DNA from: Elsinoe ampelina
Taxonomy: Eukaryota
NCBI GenBank assembly: GCA_010093995.1
Contig: ML992502.1
Span: 2,302,728-2,366,727, forward strand
Length of the DNA stretch: 64,000 nucleotides
Direction: 5' to 3'
Shown: positions 1 through 64,000 of the stretch, piece by piece
How the letters are laid out: each line of letters opens with the position of its first letter
Numbering within the stretch: the first letter of the stretch is position 1
Made by a program: the position numbers and the translations under genes
Notes under the pieces: generated by a model
The model's database searches: none
What the model saw: the letters and a program-made list of their open reading frames with translations, nothing else
Told to the model about the DNA's origin: nothing

Positions 1-1289
1 CCCTTGTATCTGATCACGCTCGGATCCGAGAGTATCTCGGAGAAGGGGCGCTGCTGCCGCAAATCGGCGGCTTTGCGGTGATCGCTGGATTATCTGAGAC
101 CGCAGTGCCACTTGACTTGAGTCCAGAGAATTTGATGACGTAGCTACATCTGCAGGCTTGCTTTTGGGGGAGGTGGTCGTGTCGTCTGTAGGTCTGTTTG
201 ACGCTCTCAGCAGGAAATAGTGGGCGCCGAATAGAGCAAACTCCTCCCACTCATCGAATGGCTCGACGGAATCCAGGTGTCGTCGCTCTTCCGACTTCAG
301 AAAGTTGTCGTCAGACCACAACTCCCACAATGTCTTCATATCAAGGCTGTCTGCTGGCCATCCTGCCGCCACGAACCGTTCTCTCATTTGGGCCAGTGTA
401 CCAATAGCGTGCAGCGGCGTCCGTAGCTTCTGAAAGTGCTTTAGCATTGTCTCTGCAAATGGGTGGTCTGGTCCGTCAGGTAGATGTTGCTCTAGGAGGC
501 AGAATCTTGAGTCCGGCAGCTTTGCCGCCCACGAAAGGACAGCGTTCGCAGCAGGTTTCTCCATATATGCCACGGACACCTCGGCGACGAATAGGAAAGT
601 GATAGAACATGATTCTAGGTCGAAGAACTGGCGGAGTGACGAGTCCAAGTTCGCTACGTTCTTCAAGTCACACCCTACAGCTTTGTACTTTTCTGCGGAG
701 GCAAGCAATGGGTCGATCTGGTTGCCGTAGGTTATGCCCGGTAGAACATCAAGGATAGGCTGATTACTCCGAATGACTTCCAGCTTCCTATGCATAAGCT
801 GAGGGTAGTCCACGTCAACAAATACACAGTTCTGGCATTTCTCTGGATGTATACCAAGAAATTGGAAAGGTAAGGGATCGCTAGACCAGTCAGATACCTA
901 CCTTTGCAATGCAGGCCTTGGGAAGACATGCACGGCCTGTTCCTTACTCACTAGCCACATCCGAGATTGACGACGACCTTTGTCTTTGCAGTGTCCTCCT
1001 GTAAAAAGTCTGCCACGGTCTTTTCGATGGCCTTCATTCGCAGCCAGTAGCCACGATTGATCAGAGGCGATCGTCTTTGGAATTTGCGAACGAAGTATCG
1101 AAAGTATTCTGGCTGATGTGGATAGTACAGCTTCTCCACCGATCGTTTCGAAACGATGCTGCTACTATTGGTATCCATGATGAATTCATCCTTTTTGCCA
1201 GCGGTCGGGACTCCCAAGGCTTGCATCTTGAGCGGCTTCTTGAGCTGCTTCTGATGGAACGCTTGGATCGAGTCATTCTCGAACATGGT
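1..1289 (-). CDS. PPM2: Leucine carboxyl methyltransferase family, tRNA-wybutosine synthesis protein (PPM2/TYW4-like); 5' part only, runs off the left edge
   Basis: Exon 1 reads [16 protein letters not shown]...[14 protein letters not shown]...VVNLGCG. Intron 951-881 (GTGAGT...CTGAC...TAG) restores GCGYDPLPFQ, and the frame continues [54 protein letters not shown]. The start could be the ATG at 1289 or at 1226. Confidence 0.88.
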
Positions 1290-1613
1290 GAAGATGGAAT
1301 ATGGTATAGACAATGGCTGAAGTACAGCAAAAATCGTGCACGAGATGGAGCGTGAAGTGCAATGTGGTCCGAGCTCACGTGCCCCGCCGCGGGATAATGA
1401 TCTGCGCCGTGGTTCACTTCATCACACGTGGAAAGGTCCATTCTTTGAATGTTGTGACGCGATACACGACTTGTCTCTGCCCACACTGTACTTGTGAATT
1501 CTTGGACACACCTTTGGCACTTCTCATAGCTTCACCATGATCCGATCGCAAATCCGGTAGCGTCACGCACAGTTCTACATTTCCTCGACGTGTGAAGACC
1601 CCTCACCGCAGCC

Positions 1614-2979
1614 ATGTCCATCAACTACATTACCTTCAACCAGGATCACTCGTTCCTCGCTGTTGGTATGTGACGGATACATCGGACATCGTGAGCTTCA
1701 CTAACACCAAGCAGCTACCACAGATGGCTTCCGGATATACTCGACCGACCCTTTCTCCATGGTCTTCCAGACACCACTGGCGGAGAATGGCGCATCCGGT
1801 GACATTTCGGTCCTCGAGATGCTCTTTTCCACATCCCTAGTTGCGATGATATTGTCGCCGCGACTACTGAGGATCATCAACACCAAGCGGCAATCCACGA
1901 TATGCGAGCTTACCTTTCCATCACGAGTAGGCGCATTGAAGCTCAACCGCAAGAGATTGGTAGTGGTACTTGAGGATATCATTTTCATATACGACATCCA
2001 GACCATGAAGACGTTACACCAGATCACAACACCCACGAATTCCTACGCACTCTGCGCCCTCTCTCCAAACCCAGACAACAATTATATTGCCTATCCTCTC
2101 CGCAAGACCGAGTCCGTCACGTCCACCACACCCTCACACGTCCCTCCGTCCCAAAAGGCCCCCGAACCCATGTCCGGCGACGTCATGCTCTTCGACGCCA
2201 ATACCATGGAAGAGATCAAAGTCATTCCCGCCCACCAAGCGCCCCTCTCCTGTATCTCCATAAACAGCGACGGCACGCTCCTTGCAACCGCCTCAGAAAA
2301 AGGCACCGTGATCCGCGTCTTCGAACTCCCCTCGGCCAAAAAGCTCTACCAATTCCGCCGCGGCTCCATGCCCTCACGCATCTATAGCATGTCCTTTAAC
2401 GCCACGTCCACCCTCCTCTGCGTTTCCTCAGCTACGGAAACCATCCACATCTTCAAACTCACCCCACAACCCTCCTCCTCCAACGGCACCACCGCGGACC
2501 TCCCCTCCCCCGACCTCGACCCCTCCTCCACGCGCCGCTCCGAATCCCCCTCCTCCCACTCCGACGGCTTCCCCGACCTCTCCTCCTCCCTTCCCGACCG
2601 CAAACCCCCAACCCCATCCACCTCCTCCTCCGCCGCACCAGGCTTCATGTCCCTCATGCGCCGCACAAGCCAAAACGTCTCCTCCACCTTCGTCTCGCGC
2701 GCAGCAGGCTACCTCCCCAGCGCCGTGACCGAGATCTGGGAACTCACCCGCGACTTTGCCTGGGTGAAAGTGCCGCGGGGCCGCAACGGGGCGCCCGTGA
2801 AATCCGTGGTCGCCATGGCGGGGAATGCGCCCCAGGTCATGGTCGCGACGAGCGAGGGGGAGTTTTTGGTTTACCAGGTGGATTTGGAGCGGGGTGGGGA
2901 GGGGGCGTTGGTGAGGCAGTATTCGGTGCGGGAGAAGGGGGAGGGCGGAGGGGCAGGGGGAGGGGGGTATGGGGAGTAG
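1614..2979 (+). CDS. ATG18: Autophagy PROPPIN (WD40, phosphoinositide-binding)
   Basis: Exon 1 (1614-1665) [17 protein letters not shown]; intron 1666-1714; then [36 protein letters not shown] and the diagnostic FRRG motif. Confidence 0.96.
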
Positions 2980-3510
2980 GATCCTCCGTTGCCCGGGAGG
3001 GGGTTGGGGGGGACTTGGGATTTCAGGTGGTAGGATTGGAATGTGTGTGGGTAATGTCGAGCAGGAGAGCAGGTAGGGACGCAGGAGAGCAGGTAGGGGC
3101 GGAGCGATTGCGCGAGCTGAGGGTACGGGGAAGAGGTTGAAGTGACTGATTGCAAGCATTGGATTTTGAGACACTAGATACCACTACCGCTCATGACGGT
3201 CTGTTTTTGGAGGAAATGCTTCTCGGCTCGAATAGCAAGGAGTGCATCGAAGGCGTGTAATGGCAAAGGCGCCCAAGGAATGGAAGACCTTTCTCCACTT
3301 CGCACTGACCGTGGAGATTGATGCTCATAGCAACGAAAAAACTGTGTTGGTATACCTATCTGTACAGATCCTGATGCCCTCCCTTCCTCCAGTGCTCCCG
3401 AACGAGACTAGCCTCTTTTGCAGAACTCTTCACCCTTTGATGCTTTTCCCTATAGCTATTGGCAACGAGGAAGCTTGGGTGCCCTGTCTTCGCACATTCA
3501 AAGCTCTCTA

Positions 3511-5098
3511 TCAGATGGCGCCGAAGAAAGTGCTGACCGCCCACGGCACAAGTGCGCTGTTAATGTTAGCCAAGTCAATGCATCGTGTGCGACGAAAGCT
3601 TACCCGACAGCCAAGCCAACTCCTATGCCGACTGTTGCCCGCTTCTTGATCCTTTCCCTTCTCACCTCCACCGGTGTGATCTTGATCTTCTTGGTGGCTC
3701 GTCCGCCATCCTCTTCGGCGCCGGCTTTGGTATCGATAACGTCTCTGTGGCCGATATCGAGGATCTCTCCCTCCTCATCACGGGTGATGTCCACAGCCTT
3801 CCGCTTTCTTCCTCTGACCGTCTCCTTCCTCGTCTCAGTCAACTTGTTCGCCTCGTCAATCGCCTTGCGCGCGGAGTCTAGGTATGCCTGTGCATCGCCG
3901 GGCATCTTCACGCTGGCTCGCTTGGCGGGCGTCTCGACCTTGACATCCGTGCTTGTCTCCTCGTCGCCATTTGCAAGAACTTCGGTTTGACTGACGACAT
4001 CGACCTTGACCGTCTCCTCTTCCTCCTCCGCAAGCTCGCCCTTGAGCGCCTTTTGACGACCGCTGGTCTTTCGCGTCGACTTTGCGGTGGTCGCCGTAGA
4101 CTCTTCGGGCTCGACGCTGGCGCTGCCCGCAGCCGGGCGGCCTCTCTTGGTACGCTTGGGCGTGGCAATCTTGCGTGGTGTCTTCATGTCGCGATCTGGT
4201 GCAGGAATCTTGGTCGGGCTCGCGGAACGAAGCGCTCGCTTGCGCGGTGACTTTGTCTTTGGTGACTCTTCAGGCGGAGGTAGGATGGCGCCGTTCAGCG
4301 TGGGTGTCTTTGCGCGGGTAGTGCGCGGTGGGGATTGAGGAGCAGGCGACTTGGACTTGGCTGACGGGGCGTGGAAGGCTGGCGGAGCTTTGATCTCGCG
4401 CTTCGTCGCTGTCGTGCTAGGTGGCATCGGAGCGGGATCAAGCAGGACGAGGAGCCAATCGCGGATCTGATATTCGTCGGCGAGATCGAGAGCTGTGAAA
4501 AAGTCAGATGTGAAAAGGGAAGGTGAAGCGGGGTCCTGCAGGAAGGTGCATACCTATTTGCGGAGGGACCCAGATGTTGCCGGCAATTTCTTCTTTGTCG
4601 GCTTGTGGCAGATTCTTGAGGTATGCTTTCTCGGCGGCCTCTTCTTCTTCCGATGCCCAGGGGTAAGTGACCTTGAATAGTCCGCTGGCGCTTACGAAAC
4701 CGTCGCTCGACCGTCTCTACATTACTCGTCAGTTGTGCAATCTTGTGATACTCTTTTACGATCGGACTGACCATCAAAAAGTAAGCTTCTGGGGTCGAAT
4801 GTCCCCGGGCTGCGTGAAAGATACCAGATCCTTTCAAATCCTTGGGAAGAGGTACACGGATGTGGGCGTAGTCAAAGGGACCGAGATTCTTAGGCTTGGT
4901 CGCGTTCGATGTGCCTACTTGTCCAGCATCGACTGCGAGTTCTGTCTGTCCTAGTCGTCTCTTTGACAATAGCTCTTGACCTGTATCTCCGTCAGCCACG
5001 TCTTCTATTTCGCATCAGATAGATTCCATACGAAGCTCTTCGTCATCCAGTGGCTCGAGTAGAGGATTTCGTCGCGTTGGTAATGAGCGCTCTGTCAT
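3511..5098 (-). CDS. APSES/KilA-N domain, tail-anchored nuclear-envelope protein (Bqt4-like)
   Basis: Five exons assembled by hand: MTERSLPTRRNPLL / KRRLGQTEL...FDYAHIRVPLPKDL...YFLM / RRSSDGFVSASGLFKVTYPWASEEEE...AGNIWVPP / ALDLADEYQI, a basic disordered region, then a C-terminal hydrophobic tail IGVGLAVGALVPWAVSTFFGAI*. Confidence 0.8.
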
Positions 5099-5957
5099 GT
5101 TGGCACGAACCGAAGGAGGAAGAGGTCGATGCGACAAGGAAGGGTGAATTGGAGGTTGACGCGATGCGCTTTCGATAATGATGACGCGCGCAAAGCCGTT
5201 TAGACTTGGGATGCGAATTTCCAAGACCCAATCGCGATCGGATGAAACGTGGATGAAGACGACGAATGCGACCACGGACAACACAAGAACAGCTGTAAAG
5301 ATGACAATGACCAGCGCTGCAAAGAAGTGAAAAGAAGTCAAGCTGTCTAAAGGCATGGCCGAAAGCTTTGACCTTCGCGCCCTCGGAGGCTCAAGCCTCA
5401 CTAGCTAGTGCGGAGATGGCTGGGATCAAAAGAGCCGCATCAATGACCCCGGGTCGACGGCAATGCTCGGGAACAGGTCTTTAGACGATGATAGACGATG
5501 GTAGACAAATCCGTGAAGAGCATGCTAGCAGATTGCATCCAGCTGTATCAAAAGCCACACGTTCCTGAGTCAAAATCTCATGTCCCATGTCCATCGGGCA
5601 GCTACGACCGCCGACGTGGAATCTTACCTCGCAATAAAGATAGGCATGCAACATTGCATATTTGCATACACTAGGTAGCCGGCCCACCAATTTCTATAGC
5701 TCAATCACAATTGTAGACGTGGCAATGGCACATGAATTGGATTGTCCCTGAGCGGTGAAGGAGGGGCAAATACGGACCCCACTTTGACTGTTTGTTCTCG
5801 ACTCGGACCACATCTTGACCTTTGACCTTCTCCCTGCTCACGTTCGCATTCCATCTTGACTCTTGCATCAAAGTAATTGCCATACGAATCGCAGCATCAG
5901 TCCTTGCATTGCCTTTATATCTCGAAACGACAACGATAGGAGAACAACAACAACGAC

Positions 5958-8900
5958 ATGGCTAGCCACGCGGACGATGATCTTGCCGCGGAGCAGACAG
6001 AGGGCTTCAAGGTGGGCGAGAAGAAGACGATTGACGAATATCAAAAGCTCGGTGAGTTGTCCTCCTTGTTCTTACTGCGTTAAAGTCATTCTCTACGACA
6101 AGATGGCTCCTTCCTCTCGTTGAGTTCATCACAATCCCGCCGACTATATGGGACAATCCGTCTTCAATATATGGACACTGGCCACACCAAACATCCTTTA
6201 TCTAGCCTATCGCTATTATTCCTATTGAATATCTCCCATGCGACAACGATTCCGCTCACTCCAATCCATATCAAGATGGACCCCGTCGACCCAGCCCAGG
6301 CAAATATCTCGTACACTGAATTCCGCAACAATCTGCGTATGCGACTTCGCCCCGACGAATCTATCCCCGCACATCTAGGTCTTCCTGTCGAGCTACATCG
6401 AAGGTACTGTCTGCAGTACATCGAAGAGGGTCAAGCAGCTCATGGTGAAGCTGCAAACGAAACGAAGTGGTACCGCGAATAGGGGAACGGCAACCGCCTC
6501 ATAAATCAGCGCCAGCCATGGATCCGAACCGCCAACATGACCAGGCAGCAAGTTTCAGACCGTATATTCGAAGACTGTCTACGACAAGCAAGATGTTCCA
6601 AAGCTAGACGTCTCCTTGAACGGACAGGGTCAATTTTCGATCCGGATAAGCGACACTGCGATGACCCAGACTTGACGAGGTGGGTCCGCGCTCTTCCTTC
6701 GGACTTTCGAGATGCCAATCTACAACTCTCTTCCGACCATCAGCTTAGACCAATAGCCGGCGATCAACGTGGATCGATCTCGGCTGCTCTGAAGTCAGAC
6801 TTTGGCGTCCTTGGATGCGCCTTACGTCGCTCTTCGATTCTGCGCAAGGACAGCGCTATAGATCCTTTTCAATTCCAGAGCCGGGAATTGCCCCCAACTC
6901 AATCTGGTGCTGTGCCTCAATACTTCGCGGATCAGCTGGGCGAACCCCGTTCATCCCCGCCGCGACGATCCCTGTTCCGACCACCATCGCCTTCGACTTC
7001 AATACGCTCTACACAAAGGCCACCGGAGTACCCCGCTCAAAGTGAAGATGTAACGTCGACTGGTCCCAGGAACAGTGAACAACCATTGGTTCTTGACGAA
7101 TAGGATCTCTCAAGGACTTACGCAGCTGGACGTCCCAGAAGAAATTTCATCTTCAGTCGCAGGAGAGCGCCGCAGATAGACCACGCAGACTTGGACAGAG
7201 CTGTGTCAAGGATTGGTGAGCAGCATCGATCCGGTATCGTACATTCAAATGGCGACTACGCCCTTCCGGACGATCGGCGACCGCAGAACATTAATCCCAA
7301 CCAGCGACGCTCTTGGTGGAGACGACGCACACCAGAGGAAAGACAGTTGCGAAGAGCTGCCGCCGATCTTTTTGAGGACGTGCAGAACCGTAGAAGTACT
7401 TTGCGACCTGTTCGTCCCCCAAACCCACCCAACACGAGCTCTCTATTGGAGACAGAGCAGCCCTTGGCCCCACCAAACAGTGAAGATGCGTCTACCACAG
7501 CTACGGCAAATTTCGGGAACCCCGTGAGTGGCAGCGTTTAGTAGCAACAACAACAGGCACATCCTCGTAGTGACTGGTCTCGACCGGGGCCGGATCGTAT
7601 TGTGCAGCTCGCACGTACGATACCATTGCGAGCCATGCCTGCAGAATCAGTCCAATCTACAACTACAGAATCAGACCAAACCACGTCTGCAGGACCAGTA
7701 AATTCTACGCCTGTAGGGCCAGTGCCGCCCACGCCTGCAGCACCAGTACAGCCTGCAGCACCATCGCGGCCTGCTCCCACGGTATCAACGCAATCCTTCC
7801 CTACAGTATCCGCTAATCCAAGCCGCGGACAAAATCAGGACGCTGTTGCAGATCAACGAGACCCAAGCACAGAGTCAGATCATCACGCTACGCAGAATGG
7901 CCGCCCTTCAGGTTCAGAATGGCAAACAGAAACGACGCAAGACCAGACTGAATCGAGTGGTATTCCCAGCAGGCAAACAAGACAAAGTCTCGCAGCGAGA
8001 CTGAACGGTCAGATTCCAATACGATTCTTTGGTCGAGATGGGGGTACCCAGAACCCCTCCAGATACCGCGTCATTGGATATCACAACGTACGTGATAGGT
8101 ATCGTAATGCCTTCGATGATCATTCTTCTTCCCTCGAAGGCCGGACTCGTCGGGTGTCTACTCGCACCGTCCCATTGGCCACGCCCATCGGACCAGAACA
8201 AACTGGTCTACATGTCCACAACTGGGTCGAAGAGAATGACAATCCGGAGTTGGAAGCACAGAGACGTGCAGCTCGTCACTGGTGGATCTCTACTATGTGG
8301 CGTAATACGGTGAACGACTTCGAAGCTGCCTTTCATCGTCTCGGCGGTTACATGCATCGTCATCGTCATACTCATGATGGACCATTTGGAATAGGATACT
8401 GAAAAACTCGGCGCGTTAGATTGACCATTGGACTCGGTAGAAATCATCGTTCTTTACACGACCCGGAATCGGACACCTCTGACTCCGTGCTACTACTCGA
8501 CTTGGACACTCATTTCAGCATCACATTGATTCGGGCCATTATTTGCATTGTACTGATAAGTATCTTTAGACCAAAATGATGAGTCTCTCCGCAAATGGAA
8601 GGAGTCGCTCGGCATCGGTTCAGGTAAAACGATCGGTGACCCATCCGACCCTCGCAAGTGCATCATCCTCTCTCTAGGTCTCGAAGTCGAAGGCCGCCCC
8701 GACATCATCATCGACCTGACCACTCCCGGGGCCCTCGAGAAATTGAAGAAGCAGCCATTCACGATCAAGGAGGGTGCCACCTTTCGCATGAAGGCCAGAT
8801 TCACGGTACAGCACCAGATTCTCAGCGGAATGAAGTACATTCAGGTCGTCAAGCGAGGGCCTCTCACCAACAAGATGCAGGAAATGATTGTGCGTTTCGT

Positions 8901-9118
8901 GTCCAAGAGCGTCCTAGCAGGAAGCTGATCGTTCACAGGGCTCCTACTCCCCAAGCACAACCGACAAGCCAGAGTACGAGAAGAAATTCGAGCCAGAAAC
9001 TGCTCCTTCCGGCATGGTCGGTCGCGGATCGTACAAGGCTGTTTCTCGTTTCGTGGATGATGATCAGCAGGAGCATCTGAAGTTTGAGTGGTCATTCGAA
9101 ATCAAGAAGGACTGGTGA
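5958..9118 (+). CDS. RDI1: Rho GDP-dissociation inhibitor; exons 5958-6051, 8570-8889, 8939-9118
   Basis: MASHADDDLAAEQTEGFKVGEKKTIDEYQKL joins DQNDESLRKWKESLG across a 2518-nt intron (GTGAGT...CTGAT...TAG). It continues FTIKEGA, MQEMI/GSYSP, APSGMVGRGSY, FVDDDQQEHLKFEWSFEIKKDW*. Confidence 0.95.
6276..8402 (+). pseudogene. Nested 709-codon reading frame in RDI1 intron 1 with four in-frame TAG stops (pseudogene, or editing/readthrough-dependent gene); unknown protein
   Basis: Track ORFs 6120-6482, 6537-7103, 7191-7541 and 7602-8402 share one frame. I translated the gaps between them: the only interruptions are TAG at 6480, 7101, 7539 and 7542. There is an ATG at 6276 (AAGATGG context) and a terminal TGA at 8400-8402. 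Confidence 0.75.
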
Positions 9119-9611
9119 GCATGACTTGTCACGTACCGGAACGAGGTAGCGAGGCAGTCATGAAGGTAGCATCCGCCATCCGAGGCACTGACTTGAAGGG
9201 GTGGTGTTCATCATTGCATTATCATGACTCTCTTTATAGATGGCAGGAATGCATACCCTTATACCACGTCTCGTGGCTGTGCTGCTCCATTCTGTGTCGT
9301 CGTGTCCCCTCTGTCCCGCCAGGATGGATTACAGTGATGGTCTTATCATAAAATATATGCAAGAAGAGAAGTTGACTTATACCCTGAGTCCTCCTCCTTC
9401 ACTGCCCTCATTACTTGTCCTACATCCTTCAGCCCAGGACCCCGCCCTCCCCGACAACCCTGCATTCAAGTCTTTCATAGTTCCGTCTCTTCGCAAGCAG
9501 AATGATCTCCCTCCTCTTCTCTCCACCAAGACACCCCCTGCCTCTGACCCCCCCTTCCCTCCTTCCCCCTCCCTCTTCCCATCCTCAACCTCCCACCCAC
9601 CGGCGCATGTC

Positions 9612-10283
9612 TCACACCCACCCTCCCCTCCCCTCCCACGACGACGAACCAGCGTCATAAAGCCGCAGTCTCCCGACCCCTGCACGCCGAGACAGTCCCT
9701 CACACGGAGCGGTGTACGGACCCTCGCTCTCATCCGTCCATCCATCCGCACCGGCCCAGGGCTCCGGTCGAGTGTAATAGTAGGAGATGGCCGACCCAGC
9801 GGAATCGGTCTTGCGGTGGCATTCCCCTGCTCTCCTTGTCGACTGCGACTGCGACTGCCAGCTGGATCCTGCGTCGGACCCGCTCGGCTCTGGAGAGGGC
9901 GGAGAGCTCCCCGTTGACTCGCTCAGTGATGGAGGCGCGGAGGTAGGGGGGGAGGGGTCGTGGCTGGGTCTCGCTTCTTGGTCGATCCGGTCTTGAGAGC
10001 GGGGGGGTGCAGGGGAGATGAGTTGCGGGTGGACGCGGCGGATGGAGATTGTGCGGGCTGTGTGGAGTTCTGTTGTTGTAATGGAGTCGAGGGGGAGGGA
10101 GTCATGGCTTGCGAGTATTGCAAGGTCATGCTTGGCGGAAAGGTGGGTGGGTTGGGGAGGGTGGTGCGGTGGTTGTGGGATTGATGGGAGGGGGGAGGCA
10201 TCGGTCTTCTTGCCTGATGGGCGGTGGCGGGTGGAGGTCGAGTGGATGAGTTTGGTGGAGAGGCGGCGGATGAGGCCTGGCAT
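9612..10283 (-). CDS. Hypothetical low-complexity Ser/Pro-rich protein (223 aa)
   Basis: ATG-initiated ORF MPGLIRRLSTKL... with no recognisable domain. It lies in a compositionally skewed island where ORFs arise easily. Confidence 0.4.
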   Translation of the reverse strand: MPGLIRRLSTKLIHSTSTRHRPSGKKTDASPLPSIPQPPHHPPQPTHLSAKHDLAILASHDSLPLDSITTTELHTARTISIRRVHPQLISPAPPRSQDRIDQEARPSHDPSPPTSAPPSLSESTGSSPPSPEPSGSDAGSSWQSQSQSTRRAGECHRKTDSAGSAISYYYTRPEPWAGADGWTDESEGPYTAPCEGLSRRAGVGRLRLYDAGSSSWEGRGGWV

Positions 10284-11588
10284 GCCTTTGTGCGTGGTGG
10301 GATGGTTGATGGGCGTCGGGGAGGTGATGGTGGTGTTGATGTAGTAGAGTGGTGACGGGGAAGTGGTGGCTGGTTCAGGGGGATGGTGGTTGGGTTGAGC
10401 AGGTTAAAGGTATTTGAGACTGAGTGACTTGCTGCAAGTCGTATCTTCCGGGAGCGTAGTAACTATCGTGCACTGCTCCGAGGCTTTCTCCGATTTGCAC
10501 CTCTAAGATTGTTCTTGAGCGCGTTTGTAGTCTTTGTCGGGATGCACCATGCAGTCAAGCGCATGTACCGTCCGGGCTGTCAAACGTGAAATGAAATGTC
10601 GAATGACAACAGACGAGGAAGAATGAGACCCATGTAATTCACCTATGCCTCCTACAATCTCACGCGTTCCCAATATAGCAAATCATCCATCGCGAATGAT
10701 CAACCCTGCGAGCTGGAGCCGCAGCGCCCACGCTTACCGTCATCTTCGACCAGGGACGAACACGAAGCTACGGACACGGATACACGGTTCGGACGTGGAC
10801 TGGGAGATGTGAGTGGTGGTCAGAGCAGGGCTGGGTCTGTCAGGGTGTGATGTCGCGCCCTTGGCTTGGGTAGGATTGCGTGGTACGGTGAGATTGAGGA
10901 ATACGAGGGGACATTTGACAAGGGGGCTGTGAGGGAATTGAGAGGCTGTGGCGGTGCTGATGCCGCGAGGACGGCGTTGTCAATTCTCATGTACTGAAAT
11001 TGTAGAGACTCGCGTGAGGTCAGCAGATGTCAAATCTTTCAAGTACAACTCTTCGATGTGCTTTTGTCGCCATGTCGTTTGATTGCATCTGTAATGGTCC
11101 TTGAAAATGAAATGCCTGTTTGCAGCAAAGCTTCAATCACGAGGACCATGGCAACAAGCTCTTGAGCGGACCCACAAGCAGACACGTGGCTCTTCAAGGT
11201 TGCTGGGTCCGGAATATTCTCTGGGTGGTCATGCTATTGTTGGTAGACATCGAGATCTTCATGCTCTTCTACATGGTGGTACACCTGTCGGGTGCCTGTC
11301 CCGAGAATTGGTAAGCAAAAATGGGTATACTCAGTGTGCGCATACATTCAACATTTGCAATGACGCGAGGACGGCGAAAGAGCATGGCTGTATCCCCTTG
11401 CCATGTATCGCGAGAGACGATAGGCGATTATCAAATGCTCATATCATGTCAAGACTCCATGCATTCATCCATCTATGTGAAATTGTCCTCCTCCATGTCA
11501 TGCTCTTGACGTGCTCATATCGCTATTCGCCTTTCACACAGCATATTTCCACATCCCCCGTCTCAAGTCTTATGTCCTCATGGTCACT

Positions 11589-12177
11589 CTACAAGTGCTG
11601 CTGAATAGCGGCCTCGAGGGCCTTTGGGTTGGCACCAACGACCTCACCGACCTTGTCGCCGTTCTTGAAGAGAAGGAAGGTGGGCATAGCACGGATACCG
11701 AGCTCCTGAGCAACATCCGGGACCTCATCGACGTCGAGCTTGTAGAAGCGGGCATTGGGGTAAGTGTCGGACATTCTGCGCACGTCAGCATCTTTTCATG
11801 TAGCAGGAAAACCTCAAGCTCCCAGGGCAGCTGAGGTAGCGGGCATCTACTCACTTGACGACTTGCGGCGCAATGACCTTGCAAGGACCGCACCAAGTGG
11901 CGAAGCAATCCAACACCATGAGAGTATCCTTTGTCTCCAAGGCCTTGTCGAAATCGGCCTTGGCCATCAAGTTGTGTACGCCTTCTTTGCCCATTGTCGG
12001 TGAGAAGTGTCTGATTCCTTGACTCTTGAAAGTGTTTCTGATTGAAGGTCTGCTCTGAGCAGTAGTGTTTGCGCGGATCAAAGTGATGAAGCTGCGAGTA
12101 GAAGTTGAAGATCGAGTGGCGGCTGTTCTTGTTGCAATTGAGGAGAAGCGGAGTGCTCTGCTAGTTGTCAATGACAT
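11589..12177 (-). CDS. Thioredoxin with an N-terminal mitochondrial-presequence-like extension; intron 11854-11776
   Basis: WCGPC active site; [30 protein letters not shown]...VVGAN. In-frame ATGs at 12177 and 11994. Confidence 0.95.
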
Positions 12178-13047
12178 CAATGACTGCTCTCTGGAGGCGG
12201 GAGATGTCTTTATGTAGCAGTGAAATGAGGTGTTATTGCTGACAGACGCGGAATAGGTGGACGTGTCGAGGGAAAGTGCTAGATTGATGAAGGGTTTCGC
12301 CGCGATGACGCGAGCGGTGATTGCTTTCTAAGCAATCTTTTTCACCGGTGCGGTGACTGGCCAGAACAGATTGACCGGAAGTTTTGAGGGGAGGAGAGCG
12401 TACCTTTTGTAAGCTGAAGCTTAGTACGTACTTGTTTGTCCTATTTGAAATGATTCCGAGTTGGGTTTACTTGACAACAAAAATCGCTAAGCTGGTGGGC
12501 GGGAAGTTGAGGGGTCTCTCCTCGGCTGAATGACGAGGTCGGGCGTGAGGGGCAAATCAGATTTGATCACGTGGAGATAAGCTCCTTTGATACCTCATCC
12601 ACGGGAATTGCCTGAAAACAGACGGGAGGTAGACATCATGTATTGCTTGCTTGTATTGCTGCATCATATCATTGACATTCCTTGTTTGGCCTGCACATTT
12701 CAAATGTGTTTCAAGCCCCTTCTCCTTGCCGTGTCCGTCTCCTGCTTGCTGGTAGAGGTGGTAACAGCTTTACTATCGTAGGCCACCTTTCAGGTCACTC
12801 CTATCCGACCTTCGATGACATGCGCCGGCACATCAGTTTGTGGCTTCTGGGGTATCATGTGCTCGTGAAGGTATAGAACAAAGGAAAGCGGGTTGCAGCT
12901 CTTGCAACTTTCGTCATTCGTAGTCTGTTACTCGTCCGACATGTCGACAAAGGAGACTTGAAAATGGTATTAGCGATCGTGTTTGTGGCCGGCGTATTTC
13001 TGTTCGAGCTTGGTAGGAGGCTTGTTTGAGACGGCGACTCGTCCATC

Positions 13048-15606
13048 TCAAAGTTTGGAGGTTGATGCTGTCGGAGTTGTGGCTCGTGGCGATTGGACAA
13101 TAGGAGATTGTATTTCGGGACTGGACACGATCGACATGCGAGCGTCTGGCGTGGTCCTGCCACTTCTTGTTCTGATGTCGAGAAGCTTTGCGCTGCCAGA
13201 GCTCAGCTGCCGCGCGTGACCCTTGCCATAAACAACCTGGGCTTGCCCGTTCCAATTAGGGTCGTGGATGTGGTCGCTCTCCGATTCGAGTTCTGATGCT
13301 GATCCTTGAGGAGAATCGGGGCTTTGCTCAAGGGGAGTGATACCAGAATGGAGATCAGCCACAAGGCCTTCTCGAGATCTGGCGGCATCATTGCGATACA
13401 CCAGCCTTGGCTTTCTCCGGCTCGTGTCTCGGCGGAGAAGAGTACCCTCGTTCTTCTCGGAAGCCGGGGTGTATTCGGCCTCCATTTCTTCGATGTCGTC
13501 CTCCGGGCTTGGCGTGAGGTGACGGACATATTCCTCGTCAGGCATGGGCAGGTCTTCATACGAGGGATTCTCGATATCTCTGCGCCTGGCAGAACCGACA
13601 CTGCTCCTCATATGGCTTGCGTTGCTCTTGCGCTTTGCAGGTCGACCAGTCAACCAAGACCCCTCAGAGTCGATGGACGCGAGCGACGCGGACATTGCCA
13701 GACCTGAGTTCCTCTCATCGGAGATGTTTGGCGATTCTGATCGTGCAGGACGACCGTTCTCTGGGATATCAATACCCGTGTTAGATGCTACGCCGGTGTT
13801 GCCTCCTGCACGCCTAATTCTTCTGGCTGCGGCCATGTTGGCGGCAGCGATGATGTCTGGTGAGTTGATACGAGAATCAGGTGGTGAGGACGGCGACTCC
13901 GGTAGGTCTTCGCGGAAGATACTTTGAGTGCGCGCCGGAGTGCCAGACATCCTACGCGAGGTGTTACCCATGAGGTGAGCTGGTATTGATTGTTTGGACA
14001 TCGAGTCCCTAGACGTGTTCGAGAACGAGGTCTTCGGCTGGACTGACGTCGACTGGTCGGGCATTCGATTGGTGCCTCGTCTGAATATGCTAGCCCATGT
14101 GCCTGGTTTCTTGGAGGGCAATGTTTCTGACTGCTTGAGAGGGCTTGTGTTGATTGGTGGTAATTCAGGCGTGAATTCTCGGCGCAGTGGAGACATGCTC
14201 CGTGGGAAGCTACCACGTACCGGTGATGTCGGAGGAGAGGTGCTAATGTGTGATAATCGACCTTGAGAGTAACGGACTTCATGGGCCGTATGCAACGTGG
14301 GGTCGTCGAACGGAGTTTCCAGAGGGGTGATAGCCAGCGCCTGGGGTGTATCTTCACGTGGTGGGCCAAGCTTGTATGGATCACTGTAGGTAGATGAGGG
14401 TGAAGGATCTCTGAATGGACTACGGTCCAATGTGCCGGAGTCTTGACGCACATCCAGTGATCGGGACGGCTGCTGTTTCTCATCCTCTCTGTCGGATGTG
14501 GGTGTAGGAGGTGCTTGACCGAGAGTAGAAGTCCGCTCGTCGGCGTCTCGGTCCCTAAAGGCAGGATGGATGTCGGTGGGTGGCATTGGTGGTGCTTCTG
14601 CGGCACGACGGGCGTCTCTCTCCACACGCCTTCGGAGCTTTGCCTCAAGTTTCTCCTTGTCGGTGAGTTTCTTCTTCTCTTTGCGTCGTGAATCGCGCTC
14701 AAGTAGCAATCTCAGATCGGATGCATCCAGGTCATCGGCAAGCTCAGCCACTCTACGTTTGTCCTTCTTCTTGACCCCTTCTTTGAGAGCAGGCAATTTC
14801 TCTTTCTTTGACCCGTTGCGGGATGGACCATACGGCCCAGAGAGGCTATGGCTCTGCTGCAGTGAACTAGACAAGCGGACATTGGGCCGAGGACTGAGGA
14901 AGCCAAAACCGTGAACCTCCCAAGCCCGTTTTTCGGAAGTGCCAGACATGGAAGAGTGTATAGACTCCTGGAACGGAAGCGAGACGTTTGACCCTCGATT
15001 ATCGTCATTGTATTTCGAGCTGAATTGCCTCCGTGCCTTTTTGTTTTCTCGACTCAGCATATCGCCGTGACCAGAGAGTCGCTTTGGTATTGGGACGGGA
15101 CCGGTCATGGCTCTGATCTCTTCCTCGCGGATAGCTCGATTGTGTGCCTCTTGCCTTTTGCTTAACCTTCTCTTCTGTGATCCATCTACTGGTTTACCTT
15201 TCTTGTCCCCATAGTCGTCAGTGGGTTGCGCACCCATGGCTGCAAGACGAGAAGCCGGCACTGAGCTTGAGCTGTAGGGTATGGCAGTGCGGTATATTCC
15301 AGATCTCCGAAGGTGCGGACTTCGTTCCAGTCTGCGTGCTCCGGGGAGGGCGGTGATATCCTCTACGCTGTTTCTCGATCTATGTCGTCTAGGCTCTGGC
15401 CTGGTTTCAGCTTCAATTGCCTTGTCCGGCGAGCGTCGTCTCTTTCGTATCGAGGACTCTTCGGGGCTGCGAGGGGCAGAGCGGGGTGTAGCATTTTGAG
15501 GTTGGGCCGGAGCGAAGGGACCCTTGATATCTTTTTCTGGATTTGCTGTGGGTTGCGCGGACTCATTCAGCCGCTTTGAGCGACCACGCGAGAAGGGCCA
15601 TACCAT
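13048..15606 (-). CDS. Hypothetical 852-aa largely disordered Ser/Arg/Pro-rich protein with a central coiled coil
   Basis: Long uninterrupted ATG ORF; segment ELADDLDASDLRLLLERDSRRKEKK; no domain recognised. Confidence 0.8.
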   Translation of the reverse strand: MVWPFSRGRSKRLNESAQPTANPEKDIKGPFAPAQPQNATPRSAPRSPEESSIRKRRRSPDKAIEAETRPEPRRHRSRNSVEDITALPGARRLERSPHLRRSGIYRTAIPYSSSSVPASRLAAMGAQPTDDYGDKKGKPVDGSQKRRLSKRQEAHNRAIREEEIRAMTGPVPIPKRLSGHGDMLSRENKKARRQFSSKYNDDNRGSNVSLPFQESIHSSMSGTSEKRAWEVHGFGFLSPRPNVRLSSSLQQSHSLSGPYGPSRNGSKKEKLPALKEGVKKKDKRRVAELADDLDASDLRLLLERDSRRKEKKKLTDKEKLEAKLRRRVERDARRAAEAPPMPPTDIHPAFRDRDADERTSTLGQAPPTPTSDREDEKQQPSRSLDVRQDSGTLDRSPFRDPSPSSTYSDPYKLGPPREDTPQALAITPLETPFDDPTLHTAHEVRYSQGRLSHISTSPPTSPVRGSFPRSMSPLRREFTPELPPINTSPLKQSETLPSKKPGTWASIFRRGTNRMPDQSTSVQPKTSFSNTSRDSMSKQSIPAHLMGNTSRRMSGTPARTQSIFREDLPESPSSPPDSRINSPDIIAAANMAAARRIRRAGGNTGVASNTGIDIPENGRPARSESPNISDERNSGLAMSASLASIDSEGSWLTGRPAKRKSNASHMRSSVGSARRRDIENPSYEDLPMPDEEYVRHLTPSPEDDIEEMEAEYTPASEKNEGTLLRRDTSRRKPRLVYRNDAARSREGLVADLHSGITPLEQSPDSPQGSASELESESDHIHDPNWNGQAQVVYGKGHARQLSSGSAKLLDIRTRSGRTTPDARMSIVSSPEIQSPIVQSPRATTPTASTSKL

Positions 15607-17352
15607 GGCGGGTATACGAGGTTCGGCCTGTCAGACAGGCGTGGCGAAGCGGAGCTCGCTACTCATGCGGAGGTAGGGCTATTTGGTACAAGATTTCCAT
15701 GTGAAACAGTAATGCGACCGGAAGACCGGGGGGTACCTGGATTAATGCAGTCGGGGTGTGCAGGTGGAGACGTGCGAGTGAACTTGGTTCTGAAGACAGA
15801 GGAATGATTCGAGAAGGGTAATGGTGAGTTTCTGGGTTCTGCAGGAACGAAAAGGAGAAGGACCAGGATCCGTCACGCCAGAGGTCGTCCAAAAGTGGGG
15901 CGCAGGGTTGTGGCAGAGAACAAGAGGGAGCTGAAGAAGATTTCCTTTTTTCGCGACCAAGGGAGGGTTCTGCAGGTTCTGGACAGCTCTTCAAAAGGAC
16001 GACGCTTCTGTGAGTGGCAATGATGTGCGGCGTGAGAGCGACGTGGGTGGCACTGGCCCGCCTTCGCACGTGCACCGGGAAAAATAGGTCTTTTTTAGCT
16101 GGTTTTTAGCTCTTGTTCGTGTGGGAGCGGGTGGCTGATGACCCTGAACTCCCATTCGTCGCGCTGCAAGTGACTTTTTTTCTTTTCCATAGTTTGACTT
16201 TTGCTCGGTTCGTCTTCCTGGGTGGCAGGAAGCTCTTCACCCAGGTCGAGGGGACCGCGATTCATGGATTTCGTGGTTCGGAACGATGCAAGCTGCACGC
16301 ACTCTACGAGAATTGACGCCTTGTGCTTTTGGACGCGAGCTGAGGGGGATACGAAGAGCGCTGTCGCGGGAGCACAAAATGTCAAATCCTCGTGCTCTCA
16401 TTGCTGCGATCTTGTGCTGCACTCCACCGGCTCTGCATGCGACTTCTTCAGTGAAATCGACGCCTGTCTGCCGTGCCGTCTCGAGCTGCATTTTCGTTCC
16501 TTGCACTTTGCGATGCCGCCAATCTGTCCAAGGCTCGTCTCTCTCGATCCCAACCAAGGAGTCAGTCCGGTTCCGCTGCAGGCCCCTGTCGTACCATTCC
16601 GGCTTGACTCCCGAGCTGCCCCCCGGTCATTCTGTACCACATCAGCAAGGAGATGAGGGCGTGGTTTGGACGGTCTGAGAGACATCCTGGACTGTCGTGG
16701 AAGCACATGTCGTTGGCGCCATGTTTCACACTGACAGCTGGGCCCCCAGACACCGTTGACATCCGCCGTTATGGACAGGGATCCGTTTTCTTCCCCGGCG
16801 GCTTGGGGCATCAATCAAGCCCTGCCATGCCCGTCCGTTTCCTGCTGTCAAGTGTCACCAAGGGGCATGCAATTTAATCGAAATCTGACATGCATCGGCG
16901 GCTCTGATTGGGACCAGACGAGCTACTGCGGCAAACTACTGTACCACCTCATTTTTGCAGTGCGGTAAGTACTCACTGACAACATATCGTGCTTGTTGGT
17001 CATGCGTTGAGAGGGGCTTCTGCTGAGCTCTCGTACATCGTGATGGTAAGCATTGTGTGTGAGCGGTTTGCTATTTGGACACACAGTCAGACATCGATAC
17101 TACTCCCTTTGGTAATCACATTATCTCTTATGAAGCAAAGTGAAATCGATGTCGTGAAAGTCTGCCTCATGTTCGAAATAAGCAACCTCACTGCCGATCA
17201 CGACCTCCCCCGACCTTCTCCGCAAACTCGTCGAAGTCGACTTCCGAATAGCCGTCAGCGTGTCGAACGGGCAGCAAAAGGGCGTTCGGGTGGCAATGAC
17301 ACGACAGATATCCAAAAGATGAGGCTGCGTCTGCGATATTGCTGCTATCAAG

Positions 17353-18831
17353 ATGGAAGGACTTCCGTCAGCCCTCACGCGTCAACTAAGCAAGGGCGAG
17401 CAACGTCTGGAGCAGCTACATCTCGACCAGACCAATGCGCAACAAGACGATGACTGGACAAACGATCCCCAAAATCCTCACAATTGGACTTCTCGCCGGA
17501 AGATATCTATGATATTGTTAGTATCATGCATCGGCTATGTTTGCACAATGGGCAGCACCATCTATGCCCCGGGTCGCCAGCAAGTGGCAGCACAATTCGA
17601 CGTCTCGGCAGAAGCATCTATATTACCAGTTTCCTTGTTCAACATCGGTATGGGCCTAGGACCTCTCATTGCATCACCACTTAGCGAGACATTCGGCCGG
17701 CGGGTCGTGTATCTTGTTGTTCTACCCATCTTCAGTCTCTTTGTCCTTGGTTGGGGTTTTTCGAATTCACTAGCATCTTTGATCTTATGCCGCTTCTTTG
17801 CTGGAGTCTTCGCCAGTCCTAGTGTGGCCATCGCAGCAGCAACAATTGCGGACATGGTCCCTCCATCGCAGAGAGCCTTTCCGTTGATCCTTTACTACAC
17901 CACTCCTACGTTGGGCGCCCTGTCGGGTCCGATCATTGGAGGATTCGTCATTGCAAACAGGTCATGGCACTGGACGGCTTGGGTGACTTTGTTCATCGCA
18001 GTGCCCATATTCTTTCCTATCCTGTTTACTCGAGAAAGCTACAAGAAGGTTCTGCTTGCTCGCCGGGCACGAACAAGCTCACAAGCACTGTCCACTGATG
18101 CCGAAGAGGACAAGCCGTCTCTCGGATCTCGACTCAATGTCTTCATCACTCAGAATCTGGGACGTCCAGCTGTCATGTTGCTGACAGAGCCCATCTGCTC
18201 ATTCCTCTGCCTCTACATGTCGTTCCAATTCGGTTTGCTCTACCTTTTCGTAGTATCATCGCCTGGAATCTACGCAAAAACATATGGATTCGAAATCCAA
18301 GCACAGTCTCTTTCTTTCTTCGGTCTTCTTATAGGATGTGCTCTCGCGCCCTCTCTACTCATCTATATTGAGCTCTATCGATATCGACCGCGGCTGGCTC
18401 GCTCACCTGACCATCATCTTGAGCCGGAAGCGAGACTAGACGGAGCTATGATAGGATCCATCATGCTTCCCTTTGGCCTCTTCATGTTTGCCTTTACTGC
18501 CAGGCCCGACATATCCTTCTACGTCCCTATGTTCGCACAAGGCATTGTCATGTTTGGATCCTTGACCGTCTATATTCCTGCGGGTATCTACATAGTTGAG
18601 ACATACGGCGCAAAGTATGGAGCTAGCGCAAGCGGGGCCAACAGTCTCTTGCGATATGCTCTGGCTTCGACCTTTCCCCTCTTTGCCCCAACCATGTTCG
18701 CGCAGCTCGGGACCCGGAATGCGACCTGCGTGCTGGGAGGCTTCACGGTACTCATGGCAGGTATCCCTTGGGTGCTCAGGAAATGGGGTCCACACCTCCG
18801 CAAGAGAAGCAAGTACCGAGTAGATGACTGA
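17353..18831 (+). CDS. MFS transporter, DHA1 (drug:H+ antiporter) type
   Basis: DPQNPHNW N-terminal motif, GPLIASPLSETFGRR, RFFAGVFAS, ETYGAKYGASASGAN and about 12 hydrophobic segments. An additional 5' exon cannot be excluded. Confidence 0.92.
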   Translation: MEGLPSALTRQLSKGEQRLEQLHLDQTNAQQDDDWTNDPQNPHNWTSRRKISMILLVSCIGYVCTMGSTIYAPGRQQVAAQFDVSAEASILPVSLFNIGMGLGPLIASPLSETFGRRVVYLVVLPIFSLFVLGWGFSNSLASLILCRFFAGVFASPSVAIAAATIADMVPPSQRAFPLILYYTTPTLGALSGPIIGGFVIANRSWHWTAWVTLFIAVPIFFPILFTRESYKKVLLARRARTSSQALSTDAEEDKPSLGSRLNVFITQNLGRPAVMLLTEPICSFLCLYMSFQFGLLYLFVVSSPGIYAKTYGFEIQAQSLSFFGLLIGCALAPSLLIYIELYRYRPRLARSPDHHLEPEARLDGAMIGSIMLPFGLFMFAFTARPDISFYVPMFAQGIVMFGSLTVYIPAGIYIVETYGAKYGASASGANSLLRYALASTFPLFAPTMFAQLGTRNATCVLGGFTVLMAGIPWVLRKWGPHLRKRSKYRVDD

Positions 18832-19041
18832 GCCTGCTTCAGTACAGTAGATACAGGGTGGCAAGGTAAACAAGAAACGTGATGTTGTAACCTTAATTTT
18901 GATATATTGGTCTTGGAATGACAACATCGATGGTCTTTGTGTAAAAGGTGTACTGCATTAAAATTCGCATACTTCTACCGGGATATCAATAGTTAGAAAT
19001 GTACCAATCCGAACTTCAGCATACAGCCCCTTCGCTTTACT

Positions 19042-20560
19042 CTAGGACTTCTCGACCTCATCACCACTGCCGCTTGCTCTCTGGGTGGCGAGAGGGCTCT
19101 CACCCTGAATCACTTCCTGCTTGGCACCAGGGAATCCAGTGGGTCCGAACAGCTCCCACTCGCCAATCTGCTCATCAAAGAATTGGTCAAGATCCAGACC
19201 TCTGATCTCTGCATCCTCGCTGACCCTGAGTCCGAGGCCAGGGATGTACTTCAAGACCAGAAGGATGAGGCAGCTTACAGTGAAGCTGTAACCGGCAATG
19301 GCGCCAATCTCGGCCAGCTGGTACGCGACTTGGATGCCGTTGCCGTTGATCGCACCTGGGTAGGAGCTAACACCGTCGAGGTAAGAGATGGTCTCGTCGG
19401 CAAAGATACCAGTCAAGAAGGAACCGACGATGCCGCCGATAGCGTGCAACTTGAAGACCTCGAGACCATCGTCGATGCGGAGGAGCACGTTGACGTTGTC
19501 ACAGAGCGCGCAGACAACAGCCGTGATGAAGCCAATGACGGCAGCGAGCCAGACAGAGACGTAACCGGCAGCGGGAGTGATGCCGACCAGACCAGCGATG
19601 CAGCCCTCGCAGGCGCCGACGAGCGAGAAGCGACCCTTGTGGCGGACCATGTCGACTGCGACCCAGCCGATGATACCAAAGGCAGCAGCGATGTTGGTGT
19701 TGAAGGCGGCGTACATGGCACGGACAGAGGCGTTGAGAGCACTACCACCGTTGAAGCCAAACCAGCCAGCCCTGACAAGTATTAGCACCATCCCACGAGA
19801 CTCTCTCTCGGACGACATACCAGATCAAAATCGTCCCCAAGAAGACCAACGAAGCATTATGCGGCCTGCTCTTCTTCAACGCCGACCCAGGCTCCCTCCT
19901 CTTCCCAAGCACAAACGCATACGCCAACGCCGCCCACCCCGAAGCCTGATGCACGGGACCGCCACCAGCAAAATCGTACGAAGGCAAGTTATACAACCAC
20001 CCGGCCGGATTCCACGTCCAACACGCAATGGGACAATAGACAACCGTCGCCCAAATAAACCCAAACACCAAACTGGGCACAATCTTGCCCCTCTCAAACG
20101 CGCCCCCGATGACAATCATCACCGTGCAAGCGCAAAACATCAACTGGTAAAAACAAAACACAATATCCGGCAACACAGCCGAGCCCACACTGGGAGCGGC
20201 CCTGACATTCCGCATGCCGAAATTCGCCAAGTCACCGATGAACGGGTTCGCGGTGCGGGAAAACGCCAGGGAGAAGCCCCAGAATATCCACTGGAAGCTC
20301 ACCACGGCCGTCACGGCGAGGGAGAGGAACAGCATGCTCAGCCCGGACTTGCGCTTGGATAACCCGGCGTAGAACAGCCCGAGGCCCGGCAGGATCAGGA
20401 AGACAATGTACCCGCAGAAGATGATGTAGGCGTAGTTGAACTCGAGGCCGGTGAAGGGGAGGTTGACGTTGGTGGTGGTGGGGTCGCCGCCTGAGGGGTT
20501 GGATTCGTCGAAGGTCGGGGCCGTGAAGGTCACGGGTGGGGTGGGGTTGGATTCGGCCAT
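19042..20560 (-). CDS. Ammonium transporter (Amt/MEP family); one short intron near 19820-19772
   Basis: PGLGLFYAGL, GGAFERGK, YCPIACWTW, YDFAGGGPVH, W/AGWFGFNGGS, AGLVGITPAAGYV, IDDGLEVFKLHAIGG. Confidence 0.96.
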
Positions 20561-20868
20561 TGTGGTGGCGGGGCGAGGGGGAGGTATGGCAGGGGAGGGT
20601 GTATGCAGGGAGGCGTGAGGAAATGGGGGGAGAGGTGGTTAAGTAGCATTTCTACCTACGGGAGATGAGGGTGGAGACGGCCAGTCTATCGGGTTCCATA
20701 TCACTGTAAAACACGCGATTGCAAACGCAATTGGGAGTCTTTTGGGTTGGCGACGGTGCGCTAGAGGGCGCGGCATCGCTTGTTGATACGGGATGGGAAT
20801 GCCCAGCCGCTGCTGGAGGGGAGGCAGCTCTGTGTGGGAATAGTCATTTGTGAACAACGTAGGATGGT

Positions 20869-21272
20869 TGATAGGGTTGCCTCGTTTCGCTTGGGAAACG
20901 GCGGGTTGAGTGGAGGTGTGGCTTGGTGTTGAGTCGTTGGTAGCGGGTGGTGTTGCGGCGCCGATGCCGGGGATAATGGGATGAGTGGTTGGTTACTGCT
21001 GAGTGACATGTTAATAACTTACTGTATGCTTGTCTTTGGAGCGTGACGTTGGCCTTGCTCTGCCTAGGCTGCCCTCATCATTCAAACCGCGATGCCCGCT
21101 CCTGTCGCTGCCCCCTACACACCATGTAGACATTGACCAGCGATCGTGCAATGCTGTTACAACTTCACCTTGCCGTGCCGCTGACTTCTTGGATGTCTCA
21201 ATTACTCTTAATATTCCCCGAAACGGCCATGTTATCTTGAGGTGAAGCGGACGGTCGTCGAGAAAAAGATAA
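20869..21272. promoter_or_regulatory. Three HGATAR sites upstream of the ammonium permease (candidate AreA/NIT2 sites)
   Basis: TGATAG at 20869, TTATCT at 21232 and AGATAA at 21267. These are short motifs, so function is only inferred. Confidence 0.3.
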
Positions 21273-21538
21273 ACAATCGAGCACTCTGATTGGTCCAAGA
21301 TGGAATCGCTATCGCGCCAAGATTGGACGTTGCGGGTGGATTTCCTGGACCCTGACTCGGTTCCGACTTCACCCTCTCCAGCCCTGAGGTTCTGAAGGTA
21401 TCAATTATAGATCCCGCACATGGTCAATGAGATTCGTAATCATGGCAACTCGCATGGTATCGTGATCAGTCAGTCCGTAGCGTGTGGCTCGATGTATGCT
21501 TGTTCTCTTTGTTCGATATTGGAACATCATGTGATACT

Positions 21539-23357
21539 TCAGTAACCATGCTTGCCTGAAACAGTGGTAGCAGGAGATTTCCCGTCATGCAACTCGCTCA
21601 CAGCAGCAGGAGCTGCGAGCTCATATCTAGCATGGGAAGCCCCCAATTCTGCGTGAGCGGCTTTGCCGACGCCCTCAACCTCGTGCGGATCTCTGAAATG
21701 GCTCCCCACCATCTCTTGGGGATCGTATGGGATGTGAGATTGCTGGTAGTGTGTGGACGTAACGCCATCGGGGCTGTCCGGTGAGCCTTGGGATTGTCGT
21801 CTTCGTCTAATGATGAAGAAAGCAGCTGCTGCGACGACCATGAGCGCTGCAGCACTGCCAACAGCTATGCCTGCGATGGCACCAATAGTCAATCTGGCAG
21901 GAGTGCTACCTGACGTATCTCCTGATTCTGGTGAATCTGTACCGACTAGGCGGAGGCCGCAGGTATCGACAATACTTCCGTCTCGAGCGATCGGCACAAT
22001 ATCAGATTCCGTGGTTGCATTTGCTGCCCAGAGGGTGAAAGTCCCGGCATCTTGGTTGACAAATACGTATGCCGAACTCAAGAAAGATCGCCCAATGATG
22101 GGTAGTAGCATTTCCGTCTCTGCCGCCAGGGCATCAAGCATGACGACTTGCTTAGAGTAGTTGACGTTCATTGCACCAGTCTCGGCAATAGAAATGTCTG
22201 GTAAGACGAGCTGATCATTCGGGATGCGAATGTCGAGACTTTGGCCAGCGATTTCGATCTGAGCCGTCAGGTCTCCATCGTACCTGTGATATTGTCAGTC
22301 TTGAAGAGTGTCTATTCCGATTCACGTACGGTGCGCCTCCTCTGCCATCATAAGCAACTCCCCAGAAGTTGACTCCTGTGGAGCGGTCGACGAAGGTAGA
22401 GTCGAAATTGGCATTAATTCGTTGGAAGACTTCGCCAGGCAAGCTCATCGCAAGGGGATAGTCAGGGATGAGACAAGCTCGAAAGGCGTCTCCTTCCCTG
22501 GCAAAGACACTGGTGTCTGTTCGATTAGGCCAGTTCAACGACATGCCCGTGACTGTGACCATCATTTGGGAGCGGCAGAGAGTCACATCGGTCAGCGGCC
22601 CAGTGATGTTCCTTCCAGATGTCTTGGCTTGATCGTAGCCGCCGAGCACTAAGGAGCCGTCCATTTGGCTTGCTGAAGTAACACCGGTCAGACCGCTGAA
22701 GATGCCATAAGACCTTGAGCTTATCTGCTCGTTCTTTCTCAAAGCCGACAGCAAGGTCGAATTTCCACCCAGTCCTAGTATTGCTTGAGGTTCTGCCTGC
22801 TGCTGACCGATGTCGTCACCAGGTACGCCGATTGGGAATCCACCCAAGGTGATGTTGGAGCTTAGGCTTAGATCGTCTTTCATGAACCTCATGAGTGACT
22901 GGTTGGTTGCGATAAAGGTGCCCCGCAGACCTCCCAGGATATCGTATGGGTCAGCGCCAGCGTCGAATGCCGATCTTTCGATCCGGGACGTGGACGCATC
23001 GATGTCGTACAAGCCGCCTCTGTACGTCGTACATGCAGCTCCGGTTGTGTTTGATGGACAGTATGCGCCACTACTCTGGTAGACGTATGTGTTGTTCTTC
23101 GCCCTGGAAGATGTCAGATCTGATCAATAGGTCACTCCCAAGTGTACTTGCCATTGTGGCAAGAATGCCAACGTCTGTGGTGGTGTGCCAATGCGAATGG
23201 GTAGTCCCCTTCTGACTTGACTGTTTGCGAGGCTGACGTTCGTGATTGGTATTGCTATAGGAGGATCACACACCACGCTTGCCGTCAAAGGTAGCACAAG
23301 CGATACAAGTGTCACGATTTTGTGAGCCTGAACCGATACCGAGCCATGGTCTTTCAT
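21539..23357 (-). CDS. Membrane-anchored pepsin-like (A1 aspartic protease fold) protein, apparently lacking the catalytic Asp motifs; two introns
   Basis: Signal-like N-terminus, IRIGTPPQTL, AILGLG, ISSRSYG, DGSLVLGGYDQAK, IIGRSFLSSAYVFVNQDAGTFTLWAAN, a transmembrane segment IGAIAGIAVGSAAALMVVAAAAFFII followed by RRRR, and a cytoplasmic tail. Confidence 0.85.
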
Positions 23358-23888
23358 GCTGATTTTGAGACGCCTGTAACTGGGTCATGCATACACGAAA
23401 TGGAAATATCTATAGAGATTTACGTGTCCCTCCGATGATTGACGACGACAGGAGATGAAAACGAAAGGAACAGAGTGTACTCATCCTAGCGAGTTGGATA
23501 GATCTTGCTCGTATTGACCGGTCAAAGACTGTGCCGCAATTTACAGCTTCAGCCTCAGCGGCTAAGGGCTGCGCTGTGATTGGCATTGAGCATCAAGCTT
23601 GAAACGTAAATGATACTGCCAGGGTCACCAGGGAGGCGATCGAAGGTGGGCCGATTTCTGCAAAAAAAATTGTCGAGGCGAGTCGATGGTGAGATGATAC
23701 GAAGAGGTGACATTGGGTGTTGCACCGCGGAACACCGCCACCACCAAAATTTAGCGTTGGGCGGTGTCCATATCAGTCACCCACGGCGAGAGGTCGTTAT
23801 GCTACTCAAAATATGATATATATCAAAGGCATATATAATTTGTATTGGGATAGACATTTTAAATCACATTCGACCATTGGAATTTATC

Positions 23889-24583
23889 ATGGAGGAAACA
23901 ACGACATCGAGACCACCACTCCCCGAACTCCGCATGGAACGCCTACTTCTCAAGGTCATGGATCCCAAGCGAGATGCTGAGGACGTCTTCGAATGGCATC
24001 AGAATGCAGATACATTGAAGTGGACGTGAGTGCTCCTGCGTCGACAAAGTTCTTCCGTCAATTATGAGAACGTCGCTAACGACTGTGAAGAGGTCAGCCA
24101 GTACGGACACAGGTATCCGAAACGCTCGCAGCTCTCAAAGTCCGCGCCGAAGAGCCCGATACCGTCACATACGTCATGCTGCTACCACATCCACCAACAG
24201 CATCGCATCCTGCACCTCTCAAATGCATAGGTCTGGTCAATGGAAACCGAGACGATCCGGAGATAGGTTACACCATGAACCCACTCTTCCATGGTAAAGG
24301 GTACATGACCGAGGCCCTGCAGGCCTTTCTACCATCGCATTTCGGATTCGTCCCCGAGAAGTTTGATTACCTACTGGCATTGACGGATGTGGAGCATAAG
24401 AAAAGTCATGCTGTACTTGGCCGTATGGGTTTCCAGCGTGGGAGCACCATTCCCGATGAATATCACAGCATCGTCTTAGGTTGTGACAGGCCGAGCGTGT
24501 GTTGGTACTTAGCTCGACCGGGAAGGGAAGTCCCGGAGTGGGTACTAAAAGGGCAACCAGAGCCTGGAAGTGTCAGGCAGTAA
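23889..24583 (+). CDS. GNAT acetyltransferase (RimJ/RimL type); one intron at about 24027-24090
   Basis: ELRMERLLLK...W; then PEIGYTMNPLFHGKGYMTEAL and TDVEHKKSHAVLGRMGF. Confidence 0.85.
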
Positions 24584-27415
24584 CATTTCGAGGTCACCAT
24601 GACCCTGCCTCGGAAGCGAGCCTCGGTGCTTGGATATGCATGTCAGTCGAGACTGTCGCCGAAGAATTATACTCTGATTCTGCATGGGCTACCTCAAGCG
24701 AAGGAGAAGGCGTGTTCAATGGGGTCCATGATTGAGCCCGAGGTTCAGGTCGAAAGAACAAGCATTTTTTTCGTCTGCCTCTGAAGTGCCAAGGTGGTGA
24801 ATAAGTCGAAAGGGCCTTAAAGCTGCATGTGGCCCTTGCATGCAGGATGACAGGCGCATGCCATGTATCATGCCGAGGTATTGCAGAGTGACTGCTGAGT
24901 ACGCCTCGAGCTGAGTCGGGACGGAACTGCATCAGGGCCGTGCTAGAAGATGTCTGGATACTCGCATTGCCATGTGTCGACCAGAGATGAGCATGAAATA
25001 GCGACTGTCAGAGGAGTGAGTCGAAGACAAAGCAGGGGGGGAGTCGCTGGTCGTTGGTAGTCGCGGTGATTCAGCATCGGGAAAGGTCAGATATGGATCG
25101 GACATGCGCCGGACTCCGAAGGGTTCATCATCGAGCCGGGGGGACGATCCGCAGGCATTGCTGGCGATACAGAAGCGCTACGAGCGTCGGCCTCGACTGA
25201 AGACATCGAAACGAGGAGTTTAGAAGAAGAAGATGCGGAAGGTCAAATTCTAAGGATGAATCTGCAAGATCGGAGATGTGGCTTGAACCGACACCGACCA
25301 CACTCGTGAAGAAGCGCCCGTGCATGAACAAAGGCAATTTTCCAAATGGAAGCCCCTCGAGGCCCCATTTTCTCACCTCACCTCGTCAGAGTAAACCCCC
25401 ATCGGCTCCTCATCAGGGCCCATACTAGCCGGGCCGCGACGCCTAGCCATCGCGCTTCCATCCATTACCACATCTGGCAGGACAGGCTTCTATCGAGTCT
25501 CTCATGCAATTCACGCTGTATCTGCGGCGGCACAGGCAAACTCTAAGCCTAGAAGCAATCTATTTGCACGGCCTGATTTGACGAGATGCGGCACCCACAG
25601 AATGCACCAGTCCTCTAGCCGCTTCGGCAAACGAGATTCACACGCACTCCCATCAAGCCACAGCACTTCAAACCTGGGGCTGTAACATCACATCTCGCTG
25701 ACCTGGTAAGCTCGAGAGGATCTGTCGTGGATCGCCAGGAACATGACATGCCATGACATGGGACGTGGAGATCAGCGGGTTTTCCTTTATCCGCCATCAA
25801 CTGCCGTCTCACGTCTACAATGCTGTATACAGGAGGTAACGTCCCATGCGCGCGGGGATCCTCGACATGTCAATTCGCCGAGTCTTGAGTTTCAAGCATG
25901 AGCAGAGCCGAACTGAGAATGACGCATGGTCCATCCAAGCGGCCTTAGCTGCAAACCAGAGCCAACCCTCTCTGGCGCCGCATGCCTCAGCTGTTCGCAT
26001 CCGGCGCCCAATCACGGAATGACCATCTGCATCCAATTTTTCGTCCCTACGATGCCCATCGAGTTTGCTCAAGACCTGCCAGCAATTACATCTCGAGTTG
26101 GCCCAGGGCTGGCTTGGCAACCTCGTATCTGTCGGTTCCATGGTCGAGCAATTTCAGCTTTTCGGCCCCGCCCCAGGGCACAAACGAAAAGACAACAGCC
26201 TACTTGGACGACATTACCACGACGGAAGTCCATCAAGCAACGTCCAATCCGCAGTACTTGTGGCACGTATTATGAATACAAAGACCGAGGGCGGATCATC
26301 AGACGCTTGGGCCTTGCGGCGGAGACTACCTACTCCCACTATCCGTCATTGGAGTGCTTCTCCCTCCCCTTACTCACTCTTCAGCGACCTTTATTGTCCA
26401 GTACCTGTGTTCTTCCTTTCAAACCCCTTCCCTTCCCTTCCACCCTCCTTCTGGTTCGAGACAATTACGCCGGCGGCAGTTGTAGCTTTACCGATGCGTT
26501 CTCCGAACGGTTTGCGTTCAAGCTTTTCTGCCTTGCCCTAAATATTTTCTCCCTGGAGATCGAACGTCTTGTCATCACCGTCCGACGGGACCATTGTCAT
26601 CTTCTGCTTCAGAAAGCCACGTAATTCAAACCTTTCTTCATCAATCGGAACCCTGGTGATCGCCTACAAGGTTATAGATTGCCTGCATTCTCCGGCAACC
26701 TCTCCGCCCCTCGATATCTGATACCCCCCCATTCTGTACCCGCCAACTCCGCGCGCCAGTAGCACTTACTCGTAAGTCCAGCTCTTTTAGTCCCCTCCCA
26801 TCCCACTACTTTACCCCACCTGCTCTAGTCGAAAAGACGTCTTTCAGCTGAGGGCTGGACCCTACATGCGGTAATCGAGCTGGTCACCTGCCTGCTCCTA
26901 CGTCCGCCACGTGAGACGCCAACGGTTGACACGATCCTGACCATACAAGCCCACTTGATCAATCGCACGATATGGTCCTGAGCTGACGACCTCTGTAAGC
27001 AGTCTCTCGGACTATCAAGCATTCACCAGTGAACGTCACATTGGTCAAAGCGTACTTGGGGGTGCCCATGCCGCACACTGCTAAGATCGGGAACTGGACT
27101 GCGGTGAAAGTTCTGTGTCCCGCACTTCTGTTCGCGCCGCCGCTCGCTTAACAAATTTCACATCTGTTCACCAATACACAGAATTACTCGCCTGGAATCG
27201 GACACTCAACGACAAAGTTCGGTACTCCATATTACCATTTCTGACACTTTGACTACTGTATCATCAAATTCTCATGGCCGCTTCGGGCTCCACTCGCGAA
27301 CAGGACCATCACATTCCGGCACGACCTGGGATACAAACTTTGCGACCTGACCAATATCGAAGAACCCAAGGCCTCCCTGATAAAGGTCCTCGCATAGTAA
27401 GGCTTCTGGCCTTCT

Positions 27416-29197
27416 ATGTCTAGGTCCCACAAGTGGCTACCACATTTCCCCGAAGCGTCGACAGAGACCCATGGTGCCGGTATCGCAACCGGAGACCAAG
27501 GGGATTCTCAGCCCGAGGGAAATACAGACAGGTCTGCCATTACCACCTCCCATACGACCACCAACATCACCCATGCCGTAACTCACACCACAAACCTTAC
27601 AACTCTTTCGGAGGGTCACGCCCCGCACGTCCCATTCCCAGCGTCACAGGCGGACGAGTCGACCACAGGTCGGCCTGGACGCCGATCAAAGACACACACA
27701 TTGACTGCGTGCAACAATTGCAAGCGTGCCCACTTGGGTTGCGATGTTGCACGACCATGTAGTCGATGTGTGCTGTCGGGTAAGCAAGTGAGTAGACGCA
27801 CGGTCGGCTCAGGTACGAGACGAGACTGATTGCTCCAGGACACTTGCGCGGATGTGCCGCAGAAAAAAAGGGGGCGACCTCGACTCAGAGCAGACAGCAG
27901 CACAGGATCTCGCATGTCGAGGGATGACACCACGTTACCGACCGCTACTATAGAAGATCTCACGACGCGTTACCATGCAGCGGAACAACACACACGCTCT
28001 GCGGGCCACACACGGGCGGATTCGATGCGCAGCCTACAGTCTACCGAGGGAAGTGCATCTTCTACAGCCCATGTATCCCCGATCTCCTCTCGTGACCACA
28101 TCGATCCTTTCTCAAGGATGTTGGGTCCAGCCAGGAGTCAGCAACCGGTCGTACCCACTGCCTGGCTGGACCTGGATCTAAACATCATCAAGGCTGATGA
28201 CAGCTTCACCAGAATCTTTGGCAATTACCAAGGCGTAGTCGGCCGCCGACTCGCGGAGATAGGACTACCAAGCACTCCAGATCTATTCCAAGCACTGCGC
28301 ACAAAGATGAGGGACGAGCGCGAGAGTAAGGATCCTGCATACCTACCACCTATTGCCATCCCCGGGGAAGATCCTTTAGGACCCATGGCGAACATCAATG
28401 TCGCAGAAGCGACTCGAGGGTTTGATCCCTTGCACTACATGCTAAGCTATACCTTCGCCAGTGGCATGCAACAGACGTTAGCGACCAAATTCAACTTGGC
28501 CAGGACGTCTCGGTATTTCATCATCATGAGTCTGCCGCCTTTAACACCAGACTTCTTCGCTGTCGTTGTTGGCCAAGCCACACGCGCGCAAGAAGCGTCA
28601 GTCCCCCCAGTGACTAACTCTCGCACACCATTTCAGATCATGACTATGTTCTCAGATAGTCGAGTCGCAAACGTCCTCAGTACAGGAGCATCATCACCTT
28701 CGGATTCGCCGGTCGACGATCTGGACATCGATCTCCCTGACCCTCGAAAGTCCAAAGACACGCAAGCTCAAGCATCATCAAGCACAGTCGATGAGAAGAA
28801 CCCTGCCTTACATACTCCACAAATATCCCTCGCCCGACAAGGAGTGTCCGCCAGACCGGGACCCCTCCCTTCCGACAAGGGAAAAGCCAATGAGCCGTCA
28901 TCGGCCGGTCCAAGCTCTGTGTCGACTCCACATTCTATAGCTGACTTGGAAATCTACCGAATCGCCTCTAATGAATCGGCAATGTTCTCCGACGACGAGG
29001 GTGGTCCTGCAAGCCGGCCGAAACCGACACTCCACGACCTCCTCAACAGGCAATCCCAACCACATGTACCGGTAGATTGGAGGCCACCAAGTAGCGGAAA
29101 CACTTCTATACCCAGCAGAAGAGCATCTCAGCAGGGAGGACCCAGAGAATCGGACAAGAAAAGACGGATGGATATTAGCAGTCTTCTGCACCAGTGA
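27416..29197 (+). CDS. Zn(II)2Cys6 transcription factor (Ert1/Rds2-type cluster); intron at about 27788-27838
   Basis: ACNNCKRAHLGCDVARPCSRCVLSGKQ/DTCADVPQKKRGRPRLR; C-terminal KKRRMDISSLL. The true 5' end is uncertain. Confidence 0.85.
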
Positions 29198-30365
29198 GGG
29201 ACATGGTGACTGGAAGTCAAGGACATCTTTCGGTGCTCAACGCACTGCAGACTATGGAACGAGCAGTGCTCGAATCCGGCGGCTGCGACTACAGAAGCGA
29301 CGGCCGCGTATCACGGCCGAATCACGAAGAGGAAAAGAGGAAAAGCACCCTGTACTATACCATGGCGCGAGCGGACGACATTCAGCGTTGTCCACAGGTA
29401 GACTTAGTCAACGACGACGAGTCATCTGCCCACATCGCCATGACCAGTCCACATGAGCCGGGATCAATGTCGTAATTTCGGGATCCAGAGGTGATAGAGA
29501 CTGTCTCTTCTCCCAGTGTGATATACGCACATCATATGTGATGCTTCGTGCTCTTCTCAACCTACATTCCCATACCACTGGGAAGCGTCGCTCGACAACC
29601 ATTGGCCGATGCACGAACCAGATCGCCAAGGTGCCAAGTGGGGGCTAAGTTACTACCGTATCTCCAGACAGTTCAAGTCACGAATGCAATGACTTTACAT
29701 GAGTTGCTTCTCCGAGATGCTGAATTCACTATGCAATCGGCGTTGAAGAGAACGGTTGGTCATGTCTCGCTCTGGCACGGCTCAAGCGATTCCCGAAACG
29801 GTCACGCCTTTTCCTCTCAACAGCCGCTGACCCCGCCAAACCTTTTTTTCTACTCGCCGCCTCCATCTTGGCCCAACATCCAAGACATTTCTACCCTCGT
29901 CGCTCTTTCTCCTCCGACGGACGGGTTGGGTTTGCGTCTTGAAGTGCACCTGATGCGAAGACCGTTGTCAATGACCGTTGCATCTGGTCGCAGCAGAGTC
30001 GATCGCCAGGGTAAGCCATGGCAGAGGTCAAGGTAAGAAAGGCCCAAGTCTTGGTCGTGTCGCTAGCTCCATGCAAGATCGATAAGAAGCTGTAGCTCTG
30101 CTCCGCCACCGAGATCCTTCGATCGACCGCCCAGAAGAGTATCCTATAGCGTGCGGGCGAACCACGTTGTCTTTCATTCTCGAGCCTCTCTTTCTCTTCC
30201 CTACCAGCATCGATTGCTTCCAGCGAGTCTGCTTTCCCTGTCTCCTGTCTGACGGGTCGCCTGCCACTGCGCTGTTGAGATCGAGGTCGCTACCGTCCAG
30301 CGCAAGTGCTGGCCATAGAAACGATCTGCCCCGCCTCCGACCGCCGGCCGCGAATTGTAGCAAAG

Positions 30366-32363
30366 ATGGCGACTTTGCGCTTCTCCCTTCTGGCACTGGC
30401 CGCTCTCTTCGCTCTCCCGGCACATGCGCAAGACCAAAACTTCACAGTATGGTCCTCTTTCATCTTCCTGCGCACAGGCGAGCGCACGCCGTCTTTGCTC
30501 ACGAACATTGCGCCGACCTTGACGTCCCTCGGCGCTCAGCAAATGTACTCGGCCGGCCAATACTTTCGATCGCAGTACCTCGAGCAAGGCTCGGCGAACC
30601 GCATAGAAGAGCTGGACGATGAGTCGCCGCGGACAGATCAGGTTTACGCCCTCACACTCGACAGCCAGTACACCTCGGCGAGCACGCAGTCCTTCCTGCT
30701 AGGCATGTGGCCACCAATCAACAACGCCTCAGCAGACACCGAGGGCATTCCGAACCAGCTTGTCAACGGGACCGTCATCCAGAACCCAGCAGGCGGTGTG
30801 AACCTCCCACGCATCTCGACCGCAGGCGTGCAGGACATCGACTCTCTCTACGTAGGCGGCGACATTGCCTGCCCAGGCTTCGGACGCTACGCAAGCAGCT
30901 CCATCTCCGCCGCCCGCCGCGAGCAACTCATCCAACAGTCCCAATCCACCTACGACTCCCTCGCACCTATCCTCGACCCGGTCCTCAACCGATCCCTCCA
31001 CACCATCGACTATGCCAAATCCATCTACGACTACGTCTCCTACCAAAACAACTACAATGCCACCATCTCCCAACGCCTCTCCACCGACTCTTCTCTCCTC
31101 GACCGCCTCCGCTACTACGCCGACGCCCAACAACTCACCTTCTACGCCAACCTCACCGCCCCCAGCCCTTACAATCGCCAACCCATGTGGGCCCGCCGGG
31201 GCTCCATCTCCACCATCGCGGGCTCCGGTCTCGCCGCACGCATCTCCTCCCACTTCTACGCCCTGCAATACGCCCCGAGCGCAGCCTACCGCCTCTCCAT
31301 CCTCGTAGGCGACTACGCGCCCCTCGTTTCCCTCATCTCCCTCACCAACCTCTCCCGCTACCCCTCCTTCTCCGGCCTGCCCCTCCCCGCCTCCGCCCTC
31401 GCGATAGAACTCATCTCCCCCCCTTTCGCCTCCGCCAACCTCACCGCCACCGGCCTCCCCCCTCCATCACTCCTCTCCGTACGCTTCCGATTCCGCAACG
31501 GCACCGGCGTCACAGGCACCCAAACCTTCCCCGCGTCCGGGGGCGACGCGGATACGTACGCCGTCTTCGAGCGCGGCAACGAGGACGTCAACATCCCTTT
31601 CAACGACTTCCTGGCCGCGATGAGCGACATCAGCATCTCCGACCCAGGCGATTGGTGTTACCAGTGCGCGGCGCAGACGTTGTTCTGCGCGGCGTGGAAC
31701 AGCAGTAATGTCTTCTCCACCGCGTCGGGGAGGGGGGGGACGAGGGTGATCACGCGCCAGCAGGGACTGAGCAACGAGGCGGCCGGGGGGATCGGGGCGG
31801 GAGTCGCGTTGGCGGTGGCGGGGTTGGTGGCGTTGGTGCTGTGGTTTGTCGTTGGGGTGAGGGCGCATAGGACTGAACCTCTTTGGGTGAGCAGGAAGAG
31901 AAGGAGTGAGCTTGGTGGGTTCAAGGGGAGTAGGAAGCTGGCGAGCGATGCGGATTTGTCGGCTGGTCAGCATGTGGCTAAGGATGGGACGGTGGTTGGT
32001 GCTGTGGTTGAGAAGAGAGAGAGGGGTGGGGATGGGCATGCGAGGGTGGGCAGTTGGGAGTTGAGGGATCAGAAGGTGGCGGGGGTGCAGGGGGCCCAGG
32101 GGCAGGGGAATGAGTTGGGCGATCAGAGGCCGTGGACGAGGCATGGGAGGGTGGAGAGTGATGGGACGTTGGTCGAGAGGGATATGGGGAGGTTGGGCCT
32201 GGATGGTGCGGCGATGGGGTGGGGGAGTAGGGACGAGGGGGATCATGTCGGGATCAATGCTGCCAGGGAAGCGGGGGCGAGGAGATTGAGTGCGGATAGT
32301 GGGAGGGCGGATCCGTTTAGGGACCCGGAGGGGTCTGAGGTCAAGGGCGTGGAGAGGGTTTGA
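30366..32363 (+). CDS. Type-I membrane histidine acid phosphatase-like protein (divergent active site)
   Basis: Signal peptide MATLRFSLLALAALFALPAHA, FLRTGERTP (compare RHGxRxP), LTSLGAQQMYSAGQYFRSQY, WCYQC...FC, a transmembrane segment AAGGIGAGVALAVAGLVALVLWFVV, and GGFKGSRKLASDADL. Confidence 0.85.
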   Translation: MATLRFSLLALAALFALPAHAQDQNFTVWSSFIFLRTGERTPSLLTNIAPTLTSLGAQQMYSAGQYFRSQYLEQGSANRIEELDDESPRTDQVYALTLDSQYTSASTQSFLLGMWPPINNASADTEGIPNQLVNGTVIQNPAGGVNLPRISTAGVQDIDSLYVGGDIACPGFGRYASSSISAARREQLIQQSQSTYDSLAPILDPVLNRSLHTIDYAKSIYDYVSYQNNYNATISQRLSTDSSLLDRLRYYADAQQLTFYANLTAPSPYNRQPMWARRGSISTIAGSGLAARISSHFYALQYAPSAAYRLSILVGDYAPLVSLISLTNLSRYPSFSGLPLPASALAIELISPPFASANLTATGLPPPSLLSVRFRFRNGTGVTGTQTFPASGGDADTYAVFERGNEDVNIPFNDFLAAMSDISISDPGDWCYQCAAQTLFCAAWNSSNVFSTASGRGGTRVITRQQGLSNEAAGGIGAGVALAVAGLVALVLWFVVGVRAHRTEPLWVSRKRRSELGGFKGSRKLASDADLSAGQHVAKDGTVVGAVVEKRERGGDGHARVGSWELRDQKVAGVQGAQGQGNELGDQRPWTRHGRVESDGTLVERDMGRLGLDGAAMGWGSRDEGDHVGINAAREAGARRLSADSGRADPFRDPEGSEVKGVERV

Positions 32364-32772
32364 TAGTGGTTTGATTAGGGTATGTGTATATGAATTTTCT
32401 TGTCATGTTCGTCAATTTCTTGCCACTTGCGCGTCTTCAGATCGTCTTTCACTTGATATGCCCTTCGGCTTCTGTCCAACGAGCCCTCAACCTTGGACAC
32501 TGCACTGTTTCGCTACCGGACGGCCACCCCTGCCTCACCTGCTGCCATACGATGAGCCGAAGCCTGCTCATGCAGCGAAGCGTCGCTTCTCCTCGCCTCG
32601 CGACAGACATCTCCCATCTGGTACTCGGGCCTCATTTGCGACCGCCTAGCAAGTTGCCGCGAGCAATGCCCTCTATCTCGGTCCAATTGGGCTGCATGTG
32701 TCTCTTTGATCAACAAACGATGTCTCGTTATCAATCGTGGACCGCTATCGTGATCCTCATCTTTGACCGATG

Positions 32773-34299
32773 TCATTTGAGTGTTCGTCCGAACGTGTTG
32801 TCGTCTCCTGGGTCCTCTGTTGGTTCGGATACGATCGTTTCAGCATCGTCAGACACGGGCAGTGCAGCATCCTCAGACACATTCGCGAATGCGTCGGCTC
32901 CACCCTCTTGTTCCTCGGTAATGCTCGCCGACGCTTCTTCTGCCGATACGGATTCCGTAACTTCGGGGGTCACCCCTTCCAGCTCCTTGATCAGCTCGGT
33001 ACCATCCTCCTTAGCTTCAACCATCCCTGCTTCTCCATTCTCCACGGCATCAAGCTCCGCTGACGACACATCACTCGGCGCATCCGACCCCGTCGGCGTA
33101 AACACCTCTGGCACCTCCATCCCCGGCGCCACATCCCTCCCAAAAACCTCCTTGTAACACGTAAACGGTCCAGGACAACTATCTCCGTCAGCACATCCCC
33201 CACGTCCAACCCTCGGGGTCATACTCACTGCACCGCCTCCCTGCCAAAAATAATATGCCACAAATACTCAAACACCCTGCCCAGGATCTGATCCTCAATC
33301 ACGCTCTCATTCATGTACCGCAAATACCACTCATACTCCTCCCTCGGCCTCTTCAACACCTGCTCCCTGCTGACCGCAAACTGCGCGCAACACCCCACCG
33401 CCACCGTCTCGGGCACATTGGTGTTGTTGAACAAGCCCCACCACACGGACCGAAACTGCTGCTCGACTTCGGGGTACTCGATCTCCTTGCCTTGGGTGGC
33501 GTTGGGGAGGGACCAGTCGCGGTACGGCTGGATTTCGTCCGGGCACCCGGGTTCCCAGCTGCAGCGCAGGTTGGCGTAGCCGTGGGTTTGCACGTAGGGG
33601 ATTTGGAGCGAGGCGATGGAGAGCGGGTTGAGGTTGTCCGGGGCGTCGACGTGCCAGGATTGGCGGTGGGAGTGGGTGAAGACGATGGTGGAGGGGAGGG
33701 AGTCGTAGTGCTCGATTATGTAGGTGAGGTAGGCGTTGCCTTCGTGGCCTTTGTTGTGGAGCGTGTGGAGGGGCGCGGTGGGGTCGTCGACGATGTAGAT
33801 GGCTTGTTGCCAGCTGGGGGAGGGTTAGGATTTGGGGGGGGGGGGAGATGGGAAGGGTGGTGGAAGCGTACTCGGGGAGCTCGTTGGTGACCCAGCTGGA
33901 GTCTTCTTCTTTGAGCTTGCCGACGACGATGATCTTGTCGCCCGTAGGTGGTCGTGGCTTGTTTGGGTCGGCAGGTGGAGGTTGTGCTACAGATGGACCT
34001 GGAGCCATTTGCATGTCGCCTGGCTGCAAGCCTGTCGGCGGATGGTCTTGGTCATGGTAAATCACATGCTGCTGGACCAGTGGTTTCTGCGCTTTCCTCT
34101 CTGCCGCAGCAGCGATCCACGCACGAGCTCGGGTTCTGATGCTTTCTTCTTGAGGAGGCTCACGCTCATCCTGAACAGGCTCATGCTCATCTTGAACAGG
34201 CTCGGGAAGGGTAGAGAATGATTGTGTGTATAGAGTAATAAGAAATAACACAAGAAGAGTGACCAGTACCAGAGGCCTTGGCCTTGCCGTGGAAAGCAT
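32773..34299 (-). CDS. DUF3431 family protein (N-terminal membrane anchor, acidic C-terminal tail); two introns
   Basis: KIIVVGKLKEEDSSWV, NKGHEGNAYLTYIIEHYDSLPSTIVFTHSH...WHVD, GYANLRC, CCAQFAVSREQV, GRVFEYLWHIIFG. Confidence 0.88.
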
Positions 34300-34930
34300 G
34301 ATACCGCCGCCAATGCTGTGCGATCCGCGATGGGACGGGAAGAGGACTTACATTTCGACCTACACAAGCCGTGCCGCCGTTCTTGTATCGTAGAACAAAA
34401 CATGTCCACGTTGTTTGCAGCGTAAGCCAAAGGGAGACAACGTTTGCACTAGTTTCAACGAGGGTCGAACGGCAGTTCCCCCCTGGACATAACTAGATCT
34501 GCTTGACAGGGTTCTGCAGCATGTAAAACGATGCTGCGATGCTCCTACCAGGTCTCTTCGAATTCGTGCAAAAATGCCGGTCTCCCGCATGGTCTGCTGA
34601 TGTTTGATTCCAGATTGTTCGTGGCGGCAAGTTGCCCTTCAGACAACCTCGGAAGAAACAAGTCATGGTAAGCTTTTGCAATCGGTCCGAGCTTGGGAGG
34701 CAAAACGGTCGAGATCTGGCCTAGCCGCGTGGTTTTTTCCCACTCTCCCATCTCGGTCTCGCTGGAGTAGACGCGTCATGCCGAGGCTTCACACGCATGG
34801 CATTTCCACATGATTGATCATGAATGTGCAGTGAACTCGTCATGGCATGTACGGGTATTCATTCGTGAACTCCTTGACCTTAGATAGGTAGTATTATATT
34901 ATTTCTACCCCGCACTTGAAGATGATCGTA

Positions 34931-35053
34931 ACACCTGTGACGCAGTGGCTAGCGTGTCGTTCTTATACTTCTTCCTCGCCCGAGGATTAGTATGGCGGGT
35001 ATCCGCTCCTACAGGGAATGCGAAAGTCGAGAGTTCGACCCTCTCCAGGTGTA
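34931..35053 (+). tRNA. tRNA-Ile(UAU) with a 50-nt intron (34968-35017)
   Basis: Acceptor stem ACACCTG/CAGGTGT+A; D arm ACGC...GCGT; anticodon TAT at 34964-34966; T arm GAGAG-TTCGACC-CTCTC. The mature length is 73 nt, and a T-run follows at about 35069. Confidence 0.93.
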
Positions 35054-35329
35054 GTTGTCTAGCCAAATCTTTTTGCGATTTCTGGTCTCACAGTCGATGT
35101 TGAAGGCTTTTTTTGCTCGATTGGGCCAGATTTCTCACTGTTTGCTCGCTTTTTGTTCAGCTTTGCTCCTTCTTTGACCGCTACGGCATAGCGTGCTCAA
35201 CGTCAGTTCAAAACTGTACAGAAATATGGTAGTGTAATTATAACAGATTTTTCGTGCTCGACAAATGGACCACGCGACCTCACGTATATCTACTACGACG
35301 AATAGGCACTGCGGCACTCGCATTCAATC

Positions 35330-37065
35330 ATGGCAAGGGGAGCCATGATCAGCCAGGACGTCCCCGAGACACGAGTCTTGATCATCATTACAGGTATTTG
35401 CAGGTGCAGCACACTTTGTGTATGATCCTATGTTTACATAGTAAGGTGGCACCATATGTATGCAAGAGTCCGAAGACGGGTTAGTCCCTGTAAGTCACCA
35501 CTTCGTCTCAACCATCAAGGGATTCTGACGTTGAAGGTACCTGGCTTTCTGAAATCTGGTCTGGCACCTAGGCCATCTTTCAATGATGGGTCGTATCCGG
35601 AACCCCTACAAATAGTCATCGACGACAATGGCACGGCCAAGGCGGTACAAAGTCTTAGGACACCGAAAAGCTCTTACCACCGCTGCGTCCGCTATTCCGT
35701 GCTGGAGTTTGAAGAGCTTCTTGATAGTAGCTCGATCAACGCCGCTGGTTGGGACGAAATCGCTCTGACAGTCTACCGGAACTACACGCTCTACGACGGA
35801 TTCGTCATTTTGCACGGCACTGACAGCCTTGCCTACACATCGTCCGCCCTCAGCTTCATGCTACAGAATCTTGGAAAGCCAGTCATTTTGACAGGTTCTC
35901 AAGCACCTATGATGCAGCTGCAGAATGATGCCACAGACAATCTACTCTCCAGTCTGGTCATTGCTGGACACTTCATGATACCCGAAGTGTGCTTGTTCTT
36001 CAACTTCAAACTATTCAGGGGCAATCGAGCGACGAAGGTCTCCGCAGATGACTTCAATGCCTTCAGCAGCCCTAACATGCCTCCTCTAGCGACTATCTCT
36101 AGCTTGAGGACAAATGTACAATGGCCGCTGGTATATCGACCAACAACAGTACACCCTCTGAGCATTCAGACAGGACTGGACACTGCGCATGTCGCTTGTC
36201 TGCGTGTGTTCCCTGGCATCAAGCCGGAGATGCTGGACGCCGTACTTCGAGTAGATGGACTCCGAGGCTTAGTACTGGAGACCTTCGGAGCAGGTAACGC
36301 TCCGGCTGGACCTGATCAGGCGCTCTTGAAGATTCTAGCGGATGCAGTGAAGCGTGGCATCGTGGTAGTGAACGTCACGCAATGTCTGAGTGGCAGTGTC
36401 AGCGCTCTCTACGCACCTGCGACTGTGCTTGGTAGGGCAGGTGTAGTCTTCGGTCTCGACATGACGACTGAAGCAGCTTTGACAAAGCTGTCCTACCTAC
36501 TGTCCTTGCCAGATATTAGCCCAGCAGAGGTCGGCAAGCGAATGTCAACGTCATTGCGAGGCGAGTTGACCGAGATTGGTCGAACACATTTTCACCATCC
36601 AGAAAGTCAGAGTGGCACTTCAACGCCAGAGATCAACAGTCTCATCGCTCTAGGATATAAGATCGCGGAAGGAGACCATCAAGGAGTCAAGGATGTTTTG
36701 CGGTATGATCAGAGATGGCTGTTGAATGACAAAGATCCAGCCGGCAACACGGCCTTGGTAAGTCTTCTGTACGGAGTGAGAGTACCATACCTGACATGTA
36801 CCACCAGCATCTTGCCGCATCAGGCCCGAACAGCGAGATTCTGAAGGACTTTCTGGTGCAGGGTGCATCTGTGCATTTAAGGAATCGGAATGGGTACACA
36901 CCCTTGTTCCTGGCGGCGCAGAAAGGCTTCAAGGATCACGTGCAGCTCCTCGTTCAAGCTGGAGCACATTTGCACGCAGAGGAAGTAGCCGATGCCGTGG
37001 CGGCGACAGAAGCTGCCGATGCGGCGACAGCGGGGGTCTGGAAGGCTGCCGGGATAGGAGCATGA
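35330..37065 (+). CDS. Cytosolic L-asparaginase/lysophospholipase with C-terminal ankyrin repeats; three introns
   Basis: RVLIIITG/GTICM, GFVILHGTDSLAYTSSALSF, KPVILTGSQ, RGNRATK, GLVLETFGAGNAP, DMTTEAALTKL; ankyrin segments GNTAL/HLAASG and GYTPLFLAA. Confidence 0.95.
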
Positions 37066-37282
37066 TTGCCATGAACCAGGTCTAACAACTGAGAAGCATA
37101 GCAATCACAATATAGAATTTATGTATGACAATCTAATGAGAAGGCAATGAAACACCTCCGCCGCTCCCAACTTTCCGCTCCGCTCGGCAAATCCTCGGCC
37201 TCCGCCAGACATCATCCTGCGCATCACCTCTGCCGTCACATGTTTGCTTGTGGTATTACTTTGTGCTACCATATTAGTCACC

Positions 37283-38065
37283 ATGGCGGATCCCTCCGAA
37301 AGTCACGATGCGGACACGTCGAACCTCGACCGCGATCCTCAAGCCGACCTCGACGAGACCAAGGACGAGTTCGAAGCCTCACTTGAAGCCGAGCTAAAAC
37401 CATCACAAGACGCAAGCGACACAGCCATGAACCTCGACGGTGACGGAGCGGACAATGCGCCCGATACAGACATGCCGACAATAGAAGCGCGACTCCCGGC
37501 GAAGAAGGACGCCAGCCTGCGCGAATTCCTAAGTAAAATGGACGACTATGCGCCAATCGTAAGTACATTTAGTCTCACCATGCCTTCACCGCGCCAGTCC
37601 CCTTCCAGCCTCCACCCCATTCGCCTTACCACTAACACCCCCCTCCAGATCCCCGACGCAGTAATCAACTACTACCTCACCCTCGCCGGCCTTCCCCCAC
37701 CGCCCGCAACCCCTCCCCACCTCGCGCGCCTCCTCGCCCTCGCGACCCAAAAGTTCATCGCCGACATCGCCGCCGACGCCTACCAATACAGCCGCATCCG
37801 CTCGACCAACACGACGTCCAACAACCCGCTCACAGGCCTGGGAGGGGCGGCAGGGTTTGGCATGATGGGAGGAGCTGCGGGAGCGGACGAGACGAAGAAG
37901 GGGAAGGAGACGGGGAAGAATGCGCCGCTTGGGGGGCCGAGGGCGGGGTACGGGGGCGCAGGTGTGGGTGGGGGCACGGGGAGGACGGTGTTGACCATGG
38001 AGGATTTGGGCATGGCGGTGGGGGAGTATGGGGTTAATGTGAAGAGGGGGGATTTTTATAGGTGA
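37283..38065 (+). CDS. TAF10: TFIID/SAGA subunit TAF10; intron at about 37559-37648
   Basis: [69 protein letters not shown]. Confidence 0.96.
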
Positions 38066-38409
38066 GGTGGTGAAGGGGTGAGGGGAGTGTGGAGCGAGCA
38101 TTGATTGGCGTTCTGGGACGGCGGGATATAGATGGCGTTTAGGCTGGGTCTAAGTGACCTGCTGGGATTGGTATATGACGAGAGAGACCCTGTGGCTGAG
38201 GACAGGCAGTCATTCTGCAAGTGCCTCCTGTTATGAATGAGAAAACGGGAAAGTCCAGCTGACAGACATGGACGCTGAAAACGATGCTTGAACTTTTACA
38301 TTATGGTACATTGGGTATCTCGTGACCGCGTTTTCTTCTTCTTCCGCACAGCATGATGCATGTGCTCTCATCTGTGTATGTGTCGCCAATCGCCGCTGGT
38401 GGTCGGACA

Positions 38410-38881
38410 CTACTTGTTCTTCGTCTGCTTGTACGTGAATCGCTTTCTCGTTCTGCGCAGTGGTCAGCCCCTTGTTCCGTCCTTCTGGTCAGACTGGGTC
38501 CCTACTGTGCGAATTCGCCCAGCTTATGCCCCACCATATCCTCTGTTATCCGCACATCATCGTATGATTTGCCGTTGTGTACTTGAAATATCATTCCCAC
38601 GAAGTTGGGAAGGATGGTTGCGCCTCGTGCTTGGGTTCGGACAGGCGGTTGTCGTTCTCCTGCCTTGACGCGGACGATTGGAAGACTTTGACATATGAGT
38701 TGATATTCTATGATGGTTGTATAGACCCCAATCGAAGCCAGAGCGGCCTTGAGTAGTTCAGGTAACTTACGGTACAATGTTAGGCCCTGTGTGGGTTCGT
38801 CAGCGGCTGTTGATCTCGAGGACCGGGTGACCTACCTTTCCATACCGAGCGCGAGCCGAAAAGAGCTGCTGTCGGGCGCAT
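38410..38881 (-). CDS. RSM19: Mitochondrial ribosomal protein uS19m; four exons
   Basis: MRPTAALFGSRSVWKG/PNIVP/LPIV...TQARGATILPNFVGMIFQVHNGKSY...EDMVGHKLGEFA/TRKRFTYKQTKNK*. Confidence 0.92.
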
Positions 38882-39215
38882 TGTGAGTATCGAGCTGATA
38901 TGCAGAGGTCCCTATAATCAGTCAAGATGGCGTGCACTTCTTCAAGTCCGCGGAGAACGACGTGCTAAGCCCGAAGAGGTTAAAGTCCATTTTCTCGAGC
39001 CGCGCTAAACGCGAGCTCTTCGGTTTGCTGCAGCTCTGCTAGGCAGCAGAGGGCGCGGGGATGCACATGTCAGGACAAACGAGGACGCGAAGTAGTACCG
39101 AGCCGTGACATGTCTTCTTTCGACTGTCGTCTTTCACCGCCGTCTTTCTCTCCCACCTTCAATCACTTTCTTGATCGTGGTGCCACTCGATACTGAGTAG
39201 TGGCCGATCATCAAG

Positions 39216-41547
39216 ATGGTTCAATACTCTAGTAAGCTGAGTGACACAGCAATCTGATTGCATATCTGACCTTTTCATAGCTTCGGATACTATACGTATA
39301 CTTGTCTCCACCGACAACCATGTTGGCTACCAGGAGCGCGACAGCGAGCGTGGCAACGACAGCACGAAGGCGTTTGAAGAAATCATGAACCTTGCCAAGG
39401 AGAGAGACGTCGACATGGTCCTCCTCGCTGGAGATCTCTTTCACGAGAACAAGCCATCACGTAAGGCTATGCACGAAGTCATGAAGTCCCTCCGCATGAA
39501 CTGCTTTGGCGATAAGCCATGTGAGCTGCAGATGCTCAGCGACGCAGGCGAAGTCTTTCACGGTCCCTTCAACCATGCCAACTACGAAGACGAGAACCTC
39601 AACGTCGCCATTCCTGTCTTCTCCATTCACGGCAACCACGATGATCCTTCCGGCGAAGGTCACTTCTCTGCTCTCGACATTCTCCAGATGGGTGGGCTGA
39701 TCAATTACTATGGTCGTGTCCCCGAAGCCGACGCCATCGAAGTCAAGCCTGTCCTCTTGCAGAAGGGACGCACCAAGCTTGCCCTCTACGGACTCAGCAA
39801 CGTCCGCGACGAGCGCCTCTTCCGCACCTTTCGTGACGGCAAGGTCAAGTTCTTCCAACCGGGTACCCAGAAGTCGGACTGGTTCAACCTAATGAGCGTT
39901 CATCAGAATCACTACGCCCACACCGACACAAGCTACCTCCCTGAGCATTTCCTCCCTGGCTTTTTAGACCTGGTGGTCTGGGGTCACGAGCACGAATGCT
40001 TGATTGATCCCAAATTCAACCCAGACACCGGCTTTCACGTCATGCAGCCTGGCTCCTCTATTGCCACATCTCTCTGCCTTGGTGAAGCTGTTCCCAAGCA
40101 GGTCACCATCCTCAGCATCACAGGCAAGGAGTTCAAGACCGAGAATATTCGGCTCAAGAGTGTCCGCCCTTTCAACATGCGCGAGATTGTTCTCCAGGAT
40201 GACAAGAACATGAAGGCGATTGCAAAGAAGTCCGAGAACCGCACCGCTGTCACCAAGTATCTCACCGCCATTGTCGACGAGATGATCGAGGAGGCACGTA
40301 ACAGCTGGGTAGATCTACAAGAGGAGGTGCCTGAGGATGAGAAGGATTGGCCCAAGCCACTCATCCGATTGCGTGTTGAGTATACTGCTCCGGAAGGCGG
40401 CAAGTTCGACTGTGAGAATCCACAGCGCTTCTCTAACCGCTTCGTCGAAAGGGTTGCGAACAAGAACGATGTCGTCCAATTCTACCGCAAGAAGGCAAAG
40501 GCTACATCTCGATCTGCCGCAAAGCCTGAGCAGCCAGACGAGGAGGTTCTGGCACAGCTTTCCATCGACACTATCAAAGTCGACAAGCTTGTCAAGGAGT
40601 TCTTGTTGGCTCAGTCTCTTACCATTCTGCCGCAAAACTCATTTGGAGAAGCTGTCGACCTCTTCGTCGACAAGGACGATGGTCAGGCGGTCAAGAACTT
40701 TGTCACCGAGAGTCTGGAGAATCAGGTCAAGCACCTGCTCGATAACAACGAGAACCTGGACGATGAAGACATGGCTAATGCGATGGAGGAGTACAAGGCG
40801 AAGCTGGAGGGGATCTTTAAGGAGCACGCTGGCAAGTTCGCAAAAAACAAGACTGCGACCCGCAAGCCTGCGAATTGGGATTCAGATATGGACGGGCCTT
40901 TCGATGGAGGTTCTGTCAACGGCGCTGCCAATGGTCATGATGATGAGGATGACTATGGCTCACCAACTCCGAAGCCTCGCAAGGGCAGGACTACCGCGAA
41001 GACGAATGGCACGACTGCTCGCAAGACTGGTGCTGCGAAAAAGACGGCTGCAAAGCCTGCAGCCAAGAAGACGACTGGACGTGGGAAGAAGGCTGTGGTC
41101 AGCGAGGATGAGGATGAAGATGAAGATGAAGATGTGGTCATGATTGATGATGACGAGGATGAGGAGCCAGAAGAGGAGGACGACGACGTTGATGCAGAGG
41201 AAGAGAGCCAAGGACTCTTCGTAAGCACTGCGAAGAAGCCTGCTGCCCGTTCGACCAGAGCTGCGCCCAAGCGTGCTGCCTCTCCCAAGAAGACATCTCG
41301 TGCTGCAGCAACCAAGTCCAAGAGTCAGGCTTCTTCCAGCACACAGTCCAAGCTCAACTTTTCGCAGCCGGCTCGTCCTGCAAAAGCCGCCGCAAGCCGC
41401 AGGGTCCAGGAAATTGTAAGTCTCCCATAAAAAGCTCCCAACGATTCTACTGACATCCCGCGTCTTCAGAGCGATGATGAGATCTCCGACGATGATGCCT
41501 TTGAGCCTGCACCTGCAGCTTCTCGTTCAACTCGTGGTCGTAGATAG
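39216..41547 (+). CDS. MRE11: Double-strand break repair nuclease Mre11; introns at about 39232-39280 and 41416-41469
   Basis: TDNHVGY, LAGDLFHENKPS, SIHGNHDDPSG, VHQNH, WGHEHEC, QPGSSIATSL, PLIRLRVEY, ENPQRFSNRF. Confidence 0.98.
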
Positions 41548-42161
41548 ATGAAGGTGATCGGTGTGGATTTTCGTTTCAGCACTTGCATGATACCCTGGTA
41601 GCATGGCGTATATGGCGGGGGTTCTGACAGACAGGAAGCGGGCTATGACTATGGACGGACCGGTCATGGGCTCTGATGTAGCTCAAAATACAGTGTCACG
41701 ACATTTCAGCTTCGATGATCGATGGTGCACCATTTCTAGGAAGGCGCCATTGCCTTAGGTAAACTCCTCCTTCCGTTCCCTTCTGTCTCTATTCCTTGAA
41801 GCAAGCGCAATCCCGACCGCCTGGTCTCTTCCAAAGGTCAATCAATCCATGCCCATTTTCTCTTCACCATAATCAACCCATCACAATCTCCCATTCGTTT
41901 TCCCCCCAATCTCCATTGCTCACGACCACCGACCATCTGTCACTCATTTGAGCCCGCTTGGATCAGCTAGAATCAATTCATCGGATCGGATAACATCCTC
42001 GCTTGTGCAGGACGCCATCGAATAGAGAATAGTACGTCTACTCCATCGTATACCAAAGTGGAACATCTCTGACATGTGACAGTCATTCCACATCTGCCGA
42101 CCGACCGCAGCATCACGATCGATCTCCTCCCTGGGACTACAGTCTCCTGACGGCATTGAAG

Positions 42162-45100
42162 ATGCCTCAGAAACCTGCCCACCGAGCGTACTCTGCCGAA
42201 GAGCTACTCGCCCTGCGCAGGTCGGCCTCAGACGAGCCTGCCTTGACCATTCAGAAGAGAGCCGATGATGGAGTCATCCGAGGTACGTCGTCAGTCCCGA
42301 CAGTATGGTCACAACGGACACCTTTCCTTGAAGAGCACGTGGCGGAGGCACATCTCATAACTACCGGATCGCACGAGTTTTCTTCATCTCCTCCACCTTT
42401 TCCCTGTCATCCGCATACATGATATGCCATGCCATACGACATGTCTTCTCCTGTATCTCCTTTCTCGCAAGCCTTTGTACATCACCTGGACTATGCTCTT
42501 CGTCTAGTTGAGAGTCCACCTTCTCATTCCAGCCATTTCTCACGTCAGAATCACATTGAAGCCTGTTTCAGTACGCTGACAGAGTTTGATGAAGACCATG
42601 TTTTACGCAACTCACGCCTTGCCGGCCCTCGATCGGCAAGCTCAGCTCTACCACGTGACAATTTTCGCATTGCGAACGACCACGCCACGGTGTTCCCTGG
42701 ACCCGTCCTCAGCGAAATTGATCCGAATAACCAGCGCATTCGCATGAACGCCATCCCCACCGACTCACCTTCAGCATCGCTCAAAAAGAAGAAGGCAGAA
42801 CAAATTCTCAAGCAGCACGGCTCACCTCCTGGCATCCGAGTCACCGCCGGTGGTCGTATCGTTCCCAGCGAGCAGTCTCCTCTCTGTAGCCCCCGCTATG
42901 GCTACAGCGCTGTCCAGAAGAACGGAGGTCTCATCAAATTCGCTCCTGGCTACCCTCCTCCATCCAAATCCTTCTCCAACTATGCTCGCACTCTGCCCAA
43001 CGGCTGGGTCCTCCAGGATCCGTCAGGTATTCTCGTTCAAGTCGTTGACGGTCGTCTGCTCGCCATCAACGAGGTCGACAGCATTCCCCAGCTCTACATC
43101 ACCGCGCCCAATTTGGACAATGCAGCGTGGGCCAAATTCCACGAAGCTCAGGAGAAGTCCGCAGATCATGCTCCGCCACCCAAGTCAGACACCTCAAGCA
43201 AGGCCGACTCCATGAAGGACACTTCTGTTCCATCCGTCGCCGATCAGGTTGTTGCTTTGGAGAAGCAATATCAGAAGCTTGAATCCGAACGCCGCAGTCT
43301 CGACAAGACGGAAGTCCTCAAGCGCAGTGAGCTCACTGGTGGCGCTTACAACCAGTTGGTCCAGAAGCGCCGCGAATTGATCGAACGTCAGGACGAGGTT
43401 CGCCGCAGCATCAAGGCTCTGAAGGAGAGTAAGTCTGGTGCTGAGGGCTCCGGTATCAACATGTCCACCAAGCGCTCCCCCGATACCGGGTCCTCACAAT
43501 TCGCAATGAATCCTGGCTTCCTGTTCCCTGGTCATACTCCCCTCGATCCCAACATGTCAGGCGTGCGCATGCCAATGATGATGCCTGCCGGCAATGATCA
43601 GGTCCCTATTCTGGTTCCTCATGGTTTCTACCCTGGTGGCGTCTCACCTTTCTTCCCCATGGGTAACTTCCTGCCGACAATGGCGCAAATGCCAGTTCAA
43701 GCTCTCAATAACCCACAGTCGGCTTACCAGGTGCCCGACATGAGCCATGCGCCCTATCTTCCTTTCTTCAACCCGGTCACAGCACGCAGTTCTGAGAACG
43801 AGAAGGATACTGGAGGGCGTCCTGGTAGTGCTGGTCTTCGCTCTGGGTTGAACCCCATGAGTCCTGTCTACGAGCCCAGTGGAAGCAAGCCAACTTCTCC
43901 AGAGAAGAAGCATGTCACACCCTTCACCCAAGACTTCAACAATTCGGTCATCATCACCGCACAGCCTCCTCTTTCCAGCAAAGATCGTCAGACCACTCCT
44001 GGCATCAGGTCCACTCACAACTCGAGCGAGGCGAGCTATGCTACAGCCGATTTCTTCCCTCACAACCCTCGTGACCACTCTCTTCACAAGGAGACCTATC
44101 CTGTGTCAAGTCGCAAGGGCAATGTCGCCGCCCACAGTTCCATCACCACGCTCCAATCCAATTCGGAAGAAGCCATTGCTCAGCCGGAGATGGAACGCCA
44201 CAATTCCAATTGGAACCCGACCATCCCTGACCAGGCTTTCCAGAAAATCCCACGAACCAGTCAGGAGCCTATCGGGTCGAAGCCTACAAGTCAGCCTCAT
44301 AAGGTTTCCGGACAGTCGCAGAAGTCACTTCCACGCATAGCCACGCCTGTCAACAATGACTACGCCGAAGGATATCGCGCTGGGCTCGTTCGTGCTGCTA
44401 TTGGCAACGAGAGCCAGAGCAAGGAATGGTTTGACGGATACTGCAAGGGTCTTCTTGAGTCTGTCCATCCTGTACTACCCACTCCAGTCGACGATAATCC
44501 CAACAAGCTTGTTGTCAGGCTTCCAAGCGCTGGAAACTCTGGTCCACCTCCCACCAAGGTGCAGAAGCTTGACTCCGGTTCCCATGCTGGCTCGCTCCGC
44601 GTTCCTTCCAAGGTTGATCTTTCCAGTCTCAAGGACCTTGTCAACTCTCCAGCCAACGAGAATGCCATCTTGTCACCTGATCCAGAAGGTCCACATGTCG
44701 ACTCTATTCGAGGCAAGTCTCTGGGTTCTTGGTCCAAGGAGAACAGCACTCGTGGCGTTGAGGAAGTTGGCACTCAAGCCGGCAGCAAGTTTGATGGTCA
44801 GGTCAACACTAAGGGTGCCACCGACCAGAGCATCGTTACCACCGACTTCGCCCAGACTCGTGTAGAGCCTCCAGAGCTGACCAGCGGAAATCGAGCCTTC
44901 TCCGCTCAGGTTCAGCCCACCAGGGATATCTCCGGGTCTTACTTTCAGCGTGCTTATGGTGCCCATCGAGTTCTCAGCTCACCAATGGATTGGAAGTCGG
45001 CAAACTCGGTCGCTCAAGTGGCTGGTCTCGCCAACGGGTACTTTGCACAATTTGATGGTACGCTCAGCGATCTGGCAACATATTCAGAGCTGTCCCCGCT

Positions 45101-45440
45101 GACTCGTCACCCTTCTCAAACAGGTACTTCCTCCAAGCCAGCATCCAAGACGGCTCATGGCAACCACTCTCATCTCGAAAAGCTGGCCGCTACCAAGTTC
45201 AAGGAAGCAACCATGACTCAGGATGAGCCTGCTTCTCCAGGCAAGGCATCCGGCAACTTGTCGCCCAAGAAGACGGTCTCTCCAGCTAAGGCCAAGTTCG
45301 CCGCAATCGCTGGCAAGGCTGGCATCAAGGTCCGCACTGATCGTCCCCAGTCCAAGGAGAGCAACGATCTGGATCATCTCGTCCCTCGTGAACGCCGTCC
45401 TTGGAGATACGTCTGGAAGGGGCGCAACACTGGCGAGTAG
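42162..45440 (+). CDS. Hypothetical ~990-aa largely disordered protein; exon 1 42162-42282, exon 2 42595-45440
   Basis: Intron GTACGT...GCTGAC...AAG joins VIR-D-HVLR in frame. Contains HGSPPGIRVTAGGRIVP, a coiled coil and YATADFFP. Confidence 0.82.
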
Positions 45441-46236
45441 GTGCTTGATTTCCTGTTGGGTCGAGACCAGCTTTCTTTCCACTCCTCTGGCCGCGCAGGA
45501 TACACAGGCATCGTTCTGGATGAACGATAACTTTGATCAAGTATGCTTCAACACAACATCGATTCGGACAGCATCATCACCGACAGCATCGCATCGACAG
45601 CATCGCATCGACAGCATCAATGGACATATCTTCATCAGCAAGCAGCGCTACTTGACATCGACATTCCGTTCTGCTTGGACTTGGCCGAAACATCCTTCTA
45701 TCATCACCACCACTACTGTCGTTTCTGCAACTTCTACCTCAGAACTTTGTCAGCATCACATACGGACGAGGAGTGATCGGAGCATTTTGTCTTGGTCGCC
45801 GCAGCGTGATGGGCTTGCGGGCACACGTGGTAATGAGGATGAGCGTGTGGTGCATTATTGCAGCTTTTCTATCCACAAATAGCAGTAGTTTTAACCCATA
45901 TGAATATTTTGTTTCCATCATGAACTCCCATCTGTCGTGATATTTTGGCGTGAGCTGTAGTGCAAATGGTGCAAACAGAGCTTCGTCTTGGCGCGTTCAT
46001 CACCATCTGCAGCCTGCAGCTTCACGATTCAGAGCTTCCATTCAATCTCCATCACCTCCCACCGACCTCACCCATCACAGCAATTCTCCTCTTCATCAAC
46101 GTAGCTGTATCCGAGTCAGCATCCTGTTGAAGAAAGCATTCAGTTTCTTCATAAGCTTGCATAAGCTCCAGCGCCTGTACCCAAAGACAGCTCATCCACA
46201 AACTCTCACCAAACACTCACACCCTCACCAACCACA

Positions 46237-46821
46237 ATGGTACCTCCCCCTCCATCCCCTCCATCACCTAACCCCATCTGACATTCGCAGTCTCTCCGTC
46301 TAGTCCCAGCCCCCGTCCACCCAACCTCCACACAACTCACCACCTCAGCCCCCTCGGCCCCTGGCGTCCCGGACCCCCTCCGCTCCCGCCTCGCCCTCAC
46401 CGTCCCCGTGCCGGCAAAGGGCTCCTCCCTCGCCACCCAACCCGCCTCCACCAGCCAAGCGCCGGCGTCCTCCCACCCGCTCGAAACCCGCCTGTCCGCG
46501 TGGCGCGCCACCACCGAGGCGACCAAGATGAACATGCTGGCGCGGCAGTACGGCATCGCGGAGCCGGTGCGCAGGAGGTTGGAGCTCCAGAGTTGCGCGG
46601 CGGGGGAGTGGCGCCCTGCTGTGTTGGGGGGGGAGGGGAGGGGGTTCGGGAGTGCGTGGGGGAGTGGGAGTGCGTGGACCGGGACCGGGGTGCATGCTGA
46701 TATTTTGTTGGGTAGGGAGGCGGAGGTCGGGTGGGAGGATGTTTTTGTCGGGTGTCCGTTGAGGAAGGTGGTGGGGTTTCATGAGGAGATGGAGGGGAGG
46801 GTGGGGATGGGTGCTTGGTAG
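46237..46821 (+). CDS. UMP1: Proteasome maturation factor; the first coding exon is the ATG alone, intron 46240-46290
   Basis: M/SLRLVP...APSAPGVPDPLR, SHPLETRLSAWRATTEATKMNMLARQYGIAEPVRRRLEL, VHADILLGREAEVGWEDVF, FHEEME. Confidence 0.92.
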
Positions 46822-47310
46822 ATTTGGAGGGTGAGGCAGAGGGGATGAGGGGATGAGGGGATGAGCGAGGTGCTGGTCTACGGGAGGAAGGGACTGTGGG
46901 GCGAATTTGACGGGAGGTAGAGGGCGTCGAAGAGCATGTATCATATGGTCATGGCGTCGTGGGCTCAAACCAGCAGGGTCTTGAGGGATTCGGTATAGAA
47001 GATGCTGTATCAACATGGTCACAAACACATGCTTCACGAACAAGTGATGACGAGCAGCGAAGTTGTCCCCAGGATCGCTCAATCAATTCCGCTATCATCA
47101 TCCGCTATGCAATTCCTCCCCTTCACAAAAGACCGGGCCTGTCGCACCCTTCCATCTATCTCCCTGCGCAGCCCCATTTACTGATAAGCTAAAGTGTGAC
47201 GCAGGAAAAGTGCTGACTTGGGTATCTCCTCGCTCGCTTTGTACTAGGTATGTTGGTTCAGTCGCTGAAACATCGCTCGCTAGTCGGACGGATGGACGAT
47301 ATGTGCATGT

Positions 47311-49358
47311 CTACCGGAGGTGAAGGGCTTTCTTCGTGTTCTCGTACACGACGTAGGTCTGTGATTGTCAGTATTGGGCGAAAAGCCGAAAGGGGTAGGC
47401 AGAGGCTTACGATTGACACTGCTGGGATGACCTTCAGCAGGTTCGGCGTCAAGCCCTTGAAGAGACCGCGCACGCCTTCGCCCTTGATGGTTTGCCTCGT
47501 GACGTCGACTATGCCAGTGTAGGTCCTCGGATGCGCTGCGGTGCCTTGAGTCTGCAGTCTGGTCCTGAGCAGGTTGATGGGATAGACAGCGCTGGCACCG
47601 ATCGCTCCGCTACAACCTCCCATCAGAGCAAGGGTGAAGTTGCCAGGCAAAGCTTCTTCGTGAGAGCAGTTGAGGCGTTGAGACTTGCGTGTGACCACGG
47701 CGCGCTTGAGGTACTCAAAGGTGCCCAGGTCGATAGCAGCGTACGGGAACATGCCCACCAGTCCCATTGTGAGACCGCGATAGAAAGCTCGAAGGCCGTC
47801 GCGTGCCCACATCTTCTTCGCAGTTGCGATGATAAGTGCGTTGCCACTGAGTCCACCTTTGACTGTCTCGTTCTGCATGCGGAACTTGAGCGTGTCGAGA
47901 GGATACACGACTGCTTGTGAGATCATTCCTGCCACTCCTCCCGCCACGAATTGCGAACCGGCGGAGATGCGCTTGGAATCTCCGTGACCTTCTATCTTGG
48001 AGATGATGCGTTTCGATGCTTCGTATGAGCCAAATTTGACCGCTGACTCCGGCATGACCTTGATGATGTTGATACCGTTTCCTTAAGAGACATCAGCGGT
48101 ATTTGATGGACGTGCAAGACGTGTACGTACCTGCGAAGAGACTTCTAATCCCACCAGCCGCCCATAACTCACGACAAGCATTGATGAGAGTGCTCGCACC
48201 ATGCTTTGTTGCTTGTATTGGCGCACCTTCCTTCACCTTTGTAATGGCAGAAGCGTTGTCGGTCTGAGCGATAAGGTAAACTTTTAATCGGTCGAGGGGG
48301 GCAGTCGTCGTACGAGACGCAACCCCTGATAACCCGCCGGCAAGAAAGTAGCCTGGATGAGGCACACAAGCAATCAGCACTGACCGAACATAACTTAGAC
48401 GATCTTGCAAGTCGACATGCTGCTTTCGTAGGAGTACTGGGTGATGTGCTTCCTCCTCTTCCTGCGACATGACGAGCTGCTCGTCCACCGCAAGTCCTTC
48501 TTCTTGTGCTAATGCTGCCACTCTGACTCTTTCTTGCTTCTCGTTCTCTTTCTCCGTATCCACACCCGCCGCAACACCTGCTGCCTCGAGCACTTGAAGA
48601 GGTCCTGCCGGGACGAGATCGCTCTGTCGCAGGCGGTGACAGTGATGTGGGGGAGTGGTGATTTGCAAAATGGCACCGAACAGATGGGTATTGAGGAAGG
48701 AAGTTGCGGTACCTAATCCTTGAATTGTCTCGTCGGCAAGACTGACATCTCCTTCAGCATTGACCTTGACAGTTGATTGATAGTATGAGAGGATAGCTCT
48801 CAGGCCGACGATGCGCGGGGGCATGAAGAGGAGAAAATCTCTGTAAGGTTTTAGTCAATGTGAAGTCCTTGTTGAAAAGCATGTGAAGGTTCACCTCCAT
48901 TCCCCGAAGCTTATCACTCCGTCATTGTTCTTGTCAACATCGTTGAAGAATCTTTCGAGACGACCATCTGGCACGGCGATCCCAGCGCGAGCAAATGCTA
49001 ATTTGAGCTCAGCTTTGTCGACGTTGCCGCTGTTATCGTGATCGATTTTGCCAAAGAGTCCCCAGAGCAAAGTTTCGGTCTCATTGACGAATCTGCGAAA
49101 CTCTGCACAGCGTGTCAGCCGAGTGATAGACAGGCGTCGAGCACACTCACCTTCGAATTGTACACGTCCATCGTGATTGATATCCGCCGCATGTAGGACA
49201 TCCATTATGAGATCGTCGGCATTTTGCAAAGGATGATCCAGCTCCTTCAGACCTCTTTTCAGAGCAACCACGTCCAAGGAGCCTTCATTGCGAACATCCA
49301 GCTTCTCCCACAGAGAACGGATTCGTTTCTCCCTCTGCTCCTCGGACTCGTTGTCCAT
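47311..49358 (-). CDS. SAL1: Ca2+-binding mitochondrial ATP-Mg/Pi carrier (EF hands plus carrier repeats)
   Basis: EF hands DINHDGRV, DHDNSGNVD and DKNNDGVISF; carrier motifs APLDRLK, YPLDTLKFRMQ and YPINLLRTRLQ; PNLLKVIPAVSI/TYVVYE. Confidence 0.94.
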
Positions 49359-49921
49359 GGTCTAGCTAGTGTTGCTATCTCGGTTTCATGCTTGTGCGGG
49401 AGTGTCTTGGGTCGCGTGTGGTCCTCGCTACGAAGGAGCTATAGGAGACCAGAAAACTCCTTGCTCCGATGTGGTTGTTGGGTGAGCTCCACCAGGCAGA
49501 GGTCGAGAGGTTTGACGGAGCCCCTGTCGAAAGCTTTGAAAGTTCGCAAGCAAACTCACTGATCAATGGCTGCTGGGTAAAGATGGACCTTTAGCTACTA
49601 AGAAGATTAATCGTGGGGTCTGACGTGCAAGTCTTGGCCTGTTGCCGGCGCCGACAGAGCCGCATTTGGATCACCTCAAGCTTGATTGGCTGGAATGGGA
49701 TACCATAAGAACCATACCATACCAGGCACTGTTCCATGTGGCAATACTGCGGCAAAGCAGCTCTGGCAGCACTCGCTGATCCGTTCACATCATATCTGAG
49801 TGCTTGAACAAAATGTTTGAGTCATCTTCAACAATCTTGCTCGGCTGCAATTCGTGTCATTACTGTGTTTGACATTTGAGATATCCTCGCCGCCTAACTC
49901 AGCACAGTACGATAGGCAGTC

Positions 49922-50899
49922 ATGGCGGCCAATTTCTGGGACTCGACACAATTCAAGTTCTGGACCTTTGACAAAGACGAGCTTGTAGAGAAGCGACAAG
50001 CCATGTACGAAGCCAATAGAACTCTGCACACCAAATATGAGATGCCGGAGCGCCGCCATGTCAACATCTTCCTACAGCAGCGTAAGCCTATCTTGCCCAC
50101 AGCTCATTTCTCACTTGACATTTCATCATGAGCGGATGCTGATTCAAGATTAGAAATGGTCAAGCTTGGTCGTCGACTCAATTTGCGTCAGCAAGTGCTT
50201 GCTACCGCTCAGATCTACGTCCGTCGTTTCTATCTCAAAGTAGAGATACGCCGCACGAATCCTTACCTGGTCATGACCACCGCCATTTACCTCGCATGCA
50301 AGACTGAAGAATGCCCAGTGCATATCAGATTCATGCTGGGTGAAGCTGCCCGACACTGGACAGAACTTGGCATCAGCGATAGCTCCAAGATTGGCGAATG
50401 TGAATTTTACCTGATCAGCACACTTCGATCACAGATGATTGTGCATCATCCATATCGGACAATCACAGATCTGGCGCCAGACCTCAACATGAGTACGGAA
50501 GAGAGCAGTCTTGCAGCAAGCATCGTCAACGATCACTATAATACTGATCTACCTTTCCTGCATCCGCCACACGTCATCGCTGTGACCGCTATATTCCTAG
50601 CAATAGTGCTGCGGCCTACTCAGAGTGGACTACAAGCACACAGCGCTGCTGCAGCTACAGCTGGTCAAGTTCAACAAGCGATCACGCAGGGCATGGGAGC
50701 GCTTGCTGGAGGTGGCGGGAAAGCCCACCATGCCAAGATCATGAAGATGGTAGACTGGCTTGCCGAGACGGAAGTTGATCTTGAGGCTGTCATCAATTCG
50801 ACGCAGGAGCTGATCAGCATGTATGAGTTGTGGGAGACATACAGCGAACGGCCGACCAAGGAGGCAATTAGCAAATACTTGAAAGACGGTGTGCATTAA
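49922..50899 (+). CDS. SSN8: Cyclin C, Mediator kinase module subunit; intron 50082-50153
   Basis: MAANFWDSTQ, RQQVLATAQIYVRRFY, YLACKTEECPVHIR, ECEFYLI, IVHHPYR, NDHYNTDL. Confidence 0.95.
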
Positions 50900-52827
50900 G
50901 ACGCAGCGAACTTTCAACCCGGCGTGCAAGATTTCACAAGCGAGAACAATCCAAGCATGCTCGGCGGATAACGAAGGGCGACCCGCTGGCGCTTCGGGTA
51001 TACGATCCATATCTATACCACGCAGCTCTTGCAGGTATCGTGAGGCGTGGTCCAGCTCGACGAAGAAGGCCTCCGGAAGAGGTGGTGGTCCGAATGGCCT
51101 TGAATTATTCAGTGTATCAATACAGTATGGTCCTTATGAGGACAACGTGGACGGTCATCCAAGCTCACTTGGAAGTACTTCATCCAGTGGGATGAAAACA
51201 TCTTTGGCCACACCGCTGAGTGTCCTTGAGTCGGGGGAATCGGCATGAATCTAGTAATTGAACGCTATAGGTTGAGAGCTTGTAGATATCGTCAACTTTG
51301 TCTGCCAATCCAGACATGTTCATTTGATCCCGCTTGATCTTGACCACAACAGCACCTACCCCTCGATGCCATGCAAGCTTTCCTTTGATTACGCACTCCG
51401 AATGCTTGCATGAAGGGTGACCAGAGCTCCTAACGTTTCAGCTGCCGCACTTTCGCAGAGCCAACCGTTACGTCTTGTCATACAAACGTCGGCGCTAAGC
51501 GTTGACATTTCTCACAGTCAGCGCTTCATGTTGCTCAAGCGATGCTTCCTGTCTCTGCTGAGACGAGAGCTCGAGCACAACCGGCTGCATTGAAAGAAAG
51601 ACACAACCAACGGTGTATGCAGAAAGTCCGGAGGAAGCATAGCCATGTCTAGATAGAAGGACGGGGGATGAAGTTGGACATGACCAAAGGACTAACCCAC
51701 TCGCGATCCTGTAGGCACAAATTTGGGGCCGAGATTTGCATCTGCAGGCAGAACTGGCGGTCTGCGGTCTGCTCTCCAAATGGTCAAAACTAGCCGGCGT
51801 CTGTGCAGCATGGGTCTCCAGTTTTGATCATTCATGCAATGTGGCTCCGGCGCATGGTCCGATGGAGATTTGACAGGAGAGCAAAACAATACACAGCGAG
51901 AGTATTGGCTGTGCTAGTCCGGCTGTGCTGACAAGTGACCTCGAGAATTCGAAGACAGTCGAGTCCTTCTCTGCCCTACACCCTATTCCGAACAGTGGCT
52001 CGAATGACAGGGAAGCCGGTTTCACCTCCGGACTCTTTCTCTCAAGCAAATGGAAGGGTCCAAAATGCAGGTCCTGCCGGGGATTTCTCTGCGTGTCAGC
52101 TGAACGAAAACGTGAACCGTCATGGACACACCAATGTGGCAAGCTGGCCCAACTCGAGACACATTCCACGTTCCTTCAAGACATGATCCCGCAACTCCAT
52201 CTCTGTTCTACCCGAGCATGTTTGCCATTCCATCATCTCAACAAACATGTGGTACTGCTCCGGAAGTACACAGCAGGCGTGGGCGGAGCCTTGTCAAGCC
52301 ATCACTTGATCGGCGGGACTCGACGGGTCTGGGTCTGGGAGGGCAGCGCTGTGACCGACTTGCGTCACAAGGAGCGGGCCAGTCAGGGCGATGCACGAAT
52401 GGCTTTGGACGAGAGACGGATGGCTTTGGTATGGCCAATGACGAGCTCGACTGAGATCTGGCTAAACCCAACGCAGCTGGACGTTCCGCAGAAGTTGGAT
52501 TGGTCTGTGCGCGCCCGATGGGCATGGTCTTTCAGGTCTCCCCCCGCCCTCCTTCAATTGCCAGCCTCAACCCTTCTCCGACCGTCTTAGTTTCTCCAAA
52601 AGAACCCTTTGGTGCTCCCACATCGCTCAACAACTACACCGCTCTATCAACTCCATCTCTCGCATACGCTACCTCGACATCATTCCCATCTCCGCCAGGC
52701 TCGATCGTCGGCTCCCATTAATCGCTCTTGCACACCGAGCTTTGTTTTGATCAACGCATCCGGCTAGCTCCGACACCGCTACTTTCATCACTCTTCAGCT
52801 CTATCCCAATACATCACTACCACAATC

Positions 52828-53476
52828 ATGGCGAGCTTCTATCACCCAGGTCACTCGTACGGAAACAGCATTGGAGGCGGTCACAACCACAACCACCACG
52901 GTCGCTCTCGTCGAGGACCAAGAGGTGTATCTTCGTCGCACAATGCCCATCGTCAGCACAATCTCATCAAGCAGCAACAAAGAAGCCCCAAACAGCCATC
53001 TGAGAACCCGGCATTTGCCGCCTATGTCAAGGATCTCGAGGCTGCCAGGAGCTTCGACATTGAGGACGATGAAGTATTCTGCCCTGTCCACCTCTTGACT
53101 GAGGACGATGTATGACGGAATGACCCTCTGTTGCCTTGCGACCTCCACTGACATTTCTCAGCTCCAGTCTATGCACTCTTCCTCCGCCTCCGATCGTTCT
53201 TCCTTATCCTCTGCTTCTCCAGAAGCATCACCGATGCAGCAGCAGGTCCACCCTACCCCTTCCTTCATCGTCTCCGGGCCTGCCAGCTACAACCATAATG
53301 CCTTCCACCACAACAACCGTGCTTCCCAGCAGCACACAAAAGTTTATCAACCTGTCGCTCAGCGTCACCGTCAGGCGATACCCATTGTTGACCCTTCCAC
53401 TCGTTCGGTCGCCAGCCCGCCACCAAGTGTTTCGCCTGCCCGGCAGATGCAGCACCAGTATGCCCGTCGCTGGTAG
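52828..53476 (+). CDS. Small His/Gln/Ser-rich hypothetical protein; intron 53110-53161
   Basis: MASFYHPG...EAARSFDIEDDEVFCPVHLLTEDD/LQSMHSSSASDRSSLSS...IPIVDP...YARRW*. A canonical intron keeps the frame. Confidence 0.75.
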
Positions 53477-54444
53477 ACGACGCAAGTTCGTTGCTCTCCA
53501 AGCTGCTGGTTTCTGATGCTGCTCATCTGTTCGAGGTTTTTATTATCATTTGGTTGCGGCGCTGGTGCTGACTGGGCCTGTGCGAAGGGTCGTTTACGAC
53601 TCTTTCCGGCGCATGGTCTTTTCCACCACATTGTACAGATTCATGAATTTTCCTGGCCCAGGTCATGGCCACTTGATGATACCACAATGAGCGTTTTTTC
53701 TGGCGAATACAAAAAACATCATTCAAGCGATACCTCGAATCAGCAGCATCACGGCGTTTACGTCCAGCTTTTACTGGACATGAGCATTTTCAATACAGCG
53801 ACATCAGATACCAGCAGTTTACGAGAGCGGCACAACTTTGCGAGCGTTCTTTCTTGATACCAGCATGGACACGACTTGGATAGTAGATGGGCGAAAGATA
53901 TAAAAGATTTCTGGATTTTTCCTCCTCTGGGCGGCTCTCGGCAATGATTGCGATACACCTCTCCATTTTCCATTTGACCTATGTTTATTTGGTTCCTACT
54001 CAACTTTTCCACTCACGAAACACAACTGCTTTGTCTACTATCGCTCGGCGCCAGGACGAATGGAGGGAGTGTTGCCTACAAATAACAAAAGAACAGATCA
54101 CGGGATTGGATGACGAAAGCGGTAACCCAAACGGACGAATTGCAACGATGTTCCGCGTCTTTGCGATCATGTCTACTGGGAACCGGCGAATGACGATGGT
54201 GTTGTGTGGGTCTTGTTTTCGGTTGCACATATCCCGCGTCGCGAGGTGTTATTGGGTCTGATCTATTAAACGTCCGGTCATGATATGCCGACGATGGGGG
54301 ATGGGGGGGTGGTAACAAGAACGCTTACGCTTTATGTAGCGGATGTAGCGATAGTGGATTACAGTATTGACAGCCTGAAGGCCTTTTACTCTTACCTGCT
54401 CTCCCCTTGTCCTCGTAGTCTTCCCTCGCCCAGCCGCCACGGTC

Positions 54445-55394
54445 CTACTTCCTCCTCGTCCCCTGCTCCCTCAACACCTCCGCCCCCGAAGCTTTGCCCT
54501 GCCCCTCCCCTCCCCTCCTCACCTCCCCCTCCCTTCCCCCCTCCTGCACCAACCTCGCCCTCCTCTCCTCATCAAAATACTCCGGATAACTACTCCGATA
54601 CCCCAACCACCACTCCCCGACCCACTTCCCCACCACCACGCCAAACCCCCAACTCAACCACCTGCTCACCACACCCGGGCCCGGGAAAGCAAGACTCGTC
54701 TCCGCATCATGCAACATGAGCGCCAACTGGGGCAGAGACGGACTCACGCCTTGGACGGTACAGTCCTCGAGGTAAGAGTATATGTTGCGGAAAAAGCGCT
54801 CGGAGGCGCCGAGGATGGAGGCGCGGGAGGAGGGGGAGAGGAGGGATTGGTGGGGGGAGAGGAGGGTGGAGATTTCGATGATGCAGGGGACGGGGGAGAG
54901 GGGGTCGGCGCGGAAGGTGTGTCGGGCGCCANNNNNNNNNNNNNNNNNNNNNNNNNNNNNNNNNNNNNNNNNNNNNNNNNNNNNNNNNNNNNNNNNNNNN
55001 NNNNNNNNNNNNNNNNNNNNNNNNNNNNNNNNNNNNNNNNNNNNNNNNNNNNNNNNNNNNNNNNNNNNNNNNNNNNNNNNNNNNNNNNNNNNNNNNNNNN
55101 NAGACTTACCCTTGACGGATGAAGAATTGCTCTTCTTGGTACCTGGGCTGGTTAGAAGGAGGACGGGGAGGAGAGGTGGGGTTTTTCATACCAATGCCAG
55201 TGGAAGGGAGGGATCAAGACGTTCTTGTCATCCGGCACGTCCTTGAAGTCTTGTGGTCGATGGGTGGTCTGGATTTCAAGCACTGATTTGCCATCTGGTG
55301 GTGTGACCCATTTGGTTGAGCGGGCTCCGTTCCATTGGGTCAGCTCGTCAATGTGAGCGGATGGAGTGCGTTTGACGTGGAAGTTGGACGACAT
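54445..55394 (-). CDS. Cupin-like (RmlC-fold) protein interrupted by the assembly gap
   Basis: PPFHWHW/YQEEQFFIRQG before the gap; GARHTF...ERFFRNIYSYLEDC...SPSLPQLALML...GYRSSYPEYF after it. Confidence 0.75.
54932..55101. other. Assembly gap (170 N)
   Basis: Run of N in the sequence. Confidence 1.
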
Positions 55395-55947
55395 GGTGAT
55401 GCACTGAGACGTTGAGAAGGAGGAGAAGGAATACTTGCAGTTTTGACACGACGAGGTGGTAGTAAGCGAGCTTGTAAACGTTGTTCGAGCTTACCTTGTG
55501 CTCGGCTTGGTGGGGACGGGCTTGCTGACCTCAGACGAAGAGGCGCATCCTACTTCACATGGCGACCGGGTGCGGTGGCTTCACGGCTGCAGCTCAATGG
55601 AGTAGCACTTGACGCACCCTCTATACCAATGATCTGCATGGCACGTGTTCCTGACTTCAAAACACTTGCCGAGGTCATCGAGGTCGAGATCTCATCTTCA
55701 GAATTCAGAGTCAGTGCACATTGCAAATCGAATGCTCTGATTGGCTGAGGCATTTCTGAGCTGCGATGACGTGGGAGACCAGTAAGGAGCTCGACATTCG
55801 TTCGTCCAGAGACAAACGTCTTTATTCTCTCTGCCATTGCTCTCATTCACTCGACCAGACACTCTCACGCTGAACACTGTGCCATACACAACCATATCAA
55901 AACCCAATCTCACCTTTCTGAGCACATCTAGATCCAATTGAGCTACC

Positions 55948-56322
55948 ATGTCTCCCACTCTCCGCCTCATCGCCCGCCGCACCGTCGCCAGTTCTCCAGC
56001 GCGATCCTTCACCACCTACCGGCCCTTGTTTGCAGGCAAGGAGTCAGAGCTACGTACGACTTACCCTTCCGACCACGTTCGCTTCATTGCCCACAGAAGA
56101 TGCTGACTCCATCCAGACAGCGAAGGCCGCGCCGAGGAAGCCGAAGCCGCCAAGCAGGATCAGTTGAAGAAGGCACAGGCTACCGGCAAGGGCGAGTACA
56201 AGGACACGCTGGCCAGCGACAGCGAGAGTATCATCAAGGCGGACAGGGGCGAGCACGGTAGCACTGCCGACACGATCAAGGAGCTGCAAAAGGAGGGGGA
56301 GAAATTGGCCAACAAGAAGTAA
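55948..56322 (+). CDS. Small hydrophilic putative mitochondrial protein (~103 aa); one intron at about 56054-56117
   Basis: Arg/Ser/Thr-rich presequence-like start MSPTLRLIARRTVASSPARSFTT, then charged helical sequence ...KQDQLKK...LASDSESIIKADR...IKELQKE. The spliced form is not in the ORF track. Confidence 0.75.
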
Positions 56323-56742
56323 TGCACCAGGTAGCGGACCACGAACGGTCATGATACTAAGAAGGGTCGGTCGGGTCGGAGCAGAAGGATGGCAGAGAAG
56401 AGACAGGGCTTGACGGGTAGGAGGCATCAGCATAGCTGGCAATATACAAGATCGACAGAGATAGGAAAGTAACAGATTCATGCATGCCTTCACACTGCCA
56501 CCCCCCCCTTCAAGATCATCCCGCGAGTAAGTGCAGCTCATCGCATGAACAAAGATTCATTCATATCTACAAATTACCTCCGTCGTAAAGAGTATCTCAA
56601 GCCATCGCTGCCACCCAAAACCCAAACGCCATTGCCTCCATCTGATCCACGCGCACCAGCGCACATGTACAATCAATTCCTCTTCCTCTGTCATTCAACC
56701 TCCCTCTCCTCTCCCCTCCCCCTTCCCCCACCACAGACAAAC

Positions 56743-58928
56743 TCAACCAGCAAGCGTCTGCAACCTCACCAGTTTCTCCTCACATTTCGGCTCCAACAAC
56801 CACCCCCCCTCGACCTCCTGATGTTTCGTCGCCACCAACTGCGCCACGAGCCAGAACTTGTAACTCGACTTGAAAAACCCTGCTTTGGTCCAGGCGTCGC
56901 TGGACGTCGAGTTGCATGTTGAAATCCAGAGTTCGCGCCATCGTTGCAGGGCCTGGAGGGCGCGGGCGATGACGGGGTCGGAGGAGTCGGGGGCGGGGGC
57001 TGATGGGGCGGGGCGGGAGGAGGGATGGGATGTGGGGCCGGGACCTGTGGGGGAGGAGAAGTGCGTGGAGGAGGGGAGGGGGCGGGGTTTGAAGGGGGGG
57101 ATGGAAGGGCCGAAGGGGGTGCGGAGGACGAGGTGTGCGGAGATGAAGGCGTAGAGGACTGAAGGGTTAGCTTCGGATGGGAGACGAGGGCGGGGGATGG
57201 CTTACCGTGGATCAGGAGGAACATGTCGAGTACTGTTAGGCCTTCTCCTGATATGAGTCCTTGCGCGCTGGCGTCGTCCTGGAAGAGTGCTCCGAAGCCT
57301 TGACGTAAGGTCAGGCCACGGTTGAATCGAAATGCGGGCTCGGCGAAAGGGTTGGGACTGCTGAAGAGTAGCTCGTCGCAGGGAAGGTCGCATTCCATCT
57401 CGGCAAAGGACAGGCGGCAGGGGTAGTTGTGGAAAAATAAGAATGCACCATCGAGACTGTGGATGATGTTCATGGTTCTGACGCGACACTCCTTTTGAAT
57501 CCATAAGTGCTGGTGGATTCGGTCTTCAGGCTGGTGTCGGATCTTGTGCAATGATGTGCTTCTTGCAACTCTAATGACTTCTGAGAATCGTGCTTCCATG
57601 CTTCGGTCTCGTGCCAGACGATTACCGGCCCAATGCTGGACGACCACGTTGAGGTAAGCTGCTTGAAAGTGCTGAAATTGTAGCCAATCCATCGACTCTA
57701 TCGAAGCGGCAGTGTGGCTCATCATTGCTCGCTTGACTTCCACGTCAGGACTAAATACGTCTGTGCTGAAGACAAACATTTCTATAAGATCGAGGAGAGA
57801 CTTTGCCGCAGACAGTTCCCTCGTGTCGACTGAATACATGGCGCCCATGAATACAACCGAGGCCAGCAAAGGAAGTGGTGTTGTCTCAATGTCGAAAGTG
57901 GCAATGTGTATGATCGGACAATTCGGGTGCCAGATCTTGCGATACATGGAGACGAATCGACGAACTCGGCCTGGTGTAAGCAGAAAGTGAAGATCTGCGT
58001 TCAACTCCTGTTGCCTGTGGAGATCCAGGTTGAGCTTCGCCAAAGCGATCTGTAATGCCTCAATCAATGCTGCAACATTGGGTGTCTGTGGTTCTGCATA
58101 AGCGGCATAGTCACAAGAGTCTGGCGACGAGGTACTGTTGAACCCCCAAATAGATTCGTGATTTGCTATGCCAGATATCGAGTCTTGCCACTGCTGATGG
58201 AAGGCGTCGAACGGGCCATCAAAGAAGGAATTGAAAGATGTACGATATGAGGCGAGGTCGGGCATGTTACCCATAGTCGGATCAAAGAACTCGGGAGGGT
58301 ACATCGACATGAAGTCTTGCTGAAAAGCCATGGGCTGTGCTGGTGGTATCTGCTTGAAGGGCTGTGCTTTAATGGCAGGGCTGTTCTTCGCCGATTGGAG
58401 TCGCCCCGGAAAGTGCCAGTCTTCCATGAAGCCGTCTTGTCCGCCATTGAGAAGAAACTTGATCGATCCCATGTCGGCGTGACGATCACTGGTAGGCGTA
58501 GGAGTGCCCTCTGACTTTGGTTGGACGGAAGAGGAGGAGGGATGCATCGGCGCTATCGGTACTGGAGTTGAAGCTGGCGATTGAGTCTTGTCGGGTCGTA
58601 GACATGGTGTGCCTCGCTTTTGACATGAGCTGCAGGGATTATTGCCATCGCATCGCAACTTCATGGAGATGCACAATTCGCATGCATGACGTCGGCGGCC
58701 TTTCTGGTCTGTCTCTGGGATGGGTCTGCTGCCACGTTCAGGACAGTCAGAGTAGTGATTGCGGAGACTGTCGCAACGTGCAAAGGCATCGTTGCAGAAA
58801 CCACAGACGTAGGGTTTGAGTCCAGAATGTCGGAGTTGATGCCGCTTCAGATGATCTGTCCTCGTGAAGCCCTGTTGACACACATCGCAGCGAAAGCGAG
58901 GTGGAGGCTTCTCGGACTTGACCTGCAT
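56743..58928 (-). CDS. Transcription factor with two C2H2-type fingers, a Zn(II)2Cys6 cluster and a fungal-specific TF domain; intron at about 57205-57159
   Basis: CDVC...FTRTDHLKRHQLRH-SGLKPY-CGFC...H; HACELCISMKLRCDGNNPCSSCQKRGTPC; WHPNCPIIH; the last exon ends ...CEEKLVRLQTLAG*. Confidence 0.92.
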
Positions 58929-60018
58929 TGTCGACTATGCACACCGGGTAATGCCCTGTACATGCGCCGTGGTATGTCGTCTAGTACCACGAAGCTTGAT
59001 CATGACATGGTCCGGATTACCTCCAGGATAGCACGACGTCGTGGGTGGGACAGCGGATACAGGGCAGACTTCTTCTCCCCGGACTTTTGGACAAAGTTTG
59101 GATGGGACAAGCAGAGTCCACGGCGGCGAAACTGGGGTCGACGGCACTGAGACTCCCGGAGATCCAGGCCCCTGCACTCGCCGCCCCTGCAAAGGCATTG
59201 AAAAGCCACCCAACTGCCGGTGCACGGGGCGCTGAGACTCCATCGCTGGCGGCGGAGAGCGAGACGAACCGGAGGAGGACTTGGCAGGCATCTCTCACAT
59301 TTTCATCAGCCTCCAAGTTACTCCCCCAGCACTATGTTACCATAAATCCAACATATTAAATCATCCAGTATAGCCAATTAAGCGCCATCGGACTCGTAGC
59401 TCAACACCTCCACGATGTCAGCCTTCAGCGAGGATTGTCCTGTTGCCACGATCCAATTGGGAAACCGCTGCAACGTCGTCCGAGATCGGCGTGCCTTGCA
59501 TCACCAGAGCCTGGACCCCTGTCCCTGCATGTCATCCTGATGGTGTTCATGAGGGAAGAAGAGACCAGTCTTGACCAAAACGTCGCGCTGGACAACACGA
59601 GACCTGTTGATGAAAATGACCGGTCCGAGAAGAGTGACGTCTTCTGCGACTTGACCAAAGTATGCGAGTCTGCTCCCGAGCCATGGAATGAGATGCTAGT
59701 ATCTTGCTGGAGCTCTCGGTATTAGGAGGAAGTAGTTGTTGAAGAGATATCCAAGCGCAAGTGCTAGAAGAGAATCGCAGACTTGAAGCACACTAACGCC
59801 TCGACGTGCTGCAACCATTCTTATCCATGGTATAACATATGCTCCACACCATCGTAAAAAGCCAGGATGATCACCGAGGGCTTGTAGTAACGTAGGTCTC
59901 CTCTGCATCATACTACGATATAGGTAATCAGTACCGTAAGGATCCAGAAGGTCTGCCATGTTAATTGTGTAATTTGAAGGACAAATTCTGCATGAGCAAA
60001 ATGCTAGAAATAGGTCAG

Positions 60019-60096
60019 GACAAGTAGAGTTCACAAGACAAGTAGAGTTCACAGGACGGGTAGAGTTCACAAGGCAAGTAGAGTTCATGAGACAAG
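60019..60096. repeat. 18-bp minisatellite, about 4 copies (GACAAGTAGAGTTCACAA-like)
   Basis: The core GTAGAGTTCA recurs every 18 nt. Confidence 0.85.
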
Positions 60097-61808
60097 GTTG
60101 AAAGCAATTGCATTCATGATTGCCTAATGCTAATGGTCGATGTCGAGCCTGCCTATTATCTCATCGTCTGTTCGTTTATTCTGCTGATGCTCAAGGCGGT
60201 CTAAGGGTCGTCAGGAGGGTTCACGACCTAGGACACCGTTGTAACTTACATTTGTTTGTGAAAAACGGCATGAGGATGATGTGGCCAATAACAAAAATGC
60301 ATGGCGAGCTGAGTTTGTCCTGCGAGGTATTAGCATGCTGACAGAAGGGTGAGAAAGGGTTAAGGCAAGATGCGAAGCAAGATGCGAAGCTTACCACGTA
60401 AATACCAGTATAGCATCCACAACACAACGATGACGATGTTCTATGTTACGAACGAAGTGGTGAATGCGTGGAGAGTTCTGAGCATAGCGGCCATGGTTGA
60501 TGAGTTGCAGAGAGCGATGATGCTTCGATGAGGATCCGATGAGGAGGGAACGAGTATGTGACAAGGGTTCGACGAGGGATTGCAGTTGATATGATTTGAG
60601 TGTGTCGAGGCAGCGATCGATGTGTAATTAATGGCGATGGATGAGTGTGATGGATGGTGTTTGTGGGTGAAGGAGAGTGGAAGGAGAGTGGAAGGAGAGT
60701 GTGTCGAAAATTGTTTTTATGGAGCTGCGAACAGAAGGGACGACTGGGGTGGTAACCGGCCACACTGATTCTCCAGGACGGAAGTTGGGGGCCCGCGGAC
60801 TTGACATGTCTATACGATCTGCATCGCTAAACCGCTTCGCTATGGCTAGCAACGTTGACAGATCCACGAATCAAACCACCCCAAGCACTGAGCCGCTAAA
60901 CGATCCAACACTTCTATCCACAATAAGCATAACCTATCCGTCGAGCTTGATCGTCCTTCCTCTTCCGCCGCCAACCTAGAGCCTAGACGGACTTCGTCCC
61001 GTCCATCATCAAGCCGTATGGCCTCAACATCCCGGATCTGAGCGACAGACCGTTACAGGCCCAGCAATCCATGAAACATGCTACTGGGCACGGAGGGATG
61101 CTGATCCGTGACCTTATGCTTACACCGTAGGTGGTCAATCATCCTCTACCATGGTTCTGGATAATCTAGGGACGAATACTACAACTTCATTGACCTTGGC
61201 TCCAAACTTTCATTTCACTTGTCATTGAGCGCTTCCTAACCACATTTTTGAAGTCTGCGCGTATTATACACAGCATTCACCTTGAACCGGTTCCCTCGGA
61301 ATAAGCTACTGCGGCCCAGGTTGTTTGATCTGCTCACCAAGGCCGTTCCACCGTTTACTGTTACCTTTCCGCACCTTATGCTGACCTCAAGCGTTCTTTT
61401 ATAGGGCCAAGATCATCAGTCTATGCACCTCTCACACGTGGTCGCCCAAACGCTTTCCTCTTGCAGCTTGCCACAACATACCATTTGCTCACTTGTCGAT
61501 CCCGTCCATTGGACAGAATGTCATACCGTCAGGACCTACGCCGTTCCATAGCTGCACGCCACCCATTAAACCGTCTCAGCACCTCAGTCTATCGATCAGA
61601 AGATCAAACGGACGGCACGCGATGTATTCGTCATTCTTCTGCCCATCCTATATCTACCATGCATTCCTGATTGATTTGGAGCCCCAGCAAGCCTTGGGGT
61701 TCACAGGTGAACGCGGCACTCGTAATACTTTGTTTCTTCCTTTGTACGACCTAATACCGCTACTTAATACGACCACCTAATACTACACATTAATAACAGT
61801 AATACGAA

Positions 61809-64000
61809 ATGAGGACTCAGCATTCTCTGCTGGCCGCTACGGCGTTCAGTGGAGTCGCCCTCGCCGCACCAGCCAAGCTCGAGAAGAAGGACTTTCTCGG
61901 AGTGGCAAAGACTCTGCTCGGTAACCAGGGTGGCGTGGCTGCGACTGCAGTCTCCAACATCCTTGGAGCTGCTTCCACAGCCGTCAGTCAGCAAGGTGGT
62001 GCTGTTAGCACCGCAGCCAGTCAAGCTCAACAGCCATGGGTCACTCTGTAAGTCATCCCTCACACATCTCGCTATTAAAGTTCCTCAGACTAACGACATT
62101 AGTCCTGGCGGTCTGGGTAACGTGGTCAACACTGTCATTGGCAACGGGGGCTCTGTTCCTTCCGCTGCTCTGCCCTCGACGGGTCTTCCGTCAGTGAGCG
62201 TACCAGCAGTCTCCATTCCCTCCGTCAGTGTCCCGAGCGTCAGCGTGCCCAGCGTCCAGCTCCCTACTGTTTCTCCCCCGAGCATCAGCATCCCGAGCTT
62301 CAGCGTCAGCGCTCCGTCCGTCCAGCTGCCGACCATCTCGCCACCAAGCCTGAGCGTCCCATCGGCCAGCATCCCCCAGATCAGCGTCCCGAGCGTCAGC
62401 GTTCCCTCGGCCAGCGCTCCCGCCGTCAGCGTACCTGTTGTCAGCACTCCATCTGCAGGTGCTCCCCTTCTCGGGCTTCCAGTACTCAGCGTGCCTGCTC
62501 TTTCGCTCCCGACCATCTCGATCAACTTGAACATCCCGAGTCGTGCACCCGAGGTCAGCGTTCCTGTTATCTCGGTTCCCAGCGTTTCGGTTCCCAGCGT
62601 CTCGGTCCCTAGCGTCTCGGCCCCTAGCGTCTCAGTGCCATCGGTCTCTCTGAGTGTTCCAACCGATACCCCGGCGATCAGTCTTCCCACCGTCAGCGCC
62701 CCTTCGGTCACCCTTCCAAGTGCGAGCGTTCCTTCGGTCGCTCTTCCTACCGGTGGCAATGGCGGAAGCACCCCTGGCAACGGCGGCAACGATGGCGGCG
62801 ACAACGGAGGTCTCCTCGGTGGACTCTTGAAGATCCCTTCGCTCATCTCCAGCCTCATCCTGCCCACCTCCTCTCTTGCCGGCAACCTCCCAGCCGCTAC
62901 AGGTCTTAACGGAATCGTCCCAGGCGTGGCCAACGGCGTTTCCTCCGTCCTCGGTGGGCTCACTGGCGCCGATCTGCCTACCGGTGGCGCTCCCTCTGCC
63001 ACTGGCCTCAATGGCGTTCTCCCTGGCGTTGCTAGCGGTGTCTCTTCCATTCTCGGCGGCTTCACCGGTGTCGAGATCCCGACCGGCAGCATTCCTGCCG
63101 CCCCTGGCGTTCCGACAGCAGGTAACCCTGCCGGTGGACTCGGCGGCATTGTCTCTGGCGTGGTGGGTGAGGTTTCTACCATTCTTGATGGTTGGACTGG
63201 CATCGGACTACCAACAGGCGCTGGTCTGCCCAGCCTCAGCCTTCCCACCGCTTCCGGTCTCCCGACCGCTGGTCTGCCCTCTGCTGGCAGCCCTGCTGGC
63301 GGACTCGGTGAGATTGTCAATGGCGTCGGTGGCAAGGTCTCTAGCATCCTAGGTGGCCTGTCTGGCGTCGAGCTGCCTACTGGCGCTGGTCTACCTACTC
63401 TTAGCGTCCCCACCGCTTCCGGTCTTCCCACCGCAGGTCTGCCCTCTGCTGGCAGCCCTCTCGGTGGACTCGGCGGGATCGTCTCTGGCGTTGCCGGCCA
63501 GGTCTCTAGCATCCTTGGTGGCGTGTCTGGAGTCGAGCTTCCCACTGGTGCTGGTCTCCCTACCCTCAGCCTCCCAACCGCTTCCGGTCTCCCCACTGCT
63601 GGTCTCCCCACTGCTGGTCTCCCCACTGCTGGTCTCCCCACTGCTGGTCTCCCCACTGCATCTGTTCCCTCTGCGGGCAACCCACTTGCTGGACTCGGCG
63701 GGATCGTCTCTGGCGTTGCCGGCCAGGTGTCTAGCATTCTTGGTGGCGTGTCTGGAGTCGAACTCCCCACTGGTGCTGGTCTCCCTGCCCTTAGCCTCCC
63801 AACCGCTTCCGGTCTCCCCACTGCTGGTCCCCCCACTGCATCTGTTCCCTCTGCGGGCAATCCACTTGCTGGGCTCGGTGGGATCGTCTCTGGCGTTGCC
63901 GGCCAAGTGTCTAGCATCCTTGGTGGCGTGTCTGGAGTCGAACTTCCCACTGGTGCTGGTCTCCCTACCCTGAGCCTCCCAACCGCTTCCGGTCTCCCCA
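61809..64000 (+). CDS. Secreted, highly repetitive Ser/Pro/Val then Gly/Leu/Pro/Thr-rich protein; intron 62048-62102; runs off the right edge
   Basis: Signal peptide MRTQHSLLAATAFSGVALA, then APAKLEKK. After the intron (GTAAGT...CTAAC...TAG) the frame is open to the window end, with PSVSV pentapeptides and larger repeats. Confidence 0.88.
63121..64000 (+). repeat. Coding tandem repeat with units of 165, 165, 225 and 180 nt and a nested 15-nt GGTCTCCCCACTGCT repeat
   Basis: The GG(A/G)CTCGG(C/T)G anchor occurs at 63136, 63301, 63466, 63691 and 63871. Confidence 0.92.

Follow-up and report, generated by a model that had tools for sequence, protein, structure and literature searches.

The closest described counterparts of the locus reported here are the premature stop codon correction (PSC) genes of Fusarium graminearum, in which an intact and selected open reading frame is broken only by TAG codons, including tandem ones, and which are transcribed unedited outside the sexual stage. 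According to the accessible text of PMC11156358, fungal editing prefers U at -1 together with purines both at +1 and at +3, and the F. graminearum gene PUK1 carries TAGTAG. In the accessible part of PMC10776026, edited TAG stops are described as often deriving from codons other than TGG, with a maximum of two sites per gene among 71 F. graminearum genes. The accessible text of PMC11156358 further states that A-to-I mRNA editing is unreported for Dothideomycetes and that neither Aspergillus nidulans nor Botrytis cinerea was found to have it. The available sections of two reviews leave undecided which classes outside Sordariomycetes and Pezizomycetes edit mRNA, and give fungi that form pseudothecia as untested (PMC11156358, PMC7306014). 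The Ame1-Tad3 interaction is said, in the available section of PMC11087585, to have arisen within Sordariomycetes.

Here, an interrupted frame is described within 64,000 nucleotides of Elsinoe ampelina DNA (the window, whose positions are used throughout). Like the PSC genes, it is an intact, selected frame broken only by TAG, including a tandem pair, with a U in position -1 and purines in positions +1 and +3, and its RNA was seen in unedited form. Unlike them, it belongs to a Dothideomycete, lies within the intron of another gene, has editing as a candidate only, contains at least one TAG that is unlikely to descend from Trp, and carries four candidate sites, which exceeds the maximum of two given for F. 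graminearum in the accessible part of PMC10776026. Another comparable case is FgBUD14, where a TAG stop likewise interplays with intron and exon definition; its PSC site, however, is located in its own alternatively spliced intron (as far as the accessible text of PMC11156358 goes), whereas the present frame lies wholly in the intron of a different, housekeeping gene, at which no alternative joint was seen. With unitary pseudogenes the frame shares in-frame stops, low RNA and broken annotation; in contrast to them, it has no frameshift, a single type of stop and strong constraint on the flanking codons. As in intron-nested genes, a complete frame lies on the host strand and is spliced out of the host mRNA, but its own promoter and terminator are putative. 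Genes nested in host introns are common in animals and rare in compact fungal genomes.

A TAG-interrupted frame inside the first intron of a RhoGDI gene

RNA data from four runs (three studies) were available as assembled contigs, and their RNA nature was established from splice joints. Contigs of all four runs contained the joint 6051>8570, at depths of 1789, 22, 56 and 45, and the whole nested frame therefore sits inside an intron of the surrounding gene. The spliced product of that gene has 197 amino acids, and the corresponding part of P0009 matched PF02115 (Rho GDP-dissociation inhibitor, RhoGDI) with an E value of 4.7e-56 and 189.9 bits against a cut-off of 26.5. The nested frame is a same-strand gene inside the first RhoGDI intron of an Elsinoe fungus, and it is spliced out of the dominant RhoGDI mRNA. 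The features of the locus are as follows.

5958 to 6051, + strand: coding part of RhoGDI exon 1, 31 codons plus 1 base (RNA joints, spliced CDS)
6052 to 8569, + strand: RhoGDI intron 1, 2518 nt, phase 1, GTGAGT...TTTAG, holding the whole nested ORF (RNA joint)
6129 to 8598, no strand assigned: RNA contig of low depth, neither spliced nor edited, across the ORF (depth 18.4 in X3 versus 1585-1789 on exons)
6276 to 8402, + strand: nested ORF, 709 codons (frame and stop count, relatives, selection)
6480 to 6482, + strand: TAG-1, codon 69, within the 8-mer CGAATAGG at 6476-6483 (A in X3 and X4 RNA contigs)
6537 to 7103, + strand: 188-aa piece from Met88 to TAG-2, database protein P0003 (protein database match)
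7101 to 7103, + strand: TAG-2, codon 276, within the 8-mer CGAATAGG at 7097-7104 (A in X3 and X4 contigs and in an X5 contig end)
7249 to 7523, + strand: out-of-frame N-terminus of the public 489-aa and 480-aa models (model comparison)
7539 to 7544, + strand: tandem TAG-TAG, codons 422-423, followed by CAA CAA CAA CAG (A's in X3 and X4 contigs)
8570 to 8889, + strand: RhoGDI exon 2 (RNA joints; PF02115 match)
8890 to 8938, + strand: RhoGDI intron 2, 49 nt, GT..AG (joint in all four runs)
8939 to 9118, + strand: coding part of RhoGDI exon 3, terminated by TGA (spliced CDS)

Neither the nesting in this 2518-nt intron nor its removal by splicing had been recognized when the locus was read from sequence alone. 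Terminal inverted or direct repeats, as signs of a transposon, were not found at the ends of intron 1. An Rfam search of 5600-9600 gave three matches, all far under their gathering scores, and no tRNA gene was found in the 64-kb window.

The sequence-only reading had proposed one continuous 709-codon frame interrupted by amber codons, and this description held. A single frame runs on the + strand from the ATG at 6276 to the TGA at 8400-8402 without any frameshift, and its internal stops are exclusively TAG, at 6480, 7101, 7539 and 7542. These four stops compare with 27.8 +/- 5.0 (minimum 14) in 2000 same-letter shuffles and with 21-34 in each of the other five frames of 6052-8569. The TAG contexts were likewise as claimed (GAA-TAG-GGG, GAA-TAG-GAT and GTT-TAG-TAG-CAA; position +3 from each A holds a purine), and the first two sites have an 8-mer, CGAATAGG, in common. 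Among the 12 frames of at least 350 codons in the 64-kb window that open up when TAG alone is disregarded, only the nested frame contains four TAGs; the other 11 contain one to three, and the two longest of these are ordinary ORFs extended past their own stop. The GC3 of the nested ORF (0.46) is the lowest among 11 long ORFs in the window.

The nested ORF was covered by RNA at low depth, amounting in X3 to about 1% of exon depth. The X3 contig over 6129-8598 and the X4 contigs over 6282-6533, 7023-7204 and 7474-7853 showed no difference from the genome, and the only difference in any RNA was a synonymous third-position T>C at 8159 in X6. Assembly or sequencing errors were accordingly rejected as the source of the TAGs, within the limits of what contigs can reveal. 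Nothing was found in favor of an artefact, and the TAGs recur without any difference in independent RNA contigs of three studies, which makes this explanation exceedingly improbable. Contigs started at 6129 in X3 and at 6135 in X4, from two studies; although contigs give neither strand nor true ends, this is a weak hint of a separate nested transcript starting near 6129-6135. No contig of any run covered 6052-6128, which is a coverage hole rather than evidence. Translation of the RNA seen would stop at codon 69.

Exon 1 of RhoGDI is absent from both public gene models, in which an out-of-frame stretch beginning at the ATG at 7249 serves as the N-terminus and is followed by a 47-nt model intron (7524-7570) that cuts out the tandem TAGs and for which the RNA contigs show no matching joint. 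For two Elsinoe species, the RhoGDI models in public databases are thus incorrect: exon 1 is missing, and intron sequence read out of frame has been joined to RhoGDI. The N-terminus from ATG 7249 was rejected because the E. batatas changes fall on main-frame third positions; the out-of-frame reading differs at 21 of 75 residues. An intact long protein is likewise missing from the E. batatas annotation at the locus, which has the same sort of frame-dodging model instead; this suggests that the E. batatas frame is interrupted too and may retain the stops. At the E. batatas counterpart of 7513-7530, back-translation is ambiguous, requiring two indels or at least four substitutions, with a main-frame reading of GTPSS or GTP*S. 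The initial description of an unannotated gene was thus borne out as regards a genuine coding frame, given its relatives and purifying selection, but not wholly as regards annotation, since public models cover pieces of it wrongly.

Conservation and selection across the interrupted frame

In the nested ORF, a conserved domain at the N-terminus (about residues 1-190) is followed by a long middle part that is disordered, and the C-terminal block is again conserved. Relatives of the N-terminal domain were P0004 from E. australis, with 50% identity over residues 6-188 of the nested ORF, and the fungal proteins P0005 and P0006. In protein searches, the chimeric E. batatas model alone matched beyond the window's own proteins, and a search for relatives in metagenomes with the family alignment matched 241 pattern stretches, none of which was a relative. 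Pfam returned no family for the ORF, its C-terminal piece, P0004 or P0006, and a single sub-threshold PARM match (E 0.055) for P0005. AlphaFold2 on the family alignment predicted one long helix and otherwise disorder (mean pLDDT 50.3), and a structure-atlas search with the 188-aa piece gave no usable match (model pLDDT 0.42). The recoded protein of 708 amino acids would be basic and mostly disordered, conserved in one helical motif near its N-terminus and in its C-terminal block. As judged by sequence comparison, the nested frame is shown to be a real gene confined to a few fungal lineages.

Codon changes in E. batatas were inferred from its out-of-frame protein model over 75 codons of 7249-7512. 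Downstream of two TAGs, 17 changes fell on main-frame third positions versus 4 on second positions (binomial p 0.007), and the same 75 codons comprised 15 synonymous and 7 nonsynonymous codons. Alignment of the C-terminal part with E. batatas gave 29 differences over 231 ungapped columns and required no indel; these differences were clustered (permutation p 5e-5), and the last 131 residues, located after all four TAGs, showed only 5 differences and again no indel. The N-terminal domain was not accelerated in comparison with E. australis, with 4 versus 6 unique changes at otherwise conserved columns. These patterns show that the frame was under purifying selection across the E. batatas divergence, in the part following TAG-1 and TAG-2 as well as in the part following all four TAGs, and they are compatible with a loss of constraint in the last few percent of that divergence.

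The selected frame might also be used by bypassing the TAGs in other ways: by readthrough with near-cognate Gln, Tyr or Lys, by small introns, or as separate pieces comprising Met88-275 and a C-terminal product from Met452. Reading of the tandem site as Gln would yield a Q6 run, Met88 is conserved in three of the four family members and is where the database ORFs P0003 and P0007 begin, and a 47-nt GTGAGT..TAG stretch spans the tandem TAGs. Tandem stops, however, square the cost of readthrough, and the single leaky stop of programmed readthrough is a poor model for four stops that include a tandem pair. No in-frame Met occurs within 7104-7538, and yet this stretch carries the main-frame selection signature. 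Mini-introns of 42, 37 and 47 nt over the TAGs were rejected, since all three TAG places are traversed by X3 and X4 contigs without splicing; moreover, the 42-nt candidate covers residues conserved in E. australis, and removal of the 47-nt one from the main frame leads to an immediate TGA. Bypass of this type is therefore regarded as unlikely.

Possible origins of the stop codons in mutation or decay

Repeat-induced point mutation (RIP) is characterized by TpA/ApT above about 0.89 and (CpA+TpG)/(ApC+GpT) below about 1.03, along with a repeated copy of the mutated DNA. For the nested ORF, TpA/ApT was 0.625, within the range of 0.39-0.72 for the window, and (CpA+TpG)/(ApC+GpT) was 1.10, compared with 1.14-1.44 in sixteen 4-kb windows; its dinucleotide odds were within the range of 10 other ORFs. 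A RIP signature at the nested ORF is not supported. A light RIP-type episode, in which a transient duplication left the region open to C>T and G>A changes at CpA and TpG only, would produce TAG (and TAA) stops without frameshifts and would account for the lack of indels and for CAG or TGG to TAG changes. It would also agree with the value of 1.10 lying under that of the rest of the window, with a certain enrichment of NTA over NTG codons, and with 3 of the 22 inferred differences being CpA in E. batatas and TpA in E. ampelina. Against it stand the unremarkable TpA/ApT, the lack of any TAA despite 24 CAA codons, and the absence of a second copy from the window and from the annotated proteins. 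Among 23 single-step C-terminal differences, one was TpA in E. ampelina with CpA in E. batatas and one TpA with TpG, versus three in the reverse direction, so that no directional CpA>TpA excess was apparent. Such an episode, named as an alternative in the sequence-only reading, is considered highly improbable.

Neutral decay fits the stop pattern poorly, as had also been suspected. The probability that all four nonsense changes are TAG was 0.016-0.021 and that of an adjacent pair about 0.02, giving 2-4e-4 for both together. Four chance nonsense changes imply about 94-105 substitutions, under which 9-13 missense changes are expected in the last 131 codons and five or fewer have a probability of 0.01-0.10. 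The probability of no frameshift was 0.0005-0.15 for assumed indel:substitution ratios from 0.10 down to 0.03.

The mixed stops, frameshifts and relaxed constraint that mark unitary pseudogenes are absent from the nested frame, although a very young pseudogene is compatible with it. Such a pseudogene would have lost its use recently in E. ampelina, perhaps in parallel in E. batatas, and would have acquired TAG in place of four CAG or TGG codons by C>T or G>A changes; the weak RNA would be unspliced RhoGDI precursor or the product of leaky transcription. No editing is seen in the RNA contigs, whose depth in X3 is about a hundredth of that on the exons, the nested ORF has the lowest GC3 among the window's long ORFs, and the 4 second-position changes in 75 codons are approximately what 4% neutral decay alone adds. 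Simple CAG>TAG transitions would fit the His that E. australis has at TAG-1 and the Gln run that follows the tandem pair. Editing of mRNA is not known in Dothideomycetes according to the accessible text of PMC11156358, PMC7306014 and PMC11087585, and the locus was chosen for its pattern from a very large scan, in which a rare chance pattern is possible. What a young pseudogene does not readily explain is the joint probability of 2-4e-4 together with no frameshift in 2.1 kb, the 5 differences where 9-13 are expected, the unaccelerated N-terminal domain and the 8-mer shared by TAG-1 and TAG-2. The lack of an intact annotated protein in E. batatas as well, despite selection between the two species, also counts against it. 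With these points on either side, recent loss is a serious contender, held here at somewhat less than even odds.

Candidate A-to-I recoding of the four UAG codons

In the reading preferred here, the nested gene would still be in use, and its full 708-aa protein would arise only upon recoding of the four UAGs. As the mechanism, the best candidate would be fungal ADAT-type A-to-I editing, converting UAG to UIG, read as Trp, in a developmental stage outside the sampled RNA; such recoding would resemble the PSC genes of F. graminearum, including the tandem UAGUAG of PUK1. A host with this type of editing would be expected to possess short Tad2/Tad3 isoforms and an Ame1 that binds Tad3. We assign a probability of roughly 0.4 to conditional UAG recoding of the A-to-I type at the nested gene. 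More tentative still is the fuller scenario of stage-specific UAG to UGG editing in a Dothideomycete, of a third independent or much older origin, that switches on a four-stop intron gene.

Each of the four sites carries U at -1, followed by G at +1 and a purine at +3; of these positions only +3 is informative, with a chance of about 1 in 16 for four purines. The TAG sites were predicted to be largely unpaired (probability 0.93-1.00), as were 49-66% of 71 control UA sites, and their local fold z-scores were -0.02, -1.18 and +1.05. Only one local hairpin is reasonably stable; its loop contains TAG-2, and 22 of 200 shuffles equal it in stability. No hairpin-loop preference beyond background could be discerned at the TAG sites.

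Two expectations of the sequence-only reading found no support here. A>G changes had been anticipated at 6481, 7102, 7540 and 7543, whereas the RNA contigs all read A at these positions; contigs drop minority variants, and the stages of the runs are unstated. Descent of the TAGs from Trp codons is doubtful, given the E. australis His at TAG-1 and the Gln run beside the tandem pair; at that pair, Gln (CAG) ancestors are at least as likely because it directly precedes CAA CAA CAA CAG. With editing, a new Trp would thus arise instead of an ancestral residue being recovered.

The host does lie outside the Sordariomycetes, as Elsinoe belongs to the class Dothideomycetes, and editing at this locus would therefore extend the range known from the available sections of PMC11156358 and PMC7306014. 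The locus provides four exact adenosines (6481, 7102, 7540 and 7543) at which editing can be tested in a Dothideomycete. Edited or not, the public RhoGDI models of the two Elsinoe species need correction. If unedited, the nested frame would be an unusually clean example of very recent gene death. If edited, the known range, and possibly the origin, of the editing system would change, and an intron-nested gene needing four corrections would go further than any earlier example of restorative editing, with one locus giving rise to RhoGDI by splicing and to a second protein by editing.

An interrupted frame inside RhoGDI intron 1

The sequence-only reading had proposed a frame with four TAG codons and no other internal stop, and this was confirmed by translation, by shuffling and by the other five frames. 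The features concerned are as follows.

5958-6051, +, true first exon of RhoGDI
6052-8569, +, RhoGDI intron 1, removed by a 2518-nt joint
6276-8402, +, 709 codons in a single frame, closing on TGA at 8400-8402
6480, 7101, 7539 and 7542, +, the only internal stops, all TAG
7637-7768, imperfect direct repeats of 24 nt (8 codons), four copies, 71-100% identity
8570-8889 and 8939-9118, +, further RhoGDI coding segments
8890-8938, +, intron removed by a 49-nt joint
9240-9917, +, and 9612-10283, -, ORFs at the 9642-10400 region

By chance, 27.8 ± 5.0 stops were expected in the frame (minimum 14 in 2000 shuffles of the same letters), and the remaining five frames of 6052-8569 contain 21-34 each. The frame is stop-free upstream back to 6084. 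Readthrough of TAG alone opens 12 frames of at least 350 codons in the 64-kb window; this one has the most TAGs (four, against 1-3 in the others), and the two longest are ordinary ORFs extended beyond their own stop. Within the ORF, the 24-nt repeats fall in its central disordered part, which is rich in Pro, Thr and Ser.

Contigs of four public runs (X3 to X6) were aligned to 5600-10400. Two GT..AG joints were present in all four, and the runs are therefore RNA. The long joint had depths of 1789, 22, 56 and 45, and the three coding segments joined form an open 197-aa RhoGDI (PF02115, E 4.7e-56). Because this joint is used in RNA, the entire 709-codon frame lies in RhoGDI intron 1 and is absent from the main mRNA. 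The intron ends are GTGAGT and TTTAG, with no terminal repeats at them, and the intron had no Rfam match near threshold. In X3 the frame is covered by a single unspliced contig (6129-8598; depth 18.4 versus 1585-1789 on exons) with 0 differences, and in X4, X5 and X6 in places by shorter contigs at depth 3-5. The first covered positions in two studies, 6129 and 6135, hint weakly at an internal transcript start.

Several other features were observed. An extra in-frame ATG at 6171 (6171-6275) lies 35 codons 5' of the conserved start, within the contig beginning at 6129. Low-depth X4 and X6 contigs of <95% likeness link RhoGDI exon regions 5987-6037 and 8746-8777 through 190 other letters and encode a different N-terminus; these samples seem to contain a second organism, from whose RhoGDI mRNA the contigs would come. 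An X3 contig (depth ~1705) covers a G-rich/C-rich low-complexity stretch 3' of RhoGDI, 9642-10400, and could represent a neighbouring gene with high expression or an extended 3' region. The most extreme composition of the window is at 62001-64000 (GC 0.63, AT skew -0.30).

Gene models and protein relatives

The only near-length database match to the frame was a 480-aa Elsinoe batatas model carrying the RhoGDI domain (P0002), whose 90% cluster includes a 489-aa E. ampelina model (P0009). The window codes the first 92 residues and the RhoGDI tail of the latter letter for letter, which places it in an Elsinoe species, most probably E. ampelina (Dothideomycetes). Both models lack the true first exon, begin at the out-of-frame ATG 7249, skip the tandem TAGs with a 47-nt model intron (7524-7570), and attach stretches of the intron ORF, some in frame and some not, to RhoGDI exon 2 via a model donor at 8266, which no RNA contig supports. 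The proposed hidden gene is a real one, but it lies nested in the RhoGDI intron, and its annotation is wrong in two species. Databases contain only this frame-dodging model and no intact long E. batatas protein, which suggests that the E. batatas frame may be interrupted too, although that model could be a copy made by homology.

A search of 1.84 billion representatives returned four proteins at E 0.001 or better. One is the 188-aa piece of the window itself, another is E. australis C1H76_5879 (190 aa; 50% identical across residues 6-188), and the other two are fungal proteins of 262 aa and 499 aa, the latter uninterrupted. They have an N-terminal domain in common, in which 27 columns are invariant. 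No Pfam family matched the frame or its relatives, and low-confidence structure models gave one long helix, the remainder disorder. The E. australis protein stops after 190 residues (...RRSSL), where the window frame runs on with RRSSILRKDSAID, and one E. australis-group database ORF begins only at the conserved Met89. For the C-terminal block, the searches found relatives in no species other than E. ampelina and E. batatas.

Constraint and neutral decay

Since the models begin out of frame at 7249, E. batatas nucleotides could be inferred, and 75 codons were compared by single-step parsimony, leaving out the last four, indel-affected codons and a 13-codon gap. Main-frame changes fell at 17 third, 4 second and 1 first positions (17 versus 4, binomial p 0.007); 15 main-frame codons changed synonymously and 7 nonsynonymously, and the third-position difference between the two species was ~23%. 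The 231 columns 3' of all four TAGs contain no indel and 29 differences, which are clustered (p 5e-5), only 5 falling in the last 131 residues. Unique changes in the N-terminal domain (4 in E. ampelina, 6 in E. australis) indicate no acceleration in E. ampelina. Taken together, the third-position bias, the constrained, indel-free C-terminus and the unaccelerated N-terminus indicate that translation of the main frame persisted for most or all of the E. ampelina/E. batatas divergence.

In a neutral model built on the ORF itself, the probability that all four nonsense hits are TAG was 0.016-0.021, that of an adjacent pair ~0.02, and that of both 2-4e-4. Four chance hits would mean 94-105 substitutions, making both the few C-terminal missense changes (P of at most 5 in the last 131 codons, 0.01-0.10) and the lack of frameshifts (P 0.0005-0.15, under assumed indel:substitution ratios of 0.03-0.10) improbable. 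A light RIP episode, the alternative source offered for the stops, is quite improbable and was not supported: the indices were 0.625 and 1.10, no TAA occurs despite 24 CAA codons, a one-directional CpA>TpA excess was absent, and no second copy of the ORF was found in the window.

Possible recoding or recent gene death

The A>G changes predicted at the TAG adenosines were not observed: all contigs over the TAGs match the genome in the four runs, whose stages are unspecified and whose contigs hide minority variants. The sole difference in any contig was a synonymous third-position T>C at 8159 in X6. It follows that the TAGs are genuine, leaving a negligible chance of sequencing or assembly artefact, and the prevailing RNA is unedited, which counts against editing. 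So does taxonomy: in the texts consulted, no editing is reported for the host class Dothideomycetes (PMC11156358, PMC7306014, PMC11087585, PMC10776026). Published cases of editing come from Sordariomycetes and Pyronema, with none detected in A. nidulans or B. cinerea (PMC11156358), the Ame1-Tad3 interaction is assigned to Sordariomycetes (PMC11087585), and pseudothecium-forming fungi are described as untested (PMC7306014). F. graminearum is reported to have 71 genes of this kind with at most two sites per gene, whereas the Elsinoe frame has four, and corrected TAGs are described as frequently of non-TGG origin (PMC10776026). Gln is a plausible ancestral residue here, because TAG-1 (6480) aligns to His in E. 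australis and the tandem TAGs lie directly 5' of CAA CAA CAA CAG. The TAG sites showed no excess over background of the editing-type structure preference.

TAG-1 and TAG-2 (7101) lie within an identical 8-mer, CGAATAGG (6476-6483 and 7097-7104), with TGGT.C a few bases 5' of each copy; five extra letters in common have a chance of ~1e-3 per pair. The shared 8-mer may serve as a recognition motif, or it may mark a hotspot of mutation.

Very recent gene death, leaving a young pseudogene, is a serious possibility, short of even odds but almost as probable as recoding; the taxonomic prior points to it, as does RNA that reads unedited. Another bypass of the TAGs, or separate use of the ORF pieces, is unlikely. 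We tentatively favour conditional recoding of the TAGs by an A-to-I-type mechanism (probability about 0.4); the stop pattern and the ongoing constraint speak against a pseudogene and for a gene that tolerates its TAGs.

Follow-up and report, generated by a model that had tools for sequence, protein, structure and literature searches.

The window analysed here is a 64,000-nt stretch of the genome of Elsinoe ampelina, a member of the Dothideomycetes, order Myriangiales (contig ML992502.1, assembly GCA_010093995.1), and all positions below are counted from its first letter. It contains RDI1, the gene for a Rho-GDI, and, within the first intron of RDI1, a second reading frame on the same strand that is referred to as the guest. 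The features of the locus are as follows.

5958..6051, + strand: coding part of exon 1 of RDI1 (Rho-GDI); the transcript reaches back to at least 5837
6052..8569, + strand: intron 1 of RDI1, 2518 nt, phase 1, GTGAGT...TTTAG
6129..6275, + strand: putative 5' leader of the guest transcript, weakly indicated by strandless contigs from two studies, which start at 6129 and 6135
6276..8402, + strand: guest gene, an intronless frame of 708 codons from ATG to TGA, single copy, without a Pfam family
6300..6710, + strand: N-terminal folded domain of the guest, codons about 9-145 (alignments, HMM test, AlphaFold2 of the E. australis homologue)
6480..6482, + strand: in-frame TAG at codon 69; the fold prediction puts it in a loop modelled with low confidence; TAG in RNA contigs of two studies
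7101..7103, + strand: in-frame TAG at codon 276, predicted to lie in a hairpin loop
7539..7544, + strand: tandem in-frame TAG TAG at codons 422-423, followed by CAA CAA CAA CAG; TAG in contigs of two studies
7639..7758, + strand: degenerate repeat of 24 nt, in frame and present four times, within the Pro/Ser/Thr-rich guest segment (repeat survey)
8570..8889, + strand: exon 2 of RDI1, with a PF02115 match and RNA joints
8890..8938, + strand: intron 2 of RDI1, 49 nt, spliced in three of four runs
8939..9118, + strand: coding part of exon 3 of RDI1, ending with TGA

Exon 1 of RDI1 ends with AAG CTC G at 6051 and exon 2 begins with AC CAA AAT GAT at 8570, and the spliced frame reads as a clean 197-aa Rho-GDI. 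The identity of the host is confirmed by the PF02115 match on exon 2 (103 bits), and both of its joints are present in RNA. The site survey located a GTGAGT donor, a CTGAT branch site at 8553-8557 and a TAG acceptor at 8567-8569 in intron 1, where only one other candidate combines a branch site with an AG. Part of the stretch is represented in twelve public runs, none of the RNA-bearing ones being recorded as RNA in the run listing, and the joints were examined in four of them, from four studies. Contigs of all four carry the joint that skips the 2518 nt (contig depths of 1789, 22, 56 and 12), as the initial annotation had predicted for a junction between 6051 and 8570. In the fourth run, which stems from a relative, intron 2 is skipped at the same place and two letters differ. 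The 2.5-kb insert is genuine: a misassembly is ruled out by the intron contigs of three runs, which contain the sequence without other letters, and by a homologous insert in E. batatas.

The guest frame fills 84% of intron 1, runs on the same strand as the host and lies wholly within an intron that is really spliced. It has its own start and its own stop codon, separate from the host frame. Across the intron, its + strand frame contains 6 stops vs 21-34 in the five other frames. The context of the ATG at 6276 is strong (A at -3, G at +4), and the leader contains a uORF of 26 codons (6148-6228) as well as, at 6171, an in-frame ATG that is weak. A single match to the guest was found in the genome. 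The Pfam search of the guest returned no family, the Rfam search of 5800-9300 no match and the repeat search of 5000-10000 no repeats; terminal repeats, a transposase and further copies were looked for as marks of a mobile element and none was found. AlphaFold2 predicts a small helical domain for the E. australis homologue (residues about 10-146, pTM 0.59). The second half of this N-terminal domain (N-x-R-Q-P-W ... V-R-A-L-P-x-D, 6504-6704) is the core that is common with Aureobasidium. Outside the helical domain, the guest has few hydrophobic residues (19%). Atlas searches on the function of the guest gave no usable match, or only leads below 0.9.

A search of 1.84 billion representatives gave four matches to the guest, namely its own fragment, two unnamed proteins and a protein of E. 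australis that has 190 aa and is 50% identical. The 120 Rho-GDI proteins listed include ten Aureobasidium models with lengths of 300-644 aa. A profile built from the Elsinoe and unnamed proteins only recognized five of these ten at 25.8-33.3 bits and one at 7.5 bits, the best of 504 shuffled or reversed controls scoring 4.2 bits; the remaining four begin downstream of the core. A profile search for longer guest homologues brought up nothing beyond the known Aureobasidium models. The Aureobasidium ORF, filed in 'E set domain-containing protein' models, occupies the same RDI1 intron on the same strand and with the same spacing, and shares with the Elsinoe guest a homologous core (about 20% identity) with an invariant Q-P-W and V-R-x-x-x-D. 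It is intact, has 426-429 aa and comprises a second, probably globular domain, whereas the Elsinoe guest has a long disordered tail and four stops. AlphaFold2 gave a poor model of the Aureobasidium ORF (pLDDT 45). With the E. australis and Aureobasidium models, Foldseek returned nothing at E ≤ 0.001 and the wide search peaked at Z 4.2, which allows no verdict on fold novelty.

Intron 1 was measurable in 52 of 78 metagenome RDI1 loci; left out were 12 loci without exon 1 on the contig, four intronless ones, nine that were unparsed and one without GT. Its position and phase are identical in all 52, and its length is 52-364 nt in 46 of them; one further intron measures 659 nt, and the last five have 1566-1591 nt. 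In a quick tree, which was used solely for placing loci, the five long-intron loci group with Aureobasidium. Each contains an intact, intronless, same-strand ORF of the 426-429 aa size. In the Aureobasidium type, the ATG lies 199-212 nt past the donor and the stop 87-90 nt ahead of the acceptor, the corresponding distances in Elsinoe being 224 and 167 nt.

The dN/dS of the Aureobasidium-type guest is 0.07-0.12 in nine of the ten pairs formed by the five loci, and the tenth pair has one change. The E. ampelina guest differs from that of E. batatas by 20 changes at third and 7 at second positions (p=0.0096), or 19 and 6 when the junction codon is left aside; these DNA changes are visible because the E. 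batatas model begins off frame. Identity with E. batatas is 202/231 in frame vs 58/83 off frame, and 162/165 for RDI1. All compared E. batatas segments are located downstream of the stops of the guest. Judged from these substitutions, the guest frame was under protein-coding constraint in Elsinoe too. Since its position is shared and its core homologous, the nesting would predate the split between Myriangiales and Dothideales, and we conclude with high confidence that RDI1 intron 1 hosts an independent, fast-evolving, same-strand protein gene older than this split.

Intron 1 seems to host guests in more lineages, because Bogoriella and Trypethelium have intron-1 extensions that differ from the guest and are mutually related (42% over 64 aa), and because three cut-off loci carry long upstream ORFs at RDI1 intron 1. 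The guests of Bogoriella, Trypethelium, Neofusicoccum and of loci L055, L065 and L066 gave no match to the guest profile; the last three loci are truncated short of the expected position of the core. The guest is missing from the introns of many relatives.

As the initial annotation foresaw, automatic annotation has mishandled this locus: NCBI holds a fused model, KAF2227004, without the true exon 1, plus a separate 188-aa fragment, and the models of both Elsinoe species fuse the 3' part of the guest to RDI1 exon 2 and drop the true exon 1. Together with the ten Aureobasidium entries among the 120 listed, such models could be taken to mean that the guest frame is an alternative RDI1 exon encoding a fused protein. 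We consider this extremely improbable. The stop of the guest precedes the acceptor in seven of seven Aureobasidium-type loci, no in-frame acceptor with a branch site is available, and the models disagree in length within one species (430-637 aa). The RNA joints, moreover, are those of introns 1 and 2 only, plus one joint of depth 3 with foreign ends.

RNA of the intron itself occurs in the deepest run as one 2470-nt contig from 6129 to 8598, which joins exon 2 and has no joint to exon 1. Its depth of 18 is about 1% of spliced RDI1, whose contigs in the same run (1585-1789) are about 85-100 times as deep. In a second study, the intronic pieces start at 6135. DNA contamination is unlikely to lie behind the intronic contig, as 6052-6128 is uncovered and both flanks are covered. 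The internal start that had been expected in the 5' part of the intron is weakly suggested near 6130 by the contigs beginning at 6129 and 6135 in two studies, these contigs being strandless and without true starts. Hence, the RNA fits an internal guest start near 6130 with read-through into the 3' half of RDI1; a splicing intermediate or 3' bias could look alike.

The initial annotation had further proposed that the guest competes with host splicing through its processing or polyadenylation and could thereby modulate RDI1. These proposals found no support in the sampled RNA: spliced RDI1 far exceeds the intronic RNA, which runs into exon 2. The intron and its surroundings have seven poly(A)-like hexamers, but the stretch between the guest stop and the acceptor is free of them, and nothing shows that RDI1 changes with guest expression. 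That the guest mainly tunes RDI1, by splicing competition or intronic poly(A) cleavage, is a reading we regard as very unlikely. A same-strand layout long kept in two orders, with the ATG 199-224 nt past the donor and the stop 87-167 nt ahead of the acceptor in both, would suit such a role, as would the long, ORF-bearing intron 1 of other lineages; the depth ratio, the continuation of the contig into exon 2 and the lack of a hexamer argue against it, and the guest protein itself is under selection. Nested genes of animals also show no functional link to their hosts in the sections available of PMC3488318.

The same-strand gene stands, as a 708-codon frame, but it needs one correction: the frame is not open, since four in-frame TAG codons interrupt it. 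The initial annotation makes no mention of these codons, on which it depends whether any protein is produced from the guest. All four interruptions are TAG and no frameshift is present. Because contigs of at least two studies read TAG at all four sites, the stops are real and unedited in the sampled RNA. No edited read was detected at the four sites in the contigs, which drop rare variants, and no run is known to represent sexual tissue. Introns that would skip the TAG codons were sought, and none with consensus sites was found. An organism-wide reassignment of TAG is rejected: TAG ends 59 of 183 long ORFs, and a Prp17-like gene normally ends with TAG.

We tentatively favor, at close to but below an even chance, the reading that a weakly transcribed guest is locked by UAG codons and opened by stage-specific A-to-I editing. 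Fungal A-to-I editing prefers a purine at +3 and hairpin loops, and the edited gene PUK1 has TAGTAG (PMC11156358, sections available). At the guest, a +3 purine follows all four TAG codons vs 50-55% of controls (a post hoc count on few, dependent sites), and 10 of the 12 site-by-window folds place the A of TAG in a hairpin loop, vs 53-123 of 300 controls (18-41%; likewise post hoc, with dependent sites). The editing reading is favored by these two properties, by the all-TAG stops without a frameshift and by an AMA1-like gene with a TAG at a Trp position (see below). The intact state of other meiotic genes and the presence of an OTT_1508 deaminase in the genome also speak for it. It is weakened by the lack of an edited read, by the counterparts of codon 69 (three homologues, of which that of E. 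australis has His and the two others Pro, none having Trp) and by the position of the tandem pair within a Gln run; the latter two make CAG a likelier ancestor than TGG. It is further weakened because the guest has four sites, vs at most two in Fusarium, and because an 864-kb genome sample shows no TAG excess. The restriction of editing-competent Ame1 to Sordariomycetes reported in PMC11087585, the deaminase without a ZAO-like neighbour and the strong RIP of the genome likewise speak against it.

Alternatively, the guest may have died recently in E. ampelina through C-to-T changes (CAG to TAG), perhaps when a short-lived duplication exposed it to a single mild round of RIP, and its intronic RNA would then be residual transcription or unspliced pre-mRNA. 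We take this as a real possibility, at clearly less than an even chance. The stop at codon 69 aligns with residues other than Trp, and the genome has heavy RIP blocks. RIP makes no frameshifts, and four TAG stops have p 0.15 under RIP vs 0.016-0.019 under random point mutation. With a TpA/ApT ratio of 0.62, the guest ranks at the 80th percentile among 137 genes, the RIP blocks reaching about 2. The guest is also often lost, being absent from the introns of many relatives, and neither edited RNA nor a genome-wide TAG excess was seen. Against RIP stand the single copy of the guest and the lack of repeats around it, although a lost duplicate is possible, and the RIP-type polarised changes show no clear asymmetry (5 in E. 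ampelina, 3 in E. batatas). Under plain neutral decay, for its part, stops of mixed type and frameshifts would be expected; about 106 neutral changes go with four random stops, yet the frame is unshifted. A separate stop near codon 190 ends the E. australis homologue in two haplotypes that are 97% alike, which would call for a second recent loss, and the AMA1-like TAG at Trp would become a coincidence.

A third account takes the stops as real ends, with short products (68 aa or, after re-initiation at Met88, 188 aa) or slight readthrough of UAG as Gln. TAG CAA is a leaky stop context. The context of Met88 is good, both E. australis and P0007 retain this residue, and the E. australis protein ends at 190 aa, just past the folded domain. 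Nevertheless, this account is unlikely: the first stop cuts the folded domain, the Met88 product would be without the invariant Q-P-W motif, passing four leaky stops one after the other would yield hardly any full-length protein, and selection goes on downstream of all four stops.

For a view beyond the guest, an AMA1-like gene was picked in advance as a test; AMA1, the known hot spot of stop-codon editing in fungi, was looked for because premature-stop-correction (PSC) stops arose independently six times in its orthologues, often from non-TGG codons, according to the sections available of PMC10776026. The third Cdc20-family gene of the genome, which is probably AMA1-like, contains one in-frame TAG, in V-Y-F-*-S, at 2491-2493 of locus L203 on the minus strand. 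This TAG aligns with a Trp of Slp1 and Cdh1/FZR1, homology is continuous on both sides and no intron is present there; the correspondence of this codon to the Fusarium site is putative. A TAG at Trp makes up 7-15% of the nonsense changes in this frame. The site is without a +3 purine and falls in a hairpin loop in none of three folds. RID, SPO22, SPO11 and the VEFS gene are intact once introns are set aside, as far as the loci reach, so that meiotic genes are not generally decaying; of four single-copy PSC orthologues tested, only one has a TAG. Four fragments of the AMA1-like gene and the guest were looked up exactly, without a match.

An 864-kb genome sample showed no TAG excess, 6 of the candidate runs being of the TAG, 7 of the TAA and 18 of the TGA type, and its best TAG case was an intron. 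Among 126 kinase matches (125 of 193 candidates scored), 22 contained stops; 20 of these were examined and all were intronic by script or by eye, including nine of nine TAG-bearing matches. None of 150 scored WD40 matches had a stop, and AMD1 was not identified among the nine of 324 MFS candidates scored.

Known systems resemble the guest in part. The Fusarium graminearum PSC genes (PUK1, FgAMA1, AMD1, FgRID), as far as described in the available sections of PMC10776026 and PMC11156358, are like the guest in having UAG only, a tandem TAGTAG, a +3 purine and predicted hairpin loops. They are also alike in being unedited in non-sexual RNA and in the orphan-like character of a Pezizomycotina gene, and an AMA1-like TAG is present in the E. 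ampelina genome. In contrast to them, the guest has only putative editing, a Dothideomycete host, a probable CAG ancestry, an intron-nested position and four sites; the Fusarium PSC genes have at most two, with two in 6 of 71 (PMC10776026, sections available). By its anatomy, the guest would work like a PSC gene; its membership stays putative, as the one alignable site corresponds to residues other than Trp. Editing-competent Ame1 is described as a Sordariomycete-specific innovation in the sections available of PMC11087585, and restorative editing in Dothideomycetes is not reported in the consulted parts of PMC10776026, PMC11156358 and PMC11087585. The literature search found no report on RNA editing in Elsinoe. 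UAG correction outside the Ame1 system is known from the OLD-ZAO antiviral module (PMC12754623, sections available). An OTT_1508 (OLD-like) deaminase with H-x-E and C-x-x-C is present in the E. ampelina genome as well, without a ZAO-like neighbour or zinc-finger pattern within 20 kb around it. Unlike the OLD-ZAO target, the guest is not a zinc-finger factor, having no zinc finger, and does not lie beside the deaminase, which is located on a different contig.

Among the nested genes of animals, HA_F-type single-exon guests are one example. Nested genes are known mostly in animals, and the animal type matches the present case in that a whole intronless protein gene lies in a spliced intron of a conserved host (PMC3488318, sections available). 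The guest differs by its compact fungal genome (orthologous introns of 50-360 nt), its same-strand orientation, the 84% fill of the intron, RNA that seems to run into host exon 2, and a position kept across two fungal orders. RhoGDI introns of Tuber are 57-145 nt in the available part of PMC2362126. No description of this fungal nested gene was found in the literature searched, most subscription papers lying outside the search.

In this architecture, host splicing removes the whole guest from nearly all RDI1 mRNA. The guest would be weakly transcribed from a start inside the intron at about 6130, presumably from an internal promoter, and in the sampled material its RNA would read through RDI1 exons 2-3, probably to a 3' end shared with RDI1. 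Under the editing reading, the four UAG codons would keep the guest closed while the mycelium grows, and it may be opened in sexual development by stage-specific A-to-I editing, with UAG read as UGG, as in the PSC genes of Fusarium. As a guess, its product could act in the sexual stage and consist of a single small helical domain followed by a long disordered tail.

The wider proposal is tentative, and we put it at somewhat less than an even chance: Elsinoe would edit UAG to UIG in sexual development, as the first Dothideomycete with restorative A-to-I editing, and the guest would be an ancient four-edit target; splicing and stops together would silence it in hyphae, and RDI1 intron 1 would be a long-lived or reused guest site across Dothideomycetes. 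A same-strand protein gene kept in one intron across two fungal orders is unusual where orthologous introns measure 50-360 nt, and the guest corrupts the public Rho-GDI models of Elsinoe and Aureobasidium. If its UAG codons are not edited, the locus would offer a clean case of an old nested gene lost lineage by lineage. If they are edited, the question which classes beyond Sordariomycetes and Pezizomycetes edit their mRNA (PMC11156358, sections available) would gain five exact positions.

At a single locus of Aureobasidium pullulans, the homologue of the guest (the intronless frame inside intron 1 of the Rho-GDI gene RDI1) is represented by fourteen protein models (P0130-P0143) with lengths from 430 to 637 aa. 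RDI1 exon 2 is fused to the guest in all fourteen, and none of them consists of the guest alone. In Elsinoe australis and a Logan variant (P0006 and P0010), the guest homologue is 190 aa long in two haplotypes that are 97% alike; it ends directly before a motif that other homologues carry on through. The Rho-GDI models of Bogoriella and Trypethelium (P0041, P0098) have long N-terminal extensions that are related to each other and unrelated to the Elsinoe guest. These extensions represent a second guest family. Five metagenome loci add further cases of a long RDI1 intron 1:

L055, 1-786: long RDI1 intron 1
L065, 1-713: long RDI1 intron 1
L066, 1-850: long RDI1 intron 1
L060: RDI1 intron 1 of 659 nt
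L007, 1-483: long RDI1 intron 1

These cases have + strand ORFs of 188-245 codons that stop near the acceptor. In a quick tree, L065 clusters with Neodothiora, and L060 and L007 group loosely with Myriangiales.

Window 9119-9300 and the DNA that follows it lie downstream of the RDI1 coding region; there, the deepest RNA run has an RDI1 contig that reaches 238 nt beyond 9300, heading for a convergent gene on the minus strand and its 3' end; the RDI1 contigs of other runs end at 9253 and 9271. Run X4 additionally yielded one contig of depth 3 over window 5987-6037 and 8746-8777, with foreign ends, which looks like a Rho-GDI mRNA from another fungus in the X4 sample. Elsewhere in the window, an N run (assembly gap) lies within a gene at about 54630-54790, and the terminal part (62600-64000, GC 0.63) contains repetitive frames that are Ser/Leu/Pro-rich or Gly-rich.

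The sampled genome (G000) displays a strong RIP signature (TpA/ApT about 2, GC about 0.3) in AT-rich blocks (L115-L119, L129-L133, L156-L157, L173-L174, L183, L188 and L192-L193). Its one OTT_1508 (OLD-like) deaminase (L080:982-2367, minus strand; G000:C5:1417709-1419094) carries the motifs H-x-E and C-x-x-C, and no zinc-finger neighbour was seen in the 20 kb around it.

Two further genes were considered for in-frame stops:

L169:2348-2395: 48-nt intron of an RRM-like gene with 1560 codons
L203:2491-2493, minus strand (G000:C1, about 2947485): single in-frame TAG of an AMA1-like Cdc20-family gene

The apparent in-frame TAG of the RRM-like gene was rejected as an artefact of the intron, the donor of which begins within that TAG; such donors are a pitfall in premature-stop hunts. 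The TAG of the AMA1-like gene occupies a position where Slp1 and FZR1 share a conserved Trp, and is probably the best single site in the E. ampelina genome for testing the proposed A-to-I editing of UAG.
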